A stretch of 64,000 nt of DNA, from positions 108,624,001 to 108,688,000 of the forward strand of contig OX597820.1 in the NCBI GenBank assembly GCA_951406725.2, in the 5' to 3' direction. The notes below the pieces were generated by a model. That model made no database searches, was not told where the DNA came from, and saw only the letters and a program-made list of their open reading frames with translations. Shown here piece by piece: positions 1 through 64,000 of this stretch; position 1 is the stretch's first letter; each line of letters starts with the position of its first letter. Made by a program: the position numbers and the translations under genes. The stretch is from Octopus vulgaris (lineage: Eukaryota).

Positions 1-382
1 AATACGCGTGTGGTTCAATTGATTACATCCAACGTTATAATTCAAATGCCCCAACCAACAGCGCGCCAAACTTTCACGGAAAACAAATACAGCATTTAGA
101 AATAAATGCAGCATAATTATAATTAATTAATAAGGGTGAGAGAATTAGATACTAATTTAATAGTATATTTATTCAACACCAAGTGGCCTAGTGCTCCGAG
201 AAACCTGGATTATTATAATATTTTATAACATATTATAATATTTTTACAAAATAAATATAAGAGAGTGGTCACTATATTGCTCACTCTAGCACCAGTTAAT
301 CCAAAAGGTTTCAACCACGAAAATACATGTTTCCCATGAAAGTCAGTACGATTGTTAGCTCACACGGACAGGGCAAATAATT

Positions 383-424
<42 letters not shown>

Positions 425-458
425 GTAAATTATATATATATGTATAATATATATATAT

Positions 459-1125
459 CACCTTGATCACCTTGACCGACCAGTCCGTCAGGCGTCCATT
501 TGACACCGCTGGTCACAGCACACTGTCCACTCCTCTCTGGATCGCATCTTTCTCATCCATGTGATCCTAGTCGTCCTCCTGAAATCGTAAATCTACTGTC
601 ATGGAGGCCTTCCGAGTAGTCGTTTCCGTTCGCGTGGGTACCACTCGACAACTGCGCGGGTCCACCGATTATCAGTGAGCCGGGCGACGTGTCCAGCCCA
701 TCTAAACTTGCTACGTGTATACTCTGCGATGATATCCCTCATGCCGGACTTCTTTGTAATGATCTCGCTACTGATGTGCTCTCTCAATGAGATACCAAGC
801 ATTTCAGCCATTACCAGTCTCTGCTCTTCTCTCTTTGTGGTAGCCCATATTTCACTACCATATAACATTGCACCTGAAGGACAAAAGGATTCCACATGTA
901 CCAACAGGTCGAATGGTCATCGGCAGTGATGAAATAGAGGCGGTAAAGGAATATGTCTACCTGGGATAGGAAGTGAATATGTGCCGAGATATCGAAAAGG
1001 AGATCTCACGGAGAGTAAGGGTCAGATGATGGAAGGCGTTTAATGGCATAAGGGATGTGCTCAAGGGAAGGTTGGACAGGACCACCCGCGCGAACTTCAT
1101 CAACAGTACAGTTCTACCTGCAATG
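459..1125 (-). mobile_element. 5'-truncated RTE/RTEX-type LINE with a 5' inversion (3' part 459-870 minus; inverted part ~901-1125 plus)
   Basis: Minus strand encodes the LINE C-terminus (MLYGSEIW...WAGHVAR..DNRWT...WYP..KR..GRPP) and ends in a (caaggtgat)x2 tail. Plus strand 901-1125 encodes the immediately upstream part (EYVYLG*E...EISRRV...[10 protein letters not shown]). Flanked by (TA)n. Confidence 0.85.
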
Positions 1126-1260
1126 TATATATATATATATATATATGTATGTATATATATATATATATATGTATATGTATATGTATATGTATATATATAT
1201 GTATATGTATATATATATGTATATGTATATATATATGTATATGTATATATATATGTATAT

Positions 1261-2092
1261 CATCATCATCATCATCATCGTTTAACATCCGTTCTCCATG
1301 CTAGCATGGGTTGGACGGTTCGACCGGGGTTCTGGGAAGCCAGAAGGCTGCACCAGGCTCCAGTCTAATCTGGCAATGTTTCTACAGCTGGATGCCCTTC
1401 CTAACGCCAACCACTCCGTGAGTGTAGTGGGTGCTTTTTACGTGCCACCTGCACAGGTGCTAGGCGAGGCTGGCAACGGCCACGGTCAGATTGGTGTATT
1501 TTATGTGCCACCGGCACGGAAGCCAGTCGAGGCGGTGCTGGCATCGGCCACGAGTCGGATAGTGCTTTTTACGTACCACCAGACCAGGGATCCTGGCTGG
1601 TTCAATTCGATTTCGATTTCGCTTGCCCCAACATGTCTTCACAAGCAAAGGGGGTTGGCATGGGTGCCTGTCATACGGTCGCATTGCAGTATTTTACGTG
1701 CCACGGCCACGAGTCGGATAGTGCTTTTTACGTACCACCAGACCAGGGATCCTGGCTGGTTCAATTCGATTTCGATTTCGCTTGCCCCAACATGTCTTCA
1801 CAAGCAAAGGGGGTTGGCATGGGTGCCTGTCGTACGGTCGCATTGGAGTATTTTACGTGCCACGGCCACGAGTCGGATAGTGCTTTTTACGTACCACCAG
1901 GCCAGGGATCCTGGCTGGTTCAATTCGGTTTCGCTTGCCCCAACATGTCTTCACAAGCATGGGGGGTTGGCATGGGTGTCTGTCGTCGGATGAGGTTCTA
2001 TATCGACTTCGCTTGCCTCAACAGGTCTTTGTGTCCAAGGGAGGAAAGGCATTCATAAGTGGGCTGGGCTCACTTGTCCTGCCTGGTCTTCT
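1261..2092 (-). mobile_element. RTE LINE 3' UTR copy with (CAT)n tail and three 159-bp internal tandem repeats
   Basis: Same terminus (CCATGCTAGCATGG, GGATGCCCTTCCTAACGCCAACC) as the RTE copies at 3391-4362 and 10569-11897. Repeat units start at about 1545, 1704 and 1863. Confidence 0.8.
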
Positions 2093-3102
<1,010 letters not shown>

Positions 3103-3103
3103 T

Positions 3104-3332
3104 TTCTCTATTACCCACAAGGGGCTAAACATAGAGGGGACAAACAAGGATAGACAAACGGATTAAGCCGATTACATCGACCCCAGTGCGAAACTGGTAC
3201 TTTATTTATCGACCCCGGAAGGATGAAAGGCAAAGTCGACCTTGGCGGAATTTGAACTCAGAACGTAACGACAGACGAAATACCACAAAGCATTTCGCCC
3301 GGCGTGCTAACGTTTCTGCCAGCTCGCCGCCT
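3104..3332 (-). mobile_element. tRNA-derived SINE (family A; Meta-SINE-like central domain)
   Basis: Reverse complement reads GGCGGCGAGCTGGCAGAAACGTTAGC...GAGTTCAAATTCC (B box)...GCCTTTCATCCTTCCGGGGTCGATAAA...TCTATGTTTAGCCCCTTGTGGGTAATAGAGAAA. The same family is split across 34458 and 43959. Confidence 0.85.
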
Positions 3333-3390
3333 ATATATGTATATATATATATATGCGTATATATATATATATATATATGTATATGTATAT

Positions 3391-4362
3391 AAGAATAGCT
3401 TGGGCAAAGTTCAGAGAGCTCTTACCTCTGCTGGTGAGAAAAGGCCTCTCGCTCAGAGTAAAAGGCAGACTGTATGACGCATGTGTATGAACAGCCATGC
3501 TACATGGCAGTGAAACATGGGCTGTGACTGCTGAGGATATGCGTAAGCTCGCAAGAAATGAAGCCAGTATGCTCCGATGGATGTGTAATGTCAGTGTTCA
3601 TTCTCGACAGAGTGTAAGTACCTTGAGAGACAAGCTGGACCTAAGAAGCATCAGTTGTGGTGTGCAAGGGAGACGTTTGCACTGGTATGGTCATGTGGCG
3701 AGAATGGATGAAGATAGTTGTGTGAAAAAGTGCCTCACCCTAGCGGTTGAGGGAACCTGTGGAAGGGGCAGACCCAGGAAAACCTGGGACGAGGTGGTGA
3801 AGCACAACCTTCGAACTTTAGGTCTCACTGAGGAAATGACTAGAGACCGAGACCTTTGAAAGTATGCTGTGCGTGAGAAGACCCGGCAGGACAAGTGAGA
3901 CCATAACCCATGGCCTCTACATGGGATGTAGCCAGTCCACTTATGCATACCTTTCCTTCTTGGGACACAAAACTCTACTTGTGAAGACCTGTTGAGGCAA
4001 GTGAGAATCAGAATTGAAATCGATCAACATCAATGAAAATTGCAGCTGTGATACCAGTGCCGGTGGCATGTAAGATAACCATCCATTCGTGGCCGTTGCC
4101 AGCTTCGCCTGGCCCCCGTGCTGGTGGCACGTAAAAAGCACCATCCGATCGTGGCCGTTTGCCAGCCTTGTCTGGCACGTAAAAAGCACCCACTACACTC
4201 ACGGAGTGGTTGGCGTTAGGAAGGGCATCAAGCCGTAGAAACATTGCCAGATCAGACTGGGCCTGGTGCAGCCTTCTGGCTTCCCAGACCCCAGTTGAAC
4301 TGTCCAACCCATGCTAGCATGGAAAGCGGACGCTAAACAATGATGATGATGATGATGATGAT
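3391..4362 (+). mobile_element. 5'-truncated RTE LINE (RT C-terminus, 3' UTR, (GAT)n tail)
   Basis: ORF 3497-3859 reads MLHGSETWAV...WYGHVARM...RGRPRKTW; the element ends in a (GAT)n tail. Confidence 0.9.
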
Positions 4363-4600
4363 ATATTCTTATATTAAATTTTTGATACTTTTTGATAGTT
4401 ATATTTTTAAAAAATTATAAATATAAATTAATAATTTTAAATTTAAGTAATTAAAATTTTAAACTTTATATTTTATATATTTTGTAAATTATATTAATTA
4501 TTTTTATTTTTATGTTTTGGTTTATGTTTTTCACTGTTTGATTTGCCTCATAGTGGTTTTATCTCTAATTTAATTTATATACATATGTATATATATATAT

Positions 4601-5233
4601 CATCATCATCATCCGTCCGTTTTCCATGCTAGCCTGGGTTGGACGGTTCGACCTGGGTCTGGGAAGCCAGGCTGCACCAGGCTCCAGTCTGATCTGGCAG
4701 TGTTTCTACAGCTGGATGCTCTTCCTAACACCAACCACTCCGTGAGTGTAGTGGGTGCTTTTTACGTGCCACTGCCACGGGTGCCAGGGGAGGTTGGCAG
4801 CAACCACGATCGGTTGGTCCTTTTTACGTGCCACCGGCACAGAAGCCAGTCAAGGTGGCACTGGCATCGGCCACGTTTGGATGGTGCTTTTTACGTGTCA
4901 CTGGCACAGGTATCACAACTACAATTTCCATTTCATATTTATTTTGATGTTGATGTACTTGACTCAATAGGTCTCCTCAAGCACAGCAGGTCACCTTACG
5001 ATCCACGGTAAGCACAGCAGGTCGTTCTGCAATCCAGGTACTTTGGATGGGCTGGGGCTATGCGAAACTGGTGGAGGAAGCATCCCGGGTCTTTGCAGTC
5101 ACAGCATATCTCCAGAGATCTCGGTCTTTCATCATTGCCTCTGTGAGGCCCAACGTTCAAAGGTAATGCTTGACTACCATGACCTTCAAACGTTGGGCCT
5201 CACAGAGGCAACGATGAAAGACTGAGATCTCTG
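4601..5233 (-). mobile_element. RTE 3' end with a short fold-back duplication at its truncated 5' end
   Basis: (CAT)n tail at 4601; 5178-5233 is the reverse complement of about 5113-5168. Confidence 0.8.
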
Positions 5234-5339
5234 TATATCTATATATATGCCGACAAACGGCAATGTGAAACTCAGAGTAACAGGTTTTGTTGAATTTTCT
5301 GCTGCTTTAAATAAAGTAGTATATATATATATATATGTA

Positions 5340-5427
<88 letters not shown>

Positions 5428-5441
5428 GTGTATATATATAT

Positions 5442-5473
<32 letters not shown>

Positions 5474-5484
5474 CATACATACAC

Positions 5485-6003
5485 AAAATCAAAATCAAAA
5501 TCATTTCGATGACTGGTATCCGTGCTAGCGGGGTGCAAAGAGCACCATACGAGTGTGATCGTTGACAGAGCAGCTATTCGAGTATGATTGTTACCAGTGT
5601 TGCCTTACTGGCACTTATGCCTGTGCTAGTAGGGTGCCAAGAACACCATCCAAGCGTGATCAATGTGATCGTTACCAGAGCAGCCAACTGGCTTCCGTAC
5701 CTGTAGCACGTAAAAAGACACCATTTGAGCGTGATCATTACCAACGTCGCTTCACTGGCACGTGTAAAAAGATTTGAGCGAGGTCATTGCCAGTACCGCC
5801 TGACTGGCCCCTGTGCAGGTGGCATGTAAAAAGCACCCACTACACTCTCGGAGTGGTTGGCGTTAGGAAGGGCATCCAGCTGTAGAAACCCTGCCAGATC
5901 AAGACTGGCGCCTGGTGCAGCCATCTGGTTGCCAGCCCTCAGTCAAAACCATTCAACCCATGCTAGCATGGAAAACAGACGTTAAATGATGATGATGATG
6001 ATG
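5485..6003 (+). mobile_element. RTE 3' UTR fragment
   Basis: Conserved RTE terminus and (GAT)n tail. Confidence 0.75.
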
Positions 6004-6019
6004 ATATATATATGTATAC

Positions 6020-6080
<61 letters not shown>

Positions 6081-6720
6081 GGCCATTCACCCACTAGAAA
6101 TAACAACCAAAAGCTTTAACCGCAAAATAACATCAATTCCGTAAACCAGGAGAAAATTAAAAAACATTTACCCTGTAATTTCTTAGACGATGCACCGTTT
6201 CATCTACCGTTTAATGGTAAACTAACCTGATTAAATTAAATCAAGCCAATCTACCGGAATCGGCGGCTTATATTTATTTGCTGCCGATAAATTTGGCGCG
6301 AGTGCGACGATTTGAAAATTTTAGGTCAGATATTGCCGAGGTAGCAACGAGAATGCCTCGTGAAAAATATCTGTTCCGACTTGGCTATTTCTTACTGATG
6401 AATCTAAGGGCCTATGGTAGATTGGCTTGATTTAATTTAATCAGGTTAGTTTACCATTAAACGGTAGATGAAACGGTGCATCGTCTAAGAAATTACAGGG
6501 TAAATGTTTTTTAATTTTCTCCTGGTTTACGGAATTGATGTTATTTTGCGGTTAAAGCTTTTGGCTGTTATTTCTAGTGGGTGAATGGCCTATTATGGCC
6601 GTTCCTTGATTGTGATGTTGAACTTAAAAATGGTTTATGACTATTTAATTTTTTCCCACTAGGCCGCTGGTGGCAAAAGAATTCTACAAAATTTTTTTTG
6701 CCACCCTATATTGATTAATT
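6081..6720 (+). mobile_element. Non-coding Penelope-like (pLTR) element with inverted 5' segment
   Basis: 6081-6255 is a near-perfect inverted repeat of 6416-6590. Contains a hammerhead and is flanked by (TA)n. Confidence 0.7.
6387..6493 (+). ncRNA. Type I hammerhead ribozyme, intact core
   Basis: Stem I ATTTCTTA/TAAGAAAT (8 bp), CTGATGA at 6395-6401, stem II ATCTA/TAGAT with a long internal hairpin, GAAA at 6470-6473, near-palindromic stem III CGGTGCATCG, GUC cleavage triplet at 6483-6485. Confidence 0.85.
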
Positions 6721-6728
6721 ATATACAC

Positions 6729-6761
<33 letters not shown>

Positions 6762-6861
6762 GTCAGTAAAAATGAATCCAAAAGAGAAGCACACTCTAAG
6801 ATATAGATCAGTAGAGTCTTTAGAGAAAGGTAGTTATAGCTGGTTCATTGGGTTACATTAG

Positions 6862-7370
6862 ATGTTCTGGAAATACCTCGAAATAGCACCTCTCCAACCA
6901 CAAACCCTCGTTTATGATCCCAAAGAGATGTTATGTCATGTCCTTGGCCAGCCACCGTGGCACCTGAAGGACAAAAGGATTCCACATGTAATCACATGGA
7001 AAACCCCCAAAAAACTGGTTGCCAACATCAATGGGAACAAACATTGCAAGGTGTGTATAATAGCAGAACGGGTGAGGATATTGAAGAACTCTCTCAATGT
7101 AGGGAACATCTTAAATTTCAGAATGGAAGTCTTTAGACCCTGCTTACACTTCAGGTGATTCCAACTGAAATCCTGGCACTGCAAGTTGACTGGGTGGATT
7201 CCAGATAGTGGTCTAAGAAATACAATCTCTTGTGCTTGACCTTTCTTCTTCCTCTGTGTGTTCTAAGACTAGCCACGGGGTTTTTTCTTCCCCCGTTTTC
7301 AAGAGAGGTCACCAGCCATTAGAGTCTGATGAGACGTATTTGAAGTTAAGTACTTCATGAACACAATGAA
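6862..7370 (+). mobile_element. Penelope-like GIY-YIG C-terminal fragment
   Basis: WHLKDKRIPHVITWK...CKVC...E...LN.R.E....C.H, typical of the PLE endonuclease C-terminus. Confidence 0.65.
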
Positions 7371-7727
7371 CTGGCCATAATTATATCTCTCTCTCTCTCT
7401 TTCTCACTCTCTCTCTATATAAATATATATACAAAGTATGGGGGTTTATTTCATAGGTGATCTAAATGATTAGGTACGCTAGGTAAGTGCTGTAATGGAT
7501 TACTGGGGCTCCAAGATTGCACCTAAAGACTTACACACATGGATCTACGCAGGATTGCACCTACGGACTCATGCTCTACTTTCTATAAGTTTGGAAATTT
7601 GAACTATGAACTTTTATGCTTCTTTATTCTTCTCTCTTTCCATCTCCTTATTCTTTTACTCCCTTCCTCCATGTTGTCATCTTATTGATATATACCATTC
7701 TCATTTTCCATATTTTGCCCCCTATTT

Positions 7728-7783
7728 GTCTCTGATGATGGTATATCTCATACTTGGGGGTATCCCAGAAACAGCTGCAAGAT
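7728..7783 (+). ncRNA. Degenerate type I hammerhead in a PLE repeat
   Basis: GTCT-CTGATGA-TGG...CCA-GAAA-CAGCTG-CA-AGAT; the cleavage triplet is GCA instead of GUA. Confidence 0.6.
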
Positions 7784-7849
7784 TTTGAATTACTTCCTAT
7801 AATAATATTGTATATGACTTGAGATGTTTGCCTTTTTTACAAGGATTCT

Positions 7850-9080
7850 ACCTGGGTCAAAAAGAGAGAGCATTCTCTTTTTGATGTACCGATGGGGGCA
7901 TATGACAGGGCTGAGTTATGTGTGCACACGGGAGCTTATATTTTGCATAATCTAAATCTAGAATTCCCGTTTATAGATGCAGGATTATATAGGGATGACG
8001 GCCTTATAGGCACCCATAATTTAAATGTCCATGAATTAGGTAAGCTTAGGAAGGATCTAATTGCTTTCTTCCAAAGGATGGGCTTACAGATTACAATAGA
8101 TACTAACCTGAAAAGTATTGATTACTGAGATAAAAATTTAGATTTACAGTTAGATAAATTCAGACCTTACCGTAAGCCTAATGAAAAGCTATCTTATATT
8201 AGCAAAGAATCCAGTCCTCCACCAGTTAATATTAGGAACCTAGTCAGTAATGTAGGTAGACGAATATCGCCAACTTCTTTGGATGAGACAGCATTTCAAA
8301 ATGCTGCACCCTTTTATAATAACACATTAAGGAATAGTGGATTCTCTGAGAAGATCCAGTATAACCAAGTTAATGCTAACAGTAATATCACATGTAGAAC
8401 TAGAACTTGGAGGGTTTTGTGGTTCAACACAGTTTTTAATATGGCAGTAAAAACCAATATAGGTAGGGAATTCTTAAAATTAGTCTCTAAACATTTTCAG
8501 CCTAATCATAAGTTTTACAGAATATTTAATAGAAAAACGCTGAAGATTAGCTATTATTGTTGTAAAAACTTCACCTCTTTCATTAGCCAACACAACACTA
8601 AAATAATTACAAATAACCAGTGCCAGTTCTGATCTGAAGAATTGCAATTGCAAAGCTGAGACCTCCTGTCCGTTGGAAGGAAAATGTCTGGAGAAAGGGA
8701 TTGTGTATGGGGGCAAAGTACAAATAGAAGGCTCACAAAAATATAAAACATACACAGGGGCTTCAGAAAATTCTTTTAAGACCAGATTTTATTCTAGTAC
8801 CTGGAAAATAGGACAAAGATCAGTCTGGCAAAACATGTCTGGGAATTGAAAGAAAATGAAACCTGTCCTTTCAATGTGACATGGAAAAGTCTTAGATAAA
8901 GCATCAGCTTACAGACATGGTACTCATAAAAGACCCATCAAATGGGATTTATGCCATTCAGAAAAATTCGTTATTTTATTACAGAACAATAGCACTTTCA
9001 ATCAAAGACGTGAACTCTTAAATCCCTGCAGGCACACAACAAAATTTAAAATGTCAACCGACAAATTACCATATGGATAG
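7850..9080 (+). mobile_element. Decayed Penelope-like retroelement (RT plus GIY-YIG)
   Basis: FDVPMGAYD.AELC, GLYRDDGL, KPNEKLSY, WFN, NC...CPLEGKCLEKGIVY, YTGASENSFKTRF, SLAKHVWELK; several stops and frameshifts. Confidence 0.85.
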
Positions 9081-9978
9081 TATATATTTTTTGAATCTTG
9101 TACTAGTTTCCAATGCCACTGTTGAATTTGTATTTTGTAGTGTATGGTTATTTTGCATCGCAACGATTTTGGATATATTTCGACATATTCTTTAAGATAA
9201 CCTTCGACTGTTATACATATTATTTTCAAGTTTAAGCTTTTATTATTTTATTTTATTTTATTGTATTTTACAAACCTATTTAATTGTTATATTTATAGAT
9301 AATTCTATATTTGCTGCTGCATTTTGTAAATGTCTTTTATCCAATTTTTATTATTATATACACTGAGCAATTAAAAAAAAAAGTTGTTTGTATATATATG
9401 TTAGGATGTAGATGTGTGTATTGTATGTGTGCATCTGTGTATGTGTGTAAGTATACGTGTATGTTTATATTTATGTATATACTTACATGGACATATATGT
9501 ATACGTGTATACACTTATATTTGTGTGAATATGTATATACATACATATTTCTGTATATTTATATACGTTATTATATATGTGTATTTGTATGCTAATATAT
9601 ACTTGTGTATATGTATGTAACTTTATTTTATGTGTACATTTGTTACACATATTTCGTGATTTATCTCTCTTTCTTCTCTTTTCTTACTCAAAGTATCTTT
9701 TCTCTTCCTACTCGATATTTTGCTAGCGTCCTTAAACAATATACTCCTTTTCTTTTTCTCTTTTTTCTTTCTCTTGCAAGTTTTTATATTTCTGTTTCTT
9801 TTCTTTTTCTTTTTCTTTTTCTCTCCCTCCTCCCTACGCTTGAGGTATACTTCCTATTTCTCTCATCTGTAATAACTGACTTGTATATGTATACACCAAT
9901 AGATTTTGTGCACATGCATGTATGTGTAAATATATGTATATATGTATTTATGTATTTATGTTTATATTTATGTCTTAC

Positions 9979-10150
9979 AGGCGTATGAGTGGCTGTGTTG
10001 TAAGTAGCTTGCTTACCAACCACATTGTTCTGGGTTCAATCCCACTGCGTGGCACCTTGGGCAAGTGTCTTCTGCTATAGCTTTGGGCCGACCAAAGCTT
10101 TGTGAATGGATTTGGTAGACGGAAACTGAAAGAAGCCTGCTGTATGTATG

Positions 10151-10197
<47 letters not shown>

Positions 10198-10407
10198 TTG
10201 TATGTTTGTGTTTGTTCCCCCAACATCGCTTGACAACCGATGCTGGTGTGTTCACGTCCCCATAACTTTGTGGTTTGGCAAAAGAGACCAATAGAATAAG
10301 TACTAGGCTTACAAAGAATGAGTCCTGGGGTCGATTTGCTTGACTAAAGGCGGTGCTCCAGCATGGCCACAGTCAAATGACTGAAAAAAGTAAAAGAGTA
10401 AAAGAGA
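9979..10407 (+). mobile_element. tRNA/CORE-like SINE (family B) with internal microsatellite
   Basis: GGTTCAATCCC B box, ACCTTGGGCAAGT core-like motif, (GTAAAAGA)n tail; second copy at 12290-12741. Confidence 0.8.
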
Positions 10408-10568
10408 TTTATCTATATATGTATATAACTACGTACATGCATCTGTGTATTTTGGTGTATATATGTATATTATAAATGGTCTAGTAAGTGTATATACTGC
10501 TGAAAAAAATATTTATGTAATATAGCGTGAAAATTTTAAATTTTAAGTTTAATGTATTAATTGACTTA

Positions 10569-11897
10569 TCATCATCATCATCATCGTTTAACGTCCGCTT
10601 TCCATGCTAGCATGGATTGGACGGTTCAACTGGGATCTGGCAAGCCCGAAGGCTACACCAGGCCAGTCAGATCTGGCAGTGTTTCTACAGCTGGATGCCC
10701 TTCCTAACGCCAACCACTCCGAGAGTGTAGTGGGTGATTTTATGTGCCACCGACACAGGTGCCAGACGAGGCTGGCAGACGGCCACGCTCGGATGGTGTT
10801 TTTTATGTGCCACCGACACAGGTGCCAGACGAGGCTGGCAGACGGCCACACTCAGATGGTGTTTTTTATGTGCCACCGACACAGGTGCCAGACGAGGCTG
10901 GCAGACGGCCACGCTCGGATATGGTGTTTTCGGTGTTTTTCTTATGTGCCACCGACACAGGTGCCAGACGAGGCTGGCGAACGGCTACGATCGGATGGTG
11001 TTTGTTACGTGCCCAGGGCACGGAGGCCAGGCGATGCGGTACTGGCTACGGTCCCGTTCGGATGGTTTTTTTATGTGCCACCGGCACTGGTACCACAAGG
11101 ATACAAATTCCATTGATGTTCATCTATTTTGATTTGGTTTGACTTGATTCGATTTGACTTTGATTTGATTTGCCTCAACAGGTCTTCACAAGTGTCACAA
11201 GCAGGAAGGTATGCACAGGTGGACTGACTACGTCCCAGGTAGGGGCCACGGGTTATGGCTTCACTAGTCTTGCCGGGTCTTCTCACGCACAGCATACTTC
11301 CATAGGTCTCGGTCTCTAGTCATTTCCATGGTGAGACCTAACGTTCGAAGGTCGTGCTTCACCACCTCGTCCCAGGTTTTCCTGGGTCTACCTCTTCCAC
11401 GGGTTCCCTCAACTGCTAGGGATTGGCACTTTCTCACACACCTATCTTCATCCATTCTCGCCACATGACCATACCAGCGCAATCGTCTCTCTTGCACGCA
11501 ACAACTGATGCTTCTTAGGTACAACATTTCTCTCAGGGAACTAACGCTCTGTCGAGTAAGTACACTGACATTACACATCCATCGGAGCATACTGGCTTCA
11601 TTCCTCATGAGCTTATGCATGTCCTCAGCAGTCACGGCCCATGTTTCACTGCCATGTAGCATGGCAGTTCGAACACATGCATCATACAGTCTGCCCTTTA
11701 CTCTGAGCGAGAGGCCTTTAGTCACCAGCAGAGGTAAGAGCTCCCTAAACTTTTCCCAGGCTATTCTTATTCTAGCAGTTACACTCTCAGCGCACCCACC
11801 CCCACTACTGACTTGGTCACCTAGATAACGGAAGCTATCAACTACTTCTAATTTTTCCCCCTGGAAAGTGACGGAAGTTGTTTTCTGCAGATTTTCG
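10569..11897 (-). mobile_element. 5'-truncated RTE LINE with 63-bp tandem repeats in the 3' UTR
   Basis: ORF 11264-11725 is the RT C-terminus. Repeat units at about 10741, 10804, 10867 and 10943; (CAT)n tail. Confidence 0.9.
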
Positions 11898-12123
11898 GAC
11901 TTATATTGACTTATATTTCATTTATAATTATTTATTATATGTATTTGGAATCTGCCCTTCGATTTTACAATAGGATGAATTAATACTGAATTTATTTTGT
12001 TCATTGCATGCTTAAGACCTTTAGTTAAAAGGACTAATGAAACAAAACCATTTTCAAAAGTGTATCCTTTAAACTAATTTTTGTTTTTGTTTGATTATAT
12101 CATCATTTTTGTTCCATTCTAAT

Positions 12124-12169
12124 AAAACTGTCTGATGAACGGGAACGTTAAACTCTGAGTAACAGTTTT
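12124..12169 (+). ncRNA. Minimal type I hammerhead (core GAAA mutated to TAAA)
   Basis: AAAACTGT-CTGATGA-ACG(GGAA)CGT-TAAA-CTCTGAG-TA-ACAGTTTT. Related copies at 12816-12863 (minus) and about 5250-5290. Confidence 0.7.
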
Positions 12170-12289
12170 TGTGATATTTCTGCTGCTTTTAAATAAAGCA
12201 TATTACTCTACCTCTGGTATTTAAGTACTCTTTTTTCCATCTTATTTCACATTTATGTGCTTACTCTGGTATATACATACATATATATA

Positions 12290-12446
12290 TGTGGATGTGT
12301 GGTAAATAGCTTGCTTACCAACCACATGGTTCTGGGTTCATTTCCACTGCGTGGCACCTTGGGCAAGTGTTTTCTACTATATCCTCAGGCCGACCAAAAC
12401 CTTGTGAGTGGATTTGGTAGACAAAAACTGAAAGAAGCCCATGGTA

Positions 12447-12496
<50 letters not shown>

Positions 12497-12740
12497 TATA
12501 TATATGTATGTGTGTACATATGTTTGTGTGTCTGTGTTTGTCCCCCCCAACATTGCTTGACAACCTATGGTGGTGTGTTTATGTCCCCCGTAACTTAGTG
12601 GTTTGACAAAAGAGACCGATAGAATAAGTACTAGACTTCCAACAAATAAGTCCTGGGGTCGATTTGCTCAACTAAAGGCGGTGCTCCAGCATGACTGCAG
12701 TCAAATGACTGAAACAAGTAAAAGAGTAAAAGAGTAAAGA

Positions 12741-12741
<1 letters not shown>
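12290..12741 (+). mobile_element. SINE family B copy
   Basis: High similarity to 9979-10407. Confidence 0.8.
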
Positions 12742-12788
<47 letters not shown>

Positions 12789-12815
12789 TTTTTTTAAAGC
12801 AGCAGAAAATTCAAC

Positions 12816-12863
12816 AAAACCTGTTACTCTGAGTTTCTCGTTGCCATTCATCGGACAGTTTTT
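12816..12863 (-). ncRNA. Minimal hammerhead variant (CCGATGA core)
   Basis: Reverse complement reads AAAAACTGT-CCGATGA-ATG(GCAA)CGA-GAAA-CTCAGAG-TA-ACAGGTTTT. Confidence 0.6.
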
Positions 12864-14196
12864 GCTAGAATATTTGCTAGAGTATTTGAGTACTCTTTTT
12901 TCCACCTTGTTTCACATTTATGTGTTTACTCCGGTATATATATATATATATATATAAAAAGTTAATCCAAACAAGAAAGCACAAAAAAACACAACAACGC
13001 GAGGATGTGGAAAAAATATAGTATTATTCAGGAAAGAAGGAAAGAAGGAGGGTTTAACGTTTCGAGTGGAGCTCTTTGTCGGAAACATGGGAGAAGGAAA
13101 GATCCAGAGAAGGGAAGAAAGGGGGGAAAAAAATCGCCAACGGTACACACGCGGTCACATTATATGATCCAGGGATTTGACTGTAAGAGGTTTGTAAACT
13201 TCAAACAGTGAGTAGATGGTATAGAGAATAAAAAGTGGACAGTATACAATAAGATGATACAATAACAATTTATTTGCATTGAGAGTTACACTTTTTTTTC
13301 CATATCTAAGTTGTGAAGAGATTCAATAAGCTAGTAGTTTCTATATAGCTCACAGTTAAAGCTTCTTAAAATGTGAATAAAAATCTGAACTAAAGAAGTA
13401 GAACAGGTAAAATATATGCTTTTGTCAGCAGAAGAATGTCATGATGCAATTTTTATGCAATCAGCGCACTCAATGTAGCTAATCATGAGACTGAGATTAC
13501 CTTAATGAAGATTACATTGTCGCATAGAATTTCTAAGTCAACCCCGATGGTGAGAGTTCAACTGAATAGAAATGCCAGTAGTAAGCAGTAAAAAAAAAAA
13601 TTATGAATGTAGTTACTATCCTCCGGGGCAATGTCTTTTCCACTGGTGCCAAGAGAAATGTTTCTATCTTATGAGAAGCAAGATACTCTGTTAATCCATC
13701 ATGGAGACTATAAGCTTAAGAGTTTCCCAGTTAAGAGAATCAATGAAACCCAAAATATGCAAAAGTGTGTTTAGAGTTAAGGAGTAGGAAGAAAAGGAGA
13801 AAGAGAAAGAAAGAAAGAAGTAAAAAGAAGAAAAGAATTGCTATCATTAAGGTGAAAGTATTATGGCCATAAAAATCTATTCAAGTGATGTGACAACAGA
13901 TTTTTGCCGACTACTAGAATGCTGTCGTCCAAATTTGTATAGGTAAAGGGTTGTTCCATAGAACAAAAATGCTAGTACACAAGCATGCCTATGCACATAC
14001 ACATACATATCCCTGCACACACACACACATGTGCATACACACTAACTTACACATGCATACAAGTACTTTAGGGTATATAAACACACATGTCCATAATCAC
14101 GTATGCACGTACACATGTTCATAGATTTGGATCCCGTAGTGTCCATTAATCTGATTGGTTGGTATTGGCACAATTTGTCTCTTACTTGATTGAACC

Positions 14197-15420
14197 AGCA
14201 TTAAATATCTGCATATACATACAAAATGAGAAATAAAAGCATTTGGTTTACATGATATTAAGTTCCACAGGTGTATAGATGTTCATATGAGTGCAAGTAT
14301 TTGTATCACAATTGAAATTATAAATTTGCACTCGTATGTACATCTATACACCTGTAGAACTTAATATCATGTAAACCAAATGCTTTTATTTCTCATTTTG
14401 TATGTATATGCAGATATTTAATGCTTTGCATGGTACTGTAGCACTATTGTGGTACTTGGTTTTGCTATTATATTGCTAATAATGTGATCTATATATTGTT
14501 TTGCTAGTATTAGTGTTATTAATAATAAGAATAATGATATTGGTAGCATTAGTGGTAATGATAATACTAATGATGTTAACTTTAATGACATTTTGTAAAT
14601 TAATATAAATTAATATAATGTACTGTTGACTCTGTATATTTGCATTTGGGTATTAATATGTGTATGTTTTCTACATTGTAATATTACAATATTAAGTTGA
14701 AAAACTGTAACATTGAATATGGAACATATGTATGTTTATTGATTTATATTATTTATATTATTATGTTTCGGAGACGACTAGAGAATATGTCTAAAGGTGA
14801 CTGTTCTGAATGATTTACTCACACACACACACACACACGCAAACATATTCTTCTTTAATATGTATTCTGTATGAGCATTCTTTAATATGTATTCTGTACA
14901 AGCATTCTTTAATATGTATTCTGTACAAGCATTCTTTAATATGTATTCTGTACAAGCAATGCGTAGCATTGCTTACAAAATTTATGTAGTGTAAATAAAT
15001 CTCTATTTAATCACAAAACAACTTATGTATTTATTAATACATACACACATCCACTACAAGTGTATATTTAATTTGGTTTGTATTTCATAATCTCCGAAGA
15101 GGCCTTGGGATATTTTTGTAAATGTCTCATTTATAACTACATATTGACCTATCACACATGGCTAATATAAGTAAAATGAAACAGCTGTAAGATGTAGTTT
15201 ATATTTATATTTATATTTATTTATTTATATTCTCTTATACATATTATACTTATTGTATCATATTACTCCTTCATGTACACTGTTTTGTTCTATATTATTA
15301 TGTTTGACCTTAAAGTTTCTTATGTAGTGGTTTAATAAAGTATGTGATTGGGTATTATCTGGTAGTTGATATTTAATTTAGATGTATTTCTCCATTTTCT
15401 TTTTTTGTATTATTAATTTG
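14197..15420 (+). mobile_element. Penelope-like 3' region with 5' fold-back, 27-bp tandem repeat and degenerate hammerhead
   Basis: Inverted repeat of about 100 bp (14197-14298 / 14326-14425). (ATTCTTTAATATGTATTCTGTACAAGC)x~4 at 14850-14958. ATCT-CCGAAGA...GAAACAGCTGTA-AGAT at 15090-15193. Confidence 0.55.
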
Positions 15421-15600
15421 TGGTAAAACATTTTACCTTTGCCCATATAATACAGTAAATGAATTAATTGCATCGCAATTCTTAACATTTATGTATTAAC
15501 TTTGTTGGGTACTTCACTAGCAGTATATTGGATATATGTTATCCCATGGAGGGTTGCATTTACAACCCCTATCTCAATTTGTAACATATATATATATATA

Positions 15601-16457
<857 letters not shown>

Positions 16458-16642
16458 GATTCTTTCGATATGAGTACTGTTTACATCACATGTATTTGTT
16501 TACATTTGAAGAAGATCGTCACTTTTTTTACATATGTGGGGTTAGGGTTAGAGATGGGGGGAAGGGTTTCTTTTTCCTTCAGAAATATAAATAAACCCAT
16601 GTGGGTTTATAAGTGACAGCTATGTATCTAGTACCAAATGAT

Positions 16643-16681
<39 letters not shown>

Positions 16682-17184
16682 AGCTGATGTACACGAAGTA
16701 CGATCATTGCTAGAAATACCAGCCGGTAAGCTATCCATTATTTATATTAATTTTTTTAACTGAACAGTTTGATACTTTGGATACTGGTTGAGTGTGTCAC
16801 ATAGAACTCTTAACGTTTTTGACAAAATTCTGAATTTTAGAAGTTATTTCGTGTTAAAGTTCTTGTATTTTGGTAATTTTAACCAATCAATGACGTGTAT
16901 TCAGCTGAAGAAAGTTACTGCTGTTTGCGAAAGTAATGGAAGAGCAACAACATCCGGGTCATCGGGTCATCAGTTTTTGTTGCTGCATACATATATGTGC
17001 ATAAATACACAAACACATGTATACGTACACACACACACACATCAAAACATACACACATGTGCAACTTTTAGAATGCTGAGGAAAGGAAGGTGTGTGTGAG
17101 GAATACATAGCTTTAAGGAGGGAGGGGGATTGTGAAGTTGATGACAGTTGTTCATGCTATCCATCACACACACACACTCACACA

Positions 17185-18630
17185 CACCGGGTGCGATGGG
17201 TAAATTGTCGTCATTTTATCTTTGTAATTTTGTTCATTGTTTGTTTTGGATTTTGTCGACTACACAGTATCGTAGGGTCAGTTGGGCACCGTTTGTGAAA
17301 AAAGCAGCACCGTGATGCAATTCACTCTGTCAGAAATTTGGTATCAACATGCTGTACTGCTTGGCATTCACACTGAAAGCTCCTATATGAACATTTCAGA
17401 GTGTTTGGGTGTCAATCTGAGGACATGTATCCAGAGCAGTTGTGGCTCATGTACAGGCACTGCAGAATCCCCTATTTCCACTCAATATTATCGATGACAT
17501 TCAATATAATAGGTTCCTTTGTTTTTAATCCTTTGTTATTCTTGTACATTATATAATCCTTAAGCTTAATGTCAGTAGCCCAGTTTATGAAAAAAAATGC
17601 AAAATCCTTTTATAGAACTTTGTGCTTCACAGTTCCAGCGACACAGTGTTTGGCTGTTGCGCACATGCTAACATGTGATAGGAAGCTTCATGCTAGGGAG
17701 AGGTAGTACTGTTGTTCACAAAATGCCCGTGAAAGGTTGAGGTTTTTTTTTTACTCCGTGAGTGTTGTGCTTAAAAACGTGTTTATATTCTTGAATGTGA
17801 TAAGGTATAGAATTAGATTATTATCCTGCTTCCAGCTTCAGTATTGCTGCCAGGATTTGAAAAATAGGGCAGATTTCATACCTTATTTTGTGATTTAGGT
17901 GGGGTTTTTGAAAAACAAGGGAGAATTTGCGGTGGTGTTCAGTGAACAAATTAAGCACACTACGTGACGGTGGCTAAAACGTGAACCAATCAAGTTTATG
18001 TATAAATATTCTTTTTATATGTTTGTTTCCTTTTACACAATATAAAAACAATGGCTAAAAAATTTCTGAAGCAGCACCCCACTAATTTTATCTACGAGCT
18101 ACCATTGACCGGGAGTGATAAAAATCAAACATCCAGTCAACATCATGGTGTTTGGAGTGATCACTAGTGATGGCGACGTTATGCCTCCATTCATCTTCCA
18201 ACACGGCCTCAGACTTAACATCAAGTACCTGGAGGTGGTAGTGCTGCTCTGGGTCAAGAAAGTGGTTGCTGGAGGACAACAGGACTCTGCACCATACCAC
18301 AAAAGCAGGAAAACACAGTCATGGCTGTCAGACAATTTCTGCGACCACATCACTCCAAACATCAAGTCACCTAACTCCCCAGACTAAAACCCCCTTGATT
18401 TTTATGTGTGGGGTGCAGTTGAGTGAGAGACTAACAAAACTCCTTGTAACACCAAAGATGAACTGAATGCAAGGATTATGGCAGCATTCACCAACTTAAA
18501 TAAGGAGAACATCCAGCAGAGTTGCAGGAGATTCTGAAGTTGTCTGGAGGCCATGGTTGAAGCCAATGGCAATTTTATTGAATAAATTAATTCATCAGTA
18601 TTTGAAGATATTTTTATGCAGTTTTGGTAA
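17185..18630 (+). mobile_element. Decayed Tc1/mariner-superfamily transposon (interrupted at about 17430-18090)
   Basis: KHPVNIMVFGVITSDG, QQDSAPYH and SPNSPD*NPLDFYVWG motifs at 18115-18420; 5' part at 17185-17430. Confidence 0.75.
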
Positions 18631-19579
18631 ATCGGGAAGTGAAAAAGTCTTTAACGTTTGGAGCCTACGCTCTTCCAAAGAAAGGATAGCACCCCCCACC
18701 CACCCCGTTCATTGGACGGTTTGTATAGGTGAAGAGGGTTAACTTGGACAGTGTTATGGAAGTTTTAATCATCTGATGGACAGGCCATAAGGATTACAAA
18801 AATAGCAATTCTCATTTTGAAACGGACAATTTTGAAAATCTTTTTAGATTACGGAATGCCCAACTCTCATGTATCCATGTTTAAAATTTCAGCACGATCA
18901 GACAAACAATACCTGAGTTATAAGCACACAAAAAACAGACAGACAGAACGGGATTTATATATTAGATGAGCCAATGAGAGAGACCTCTACATGGTAGCCA
19001 GACCTGGTAAAAATAATAGCCAAATCTCCCTCAAATCACATCTTACTGTCTCATATATGTATGAGCCAATGAGGGAGACCTCTACATGGTAGCTGGACCT
19101 GCTAGAAATATCAACCAAATCTCCCTGAAAACACCCTACAGTCTTATGTATGTATATATGTATGTATTAAGAGTATGTATTAATGCTTTTTGCATTTGAT
19201 GACTGTTGCTGTAAGTTAGATAATCGTATTGAACCCTCTACAAATAGAGAGAGGGGGACAGAGACAGAAAAGAAGAGAAACAGTATAGTGACAGTTTTGG
19301 CTGACTGTCATCCTGTACTCTCCTTGTTGCTAGCGAAATGGTATGTGCTGGCTGTCTGAGCAACTTGTTGCTTTTAATGAACAGCTAGGTGGGAAAATTA
19401 GGACAAAACTAGCGATTCTCACTGACAATTTTGAAAATCTTTTTAGATTATAGAACCCCGCTCTCTCTCATATATCCATGTTTAAAATTTCAGTGCGATC
19501 AGATGAACAATACTCGAGATATAAGCGCACAAACAGACAGAACGAGATTTATATATTATATATATGTGAGTGTATGTGT

Positions 19580-22047
<2,468 letters not shown>

Positions 22048-22799
22048 TCGACAGATTTCAAGTTAATTTGCCATCGATGATCCAGATGAGGCTAATCACT
22101 TTAAAGGCGAAGTGTTGTGTCGTATTATTTAAAAATGAGCACGAGCAATCATTTTCTGACGTATTCTTATCGAATAACTTTCTGCTTTTAGTCTAACTTA
22201 ATCAATTACCTTGCAATGTGTATATTTTCAGTTGGTACTACACTTAAGGCGGGGACTTCCAATTCTCGTTACTGATGAGGCATATTGTTGGTGTATAAAA
22301 TAAGTTGTAGTTATGGATGACAATTATGATATACATTTTCTTTGCCATTACAAATCTAATGAATCACTAACAATTTGAGATAAAACTGGATGTAAGTTTC
22401 CAGCAAGTCGATTCTGCAATCAGAACCTCTTTTTTGCTTTGCTTCTAAAATCCCATTGGGAAAGACATGAGTACCAAAATTTGTAAATTATCTTTCCCGT
22501 TTCTTCATGTCCAATTTTCATATTGGTCAAAGTTTGAAAAGTAGGTTCTATTAGTTGTGCCCCATCTACCTATTAAATCAAGAAGCCTTAGTATTACAAC
22601 TGCTTGATTAATGGCGTCTTAAATGAATATTAAAACTCATTTGAATTTTATAGAATTATAAATACAAATATTACGTAATTTGGCAATGTTCTAAGTTTCG
22701 AAGAACGTTCCAATCGCGTCGATTTTTTCTAATTAAAAAAAAAAATCTGTCGTAAGTTTACCATTTTTTTCCGCTTTCATATCTCAGTTTTGTTTTAAT

Positions 22800-23837
22800 T
22801 TATTTATTGTCATCTTCAATATTTAATATTCGCACCGTTCCCATTGCAACAGAATTAACTGTTTCGAATTCCGTTGTTCCAATAACCCGCTTATTTATTA
22901 TCTCACAAATCCAATACGAAGACATATTTTGAATGGGTTTGCATTCGAGGCAATATTTTTTACAGATTTCTAAAGAATCCGGTTTTAAATTTGGACGTGG
23001 AAGTTTAACAATTAAGCTTATGGTCATAGCAATTCCTAAATTACTGCAGCAAAAGTTTAAATAACCGAAAGTACCTTGAGCAAACATAACTTTTTTCTCA
23101 AGGGACTGCATCATCCGAACCAACTTCTTGTAAGCATCAGCTAACCGAGGTCCTTTCTCGGAGCAGAATATACGTAGATGATCTTCTTCGTTTACCCAGC
23201 ATACCAAATTTTTATCCAAGTTATAGTAAACACCTCTACCAGCTGGCCAATCATCGTAACAACCCGCTGCCTTTTTTAGTCTATTGGAATTGTCGAAATA
23301 TATGTTCTCGTTGATAAGATGTTTGCGATCTTCCGGTGAAATACCAACATACGAAAAATAGCGCCCCATAAGATCTCCTTCTAGGTTAGTTAAAGCTTCC
23401 ACGGCTAATTTCTCAATCTCTAAACGATCACCTTTGGTAAGAATTGGATGGTAACGGTAGCCATCGAAATTTCGACTGACATTAATATTAGAAGAAATTA
23501 CTTTATCTTTTGTAGATTCTAAAGCGAATAAATTAAGAAGATTCGGATCTCCGTAATCTGCTGATGGGTGGGTAAAAGCAGTCATATTATGGTATGCTTT
23601 GATAATCGGTTCGAAAATTTCGGCAAATGTTGTGTAGGCATTTTGGTCACATGCATAGATTCCAATAGAAATATTGGGATATTTGCAACCTACTCGGATA
23701 CAATCGTTTATTGTTCCTCCATATTTAGTCCTTTTGGATTTCAGATTTTCTAATTTTTCCGTATTGAGATGTATTTTTAGAAGAGAAGAACTTTGGGAAC
23801 AGGATAGTTTTTTCCATAAATGGTTCAATTCCGACAT
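22800..23837 (-). CDS. Intronless arginine kinase (phosphagen kinase)-like protein, 345 aa, probably catalytically impaired
   Basis: SLLK.HL, T..GGT..DCI, GIYACD..AY..FA..F.PII..YH, WP.GRG, WVNEEDHLRI, GYL.FC..NLG and NKR.IG.TE motifs. Continuous ATG-to-TAA ORF. Confidence 0.9.
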   Translation of the reverse strand: MSELNHLWKKLSCSQSSSLLKIHLNTEKLENLKSKRTKYGGTINDCIRVGCKYPNISIGIYACDQNAYTTFAEIFEPIIKAYHNMTAFTHPSADYGDPNLLNLFALESTKDKVISSNINVSRNFDGYRYHPILTKGDRLEIEKLAVEALTNLEGDLMGRYFSYVGISPEDRKHLINENIYFDNSNRLKKAAGCYDDWPAGRGVYYNLDKNLVCWVNEEDHLRIFCSEKGPRLADAYKKLVRMMQSLEKKVMFAQGTFGYLNFCCSNLGIAMTISLIVKLPRPNLKPDSLEICKKYCLECKPIQNMSSYWICEIINKRVIGTTEFETVNSVAMGTVRILNIEDDNK

Positions 23838-23950
23838 TGGGAAACCCGAAAGATGAGATACGAAAGTACGCCCCTATACCCTTTGCTTTATCATTGCGAT
23901 TTGTGAGTTTTCGGTAACATTTGTTAATTTGTAATAAGTAGAAATAAATT

Positions 23951-23960
23951 ATGACGTCAT
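23951..23960. promoter_or_regulatory. Perfect CRE palindrome (ATGACGTCAT) about 115 bp upstream of the AK-like ATG
   Basis: Motif seen directly; function is inferred. Confidence 0.4.
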
Positions 23961-24774
23961 GAAATATGATTCTGAATATGTTTACTTAAATCAAGGATCG
24001 GACAATGACAAGGGTCATCTCTTCTAACGAGAGTTGTATCTAATTTTGTTTATTAAACGAAGTTTTTACGTCAATAACAGAGGGCCTCACCACTCTCTCA
24101 CAATCTACCTAGCTAACTTCTTGTCTTATCTAACACTTTATATGATCATATATATCTATCTATCCTCTCTTACATCTATGTTATATTCTGAGACAGGGGC
24201 CAGTAAAGTGACCATATACAAATCACCATGTTTGTTTATGTTTCAATGATAATGAGCTCCCAAAACAACCATAAAAATGAATCAACTAGGAAATCTCTGT
24301 GTGGTCGCTCTAACAGTTAGGAATAGCAGTCAAGTCTCTTTCAAATGGCACTACCGTCTTACGAAAATAATGCATTGGGTAATATACACTTTGCTTTGGA
24401 TAGACTTCTCTTGGAACAACATTCTACCAACTCTGGTTTAATCACGACACTCTTTCTCTATATACTTCTGATAACGCCCATTCCTACACAGTTGTTCATT
24501 CCTTCCATACCTTGTGCATTAAGCGCCATTCACTTGCGCCTAGAAACCATACCTTGTGCATCCAAACACTATTCACTTACATCTAGATACTCCACCATGT
24601 GTATCTAAACGCTACTCACTTGCACCTAGACACCTTTCCTTGTGCATCCAAGAGCTGTTCATTTTCACCAAGACACCATACGCTAAATCTGTACTGACTC
24701 AACAAAGAGACCTCGTGGACATTTTCCAGTATAAGGTCACACTAATCTTATTCTCTTCCACAACATAAAGCTAC

Positions 24775-25489
24775 TGTAGGAATAAACGACCGTACGTAAG
24801 GAGTTGGTGACAAAGGTCCCCTTTTGAACGCCGCACGGTCGTCCCTAACATAATAAGAAGCCAAATACATGATATAAAATACAGTGCCAAAGAAATTAAT
24901 GAGGACAACAAACCGCTCTACTGTTTGAGAGAGAAGACTTTATTTACACAGTGTACAAAGTGAAAGTGTGTGAATGCTAGTGAAGTGTTGTGTATGAATA
25001 CGTGCGACAAGTGTTGGTGTCTGTGTGTTCTTGTGTGCGACAGAAGGTACAGACAAAAGGTGTATGCACATAAAACAGAAATACAGAGCATAAGATAAGT
25101 CTCAGCATATTGAGTTAAGATAGAATTTGTTTACCAGTTCATGAGGTACACAATAGTAAGTTCTATAACAAGATGTTGTGGGTCACGTGACAGAGCCGGT
25201 TACTACACGTGTAGAAGTTGGGGCTATCATGCCGTGCCGAGTCTCTTGATATAGATAGGTCTTTAGGTAGACTGTTTTTCCCTGGTGAAAGATTCACACA
25301 AACAGCGTGAGTCAAATCTGGTCGGTGTTGATGTGTACATGCTGTTGAAGTCGACGGGGATGGAGACTGGATGCCAAGCAATCAGATGAGTGGACACAAC
25401 AGGGTCAAACTAGCCAAAGATGGTTGTAATCTCAAACGAGATCATTCTTGTTGTGTCTCTCAAAGAGTGAGTATATCAATATCGCTACA
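24775..25489 (-). mobile_element. Solo LTR related to the CsRn1-like element; TSD CTAC
   Basis: TG...CA ends; CTAC at 24771-24774 and 25490-25493. Shares ATCTCGTTTGAG.TTACAACCATCTTTGGC with the LTRs at 32776 and 34587. Confidence 0.8.
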
Positions 25490-26163
25490 CTACAATCACT
25501 ACACATATTAAGAAAATATTGTCGTATTCTCCACCTCCAACAAAATATGAACAGTACACAGCTAGGACCTTCATGATCGTATCAAATGCAAAGTTTTACC
25601 ATTACTGAGGATCTTTCATGGCGAGCGCACATTCTCAGCAAAGTATAAGCTGCTTCTCAAGCATTGGGCTTTCTTTTTAGAACTACAAAGTACTCCAGTC
25701 CCTCCACAGACACACACACACACATACACACTCATTTACCCTCTACAAAATTCAAGTATGAACCATAATGAAGCACTATTTCCACATCTGAGACGGGCTT
25801 TTTATTTCACATGCCCCGCCACCACCACACCCACTCACATTCTAGACCACATCAAAAGGCAGAACACTCGGCCAGTTGGTATGAAATCACTCGTAAATAC
25901 ACTCCAACTTCCCACCTCACAAACCTGCTGTTTCCTCACTATGTACTTTTTACTGTACAAAAGTTGTCTGATCCTCAGAGCTAACTAGTCTCATGTCACT
26001 TACACTTAAGCTCACTTCCGACACGATAATATCACCTCTTCTTATCATCGATATAGTTTCCACTTCAGAAAACCTCCCACTAACAACTACGCCCTGCCCT
26101 ACCTTCTCAGATCGTTCACTCTTTGAAATTCCCACCCAGCATGTTTTTTTTATTTTTCTAATA

Positions 26164-29100
26164 TTAGCCGGTGTACTCGACGTTGTCCGGGTGCGTTAGC
26201 TCGAAAAGGCTTAGAAACTAATAAAGCGATTAACACCCCTCTCCTCTAAGCACCTTTCACGCTTTATGGCAAGACTAACACCTAAGTAACTCTATAAGGG
26301 AATCGCACGTGTAATATTACAACAATTAAGTGAAAAAATAAAGCTACAAAAATTATAACAGCAATAACGTAGGACTGAAATATGGCGCCAGTACGGCAAG
26401 TCTACAAAACTTCCTTATAAACAACATTTTTAGTTTTCTCCTGGGGGATGAAGGCATGTAAACTGTTCCGACAACCCACTCTTGAGCAGCCAACGTACAG
26501 CTGACCGTGTGAAAAGCATGATTCGGCTAAGTAAAGTCCAACGACAGACAGCGACTGCCCCTGGGATTTATTAATGGACATGGCGTAACTGAGTCTAATC
26601 GGAATCTGCACTCTGCGAATGTGAACGTTAAGTTAGCAGCCGAAGGTACAAGGGGAATTCGCAGTATGAAGACGTCTTAACCTTTACCACAGATGGTCAT
26701 AATCGATGCTTCAATGACATTGGGAAGTAATTTTGTGATAACAAGGCGTGTACCGTTGCACAACGTCGATGGATTTAAATTCCTTATCAGCATAACAGGG
26801 CTACCTACTCGAAGAGTAAGAATATGTAGAGGTACATCTACAGGCTCCAAGGAATACAAAAATTCAGTGGGATAATCAACTACCTCATCCTGATTGGGAA
26901 TGGTGTCTACTGACTTATAGACTGTCACGTCCCCAGGCAAACGCAATAAGAGACTGTTGTTGATTGCACTGACCGCAACGTTTTTAGGAGCCAAAATGGC
27001 AAGGCCAATCTAGATCTCTGTTGTGGACTTCTAGGCCTGGGAAGACCCAGTCCTGAAGACTCTGGATACTACTGGCTATTGTGCAAATGTTACTTATGTC
27101 AGCATCTTCATTTCCGTCTTTTGGAACTTCACCTTTGCCAAGAAGGAAAATGTCCCTCGCGAAATCTTCTGACAATGGGTCCTCATGGAGGCGCGCTCTC
27201 ATGATGAATTCTAACTTTAAAGTAACAACATGACCCCATAGAGGCGAAGACTTAAGACACGCCATTACTTCATCCGCCCTTGTGCCTTTCGGAATCACTG
27301 GCAAGGCTTGTCTAAAGTTCTCAGATTGCAACACAGTGACACACCCAATCGGTTCATGGCTTTCTTTTATGTCTCGCAAAGTTCTATCTAATGCCAAACA
27401 ATCCCAAACAATCCCAAACAATCAGGCGGCATTGTGCGAGCAATTGCCCGTTTTATGCGACGTTTTTGAAACGTTGCAAACGGGCGTTGGTGAACTTGCA
27501 AGGTTAAGGGGAAGCTTAAACGTAGAGTGTGCAGTCCTACTACCAGGGAGCAGAGTAGCAGCTATGCCTGAAGTCGCCACAGCTATTGCGATGCACTTTT
27601 GTAGCCTTACTTTTGCAAGAATGAGTCTAGTTACGAATGTTTTGCCTGTCCCGCCAGGAGCGTTAAGGAAGAAAACGCCACCTTTACGACCCTGGACTTC
27701 TTGAACGATAGTGTCGTAGGCGTGCTTCTGGTCAGGTAGCAGGAATATCTCATTGATCTGTACATATGCGGATAGTTCAGTAATGTAAGATGTTTCCCGA
27801 ACAATCTCAGAAGGGAGATCATTTGAGGTAGGCTTTGCAGCGGTGGGGCAGTCCGTAAGTGGTCATTACGTCACCGCCTAAAGCTAAAGTCTTGTTTTCA
27901 AACTCAATCAGCGCTAGGTTGTATATTGTATCGGTAAAACCTATATTTAAAGTAAGGAATTGAAGCTGGGCGGCTCGCCTAAAGTCCTCAGAGAGGTCAT
28001 TCCTAAATCGAAGCTACAAAGAATACGGACTACTGGGTGCACAATTGTGCAGTATAACAGCAAAAAGTGTTCTAAGGTTTCCAAGCGATTTGGATACACA
28101 AGCTTCTGATAAGCAGGCTTGCCACTGCCCGTCATCTTTAAGAAGACCGCGCTGTTAACATGCCTCCTTGTATGTTGCAAAAACGTTTTCATCCACAGTT
28201 CTTAAATCCTGAAAGCAAATTGGTCCTGTTACTTCGTGTAGAAGAAGACGGAGATGAAAGCATTCAATCTGATTTGGGTGCACTGTATAAACGTACCCAA
28301 GGCAATCATTGAACTTAATACCTTCGTGCCCTTCAACAGTTTTATCTACCTTCCACGTCTTGTTCTAGGTGTAGTAGGATGGAACTTGTGGGTAAAGGAG
28401 TGTCCGTGCAAAAGGATCAACCTGACAAAGTTTAGAAAACGCAGTAAGCGTAGTATCTGATGGAGCTTGTGCTACCTGCGCAGCAGCGGCTTCACTGAAA
28501 TACACGCTTTGCCTGTTTTCCAGATGAACAGCAAGCTGGACAATGGCAGGATACCTTTCGTGCATTGGAAAACCGAAAATACGCCAAAACGCTTCATTGC
28601 TGCTTATGTACCGTGCAGCCTAGTATTGCATTACTTCATTGTGTTGGTTGATTCCTTGGAGGCCAAACATGGAGGCATTGGACCCTTTATTAACGTATTT
28701 GCGGATATTTGATTGATTTGATGGAGTTGCAAAATTTAACGTTTATATGCGCTTTAAATGTCTTTGAAAGAAGCGGACAGTAAGGTACTATCCATCTATT
28801 GTCAACTTCGAATTTCCCTATCGTTAAGCTTAAGCCTCCGTCGCATGGCTTCCTACACCTATACAGTGAGTACTTGTCTTGAGCAGTTTGAGTCTGAGAC
28901 ACGAATTTTGGGGGATAATTCTTTGAGTATACACCATTTATCAAGCAATCTTTCCTTGTGTAGGCAGGCCCACAAGGGCCATGGACCATATTAGACTTCA
29001 CTATGCCATGGATTTCACTATCAATGTCCGGATCAGGTATTTCAGCGGAAATTAGCCTGTCTGTCATTTGCATTTATTTTCTGACTTAACCACAGAAGTG

Positions 29101-30930
29101 TGTGTACATGAGGCATGCCCCTCTTTTACTACTCAACAGTGAACATGAAGCTTTTAACATGGCAAAATATTTGGCCATTGGTGAGGAGGTCCTTGAATTT
29201 AAGTAGTTTCAGTCTAAAAACTCTCGCAATGACATCAGGCCTATTATGGGCTTGTTGACCGGGCAGAAGACTCACTTGTATTTCATTCCCCTTGACATTA
29301 CAAGTGAGGGTAATGAAAAGGTCGGACCCACCGTAGTGCCGAACGTAAACCATGGCGTCTTGCATATGTTCGTGCATGTATCGAGGACTACCAATAAAGG
29401 AAGACGGGAGTATGCACAACTGGCCTATCCTTCTCGGGGCAACAACGTTAACGATGCTATCTCTGAGATGGATGTACTTTTCAGTCCGTAGCTTAGCCTG
29501 ATTCAACCGTATGTATTGTAAGCGCTGAGACTCAATCTTAACAGCATTGTCTACGACATGTTGAAAAAAGTCGCGAGAAAAGTGTAGGTGATTCAAACTG
29601 CTGTTTTTAACCATGTACCGATAGGTATAGTAAGCCATACATGTAACTGATTTGCTGTCACCAAAACCTGCCTCTGATAGGTTTTGCTGGGGAATGTTTA
29701 AGTGAAAACCGTCTTCACCATGAGTATGAAGTAGGGGATACTTAAGTGCGTCGTAGGACCTATGGGTTTCACAAATTCGTTGGAGCGCATCGTCTCGGCG
29801 GCACAAGACTATGTCCCTATTTTGGTGTTGTTCACCTCGAATAAGCACCGCAACCTCATTACATGAGTACTCGTTATAGCAGCGAGCGTGTTGCCCAGAA
29901 GACCTATGCCTATTTCTAAGGCATACTTAAAACTGTGAACATAGCTGTTTGTTTCGTGAATCAACTCCTGGAGCTGACGTATTAAGGCTAGGTCGGTACC
30001 AGGTAAGAAGGACTGCTGTCTGGCAGCCTGGTTTGCGTAGTCGCCAACGAAGTAAAGTTGTAGAAACTGAGACAAGACAGTATTGATTGGCTGGAGAGAA
30101 CCAAGCTTGTGATATATTTGTCCCTGAACTTTAAAAGACAGCATGAATTGTCCTTCTCTAATGATGTTAGACCCGAACGAAGTCATTTGGAAGGCACAGT
30201 TGTAGGCGCGAATGCGCTTAAGAAATTCGGTAGAGAAAGGCGAAACCCCAGTGAAAAGGTCAACCAAGAGACGGGGGGGGGATCTTCTAATGAAGGTATT
30301 TTAATCTTACCATTTGAGCAGTACGTGCCTGGGGTTTCCCCGGGCCACTTTTTGGTCTGACAAAAATCGCAGATCCTACTCATTGTGCTAATTGTAATGT
30401 CCGACCTGCTGCTGTAGTCGCAACTGGGATCGTAAGTGAAAGCTTTTAATGACCAAAACTTACTTGAGGGCCCTTGAAGTTGCAAATGTTATTCCTCCGC
30501 CGTTTCCCCGAACATTTTTTCAAAATCAATTTATACTTAAAACCTCCCCAGACACATAAGCAGTGTGCATGTGAAGTTTATATTTACTTGTTTAAGCGTT
30601 GTATTGGATAAATTGAGAAAATAACTAAAATAGTTCAAATATTAAGAAATAAGCATACTCAATTTCATTTTTACCAAATAATTTACGAAGGAGGGAATGG
30701 GTTATTTCCTCTGGAAGCTTTAAAATAATTAAGTCCGCCGTTCAACTGCGCCCAAATGTTATTCCTCCGCCGTTTACCCGAACATTTTTTCAAAATCAAT
30801 TTATACTTAAAATCTCCCCAGACACATAAGCAATGTGCGTGTGAGGTTTAAGAAAATTCAGTCGAGCCGTTTTGGCACAAAACGAGAACCCCCACCCCTA
30901 CACATACATTTTCAGTTTTAATATGTATGA
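26164..30930 (-). mobile_element. Decayed autonomous Helitron (RepHel with PIF1 helicase)
   Basis: Fragments C..C...KWPGE....C.NGK, IRAYN.AFQMTSFG, GSPRYM, HGPCG, DNRWIVPY, PGGTGKT, LCNGTRL and INKSQGQS. 5' A|TC at 30930; 3' hairpin plus CTAA|T at 26164. Many frameshifts. Confidence 0.9.
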
Positions 30931-32018
30931 TAGTTAACGACTTGCAAAATATTTAAACATAATATTTACAGCCTCAATTTTCATCGGTCGAAAGGCTTTT
31001 AAAGGTCCTTCCTCTACATGAAACCCGTAAAAGAAAAAAAATACAAAGAAAAATATGGCTGATCACTGCTGAAATGATCATAGATTACCTCGATCGAAAC
31101 CAACCTGAGTTAAATCAACGTTGTCACCATCATCAACTGATGCAAAAACAACAATATGCTAATCCTTCTATTATTTGGTAGCTCATTCTTGGCTTAATAG
31201 AACAGAAGCAAGTTGTTTTATATTTACATCGGCTCATCCAATGAGGATGGATTATGTGAAATTGTGATATTCCTGTTTTTTAAATTTTGAACTTTCTACA
31301 GCGTGTAAAGTGAAAAACGGTCGCAATTTAGATTTTAAAAAGATTTCATAGAGTTATTTAAACAAATTGATTTTAAGATCATGGTTGATAGCAACCTTAG
31401 TGTAATAAAATTTTTGGCCGTTATTTTAAATTTGATACTCGTAGATTCTAACTTGCAGAGAACTAAAGTAAAAATTGTACTCTATCCATAAGAATACGAA
31501 ACATCCACCAGCAATTTTACAAAACTTATTACCCAACTTCATTAAAGGTGTAAATTTATTAAAGTCGAGACTTTTTTCAAAGGTACTTCTCCTTATTTTA
31601 ACTACGTAATAGCGATTTCAGGGACAAAAGCCACATAAGGAATTGTATAAATTTTACTGGAGCGTATATATGTCATGAAACCGTCTATGGTTTTATTCTT
31701 ATAACAGGATGAGAGTTTAGAAACACTGGAGAGGTGTCCGATTTGATCCTGTCACTTACAAGTTGAAGAAACGGAATCAAAGTCAGGCTGTCTACAATAA
31801 CAACAAAGTAGTTTATTCTGTGGTTCACAGGTAAAAACATATACACATGTATTTCTTATGGGGAAACCGGTAGCCGAGTCCACAGGACTGTTTACAATGT
31901 TCACTCGTGTGAGCCAAGAGAATACGGTGTTCGTTGAGAGAAGTCGAGCCACGTCCGATTGCTAGCGCTGCTCTGCCAGAAAGACCGATTCAGTGGTTAC
32001 GCTTTCAGGTTGCAGTTC

Positions 32019-32085
32019 CTGCGCATGCGCATGAGGAAACTTCCGGTGGCCAACCGGAAGTAATCCAATTCTGCGCATGTGCGCT
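32019..32085. promoter_or_regulatory. Housekeeping-type promoter cluster (NRF1 TGCGCATGCGCA; two ETS CCGGAAGT)
   Basis: CTGCGCATGCGCATG, ACTTCCGG, CCGGAAGT and TGCGCATGTGC within 70 bp of a CpG-richer patch; minus-strand GTAAGT donor at 31754-31759. Confidence 0.6.
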
Positions 32086-32775
32086 GAAACTTACATAGTA
32101 GCGTCACTATATTCTCCTTTCAGTTTAGATGCTCACATTGCTAGAGACTTCTTAAATATAATTTCTCTTTCTGAAAAGTAATGAATATTCTAAGCCTTTT
32201 AATCGAATTACAGTTAGATATGTTGATACTTGTGGGATCTTCGCATGTCCCATCACCAAATTCTATACGAAAAATCTTTTCACCACAAATATCACCAATT
32301 TCTCATCCACTTTTAACTGCAACATTCTAAGCAGTAGTCTTGTTTAACGGCATAACTGTTTAGAAAGTTTTGGTGTATTATGCCAATGTTTCTCTTCGTA
32401 ATAGTATCGTATATAATCCTTCTTGTAATAATAATCCTGCTTGTACTCGTATGTCATGACACTTTTGTAGTAAGCAGATTTAACAAAAGAAGTAAAATAC
32501 TTAAAACAAGTTTTTTAAATGTTACTAACAGCTAGCCATTCATAAATTAATTCCTTAGCTATATTAAATGAAAATTTCTAACGATGCAGAAAGCTGAAAA
32601 TGCCCTTTATATATTTCGGGCGTAAAGGCCTATCTTCAGAAGGATACATACAAAATAATGTGTCCACATCGGCGTAGTTGGAGATGGTGGTAAGTATCGT
32701 GGTAGTAGTCGGTTTTGACGTTTTAACAGATAAATGAATATCCAAAAAAAAAAAAAAGCTAGCATTGGAAGCTAG

Positions 32776-34117
32776 TGTAGCAATATTGTTTTCTTCATTG
32801 CTATCTTCACTGTTTGAGAAAAGTATTAAGAATGATCTCGTTTGAGATTACAAACATCTTTGGCTAGTTTAACGTTGTTGTAACCACTAACCTGATTGGT
32901 TGACATGTGACACGAGTGGTTTCTACATAGTTCGCGCCATTGGTTGACATGTGACACGAGTGGTCTCTACATAGTTCGCGCCACTGGTTGACATGTGACG
33001 CGGTTTGTCTCTACATATTTCGCGCCATTGTTCCAGGCCGACCAATCGCGGCCTTTGGTTAAGATTCCATTTCTGAAGTTCGTTTGAGCCAACCAAACGG
33101 TATATAAAGGAGTGTTTTCAGACACCTTTCGTCTTTGGTTTCTAGTCCTTGTGAGGACTAAACCTCTGACCACACAGAGCATACTCAACCATGTTCCAGT
33201 TCGAAAGGCAGGCGACCACCAAGCAAAACTATCTACGAAGATTTAACTTGTACATAAGATGGCTACATATTCAACTCATACTGTTAGTGTGAAAATCTCA
33301 CCACGGAAAAACAGTTGCAGAATATCTATATCAAGAGAAAAATAACCAAGCAGAACATATAATTAAGACGCTGCAAAAACCAAGCGACAGACACGACGTC
33401 ATCGCCAACATCATCTCTATCTACGAAGATTTCACTTGTACACAAGATAACTACAGATTCAGCTCAAGCGGTTAGGTGAAAATCTAACCACGGGAAAACG
33501 GCTACAGTGAATATATCTGAAAGAATATCCGTATCAAGAGAAAGATAAACACAACAAGTGATTCAACTAATCTCAGCTCCGAGACACAACATCTTGATAT
33601 TGAACTCTTACACTTCGTGTACCTCATAAACAGTAAATCAATTACCTGTCTTTAGTTTTAGTTCTTGTAAGAACTGGTTTCAGAGACAGCGCTGCGCAAC
33701 CAAATGATATACGATTGTTCCTGCTACAACTAGCTCCGACGCTAATGTACACTCAACACAAGAAGCCCACTATCTTCGCCGCCTCCACCATCAGGTACTT
33801 TCTATGTCAACCGCATGCACCCTGATTTTTCTGCCACACACACGAACACACAGACACAAACACGTGTTGCATGCACACATGCACACACGCACACATGCAC
33901 ACACGCACACACGCACTTGCTAGCACTCACAACCTTCTAACCTTAACACCATTGTAAATAAAATATTATCTACCTCTCAAACAGAAGACTTGTAGTCAAT
34001 CCACTTATGTTCTTTGTTATTGTATGTATTTATGGCTTGTAATAATTCCTTAAGAATGGGACCGCGTGCGATTGTATTTCCTACACGATACGACCACATG
34101 TGATCCTATTTCTTATA
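32776..34117 (+). mobile_element. Solo LTR of a related Gypsy family; TSD CTAG
   Basis: TGTAGC start, ...TTCTTATA end, CTAG on both sides (32772-32775; 34118-34121). Contains 43-bp repeats and an internal duplication (about 33230 and 33418). Confidence 0.85.
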
Positions 34118-34149
34118 CTAGCACTGGGAACGTTCCCACTCAATAATGA

Positions 34150-34385
34150 TGATTTCCCAATCCAAACAGACCAGATGCTTGAGCCCAACAAGCCGGATCT
34201 AGTGGATAAGGTGAACCTCATGCGCTCTATAATTGATGATATATTCCCCTTGGACCCACGAACAGTTAAGAAGAAATGCAAAAAAAAAATAGACATATAC
34301 AATCCTCTTAAATACGAGATAGCTCGATTGTGGAAAGATAGCGTCAGTTATTTAATGGGTCCCTGGGAACATTATCAAAAGACAT
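34150..34385 (+). mobile_element. Relic of a restriction-like-endonuclease non-LTR element (R4/NeSL-type C-terminus)
   Basis: DFPIQTD..LE.NKPD.V...IID...P.D......KI..Y..LK.EIARLWK. Confidence 0.65.
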
Positions 34386-35690
34386 CATGAGGAATATAAA
34401 AGACATTCCATCTTTGTCAAGAATATTATTCGATATATATTTCTTTAGCATTTTTAAGGCGGCGAGCAGGCAGAATCGTTAGCACGCCGGGTGAAATGTG
34501 TAGCCGTATTTCCTCTGTCGCGCATGTGTTCGTGGTAAAAATTGCTGTTTCTTGGTATTAATATTGTTAATAACTGCTGTTTCTAATGTAGCGTGGCTGT
34601 TTCAGCCACTTTGTTATATGACTATAGCGATATCTAATATCTTCACTGTGTGAACGGCAAAGCAGAAATAATCTCGTTTGAGCTTACAACCATCTTTGGC
34701 CAACTTGTTCTTTTTCTAAACACTAACTTGATTGGTTGACGTGTGACACGAGGGTCCCTGCGTAGTCCGCGCCACTGGTGGACATGTGACACGAGGGTCC
34801 CTGCGTAGTTCGCGCCACTGGTGGACATGTGACACGAGGGTCCCTGCGTAGTCCGCGCCACTGGTTGACACGTGACGCGAATTGTCTCGACTTATTTTCG
34901 CGCCAATCGCGAATCAACCAATCAAGACCTTCGGTTAAAATTCCATTTTCTGGAGTTCGGTGAGCCAACCAAATAGTATATAAACCAGTTTTCACAGGCA
35001 TTTTTGTCTTGAGTTCTAGTTCTTCTAAGAACTAACTTAGACCACCTACTGCTCAACTTAGAGATATGCGATTGTTTCTGCTTGCTGCTCAACTTAGAGA
35101 TAGGCGATTGTTTCTGCTACTGCTTGTGCTATACTGATACAAACAACATGAACTGTAAACCGAGTTCCGTGGTTAATCCTATGGTCAGTACCTTTTATGC
35201 CTCACGAACACACAGACACAAAACATGCTAACACTTACAAACTCCCAACATTAGCATGATCGTAAAATATGTAAATAAATAATATTTATCTACCAACAGA
35301 AGACTTGTGTCAATTCACTTATGTCCTATTGTCGTTGTATGTATTTTATGGCTTGTAATGATTTCGTTAAGAGTAGAGCCGCATGCGACCGTATTCCCGG
35401 CACGATACGACCGCATGTGATCTTACTTCTTACACTGGTGACCCCACGCAGCCATTCTGATATACTACACAGCCGATGATAAACATAAGTACAGAATTGT
35501 GGCATGAATATTTTATTAACAAGCATTTAAAAGTTGAAACAAGAAGAACGCTGAAGAAGAAACTTTAGGAAAGAAAATTTTAGCTGCACTTTCTAGCAAT
35601 ATAAGAATATTTCGAGCTGTTAAAAGCTCAACAACATAACAAAGGAAAAAGAAAAAAAAATTTTTTCTTTTGAGAAAATATCCATACATA

Positions 35691-36526
35691 ATGGAGCAGA
35701 ATATAAGAGAATTTGAGACGTCATATTTCGATAGAAATTACACACAAGCTTCTGTGAATGTATTAAATTGTCCTCCGTGGACTGGAGACACCGCAATTTG
35801 GTTAACACAACTGGAGGCAAGCTTTAAAGCTAATAAAATTGCAAGTGAAGAGCAAAAATACAATATAATGCTTAGCAATTTACCTCCACCTGTAAGTAAT
35901 GAAATTCGAGATTTGCTACTAAGCCCGATAGAACCAGTTTCCTATTCTTCAATTAAAGAGGAAATATTGAAACGAACATCAAATTCTAAACAAAAAGAGT
36001 TTGCGAAGTTATTCAACAATGAAGAGTTGGGTAATAAAAAACCCACACAACTTCTCCGAAGAATGAATGAGCTTCTGAGAGATCAGCAGATAGAAGAATC
36101 TTATCTCAAGGAAGTGTTTTTCAATAAATTGCCTCATAAAACTCAAACCTTGCTTTCGGCCGTAAAAAACCAAAACTCCATTAAACAGTTGGCAGATTTA
36201 GCAGACGGTATTCTGGAACTATCGTTCAAAGAAACTGTAAATGCAATACCTTCTATTTCGAATGAAATACAGGAATTAAAAAGTTGTTATGAAAAACAAA
36301 TTTGAATTATTGACAAAAAAAATTGAGAGTTTGCAACTCGAAAGGAACAGTCGCCCGGCTCAACAACAAAATGTAAGATGGCGCAGGAAATCGAGGAGCC
36401 CTAGTTTAAAAAGAAACGCCATCTGTTGGTACCATGCTAAATATGGAGACAAGTCACTCAAATGTATTAAACCTTGTGCATTTGATTTCCTTATTTAAAA
36501 AAAAGGAAAATTCGGGAAACTTCTAA
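35691..36526 (+). pseudogene. Gypsy gag (frameshifted)
   Basis: PPW..D...W..QLEA.F, LGNKKPTQLLRRM and CWYHAKYGDKSLKCIKPC; GGGAAAC slippery heptamer at 36514-36520. Confidence 0.85.
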
Positions 36527-36534
36527 ACCATAGA

Positions 36535-39500
36535 TTGGATGCGACGAAGTCTGTGGGTAACATTGTAAAAAGTCGCATGTTTTTCGTATACGACTTAACA
36601 TCAAAAGAAAGATTTCTCGTGGATACAGAAGCAGCATGTTCGATATGGCCTGTAAGGCTCTTAAAACAGAAAACCAAACCCGTGTATATGACTCTTCAGG
36701 CGGTGAATCAGTCTGAAATTCAAACGTTTGGAGAGATCAGCTTAACGCTGGACATAAATTTGCGAAGAGAATACAAATGGGTATTCATAGTAGCAGATTT
36801 ACCATATCCAATATTAGGAGTGGATTTTTTGGCGCACTATCATTTAATGGTAGACGTGAACAAACAAAAATTAATAGATACAGAAACTTCCCTAAAAATT
36901 CAGGGAATGAGATGCAGAAGAGCAACAATCAGTCCACTATATTTCATAGCGTCCACAGAAAATAAGTACCACAAGATTTTGGAAAACTATCCACAAATCA
37001 CGAAGCAGTTAACTCTGAATACCACGTGTACGCATTCAGTGACACATCACATCATCACACAAGGACCACCGAGTTTTTCTAAGCCGAGGAGATTATCGCC
37101 GGAGAAATTGAAGGTAGCTAAGGCGGAATTTCGGCATATGATGGATTTGGGTATAATCCGTCCTTCTAGTAGTAGCTGGTCAACACCATTAGTAATGGTA
37201 AAGAAAAACCTTATCGACTGGCGACCTTGTGGAGATTTCAGACAACTGAATGCGAAAACAAAGCCTGACAAATATCCAATACCCCACATAATGGATTTTG
37301 CGACTTCCTTGAGTTGTTGTACCATTTTTTCAAAGATAGATTTAGTCAGGGCATACAACCAAATTCCTGTGGCAGAAAACGATATACCGAAGACAGCCAT
37401 TACCACTCTATTTGGTTTGTTTGAATTTCTTCGCATGCCCTTCGGATTGAGGAATGCGGCAAATACTTTTCAAAGGTTCATGGATGAAGTAACACGAGAT
37501 TTACCTTTCGTGTTTGCTTATATAGACGATATTCTCATCGCTAGTCCATCGGAAGAAACACATGAAGAGCATTTTAAAAAAATCTTCGAAAGATTAACAA
37601 AATTTGGAATTGTGATAAACCCATCGAAATGTGTTTTTGGCGAAACGACCATATCCTTTTTGGGTCATCTTATCGATAAAGATGGAATTCTCCCATTACC
37701 AGAGAAAGTGGAAGCAATAAAAAACTTCCCAGTACCAAATAATTTAAAGAAGCTCAGAGGATTTTTAGGGATTGTCAATTTTTACAGAAAGTTCATTCCT
37801 AAAGTCACGGAAACCCTATATCCCTTAACTGAGCTATTGAAAAATAGAAAGAAAAAAAAACGAAGCCATAACCTTACAAGAACAGGAATTACAAGCCTTT
37901 CAAGGAATCAAAGAGAAGCTGTGTAAAGTAACGCTTTTAAACCACCCGGTTCCTGAAGCGAAATTATCATTGATGGTTGATGCTTCCGATGTTGGAATCG
38001 GTGGGGTTCTACAGCAATTTCATTGTGATTCCTGGCAACCATTGGCATTTTTTTCAAAAAAATTCAAGGCACCAGAAACTAAATACAGTGTGTTCGGCAG
38101 AGAATTGTTGGCAGCTTATTTGTCAATCAAACATTTCAGACACCTTCTTGAAGGTAGGTCATTTACTTTATTCACTGACCATAAACCGTTAACATATGCG
38201 TTGAAAAATTCTTCCGAAAAATATTCTCCTAGAGAAATTAGACACCTTGATTTTATTTCACAGTTTACTGTGGATATACGTTTTATCAAGGGGGAAAAAT
38301 ATAGCAGCAGATGCACTTTCTCGAATAAATGTAGACACATTAAGCTCAATAAGCACAATAAATTTGGAAGAAATGTCTAAGGATCAAGTTGCAGATAAAG
38401 AATTTTCTTCATATAAAAATTCCGATTCAACTGCTTTAAAATTTTAAATGTTGCTGATACATTCATGTAATTCACATATTTGGTGTGATATTTCTACAGG
38501 TTTTTCGAGACCATTTGTGCCTGAAAAGCATAGAAAAAATGTTTTTTCTAGCCTACATAATTTATATCATCCAGGTATAGAAGCTTCGTTGAAGTTAGTA
38601 TCAAACCGTTTTGTTTGGCCTGGTATGAATAAGGATATTCGTTCGTGGGTCAAAGCATGTATGCAATGTCAGAAATCTAAAGTGCAGCGGCACATCAAAG
38701 CACCGTTAGGCACATTTGCAAATCCGGATGCGAGATTCCAACACATCCACATCGATATAGTGGGACCCTTGCCTCCATGCGATGATAATATGTATTTGTT
38801 GACGTGTGTAGACCGTTTTTCCAGATGGCCCGAGGCTTATCCGATAAAGGATGTATCTGCAGTAAATATAGCAAAAACTTTGTTTACCAATTGGATGTCT
38901 AGATTCGGCATTCCAAATACAGTGACAACAGATCGTGGTAGACAATTTGAGTCTAGCTTATTCGCAGAATTCAATAAATTGTTGGGAATTAATAGAATTC
39001 GTACAACTTCATATCACCCACAATCTAACGGAATGGTAGAAAGGTTCCATAGACAGTTGAAAGCTTCATTACGAACTTATTCTAATTCTAACGATTGGCT
39101 AGAGGCATTGCCAGTGGTATTGTTGGGAATTAGAAGTGCGGTTAAAGAAACTATACAGTATTCTCCGGCTGAACTTTTGTACGGAACAACGTTAACTTTA
39201 CCTGCTCAAATGTTCGAAGAAACTAATTTTTTCGACGGAGATGTTAATGACTGTGTAACTCGTCTAAAAAGATTTCTTACGGATATTCCTTCTTGTACAA
39301 GAAAATTGCAAAATGTTAAAAGTTTTCTTCTTTCGGATATAAAATCTTGGACACATGTGTATGTCCGTAACGATGCAGCTCATAATTCGCTGAAATATAA
39401 ATACACCGGACCTTTTAAAGTCTTGTCGGTTACAGACAAAACTATGACTCTGGAGATGAATGGAAAGAAAGAAATTGTCAGTGTCGACAGAGTAAAAAAA

Positions 39501-39707
39501 GCTTATTTCGACCATTATCCATGTCATGAAACCAGAGATATGAGCAACACACATCAACACAACTTGAAACAAAAAAATGATATAGATAACAACAAATCCG
39601 ATTTTGAGGGAAAAGCGAAATCGATTCTAAAATCACCTACAAATGTAAAAAAAACTATAAGTGGTAGAACTGTACACTTTCCCAAAAAATTTTCTCAGTT
39701 TGTTTGA
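36535..39707 (+). pseudogene. Gypsy pol (PR-RT-RH-IN) with frameshifts and one stop
   Basis: FLVDTEA (protease DTG changed to DTE), RT YIDD, RNase H DAS...TDHKPL, integrase HHCC plus HIDIVGP/TDRG/NGMVER, GPF motif. Confidence 0.92.
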
Positions 39708-40853
39708 AGATATATTCTTTAAAAAAAAAAAGAATTTAAAAAATTTTTATCCATGGATTATATATATATATATAAAAAAAAGAGACAGATTTGATTTATA
39801 TTCATGGATTATTTAACAAAAAAAAAAAAAAAAAATTATTTTTTTTTTCAGTAAAAGGAGAAAAACAATGTAAGCGGAAAGATTAAATTCATATGTTTTA
39901 ACCTTGTAAATGCATTTGTGTATATATATATAAAGAAAAAAGTACATATGTATAACTAATTTCGTTCGTAAAATTGTAACAATTTTTCTGGTGAGAGGCT
40001 GATGTAGCGTGGCAGTTTCAGCCACTTTGTTATATGACTATAGCGATATCTAATATCTTCACTGTGTGAACGGCAAAGCAGAAATAATCTCGTTTGAGCT
40101 TACAACCATCTTTGGCCAACTTGTTCTTTTTCTAAACACTAACTTGATTGGTTGACGTGTGACACGAGGGTTCCTGCGTAGTCCGCGCCACTGGTTGACA
40201 CGTGACGCGAATTGTCTCGACTTATTTTCGCGCCAATCGCGAATCAACCAATCAAGACCTTCGGTTAAAATTCCATTTTCTGGAGTTCGGTGAGCCAACC
40301 AAATAGTATATAAACCAGTTTTCACAGGCATTTTTGTCTTGAGTTCTAGTTCTTCTAAGAACTAACTTAGACCACCTACTGCTCAACTTAGAGATATGCG
40401 ATTGTTTCTGCTTGCTGCTCAACTTAGAGATAGGCGATTGTTTCTGCTACTGCTTGTGCTATACTGATACAAACAACATGAACTGTAAACCGAGTTCCGT
40501 GGTTAATCCTATGGTCAGTACCTTTTATGCCTCACGAACACACAGACACAAAACATGCTAACACTTACAAACTCCCAACATTAGCATGATTGTAAAATAT
40601 GTAAATAAATAATATTTATCTACCAACAGAAGACTTGTGTCAATTCACTTATGTCCTATTGTCGTTGTATGTATTTTATGGCTTGTAATGATTTCGTTAA
40701 GAGTAGAGCCGCATGCGACCGTATTCCCGGCACGATACGACCGCATGTGATCTTACTTCTTACACTAATAACTGTTGTTTCTTGTTAAACTGTTGAATAA
40801 CTTAACTGTTGGAGTTTTCATTTGAAAACACTTAGTGCTTGTAGTAGCACGCA

Positions 40854-42393
40854 TTGTTCATCCTCCCTTTGGGGGGAAGAATGTCGTCTAGCAAGGAGCC
40901 TACCGTTGGAGCAGAAATATTTGTTTCTCCTGTTGAGAGGAGGAAATACATGTCCGGTGAGGAGCCAACTACAGACAGGGAAATAAGGGTTTCCCCCGCT
41001 ACAAGAAGGAATAGCAGAATGGATAATATTTTTGATTTTTTTGGAGATGTGTCTGAAAGCTCGTCAGAACTTTCACCAGAAGAGTTTCCGATTTTGCCAG
41101 AGAACAAGGGCATTGTGTCGAAAAGAATGATTGATGTACCTAACATCCAGACAGAACCAAAAAATGGGAAAAAAAGTTTTGCGTTGGCAGCTGGGGGTGG
41201 AACTCGGCTGCTTTCGACGAATAAGAGCGACTTTATGAAATACAGCCAAATGATGAAAATAACTGACAACGTTGTGAAAATTGAACCTCCAGAAAAGTTA
41301 CTACAAGAAGAAAAACAAAAAACAATAATTTTCAAAACATATTGTTTACAAAAAAGAAAAACTGAAAGAATGTCAGAAGAGAAAATAGAAAAGTGCTTAA
41401 AGCCAATATGGGGCGACGTAGTTTATCTGAGAAGAGGCAAGAAATTCGGAACGGTGCAAGTAAAGTTCACCAAGAAAGAAATAGCACAAAATAACTCAGT
41501 AGAAACGCTGAAAACGAACGACGTAGAGCTCATTCCCACCTATATGGGGATGAGAACGTCCAGTATTAAAATTACAAGGGTCCCACCGGAAGTGGACCCT
41601 ATGTGGTTGTTGGCGGCAGTCCTAATCAAAGAGGAAGAAAAAATTACTCTCCTCCAGGCTACCGCTACCGAAAACGCACATTGGGATGGTCAAACAATTA
41701 ATCTCCTCATTCAAACGGACCCTAAAATAATTCAAGCAATTCCCGAGACAATTGAGGTAGGGGAGGAGAACATCGTGGTGTTTGTTGAAGGCCGAAAACC
41801 TCGATGTTTTTTATGTGGTCAATTAGGCCACATTCGAAGGAACTGCAAGGAAAATGAGGAAGAGGAGAAAAAAGACAAAGAGGAAGAAGAAAAATGTGAG
41901 AAAAAAACAACAAACAAAAGGAAAATACAACCAGCAACTCAACCGAGAGCGGCGACTACTACAGAACAACGACCAAAAAAGACTGCCAGAAGAGAAAAAG
42001 AAGAAAAGGGCATAATAGCCGTATGCACTAAAGATACTGAGCAAACGAGAGACATTCAACTGATAAAGACTGTAAAAAAAATTAGATAACCTTTCAGAGG
42101 AATTTATCAATTACGACGTATATGAAATCTCAAATAAGACTCATAGAATTTTACAAAACAAATACAGAAAGACAGTATCTTCGATGAAATTAGATTTTTG
42201 CAAGTCGATATTTCATGGATTACCAGCCCCGATCCCGCGAGAAAAGGAAAAGGTGGAGACTCCCCCTCCACCTGATAATTCTGTGTCGGTGGTGAGACGG
42301 GATTTTGACAAATCTATTTCCAAAGACCGTCCACCTCCGACCCTGGATCAAAAAAAGGTGGAAGGTCCCCCTCCTCCGGACCATTCTGATTAA
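40854..42393 (+). pseudogene. Tx1 ORF1 (CCHC zinc knuckle) with one frameshift in an A-run near 42080
   Basis: CFLCGQLGHIRRNC; the reading frame resumes into ORF 42184-42393. Confidence 0.8.
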
Positions 42394-42404
42394 ACAGGTA
42401 AGTC

Positions 42405-43720
42405 ATGTCTATTCACATTGGTTGTATAAATGTTCGTGGCCTGATGTCAAGCTGGAAGCAAGGACGCTTTCTAAATGACATCAGGTCGAGAAATTTGGAT
42501 GTAATTGTTGCAACGGAAACCTGGGTGAAGGGGCTAAGAGATCTACTCCCCCTCCTGAACGGCTACGAGAAATACGTTTCTCCGAGCCGGGCGAGAGGTG
42601 GGGGTGGGGTGTTGGTTCTACTAAAAAGAAACCGGGTAGCCGAGAAAAAGTTGTTTTTTTCTGACCTAGAAGGCAGGTTGGTCGGAGGTGGCCAATGTGT
42701 TTATCACATCTGTCATTACCTACCGCCTGATCGTCGTGCCCTGTCCGGATTCGTGGTTGATCAGGTTGGAGAGACAGCTCTTTCGCTTTTTGTGCAAGGG
42801 CAGGTCGCCACTTGTGAAACGCTCTGTCTGCTGTCAAAAGCCTTTAAAGGGAGGTTTAGGGATGCCTTGGTTAATGATGCGCAGACATGCGTTGAGGTTG
42901 AGGCACCTCTGGATTCTCCTGGATAGTGAACGGGTGTGGTCTCCGCTAGCCAGACAAATGTTCCCTGAGTTCAAGAGTTTTGGCGAACAGGAAGCCTGGT
43001 GTTCTCGTAGACCGAGGTCGAGTGAGTGGCATAGAGTGCCGTAAGGCCCTCTTGCTGTTCCGGCGCTCGGGCAACGCCAGCGGTGGGTCTTCCACACGGA
43101 TTTTATATAGTGGGTTGGTAGAGTCTGAATGCGACGATGGCCTGGGGTCGACTCTAGGTCTCGGATTTATTCAACTGGACAGTTTGTTTCATCGTACATT
43201 CGGGTTGAGAACGTTGGACAACTTCCAAAAGTCCTTAACCTGGCAATGCTACAGAGGTGCCTTGCCCGTTTGGGATAAGCTCGCAAGACCAAGACATGGT
43301 AAACGTCAGCCGCCGACATGTCCAAGATGCGGGGAGGACAGGGAAACCATCCCTCACGCTATTGTTCAGTGTCCGGAGATAACTGAAATGTGGGCTTATG
43401 CTGAACACCTGTTGTCCAGCGAAGGAAGAGTACAGCTGTCGACTGAGTCAATTATAAAAATTAACCCACTGGGAGTTCTAACGAACGAAGGTAAGAATTG
43501 TTTTCTCACTGTTGTAGCAATAGCAAAAGAGACAGTATGGAAAACTAGGATAAAAGGAATTAAGACAGGCAACTTTATTTCTGGCCACAATTTACGATCT
43601 TTTTTTTCTTTTCATTTGAAAAGGAAACTGTGGCTGGAGAAGAGGTGTCTGTCGGAGTGTACGTTCCAAAAGAGATGGAAGCATGTTGTACGAGTGTTGT
43701 GCGTGCAAGGAACCGTGTGA
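42405..43720 (+). pseudogene. Tx1 ORF2 remnant: APE endonuclease N-terminus fused to the post-RT region and C-terminal zinc motif
   Basis: IGCINVRGL...ET...EGRLV joined at about 42685 to ANVFITSVITYRL...KGGLGMP...CPRC...ETIPHAIVQC. Confidence 0.85.
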
Positions 43721-44153
43721 ATAGACGGAAAAAAAGAAAAAAAAAGGTATCAGCGGTAGATCGGGGCTTATGGGGTCGGAGCGTAACCTGATCATCGCTT
43801 CATTTGTATTGTTATTGTATTGTGTATTCCATTCGATTTTTTATGTATTGTATTTTATTTTTAAAGTCACATTTATGTAAAATCATATCGATTCACTGAT
43901 CCTATCAATTGTACTGTCCATATCTATGTTTGGCCCCCGGTGGACAATAAAGAAATTTGTATTTCGTCTGCCGTTACGCTCTGCGTTCAAATTCCGCCGA
44001 TAAATAAAGTACCGGTTACGCATTGGGGTCGATGTAATCAACTTAATCCCTTTGTCTGTCTTTGTTTGTCCCCTCTATGTTTAGCTCCTTGTGGGCAATA
44101 AAGAAATATATATTTCTTTAGAATTTTAACATCATGAGGAATATAAAATATAT

Positions 44154-46620
44154 ATGAGGGCTGAACCTTGGTGGACCCCTACTTCTACCCGGAATTCTTC
44201 ACTATACTCATTGCCAATCCTAACCTTGCTGACAGCCTCTCTGTATAGGGCCTGTACAGCCCTTATTAACCATTCGTCAATCTCCAGTTTCCGCATCGCT
44301 CACCAGATAAGGTATCGGGGGACCCTGTCAAAGGCTTTCTCCAAATCCACGAAAGCCATGTAGAAGGGTTTATCTTTAGCTGGGTATTTCTCCTGCACTT
44401 GTAGAATCAGGAATATGGCATCAGTGGTGCTTCTACCTGGCACAAAACCGAACTGCATCTCATCTAAGCAAACTCTCTCTAATGAAATGGGCTATGACCC
44501 TCTCTGTGACCTTCATCACCTGATCCAACAGTTTAATACCCCTATAGTTATTTCTATCAAGAGCATCGCCTTTACCCTTGAAGCTGTTGACTATGGTGCT
44601 GCTACGCCAGTCATTGGGTATGACTCCATTATGAACTACCTGGTTTACAATGGGGGTGACTAGGCCATAGCCCACACCACCAGATGTTTTAAGCACCTCA
44701 GCAGTGATTCCTGATGGGCCAGGGGCTTTTCCTGGTTTCATACCCTTAATTGCTTTATCTACTAGGGAGCTGTCTATTCGGATAGCTGGACCCTCTACTG
44801 GGTCAACATTTGGCAGGCTCTCCCTCCTCCCATTCATTCTCCACATTCAGCAGTCTCTCATAATGGCTTCTCCAAGCCTCTTTCTTTTCAGAAATATTGA
44901 AAGCAAGTGCACCATCATCCACGTGGACGCAGTTCTCTCGTGTGACATCACAATTTTCTCTCACACACTGTCTTGCAATTCCAAATACTTCAGTTCTTTG
45001 GTCCTCACGTCGCTGGACATTGGCAAACTTACAAAACTTTTTTTTTAATAATATTTTTGTTGTTTTTTCTGCTTCACCCTTGGCTATGTATACCTGCTGC
45101 CCAGCCTCCCTTTTGGCTGCCTGGTATAGTTCCCTGCGACCCCCACCCTTCCAGGCTTTCCAGGCCTGTTTCTTTGCTCTAATGGCTTTGTCTACTGTAC
45201 TATGCCACCACCATGTAGCTCTAGGTCTGGAAGGGACTTTGCACCATCCACAGACTTGGTCTGTGGCACTCAGCAAGCTGTCCTATAGGAATTGCCAGCT
45301 ACCTTCTATGTCCGATGTCTGTAGCTCCTCCTCCCTCTCATCAAATTTCTTGATGAGGATGTCCCTAAATCTCTGACCATGTGAAGGGTTCTTTAGCTCC
45401 CAAATCCTTCTTTTCTGGATTGGTCTGCTTCTTGGTATCCTTCTGGCCTCAAGCCTAAAGTCACTAATGACTAGCCTATGCTGAGGGGTACATTCTTCAC
45501 TCGGGAGGGTTTTTGTATTTAAGAGCAACCCTGCGTCCCGCTGTCTGGTGAGGATGAAATCAATCTGGCTAGCAGAGTCCCCTGACTGATAGGTTATAAG
45601 GTGGCTGTGTGGCTTCCTGAAGTTAGTGTTGCAGATTAAAATGTTACATGCATCACAGAACTCCAGTAGCCTGGTTCCCTCATCGTTTCGGGTGCCGATA
45701 TCATGGCCACCGTGTACCCCAGTGAAGATACCCGATTCCCGCCCGACATGTCCATTAATGTCTCCAGCCACAAAGATGAGGTCATTGCCACTCGTCTTTG
45801 AGGTAGCCTGCAGAAGGGTATCATAAAAGTGGTCCTTCTAATCATTTGGTAGCCCCGCATGTGGGGCGTAAGCGGAGATAATTGTAGCTGTGCCGTTCTG
45901 TAGGACTAGCCTGAGCTTAAGCACTCTATCGCATACCCTGACAACCTCTATGACCTTATCCACCCATTTCTCCGCAAGGAGTATGCCTACACCCCCTACA
46001 CCATCCATGTTACCTTGCTAGAAGACTTTATACCTATGTGCCTTGCCTGTGAGGACCCTAGCTGAAGCACCTCTCCATCTTACCTCTTGTATGCAGCATA
46101 CATCAACCCGTTTCCTTTCAAGCATCTCTACAATCTCACTAGACCTACCTTTCAGTGTACCAACATTGACAGTGCCAACTCTGAAAACTGGGATGGTAAT
46201 GTGGGGTGATATTTGGGGAGAAGGGATGTAATTCAGCGCCTGAAAAAAAGAGGGTTGTTGTGGTATTCGTCTTTTAGGCATGCTTCATCTGATCTCTCTT
46301 CCGACCTGACAACATTCAAGCATTTAGGCATGTTAAGATTGTTGCCCCTGCTGGAGGTAGGAGCCGGTGTTAGCAGCTTTGTAAGCATAAGCATTAAGGT
46401 CATTGATGATGTAGATGAAAGCTGTGTGGCAGAAATATTGATATTCCAGAAGCAAGCATTATGGTCATTGAATGATGTAGTTTTAAGCGGTGTAGCAGAA
46501 ATATGGATATTCCAGTGTTAGGTTAGGAGGGGTTCAGTTGAAAAATGGTTGTATTTGCGGCGGGAAGGGTTCAGGCAGAGAGAGAGGAGAGATGGAGAGA
46601 AAGAGAGGGAGGGATAGAGA
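44154..46620 (-). mobile_element. RTE LINE 5' part (APE endonuclease to RT), decayed and 3'-truncated
   Basis: GTVNVGTLKGR..CCIQEVRWRG, GDING, QIDFIL, PQHRLVI, KAPGPSG, NYRGIKLL, FVDLEKAFD, GVHQGSAL. Confidence 0.9.
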
Positions 46621-46991
46621 AGAGAGAGTGCAGGTAATATAGGGAACAGCACCAGTGAGGAGGGGGAGTTAGGAGAAGCGATAACTGGTATGGGTGGTGA
46701 CAGATTTCTAAACAGAAAGAAACGTAAGATAACTGGTTAAGTGGGTGGGTTGATGAGCAGCTGCGCCAGCTGCATTTGTCCTAGGAGAGAGAAGCACAGG
46801 TAATACATGCTGAAATAGCCCGTTGAGGAGGAGGGGTTGGAAGAATAGACACACGTAATGGTGGTGGGAGAAGGGATATCCGGTGTAGATGGTGCGAATA
46901 TAGAGATATCCGGTATTTGTGGTGGGGTGGGAAAGGGCGGGCGCACCGCAAAAGGCGAAGTTTTGATTGGGGACAGAGCGGCAGTAAATAA

Positions 46992-47048
<57 letters not shown>

Positions 47049-47051
47049 TAT

Positions 47052-47374
47052 GACACCTGTGCCGGTGGGACGTAAAAAGCACCGTCCGAACGTGGCAGAT
47101 GCCAGCGCCGCCTGACTGGCGTCCGTGTCGGTGACACGTAAAAGCACCAACCGATCGTGGCCGTTTGCCAGCCTCGTCTGGCCCCTGTGTCGGTGGAACG
47201 TAAAAAACACCCACTACACTCACGGAGTGGTTGGCGTTAGGAAGGGCATCCAGCTGTAGAAACACTGCCAAACCAGACTGGAGCCTGGTGCAGCCTCCAT
47301 GGCTTCCCAGACCCTGGTCGAACCGTCCAACCCATGCTAGCATGGAAAACGGACGTTAAATGATGATGATGATG
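47052..47374 (+). mobile_element. RTE 3' UTR fragment
   Basis: Conserved terminus and (GAT)n tail. Confidence 0.8.
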
Positions 47375-47382
47375 AATGACGA

Positions 47383-48095
47383 TGTAGTGAATCCTGCATG
47401 CATGAAGTAGATTCGATCCACTATAGCCAAATTTAAATTATCACGGCAACAGAACTTTTCCCACGAGGGAACAATGGTTTTTCTCTGACAACAGTTTTGC
47501 ATTTTCCAGATGCATTTAGCTAGGTCAAAATAATGTTTTCACTACTTGATCCTTTCTAACCTCTTCTACTTCACCAAAAGCTAGAATAGAGATAACAAGA
47601 TCTATTGTTCTTAATGATATATCTATTCTTCTGGATCTTTATATAAGCAAGCACTTCCCAAGCAAAAATGAGTTCATCACAGTCGTGACGACTCAACGGA
47701 GTTAGTCACTTGTCGACAACTGAACGAGGCAGCTCGTGACGACTCAATTAGTTAAGGAGATGACTGCTAGAACCATGATTACAAGGAATACCTCTACTAA
47801 ATTTAATGGTCAACGAGAGAAATAAAAATTACTGTCAGCAGCTGTGAGACAACACCCTACAATTCTCTCTGGCTCTAATTCTGTTCTCCTACAACAACAT
47901 TCTATCGCTATCTGTTGATTACTACTAACTATTCGTCTACGTCAAACTATGTAAAGAAACATTCTATCGCAACTAACTTTACTTCGCATGCTTTTGGATG
48001 TATCAAAACCTGCTCGTCGAGGCAAGGTATTTGTAACGTAACAGTAAATAAATACTTCCTTAAAACTTCATCACTTACAATTGGTGACCCTCGAC
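47383..48095 (+). mobile_element. Orphan 5' LTR with tRNA-Trp-like PBS
   Basis: TGTAGTG...AATAAA...CACTTACA (ends 48079) followed by TGGTGACCCTCGAC (48082-48095). Confidence 0.65.
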
Positions 48096-49089
48096 TTCAA
48101 TTAAAAACTTTATCGTTACAAGAACAAACCGTTACAAACTGGCGATCCCAATGTTGCACCATAACAGGCATCGCTACAAAAATAAATCCGTTACATAAAC
48201 CCGCTCTGTTTGGATGATGTGGCTGTGATCGTTTTCGGTTAGGCATAATCTATAACAGCGTTTATCAACCTTATCATTTCGGGTCCCCTGTTTTGATTGG
48301 AGCCTCCCCGCTTGTCAGAAAACAGCTTCAGGAATTGTGAAGAAAGAATTTGTACGTAGTCTGTTTCTGAGAGCTATTCTATTGGACCTCTGTCTAATCA
48401 TTAAAACATTGATTTAATTATGAACATAGAAAGAAATTATACATTAATCCCTATTTTTGTAAGCAGTTATATCCGTAAAAATTTTATTTGCAGATGGCAG
48501 AAATTGAAGGAAGATATATGAAATGGATGTGTGTGTGTATGTGTGTGCGTATGTGTGTGCGTGCGTGCGTGCATGCGTGCTTGCGCGTGTGTATGTGAGA
48601 GAGAAGAAGAGAGACAGCATAGCGAAAGTTTTGGCTGAGAATCATCCTGTACTCCCCTTGTTGCTAGCGAAATGGTATATGTCGGCTGTGTGAGCAACTG
48701 GTTGTTTTAATGGCGGAACAAACAGGGGAATTCCATTATAAAAGTTTTAATCGATTTTCTCGGTAAGTATGGGGGTTAGGAAAAATATACAAACCGCATT
48801 CCAATGTATGCACCCGTCTGCACATGTGTACCATTTTTCACGCGAATCCACCCAGCCGTTTGGCTGTGAACCCCAAGAATGAAAGAATACAACGATCGCC
48901 CATGTCCAATTTATATTATAGATGACAGGCTTCTTTCAAACCCTCTAGCAAATCCACTAACAAAGCTTTGGTTGGCCCGAGGCTATAGTAGAAAACACTT
49001 GTCCAAGATGAATATAAAAGTTTGTCATGAATTCTGCCCTACATAGCTCCCCACCCCTCAACTGTTGACTGTCATTGGAAAGGCATAAT

Positions 49090-51557
49090 TGTCCTGCCTA
49101 TGTGTGTGGTTATTCAATTCTTTGGTGATTGTTCCTTGTCGAGGGTTGGTGCGATCTGTCTAGGATGGCCCCTGTTTGGTGGCTGGGCCACTTGAACGGA
49201 GCTGTCAATATCAAGATGGTCCAGTTTCGATCTATTAATGGAGACTGTGTCTTGTCGTCCTCTAGTTAGGATGTATGACTGGATATGGACCATCATAGGG
49301 TGACTGAAGGAATTTTCATCATGTGTCATGTCAAACGAACACAAAGTTAGCTGTGCAGAGGTAATTTTGTACAGATGACCTGAGTGTACCGTGTGTCAAC
49401 ATGGGAACAGGGCACAACTGGCCCACACTATATCTCAATTGAGTGAGGTACCTTTTGACATCCAGGTCTGACTTCATATTTGGAAGAAACTCTCCTGACA
49501 CTGTAAGAGGAGTACCATACACCATTTCCGCGGAGAAAGTGCTGAGATTTTCTTTTGGGGCGGTGCAGATTCCCAGCATCACCCATGGGAGTTGGTCAGT
49601 CCAATTTAGCCTGTTAAGTCTGGTTGTCAGGGATTCCTTCAGGCGGCGGTGATATCTCTCCACTAATCCGTTGGCCTGTAGGTGGTAGGCTGTTGTGCGG
49701 TTCATTGTGATTCTGAAAAAGTCACACATGTCATTCCACAGCTTTGAGGTGAATTGTAGACCCCGATCAGATGAGATGCTATCTGGGACACCAAAACGGG
49801 TGACCCAGTTTGCGATGAAGGCTCAGTTGACTTCTTGTGTTTCAATGCTGTGGAGAGGGATAGCTTCAGGCCAACGGGTCTACCAAGGTCATCAGTAGAT
49901 ACAAGCAACCTTGTGAAGGTGGTGGTGGGGGAGACAAGGTCGATGATAACATGGCTGAATCAGGCCTGAGGTGGTTCATAGTTGCCAAGGGGTGCTTTGG
50001 TGTGTTGATGGACCTTGGCTTGTTGACGATGGATGCAGCATCTGGTCCAGTCCCCGATTTGCTTGGCCATATCATGCCAGATAAATTTGCTTGACAGCAG
50101 CCGCTGTGTGGCATTAGTACCTGGGTGGGAAAATCCGTGAATGATGTCGAAAACTTTCTTGCACCAGGCTGATGGGATGATTGGTTGTGGCTTCCCAGTG
50201 GATACCTCACACAGTAGGGTTGTGCAGTTAGAGCCAAAATGTACATCCTGCAAAGAAAGTGATGTGATGGCAGTGCGGTAGGCCCTGATTGCAGCCATAG
50301 CTTTGTAATCCAAACCTTCTGTTATTGGTGCTAGGTGTGAGAGCAGGTAGGAGTACGAGAGAGTGTGTCAGCAACTGGGTTTCTCTTTCCGGATATGTGT
50401 TGGATGTCTGTGGTGTACTCAGAAACTGCTGATAGCTGTTATTGCTGGCATGCTGACCAAGAATCCGAGAGCTAACTCATAGCGAAGGTGAGTGGTTTGT
50501 GATCCGTGAATACTGTAAATGTGCGGCCTTCAAGGAAATAGCGAAAGTGGCAGACACCTAGATGGACAGCCAGTAGTTTCCTGTCAAAAGCACTGTATTT
50601 CTGCTCAGGGGGTCATAGTTATCAGCTGAAGAAGGCGAGCGGTCAACACCGACTGTTGATGTGTTGTTCCAAAACTCCCCCAATGGCTGTGTCAGATGTG
50701 TCAACTGTGAGTGCAGTCCAAGCTCACATATGAGGATGGGACAGCATGGTTGCTTGGGCCAGGGCTTGTTTTGTGGATTCAAAGGCTGAAGTCATTGTAC
50801 TATCCCACTCCACTTGTCTTTTTGAACCCTCTTTTGACAGTGCCTTGTATAGGGGTCTCATCAATTTTGCTGCAGAAGGGATGAAGCAATGGTAAAAGTT
50901 TACCATGCCCACGAATTGATGTAGAGCCTTGCTTGTGGTGGGGCGTGGAAAGGGTAGGCTAGCTTTTACTTTTTCTGGCAGGGGTGTAGCGTCGGCACTT
51001 GTGATTCAATGTCCCAAGAAGTCGATTTCTGTTGCACCGAAAACGCACTTGGTGGGGTTGATTACTAAACCATACTGTTCCAGCCTATCAAAAAGAGTCA
51101 CTAGGTGCTTCTTATGTAGCTCTGCATTTGCGCTTGCAATAAGAATATTGTCTAGGTGTGCAAAGACAAAATTGAGACCTCTGCACACAGTGTCTATCAG
51201 GCGCTGGAAGGATTGTGCTGCATATTTCAGCCCAAAGGGTGTATGTAAAAATTCGTACAGACTGAAAGGAGTGATCACAGCGGTTTACAGTACATCGTCG
51301 TCTTGTACTGGTATTTGGTGGTATCCCCAGATGAGGTCAACCTTGGAGAAACCGAGCATCCAGCTAGCTGGGCTGAAAAGTCCAGTATGTTTGGAATGGG
51401 GTAGTGGTCAGGTGTCATATCCTCATTGAGACGGCGGTAATCTCCACAGGGTCGATAACTTCCATTGGATTTGGGGGCCACATGCAGGGGTGATGACCAG
51501 GGACTGCTGGATTAATGAACTATGTCCAATGCCTCCATATTGTTAAACTCGGCCTTT
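49090..51557 (-). pseudogene. Decayed Gypsy pol (RT-RH-IN)
   Basis: RPCGDYRRLN, PFGLKYAAQSFQR, GMVNFY, TDHKPL, HPG, TTAYH.QANGLVER, WTDQLPWV. Confidence 0.9.
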
Positions 51558-51847
51558 CTTAAGGAATTATTACAAGCCATAAATACATACAGTAACAAAG
51601 AACATAAGTGGATTGACAACAAGTCTTCTGTTTGAGAGGTAGATAATATTTTATTTACAATGGTGTTAAGGTTAGAAGGTTGTGAGTGCTAGCAAGTGCG
51701 TGTGTGCATGTGTGCATGCAACACGTGTTTGTGTCTGTGTGTTCGCGTGTGTGGCAGAAAAATCAGGGTGCATGCGGTTGACATAGAAAGTACCTGATGG
51801 TGGAGGCGGCGAAGATAGTAGGCTTCTTGTGTTGAGTGTACATTAGC
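51558..51847 (-). mobile_element. LTR fragment nearly identical to part of solo LTR 32776-34117
   Basis: Reverse complement of about 33741-34055. Confidence 0.85.
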
Positions 51848-53828
51848 CGCCACTCAGACTAGATCTGAGTTTGGTGGGTTAACCTGCTTGTCACCTCACT
51901 CCAATTTTTCTCTATCTGGAGGTCTGGACCAGACCCCTAGCACTTTAATCAGCCCCTCCATCCAAAGCCCTACGACGTTGTTGGGAAGTCTTGCTCCTCC
52001 AGGTGCCGAGTTGCAAGCTGACTGACTTGGCCCTGTTAACTTTTGCTCCTGTCGCCACCCCGTAGTCCTTAACGGCTTTGCCTACCCTCTGTAGGTGTAC
52101 CATCTCAGACACGATGATGGGAATGTCATCCATGTATGCCCAAACCTTCCAACTGCAACCTAGTTCATGTGGGACGCCCCTCAAGCCCCCACCAACTTCC
52201 ACAGTAAAGGCTCTAGAACCATACATACAGAAAACGGGAGAGAGGACACCCTTGATGAACAGAGTACTTGATGTTGAACGGCTTCGAGAAGAACCCGTTC
52301 ATGTGAATGATTGAGTGAATGTTGCTGCATAAAGTAATGATCCACACGAAGAAGATGGGGCTGACCCCGAATACTGCGAGGACCAACACCAGATACCAAT
52401 AGTCAACCATGTCAAAAGTTTTAGACTGGTCTAAATAGACCAGCACCCACCCTTGCCAGGAGACCCATTAACCCTCTCTAAGGTGTAACGTAGAAGGTGG
52501 AGATTGTTGTGTATGGATCTGCCAGGAACAGCACAAGTTTGTACCTCCCTGACAATTCCACCCATGACACACACCAACCTTTTTGCTAACACCTTGGTCA
52601 AAATCTTCAACTCAGTGTTAAGCAGAGTGATGGGCCTGAAATTATCTGTAATATCCCCCGTGTTTGGGTCCTTTCTAAGCAGCGTCACCACTCCTCGGCT
52701 CACAGATCAGGGTATAAACCCATTCTGTTGCCAGTTAGTGAAGATGCATGCCAGTAGATGCCCAAACATCTCTGGCATACTGTTATAAAACTCGTAGGGG
52801 AGACCAGCTAGTCCTGGCGACTCGTTCCCGCCACAATCCGACAAAGCCTCCTGCACCTCCACAGCTGTGATCGGCCCCTCATAGCACTCCACTTCCCACC
52901 CCAAGAGATGCGGCTTGCCAGCGAGGAAGTCTGTGAGGTCCCTCCTACATTCCGGCTCACTGCCCCTCCTGAAAAGGAAGGCAAAATGCTCCTGAAAGAC
53001 CTTACACATCTCCGCGGGCTTGTTTAGCAAGTTCCCTTGATTATTCATCAAAGACCTTATTGTACGATTATTTCCACGTTGGGTCTCTATGACTTTGATT
53101 CCTTCCCATCCCATTGCATGTTGCTTAGCCCTGACTACGCATCCTTCACTTTTACTCTTGAGGTGATTGTTAAGTGCCATTCTTGCAGCTAAAACTCAAA
53201 TTTTATGGCTCTTTTGAGGGTATACCACCATTTGTTGTTAATAATAGCACCACACAATGCCCTCATCACTAACTGTCTCCTGTACCCCTCATGACACAAA
53301 AGTGACTTATTGAGTTTCTAGTAGCCAGATCTCTGTCTACATAACTTATCTAAGTCCAGCCTACAGGTCACAAATTTGTGATCACTATAGCTGACATAGT
53401 GAAATTGTGGATGACTAACAAGGTTTTTGTCTATTTCCCTAATTAGAATCCTGTCTAAATAAGATCTAGATGACTCATCGCTATTAGTCCATGTCTACAA
53501 TAGATCGTATGGGACATCTAGTCGGTACCTATCTGCCAGCTGATATTGACTGAGCAGATTACTGAAGCATGGGTTTCCCTTCTTGTCAGTAGATGAGTTA
53601 ACGTAATCTACGCATGCATCAAAGATTACACTAAAGTCACTTAACATTACTATGGTGTGAGACATCCCAAGAAACTTCTGCAGGCCTCGAAAAAAAGCAG
53701 ACTGCCCAGTTCTCAAGGGAATGTAGACAGCTACCAGCCTGAAGACCTTACTGCTGCTTAGTGTCATCTCAAGGACAACCAACCTACCTTCTGGGTCGAT
53801 GAAGATAGTTTTTGTGATGTTGGCCATA
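51848..53828 (-). pseudogene. Tx1/L1 ORF2 fragment (endonuclease to RT), decayed
   Basis: DPEGRLV, SPG..GLPYEFY, NFRPITLLNTELKIL, LDQSK.FD, SVHQGCPLS, AYMDD. Confidence 0.85.
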
Positions 53829-53846
53829 TAATAATAATAATAATAA

Positions 53847-55490
53847 CAGCTGCATTTAGTCTGAACCCCAGCCTGGTCAGACAGTATGTCTGGCCCTTAT
53901 ACCTGACAAGCTGATACTTCCACAGTCTCTCAGCCACATGCACCTGCAGGTATGCCGACTTCAAATCGACGACCGTGGAGGCCCCTGTCATCTGCCTCCA
54001 CTCTCGCAAGGTGTCTCCACAGACATCTGTAGCCTCGCCGTCCATATGACATGATACATGTTCATTCAGCTCTCGGAAGTCAAGCACTGGTCTGACCTTA
54101 TTCTTTGTGGGCTGTATCACCGCCATCAGCAGCAGGACTCTGCTCTCTACTACTTCTACCCAAGGGATTAATATGCTCTCCTTAATCCACCACTCCACCT
54201 CCCCCTTGAACTCACTTCTGGCATCTCCTTTTACAGTAAGCTGATAGCAGCCCACTTTATTTTTTAACGTCCAGGGCTCTCCCTTCCACTTCACTGTCCA
54301 CCTCTGGCCATCGAAGACAGCCCGAAAGTCCTGGTCTTCAATGGCGGGTGCAGCATGCTTTTCTTCACGGTTCTCACCAATGCACGGTCTCGCCATACAC
54401 GGTTCCCCTGCAAGCCCGAACGTTACACTGGCCTCGTTAACAGCGACACCTCCTAAACGGGAGATTGCATCCATCCCCATCACCACGTCAATCTCGTCCA
54501 CCAAGTGGCCAACTACAATTGCTTGCAGCGTCAGCTTTGTTCCCTGCACCATCTGTAATGCCTTCACAGTGTACTTCTCTTCCGTCGACTACTCTTACAC
54601 TGCTTTCTCCACTCCATGTCTCTACCACTTCTGGAGTCATCAGGGTTGCCGTACAGCCCGTGTCCACAAGGGCTCGCGACATCTTCCCCTCCACCAGAAT
54701 GTCGACCACAGGTAATGACAATAAACGTGCCTCTATTGATCCAAAGGGACAACTACCAGCGCAGTAGTCTCCCTCAGACCGTTTCCCCGCAGACATTCGC
54801 TGGCAATATGCCCCGTTTCTCGACACCGGTAGCAAATGACCTCAAGCTTGGGTGACTCGTACCATGTGTGGGCCCTGACACCAGAAACACTGTCCTTTGA
54901 ATGATCGCACACGTTCTTTCTTTGACCCCTCTCCGCTGCTCCTTGCTCGGCCACTTTTCGTTGTTGCAGTCGCTGCTACCGACGTCGTTCTGCAGCATGA
55001 AACTAGCACGCGAGCCCGAGATACAATGTCTGCCATCGCCATCGAGTTAATATTCGGCAGCTTCTGCAACTCGACCGACATGTGGTCAAGAAAGCCAGTC
55101 ACAAACGCCAACTTAACCGTTCGGTCCAGTGATTCTCCCTCATATCCCGCCAGTTTAGCCAATCTTCTGAGTTCGTTTGCAAATACGTCAACCTGTTCCC
55201 TAGTCCATTTTGTTTTCCCCAGGTGAGCGTATGCCTCGAACATTCCCTCCGCAAAGGCCTCCATCAAACGGATTTTTATTTTCTCCGCGCTAAATTGGTC
55301 CCTCTCTTCCATTTCTAGGTACAGCACCAACGCCGAACCATTCAAGTACAGCGGTATAAAACTCGCTAAGTCGTTTATACCGTGGAGCTTCGCCACCAAC
55401 TTCATCTTCTTCAACCAAGCGACAACACATCCGTGTCACCGCAAAATGATTTGATCATATCGTTCGAAATACGGACAACACTCGTCATTC
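53847..55490 (-). pseudogene. Gypsy-like gag-PR-RT fragment
   Basis: Gag with CCHC knuckles (CYRCRETGHIASEC), GGGAAAC slippery site, ALVDTGCT, RPVLDFRELN, VDLKSAYLQ. Confidence 0.85.
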
Positions 55491-55779
55491 GTTTTTTTTT
55501 TATGGGCCAAAATAGCTTGTAGTGTGATGGAGGAAAAGGACAATAGAAAAAGAAGCAACGGGAGAAAGAAATACTTAAAGGCCTTACCTGTTGACCTCAG
55601 CGGAATCAGCGGTCACTCTCACGAATTAAACACATCTTGTCTCGCTGCTGTCTCTGCTCGAACTGACCACATGTGCTTCCTACCTACGCATGCCCTGTGG
55701 CTGTGTCACAGACCCCTGCAGTCCTTACTTCCATCCACCTCATCTGCAATCCCCTCCACCAACACCACATAACTCCATC

Positions 55780-56571
55780 ACAGCCCATAACACCACATGT
55801 GGCATACATCAAAAGAGGAGTGAAGTATGCCACAATAAAAGTCTGGTTTAAAATGGATGAAAAGGCGAAACAAGCGTCAACAACACCATTAAAACGGCAG
55901 AGGTGGTACTCCTACCTACTTATCTTAGAAGGCGGACTTCCAAGATTATGATAGGAGATATCCCACCTGAAGTAGACCCTGCTTGGCTGGTGGCAGCCAT
56001 AATAAACAGCTTGGAGGATAAAATCACAGTCCTCCAAGCCCAAGCACTGGAATTGCAAAATTGGCAGGGGCAAGGGCTCGAGGTAATTATACAGGCAGCC
56101 TCTTCTGATTTAGAAAACATCATAGATTCTACACATGTGGCGGAGACTAAGCTGAGAGTCATGGTAGAGGAGAGGAAGCCTCGTTGCTACAAGTGTAGCT
56201 AAAAAGGCCGCATTAGGGCCGAGTGCCAACTTCTCCCTGAAAAAGCAGCCATCGAAAAACAAAAGGAAAAAGAAAACATGAAGAAACATCTGAAAATGAA
56301 ACAGGGAAAGAGGAAATGGAAGGAGCCAAAGGCAAAGGGTGGGAGATATTCTCCAGAACAAAGAGGAAATGACCCTCCCCATTCAACCCCACTAGCCCTA
56401 CTACAAACCAAAACAAAAAAACAACCAACAGCACACACAAACACCAAAAATTCCCATCTCAAAATGTTCCTCTCCCATCTAGACATGGATTATACTGCAT
56501 TAGTAACGACTAGCAAGTCACTACTGCAGCAATTGAAAGACGTGCCCAATATGGCCAACATCACAAAAACT
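55780..56571 (+). pseudogene. Tx1 ORF1 fragment, inverted relative to its ORF2
   Basis: LLPTYL.RRTSKI.I..IPPEVDPAWL...RKPRCYKC, homologous to ORF1 at 40854. Confidence 0.8.
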
Positions 56572-56579
56572 TTGGTTGG

Positions 56580-57060
56580 TCCACAGCTGTCACATTTGCG
56601 AAAAATACAATCCTGAGTTCTGGTTTTGTTGGTTTTGAAACTTCATTGACTTCTCTCAGAATGCTCCAATTTCTCACATTTGATACAGCAACAGACTGCT
56701 TGCTCCATAGCTCGCATGTGCCTGACATTTCTCGGTTTGCTTTTGATGAAGTTGACATAACCAATCTTGATTTGTAAATACTTTTCCTTGAATTGATTGA
56801 AAGGCTGCAGAAATGATGTCTCCAATAAAAAGGTTGGGGTTTGCTTGTCTTTGTACACAGCCCATTTTTGGGGATTTGTTTTTGCTAAGTTTTTGACATA
56901 AGTGTCTGCATTCTGTGAACTACTTTTTTCTGTTGTTTTTTCTGAAGGCAACTTCCTCTGGCAAAGTTTGGATGCTTTCCAGTCAAATGAAATAGCCAGA
57001 TGATCTATCTTCAGTTTGGCTTTAGTCTGTCATATTAGTTCTCTCATACAGCTGGAGAAC
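56580..57060 (-). mobile_element. DNA-transposon transposase relic, family unassigned
   Basis: F.EK...IKIG...F...KP.NV......C.C..CE motif seen in some DNA transposases; weak. Confidence 0.35.
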
Positions 57061-57575
57061 AACACCATCAGCAACACAGATGTGAGGAAGAATACAATAC
57101 AAATGTGAGGAAGAAGCGTGAGTTATTATGTACATATATAATGCAGAAATGAAGTAAAACATGCAGAAGTGGGTACACAGATGAGTAAGATAGTTAGCAG
57201 CTAGTTAGTTTCACACACAGGTCCACGACCTTCACCTCTCCAGGTAGGAACTGAAATACAGAATGAGAAAATGTATATAGTGTTTAACAGATAAAATGAT
57301 ATTTAAAAAAAAAATGTCCCCTCTTTGATATCATATTCACATGAAACTTTCAATGACATGAAGCCGAATTCTGTAAGTTCCTATTAGGATATGTGTTATA
57401 GTTCTCTTGCTGTTAATTATGTATACTAATTTGAGATTAAAGGAGTGGTCTACAAATGGGAATACCAAATTGAGAAATTATCACCTTAAGCTTTTCATAA
57501 TTTTGCTGAAGATAATGCTAGACTCATTCTGTGCACTGTGTAAGGTAAAGTAACCATAAAGCAGTTTGGTCAAGT

Positions 57576-57967
57576 GGATGGAAGCACTCCGTCGGTTACG
57601 ACGATGAGGGTTCCGGTTGATCCGAATCAAGGGAACAGCCTGCTCGTGAAATTAACGTGTAAGTAGCTGAGCACTCCACAGACATGTGCACCCTTAACGT
57701 AGTTCTCAGGGATATTCAGCGTGACACAGAGAGTGACAAGGCCGGCCCCTTGAAATACACGTACAACAGAAACAGGAAGTAAGAGTGAGAGAAAGTTGTG
57801 GTGAAAGAGTACAGCAGGGATCACCACCATCCCCTGCCAGAGCCTCGTGGAGCTTTTAGGTGTTTTCACTCAATAAACACTCACAACGCCCAGTCTGGGA
57901 ATCGAAACCGCGATCCTATGACCGCGAGTCCGCTGCCCTAACCACTGGGCCATTGCGCCTCCACTCC
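57576..57967 (-). mobile_element. tRNA-derived SINE (family C) with 12-bp TSD
   Basis: A box TGGCCCAGTGG and B box GTTTCGATTCC on the minus strand; TSD GTTTGGTCAAGT at 57564-57575 and 57968-57979. Confidence 0.85.
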
Positions 57968-58477
57968 GTTTGGTCAAGTATGGCTTTGGTCAACATTTGT
58001 TTACTGTTATCTGCTATTCTTGGAAAATGTAAGTTTCATTTATAACCACCTTTCCCATGAAATTGACTATAGCTGAAATAGTTTTTGTAAAAAATATTTT
58101 TTCTCGAAGTCAAAAATGCAGTAAATATTACTAATTGTGCTCCATCTCCTATCATATCCATAAACCTTCCACAGTGCCAGTGTAGTATGTGATCTATGTA
58201 TTATGTTTCTGGCATAGCTTGTGATCTACATTAGTTCAAATGGTATCTACACTGACTTTTGATCTACATTTAAAATTCATATATTTACTCGATATGCAAA
58301 CATTTCAATCTCATTTCATTTGTTGGAAGATTTTAAGATCAAATGAGCAAAATCTCTTTATGTGCTGTATACAAATAGTCACAGTATGTTTCTAATATGA
58401 AATAAAAATCAATAAAAATTTTTCTTTTTCTTTTATTTTTTAAATGTTTAACTCACTCCTCTAATTATAATTGCAAA

Positions 58478-58869
58478 TCTTTATATATAAAAGTGAGGTT
58501 GTGTGCTGTCTGTCTCCTACGATTTAGATTCCTAACTACTCCCACATTTTGCGGTGCAGTTTAACCAAAACCGGGTATCTTATAGTCGTGATTCATATCG
58601 AGCCCTTCTGGGTATTAGCGCGCGTCTACGATGAGTCTACGATTAAAAAAAAAATTTACCATCAATTTTTCCCATTTTTAATGCATTTTTGGCATATATA
58701 AGGGAAGTAACTCTTTAAAATTTATTATTAAATCTCAGAAGGTAAAAAGCTACAGTAACCCCTCCTTTGTGGTTAGCCATATTGAGATGGCTATTATACT
58801 TTACATCTCTAAAAATGCTTATATAGTTATTTCCCTAAAAACCCGAGCAACGCCGGGCGATACTGCTAG
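58478..58869 (+). mobile_element. Non-autonomous Helitron
   Basis: A|TC start, CCCGAGCAACGCCGGG subterminal hairpin, CTAG|T end, no TSD. Confidence 0.85.
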
Positions 58870-59483
58870 TTTATTATAAAATTGATTGTAGATCACAAGC
58901 TAGTCTATATTTTAGTTGCTGTAGATTACTACACCGGCACCCCTTCCCCGTCCTTTAACTTTTAAACTTTTATATTCACGAACCTTTAAAGCTTTCATAC
59001 CTTTGAACCTCAAAAATTTTTATTACCCATCAAAATTAAACCTCCTTCTACTCCTACCTCTATTGTATTTTATATAGCTATTTAATTTTATTTTCTCTCA
59101 TCTTCCTTCCGATCTATCCTACTAATGGCATTACCCTGGTGCCTTATTAAAATCCAACCATGTTGCCTGAGATACACTAACACATTGTCCTTTCTATATC
59201 AATGACAGGTGAGTATCATTGGAAGGAAATTTGGTTGCTATTTGTCGCAAGTTGGGCTACCGTATAGATGTCCTGTTGAAGCATTAATTGCTGAAAGAGC
59301 AACAGATAATAGAAAAGAGTCTCCAATGTCATCCATAGTCGGAATACTGCAATCTGAATCATTACTATTCGCTAACGCTGCTTCCCTAGTCTCAGAACAC
59401 TGAAGCAAATCAAATCTTGTAACTCTATACAATTATTTTAGGGAACGTCACTCGAGAGTTACTTCCCTTAAAGTAATTCCAAG

Positions 59484-59603
59484 ATGGCGCCAAAACAGAA
59501 AAACGCACGCGACGAACTCAAACAAGAAGATATACTTCAAGCTGTTTTGCTTGCTGATAGTTTTAATTACAGATTTTCACCAATTACAGAAGAAGTACCC
59601 CGG
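59484..59603 (+). CDS. EIF2B5: Translation initiation factor eIF2B epsilon subunit, first coding exon
   Basis: MAPK...LQAVLLADSFNYRFSPITEEVPR matches the eIF2B-epsilon N-terminal motif (LQAV..ADSF..RF.P.....PR). Phase-0 GT donor at 59604. No later exons seen in the window. Confidence 0.88.
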
Positions 59604-59639
59604 GTAGACCTCAAAACTTTTATTTTCTCTAATGCAATT

Positions 59640-59980
59640 ATTAATTTCAAACTCCATCTGTCTAACACCCGTGGACATGTTTACAAAGTCAGAAAACAGC
59701 ACAGTTCCCATGACTTTCGGAAACATTTTTTCACGCTAAGAGTTGCTGAAGCATGGAACAAACTGCTGGCATCAGTTGTTAGTTGTCGGAGCACTGCATC
59801 CTTCAAAACTTCCATGCTGTCTGAGATTCGTCAACACTACACCTGATTTTCTCCCCTCCATACACACGCAAGCATGTATTTGACTCATACACTGTTCGCT
59901 TTCCAGACATTTGTACATTACTTTATATGCACTTTTGACAAGTTGTGGTGCACCTGAGCACTGTATACAATAATTTCATT
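59640..59980 (+). mobile_element. CR1-type LINE 3' end in EIF2B5 intron 1
   Basis: TRGHVYKV...RKHFFTLRVAEAWNKL C-terminal motif, followed by 3' UTR and microsatellite tail. Confidence 0.8.
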
Positions 59981-59984
59981 ATGA

Positions 59985-60022
<38 letters not shown>

Positions 60023-61101
60023 CATACATACACACACACACACACACATAATATTACCATAGGGGTGGGGGACATAATGTGGATTTTTTACTGCATTTTT
60101 GATTGTGAGACAAAATATATATTTTTTCATAAATGTTCATTACTTTACAAAAATTACACCAACTAAGCAAATGGCAGCGGACAATGTGGGTCGTCACCAT
60201 ACCCGCTTCCATTTGTTTTTTCTACAGAAACCCATTTTCGGCTACGAAGATACCGAATCTGTAAAAAAAAATTGGCGAAGGTAAAGAATACGTATACTCG
60301 GTGGGCATTGCAAAATTTCAATTAACCCCACCTATTTCTTCATCTTTAACTTTTATCAAGAAATTTCTTTGGCTAAATACGTTTAAAAATACGGAGATTA
60401 TGATTCTGAAAAAGAAATTTCTTTTCAATTCAATTTTTCAAAAAAAAGTAATCCCTCCCCCACATCTGACGAATGTACGGCATATGTAGGATGTTTTTAA
60501 ACTGTTTCGGTCATTGCGCATGCGTAGGTTTTTTTAACCCGCGCATTAAATAGGCCTTCAAGCAGTCTCTCCAAATGCTAGAAATAACAGCCAAATCTCC
60601 GATAAACACTACATACTTTGTAAGCATTCGTAAACAAGTGTGCCCCATCGAATTTGTTTCCTCATAACTTTCAGAAAAATGGATATTTTTTAAATAAGAT
60701 TTTCTACATATATTCTTCATACAGTGTAGATTCCGATTACTTCAGAATTTTTGGAAAAAAATTTCCGAACAGTGGGGAGAGGAGTTTCGAAAAATTCTCA
60801 TATTTTCTTCGCAAAATTTTCTTCCTATATGCTCACGTAGTGGACGTTTACATAGGAATTTGTTGGGGGCAAAAAATGCGATAAAATAACGAAAGAAAGG
60901 CGGACAAATGCGATAAAATGACGAAACAAATATGTAATCAATCTACTCACCTTTCTACAAACATGTCTTTCAGAGAAATTTCTCAATGTTAAACGAGGTT
61001 TTCTGGGGGTTTTTTTTGTTATACAAATGAAAGTGTTTTTTCTGCAAAAGGAAACTTGAAATTTACAAAAATATGAGCCGCGCATTTGTTCGAGTTCAAA
61101 T

Positions 61102-61831
61102 AGATCTTTTCTTTTTGAACGGCACTTAGTAACATAATTTCTAGGTAACTAAAAAGTTTTAAACTTCGTATACTGGTAGAATTTTTTTATAAAACACCAT
61201 TTTTTCTTGACTTTATTGAGAAAATACTATATGTTGTAACATATTTCGTCTTTAATTTCAAGCATTTCGGCAATTTTAACCAATCGATTACCTCCATTTA
61301 GGTAAATAACATTCTGTGCATAATGAATATGTCCCTCGTTTAAGAAGCAGATTGGGTTTATTTACATTTGTGAAGAAAAAAGATACCCTTCCCCCACCCC
61401 TAACCCTAACTCAACCATAAATCTAATATAGATTGAAATGCAATAGATCGATACTAGGGCCATAATTATGGGTGACATTTTCATTTGACACCGCTAGAAA
61501 AAAATCCCATTTTCCGTAGTGGTGTCGTATGAAATTGTCACCCATAATTATAACCCTAGTATCGATCTATTGCATTTCAATCTATTTTAGATTTAGGGGT
61601 GGGGGAAGGGTATCTTTTTTTCTTCACGGAATGTTGTTTACGTCAATGGAGGTAATCAGTTGGTTAAAATTGCTGAAATGCTCAAAATTTCAGTCGAAAT
61701 ATCTTACAAACTATAGAATTTTCTCAATAAAGGCAAGAGAAAATAATGTTTTATAAACAGTATACGAAGTTTAAAACTTCTTAGTTACCTAGAAATTATG
61801 TTACAAAGTGCCGTTCAAAAGGAAAAGATCC
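61102..61831. mobile_element. Palindromic MITE with long terminal inverted repeats
   Basis: GATCTTTTC..TTTGAACGGCAC... is inverted at 61831, and the arms extend nearly to the centre. Related fragment at about 16455-16930. Confidence 0.8.
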
Positions 61832-61844
61832 ATATAAATATATA

Positions 61845-64000
61845 AGCCATTAGAGCAAAGAAACAGGCCTGGAAAGCCTGGAGGGATGGGGGTAGCAGGG
61901 AACTGTACCAGGTAGCCAAAAGGGACGCTGGGCGGCAGGTATACATAGCCAAAGATGTAGCAGAAAAGAAGTTTGCCAATGTCCAGCGACGTGAGGACCA
62001 AAGGACTGAGGTATTTCGGATTGCAAGACAGTGTGTGAGAGAAAATAGTGATGTTCCAGGAGAGAAATGTGTCCGAATGGATGATGGTGCATTTCCTTTT
62101 AATGATTGTGAAAAGAAAGAAGCTTGGAGAAGCCATTATGAAAGACTGCTGAATGTGGAGAATGAATGGGAGGAGGAGAGCCTGCCAAATGTTGACCCAG
62201 TAGAGGGACCAGCTATCTGAATGGACAGCTTCCTTGTAGTTAAGGCAATTAAGGGTATGAAACCAGGAAAAGCCCCCGGCCCATCAGGAGTCTCTGCTGA
62301 GATGCTTAAAACAGCTGGTTGTGTGGTCTATGGCCTAGTCACCCGCATTGTAAACCAGGTAGTTCATAATGGAGTCATACCCAATGACTGGCGTAGCAGC
62401 ACCATAGTCAACTGCTACAAGGGTAAAGGTGATGCTCTAGATAGAAATAACTTCTGGGGTATTAAACTGTTGGATCAGGTGATGAAGGTCACAGAGAGGG
62501 TCATAACCCATCTCATTAGGGAGAGAATTTGCTTAGATGAGATGCAGTTCAGTTTTGTGCCGGGTAGAAGCACCACTGATGCTATATTCCTGGTCTGACA
62601 ACTGCAGGAGAAATACCTAGCTAAAGATAAACCCCTCTACATAGCTTTTGTGGACTTGGAGAAAGCCTTTGACAGGGTCCCCCGATCCCTTATCTGATGG
62701 GCGATGCGGAAACTGGAGATTGACGAATGGCTAATAAGGGCTGTACAGGCTCTATACAGAGAGGCTGTCAGCAAGGTTAGGATTGGCAATGAATATAGTG
62801 AAGAATTCCGGGTAGAAGTAGGTGTACACCAAGATTCAGCCCTCAGTCCCCTTTTATTCATCATAGTCCTCCAGGCAGTAACAGAGGAATTCAAAACAGG
62901 TTGCCCCTGGGAGCTCTTCTATGTTGATGACCTGGCTCTCATAGCAGAATCACTACTGGAACTAGAAAAGAAATTTTGGGTGTGGAAACAAGGGTGAGAA
63001 TCAAAGGGCCTTAGAGTAAATGTAGCGAAGACCAAAGTTATAGTATGCAGAAAGGCGAACTCAGCACACACCCCCTTGGGCAGGTGGCCCTGCACGATCT
63101 GTAGGAAAGGTGTAGGTAGAAACTCCATAAGATGTACCCAGTGTAAGCTATGGACGCATAAGAGGTGCAGCAACATCAAAGGGAAATTAACTGATAAGAT
63201 AGCATTCATGTGCGGCAGATGCACAGGGAAAATAGACACCACAGATACTCAGAGAACAGATTCCATCACACTTCAGGGGTAGAAACTAGAAGTAGTTGAT
63301 AGTTTCCGCTACCTAGGTGACCAAGTTAGTAGTGGAGGTGGATGCTCAGAGAGTGTCACCACTAGAATATGAATAGCCTTGGCAAAATTTAGAAAGCTAC
63401 TACCCCTACTGGCGACAGAGGGTCTCTCGCTCAGAGTGAAAGGTAGATTGTATGATGTATGTGTGCGAACTGCCATGCTTCACGGTAGTGAAACATGGGC
63501 TGTGACTGCAGAGGACATGCGTAGACTTGAAAGAAATGAAGCTAACATTATCCGCTGGATGTGTAATGTCAGTATGCACACACGACAGAGTGTAAGCACC
63601 CTGAGAGAAATGCTGGACATAAGCATCAGATGTGGTGTGCAAGAGTGATGTTTCCGATGGTATGGTCATGTACTGCGGATGGATGAGGAGATGTGTGAAG
63701 AAGTGCCGCTCCCAAACAGTTGAAGGTATCAGGGGGAGAGGTAGACCCAGGAAGACATGGGATGAAGTAGTCAAGCATGACCTCAGAGCGTTGGGCCTCA
63801 CAGAGGCAATGACGAAGGACCAATATCTCTGGAGATATGCTGTGACTGCAAAGACCCGGGTTGCTTCCTGCACCAGCTCCTCATAGCCCCATCCCATTCA
63901 AAGTACCTTGGATTTCAGTACAACCCTCTGTGCTTGAGGAGACCTATTGAGTCAAGTACATGAACATCGAAATAAATATCAATGGAAATAGTAGTTGTGA
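61845..64000 (+). mobile_element. RTE LINE (RT domain, decayed), runs off the window
   Basis: KAPGPSG, FVDLEKAFD, GVHQDSALSP, LFYVDDL, C..C..W.H..C zinc motif, MLHGSETW, GRPRKTW. Confidence 0.92.

Follow-up and report, generated by a model that had tools for sequence, protein, structure and literature searches.

Phosphagen kinases are generally regarded as energy buffers that are all catalytically active. In arginine kinase (AK), S122, H185, H284 and the arginines R124, R126, R229 and R280 have described roles in nucleotide binding (PMC12467219), H284 is also discussed in PMC8839106, and roles are given for the five arginines, E314, the 62-68 loop and the signature CP(S/T)N(I/L)GT in the available text of PMC11492440. 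The same source reports that Nautilus AK is nearly inactivated by S63T and weakened by D62G. Secondary AKs include some that are weak or sperm-associated (PMC7603314, PMC9934393), and AKs are described as abundant or specialised in sperm in the available part of PMC9934393. Our searches of the openly accessible literature found no description of a naturally dead phosphagen kinase, no AK retrogene in testis and no account of the gene or accessions considered here.

That gene lies in the window, by which we mean the whole 64,000-nucleotide stretch of Octopus vulgaris contig OX597820.1 that was analysed (positions 108,624,001 to 108,688,000). The sequence-only reading had recognised an unbroken 345-codon AK paralogue, and this was borne out by a stop-free frame on the minus strand (Table 1). 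Its product, P0001, has both phosphagen-kinase Pfam domains well over cut-off (PF02807, residues 14-80, E 7e-19; PF00217, residues 140-342, E 1e-38). An AlphaFold2 model based on an alignment of 125 sequences has a mean pLDDT of 94.3 and superposes on solved AKs with TM scores of 0.91 for open and 0.85 for closed forms. The domains and the confident model agree with the earlier claim that the fold is kept, and P0001 is predicted to have the helical N-terminal domain and the C-terminal catalytic domain that define the phosphagen-kinase fold family; since the alignment behind the model consists mostly of active AKs, the model speaks for compatibility with the fold and for nothing beyond it. Hydropathy gave no signal peptide or membrane span in P0001, a hidden N-terminal presequence is ruled out by an in-frame stop 13 codons upstream of the ATG, and a search of the ESM Atlas returned ordinary AK and CK clusters only. 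The gene had been described as sitting among decayed transposons, which holds for about 6-7 of the 15 other window ORFs that were scanned, with Pfam matches that include Helitron, RT, RNase H, integrase, zinc knuckle and endonuclease as well as DUF7041; the remaining ORFs have no match. Microsatellites as well as transposon remains surround the gene.

Table 1. Positions of features of the AK-like gene and its surroundings, numbered from the first letter of the window
Feature	Position	Strand	Basis or remark
Putative 3' UTR	22587..22799	-	contig cover reaches 22587-22751, depending on the run
Single-exon ORF, 345-aa AK-like protein P0001	22800..23837	-	no internal stop
Short lid loop ECKPIQNMSSYW: R309K, E314/H315 absent, 3-residue deletion	22911..22946	-	alignment
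AMTISLI: R280T, H284I	23010..23030	-	alignment
CP(S/T)N(I/L)GT changed to CCSNLGI, C271 kept	23031..23051	-	signature as given in the available text of PMC11492440
NEEDHLR kept (E225, R229), protein residues 216-222	23172..23192	-	alignment
H185N, adenine-ring contact gone	23304..23306	-	alignment; role as given in the available text of PMC12467219
SSNIN: R124N and R126N, same in 6/6 family members	23481..23495	-	alignment
Guanidino-specificity loop DSG changed to NIS (D62N, S63I, G64S)	23667..23675	-	alignment
Putative 5' UTR	23838..23904	-	X1 and X2 contigs both stop at 23904
Six-codon upstream ORF, in frame, in putative 5' UTR	23874..23894	-	stops 13 codons before the main ATG
CRE palindrome TGACGTCA	23952..23959	.	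115 bases upstream of the ATG; ~48 upstream of the 5' end set by the contigs
Second CRE-like site TTACGTCA	24066..24073		
43-base tandem units, three to four	24505..24676		~600 bases above the gene
Helitron fragment	28690..30186	-	
LTR-retrotransposon	35691..39707	+	gag-like, RT, RNase H and integrase pieces in separate frames
Non-LTR element	40881..43720	+	zinc-knuckle ORF1 and endonuclease piece
Probable eIF2B epsilon first exon	59484..59603	+	best PDB match E 5e-4; possible synteny marker

Is P0001 an active enzyme? Residues were numbered as in Limulus AK by counting on an alignment with 4bhl and the arthropod AK P0100, in which all named sites match. The alignment confirmed most of the replacements that had been called by eye, namely STRVR to SSNIN with loss of R124 and R126, TMRASVH to AMTISLI with loss of R280 and H284, H185 to N, and the DSG guanidino loop to NIS, and it confirmed that NEEDHLR is kept. 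For the lid loop, R309K, the shortening and the loss of E314 all stand, but the canonical sequence had been given as QVRGTRGEH, which is the arthropod form, and the cephalopod parent reads ARGIHGEH. The assertion that only R229 and C271 remain proved too strong, as E224, E225, D226, S122, Y68, R193, W221 and N274 are also kept. Conversely, the alignment added R330V, D192N, M233S, P272C and D324E to the list of losses, the first of which we take to be an active-site loss. The phosphate-binding arginines at 124, 126, 229, 280 and 309 are thus N, N, R, T and K in P0001. The adenine contacts have been reduced to S122, with H185N and H284I, and the D62-R193 pair has become D62N with R193 kept, together with the loop residue Y68. 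Compared with an active AK, P0001 departs in the arginine set, the adenine contacts, the guanidino loop, the signature and the lid loop, and agrees in having the NEED motif with E225.

These positions are rarely altered elsewhere. From 296 proteins we aligned the 258 of 300-480 amino acids, with four McsB-like proteins omitted. Among the 252 phosphagen kinases outside the octopod family, R124 is present in 248, R126 in 249, R280 in 250, R309 and R330 in 251 each, H185 in 248 and H284 in 246. None of the 252 has N at 124 or 126, and all six octopod family members have N124, N126 and N185. Where conservation reaches 95% or more among 203 intact AKs, P0001 keeps 8/23 columns in the pocket versus 46/73 elsewhere (Fisher p 0.029, with a pocket list of our own choosing), and the number of R or K residues in the pocket falls from 6 to 2. 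With four of the five arginines that bind phosphate lost at once, along with the two histidines that contact adenine, the glutamate of the lid and the guanidino loop, P0001 very probably cannot carry out ATP-arginine phosphotransfer, a prediction drawn from aligned residues. The retention of E225, R229, C271, Y68, R193, S122 and W221 leaves room for ligand binding or other chemistry.

One possibility is that the protein is a regulatory pseudoenzyme, which would tune the phosphagen shuttle either by binding arginine or phosphoarginine or by docking on canonical AK or one of its partners. In the Octopus members the nucleotide side of the site is stripped and E225, C271, N274, Y68, R193 and R229 are kept, and NEEDH is almost invariant across the octopod family. 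However, S63I, D62N and the loss of E314 should spoil arginine binding, E225 has become A in the Argonauta protein P0002 and Y68 has become F in the Argonauta copies, and the retained residues may be structural; we regard such a role as unlikely. An alternative is that the enzyme has been re-tooled for a new substrate or chemistry through C271, E225, R229 and new invariant cysteines at 193, 225 and 299. N117, N119, N178, C193, C225, C299 and W309 (P0001 numbering) are fixed in 6/6 family members and absent from intact AKs. Newly fixed residues are not enriched in the pocket, with 6/17 of the changed non-gap pocket columns against 69/197 overall, and since fixation there matches the background it lends no support to new chemistry. 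Moreover, no phosphate-binding cluster remains and the model fits the open AK forms better than the closed ones (0.91 versus 0.85), so a re-tooled enzyme appears more improbable still.

The gene is intact, conserved and under purifying selection. Octopus bimaculoides has an intact orthologue, P0048, with 97% identity to P0001; the orthologues P0049 and P0050, also intact, have 90% and 89% identity, and Argonauta hians has two intact orthologues on separate contigs, P0002 and P0003, with 59% and 60%. The mutual identity of the two Argonauta proteins is only 62%. The short lid loop is common to all six family members, which have 11-13 cysteines, compared with 5-8 in canonical cephalopod AKs. Contigs from sequencing run X1 differ from the P0001 gene by 11 amino-acid and 13 silent changes, giving a dN/dS of 0.24-0.33, the range reflecting the site model (p 0.0007-0.007 versus neutrality), and the amino-acid changes coincide with the 11 differences between P0048 and P0001. 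Run X2 has at least 7 amino-acid and at least 15 silent differences, and no indels inside the frame are listed for the four runs X1, X2, X7 and X16. In the searches that we ran, which were not exhaustive, no squid, cuttlefish or nautilus orthologue was found, and a profile search of 50%-cluster representatives returned no additional member of the octopod family.

A simpler explanation would be that the gene is a processed pseudogene whose frame has stayed open by chance. It is intronless, lies amid transposon remains and has a degraded active site, and a genuine processed AK pseudogene is present on contig C5. On the other hand, dN/dS is well below 1, the frame is intact in five other records down to 59% identity, structural columns have been preferentially kept, and synonymous change relative to the canonical AK gene is near saturation (16/51 four-fold sites identical) with no stops, where a rough estimate for a neutral frame is about 51. 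The low dN/dS and the stop-free frame effectively refute the pseudogene, which we consider extremely improbable, and they uphold the earlier suggestion of selection despite strong divergence, as the orthologues are undisrupted and have the same losses. The gene has nevertheless changed quickly: past residue 50, P0001 and P0048 differ at 9/295 sites and the canonical pair at 3/298, and P0001 differs from the Argonauta copies at 38-42% of sites compared with 9.7% for the canonical pair, so that the evolutionary rate of the degenerate octopod gene is about 3-4 times that of canonical AK. Catalytic residues are gone across the orthologues and the predicted fold is conserved, as in other pseudoenzymes, and judged from these sequences the octopod gene is in all likelihood a real pseudoenzyme.

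Where did the gene come from? The 2.8-Gb octopus genome has three AK loci, which are the window copy on contig C7, the canonical gene on C3 and the decayed copy on C5, and the degenerate gene is present in a single copy. The canonical gene is split by five introns and can start with either of two first exons (1a or 1b), which match Octopus vulgaris proteins at 100%. The frame in the window runs uninterrupted across all five canonical intron positions (0/5 introns). The two first exons are duplicated alternatives (L015 and L008; G000:C3:151669600-151669752 and 151677972-151678268). Exon 1b adds a basic, acid-free extension of 49 residues that we infer to be mitochondrial presequence-like; both first-exon forms also occur in Sepia, and a 1b-type extension occurs in a squid-like record. 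The N-terminus of P0001 matches exon 1b at 27/50 positions and exon 1a at 23/50, and the protein starts at the same methionine, without the extension. This likeness may, however, be ancestral, as a tryptophan is shared by limpet AKs.

The lack of the parent's introns, the location on another contig and a frame under purifying selection are the features expected of a functional retrogene, and the missing five introns together with the likeness to an alternative first exon make a retrogene probable. Neither a poly(A) tail nor a target-site duplication could be seen, and remnants of them would not be expected to outlast synonymous saturation. The decayed C5 copy is also intronless; over 584 nt it is 87% identical to the canonical gene's spliced sequence, and it matches exon 1b (88% over 130 nt) better than exon 1a (71% over 65). 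This pseudogene (L011:4961-5536, minus strand) is younger, with stops and frameshifts, and P0215, a 158-aa piece of it, carries an arginine kinase annotation. Because a retrocopy has to arise in the germ line to be inherited, the exon-1b mRNA is probably a germ-line transcript. From the sequence comparisons, the likely origin is retroposition of the exon-1b mRNA of the coleoid AK gene in an ancestor of the coleoids or of the octopods.

The trees are divided on this parentage. With intact AKs only, the octopod family groups with coleoid AKs (100/99) on a very long stem. Once three degenerate proteins are added, it joins those in 575-583 of 1000 bootstraps and coleoid AKs in 265, with a long-branch warning flagged; a coleoid origin is not rejected in that tree (AU p 0.39). 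In another comparison, octopod and decapod sisterhood could not be told apart (AU p 0.41). The earlier argument from intronlessness to a retrogene therefore holds as to the missing introns, and descent from a coleoid parent is only probable; likewise, the tree check that had been proposed gave the cephalopod grouping with intact AKs and lost it when long branches were included.

It is possible instead that the gene belongs to an old degenerate molluscan AK lineage, represented by P0348 of the snail Bulinus and P0390, and lost its introns separately. Grouping of the family with P0348 and P0390 has 575 of 1000 bootstraps behind it, and a value of 88 in a quick tree, and N185, L279, E312 and other states are common to them; P0390 shares 14/47 of the rare states fixed in the family. 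Yet that grouping is flagged as long branches meeting, the lid loops are unlike in length and sequence, and the searches that we ran returned no squid, cuttlefish or nautilus member. The identity of P0001 is highest to coleoid AK (42.5%, versus 38% to other molluscs and 30-34% to the degenerate proteins), and of 17 coleoid-diagnostic columns four have the coleoid state and one the state of other molluscs. C213 and M271 are kept in P0001 and occur in 0/46 non-cephalopod mollusc AKs. Snail AK genes carry introns, according to the available text of PMC11761897. We consider this origin rather unlikely, and it is compatible with every functional reading.

Hints of transcription come from contigs of 4 of the 24 listed runs (X1, X2, X7 and X16), which were compared with the window; the assemblies of X1, X2 and X16 comprise 11-62 million letters. 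X1 covers 22661-23904, X2 22751-23904 and X16 22587-23876, and X7 has two short pieces. The X1 and X2 contigs, from two studies, end at the identical base with no loose end there. Contig depth, a poor measure, is 331 for X16, 183 for X1, 35 for X2 and 3-5 for X7. The interval 23914-24600 is covered by the contigs of none of the four runs, an absence that is uninformative by itself. In three of the four runs the contigs of these small assemblies span the ORF and stop at its flanks, a weak hint of transcription, the RNA status of the runs being a guess. There is no AATAAA within 500 bases at the 3' side of the gene.

The sequence-only reading also pointed to a perfect CRE about 115 bp upstream. 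Its position is correct and it is the sole one in the window, but alone it is weak evidence, since shuffling the window produced at least one CRE in 43 of 100 trials and the motif was singled out only after inspection. About 0.004 are expected per given 300 bases. CREM-driven spermatid promoters of mammals have a similar CRE arrangement. No CRE was found near either first exon of canonical AK or near the C5 copy. An intact intronless PGK, in which a testis gene could have been checked for a CRE, was not found. An intronless PGK fragment with three stops (L016; G000:C10:18085508-18085939) is probably a processed pseudogene.

How might a dead AK be used? The course of events that we tentatively favor begins with an exon-1b germ-line mRNA that would have been retroposed as an intronless copy from which the presequence was dropped. 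Having lost the presequence, and with no signal or membrane span, the copy would be cytosolic. Stripping of the nucleotide pocket with retention of the fold would leave a protein that folds and no longer performs phosphotransfer, and this dead AK fold may have a structural or scaffolding use in spermatids or sperm. The sperm reading draws on indirect clues, namely the germ-line origin, the fast evolution, the CRE and an analogy with proteins of cilia and sperm. A structural use in germ line or sperm has at best about an even chance of being right, and the whole reading, of a maintained intronless dead AK copy with a structural or scaffold role in male germ cells or sperm, falls just short of that. 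The available supplements of two studies of octopus reproductive tissue (PMC8976471, PMC6341066) gave no match for AK, and that of a third (PMC11202624) has one AK GO row, with 1 gene annotated and 1 significant, neither the gene nor the direction of change being given.

A dead enzyme could also have been kept as a bulk structural protein of somatic tissue, whether a crystallin of lens or cornea or a protein of gland or skin. The stable predicted fold is kept, the cysteine content is raised, and contig depth, poor measure though it is, is very uneven between runs. Cephalopod crystallins include S-crystallin, derived from GST, and omega-crystallin, derived from ALDH, and the S-crystallins have expanded. 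The gene described here is single-copy, unlike those expansions, no clue to a lens or crystallin use emerged, and the germ-line clues point to testis, so we judge a somatic role unlikely, if slightly less so than the regulatory role discussed above.

The germ-line and sperm reading gains a possible parallel from a wider set of degenerate phosphagen kinases. In a profile search of 50%-cluster representatives, the best 150 proteins yielded 291 domains, of which the 244 with residues in five or more of the six core-arginine columns were scored. Two or more core arginines were lost in 159 of the 244 (85 proteins, P0003 among them), in a sample of representatives that is biased toward divergent sequences and may include some faulty predictions. 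Ten of the degenerate proteins were looked up, and four of these have a named source: two are beetle proteins, one belongs to the snail Bulinus and one to the alga Mallomonas. Some are fused to PH, Ras or RIIa-like modules, and on a quick tree they are scattered over several places. Proteins in the series P0297-P0443 (e.g., P0299, P0301, P0303, P0311, P0319 and P0329) have 2-4 tandem domains with the core arginines nearly all lost. Single-domain degenerate AKs occur in insects and a snail (P0412, P0424, P0407, P0369, P0379, P0436, P0348 and P0390). The N-terminus of P0412 matches the flagellar chain 7som_T (E 8e-8), and the start of P0424 resembles by eye the N-terminal module of P0412. Multi-domain mollusc AKs were considered as a precedent and set aside, a core arginine being changed in only 1 of 48 aligned stretches.

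Judged from their sequences, dead phosphagen-kinase folds thus appear to be a widespread and recurrent phenomenon, with cases in beetles, a snail and an alga. Their recurrence makes the octopod gene less unique, and cilia and sperm provide the sole functional analogy that we found. It is conceivable that octopods, beetles, flies, a snail and algae have repeatedly given rise to a so far undescribed class of dead structural proteins in sperm tails and cilia, and that the octopod protein is a retrogene-derived member with an emptied nucleotide cleft that docks a flagellar or midpiece partner, a doubtful extension that is drawn by analogy.

Set against the Limulus and Litopenaeus AK structures (1BG0, 1M15, 3M10 and 4BHL), with which the P0001 model has TM scores of 0.85-0.91, most of the nucleotide and substrate contacts described in the available texts of PMC12467219 and PMC11492440 are missing. 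Like Tribolium TcAK2 and the sperm AKs of Culex and horseshoe crab, as described in the available parts of PMC7603314 and PMC9934393, P0001 is a secondary paralogue. Insect group 2 AKs are reported to be active when measured, at about 33-fold lower efficiency, whereas the octopod protein is without the arginine cluster. The degenerate proteins of Bulinus (P0348), Ceutorhynchus (P0369), Agrilus (P0379) and Mallomonas (P0299) share the fold and have also lost several core arginines; they have 23-36% identity to the octopod protein, differ from it in the replacement residues, and often consist of several domains or carry a PH, Ras or docking module.

The nearest described system is cephalopod AK itself (EC 2.7.3.3; Oct f 2; P0173, P0263 and P0266), with which P0001 shares domains, length, predicted fold, 41-44% identity, NEEDHLR, C271 and W221. 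It differs in being intronless, on another contig, faster in evolution and richer in cysteines, with a broken signature and changes at R124, R126, R280, R309, R330, H185, H284, E314, S63 and D62. Databases label the octopod orthologues 'arginine kinase Oct f 2(-like)', and records under that name therefore include a protein predicted to be inactive. Enzyme-derived pseudoenzymes and retrogenes are already familiar, which limits the surprise; the gene has nevertheless led to a wider and apparently unnoticed set of degenerate phosphagen kinases. It is also a small, single-exon case open to experiment, and as the active parent sits in the same genome, loss of catalysis and gain of a new role can be compared directly. 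With the cephalopod enzyme-crystallins it shares an enzyme fold kept after activity was lost, as predicted here for a gene that is single-copy.
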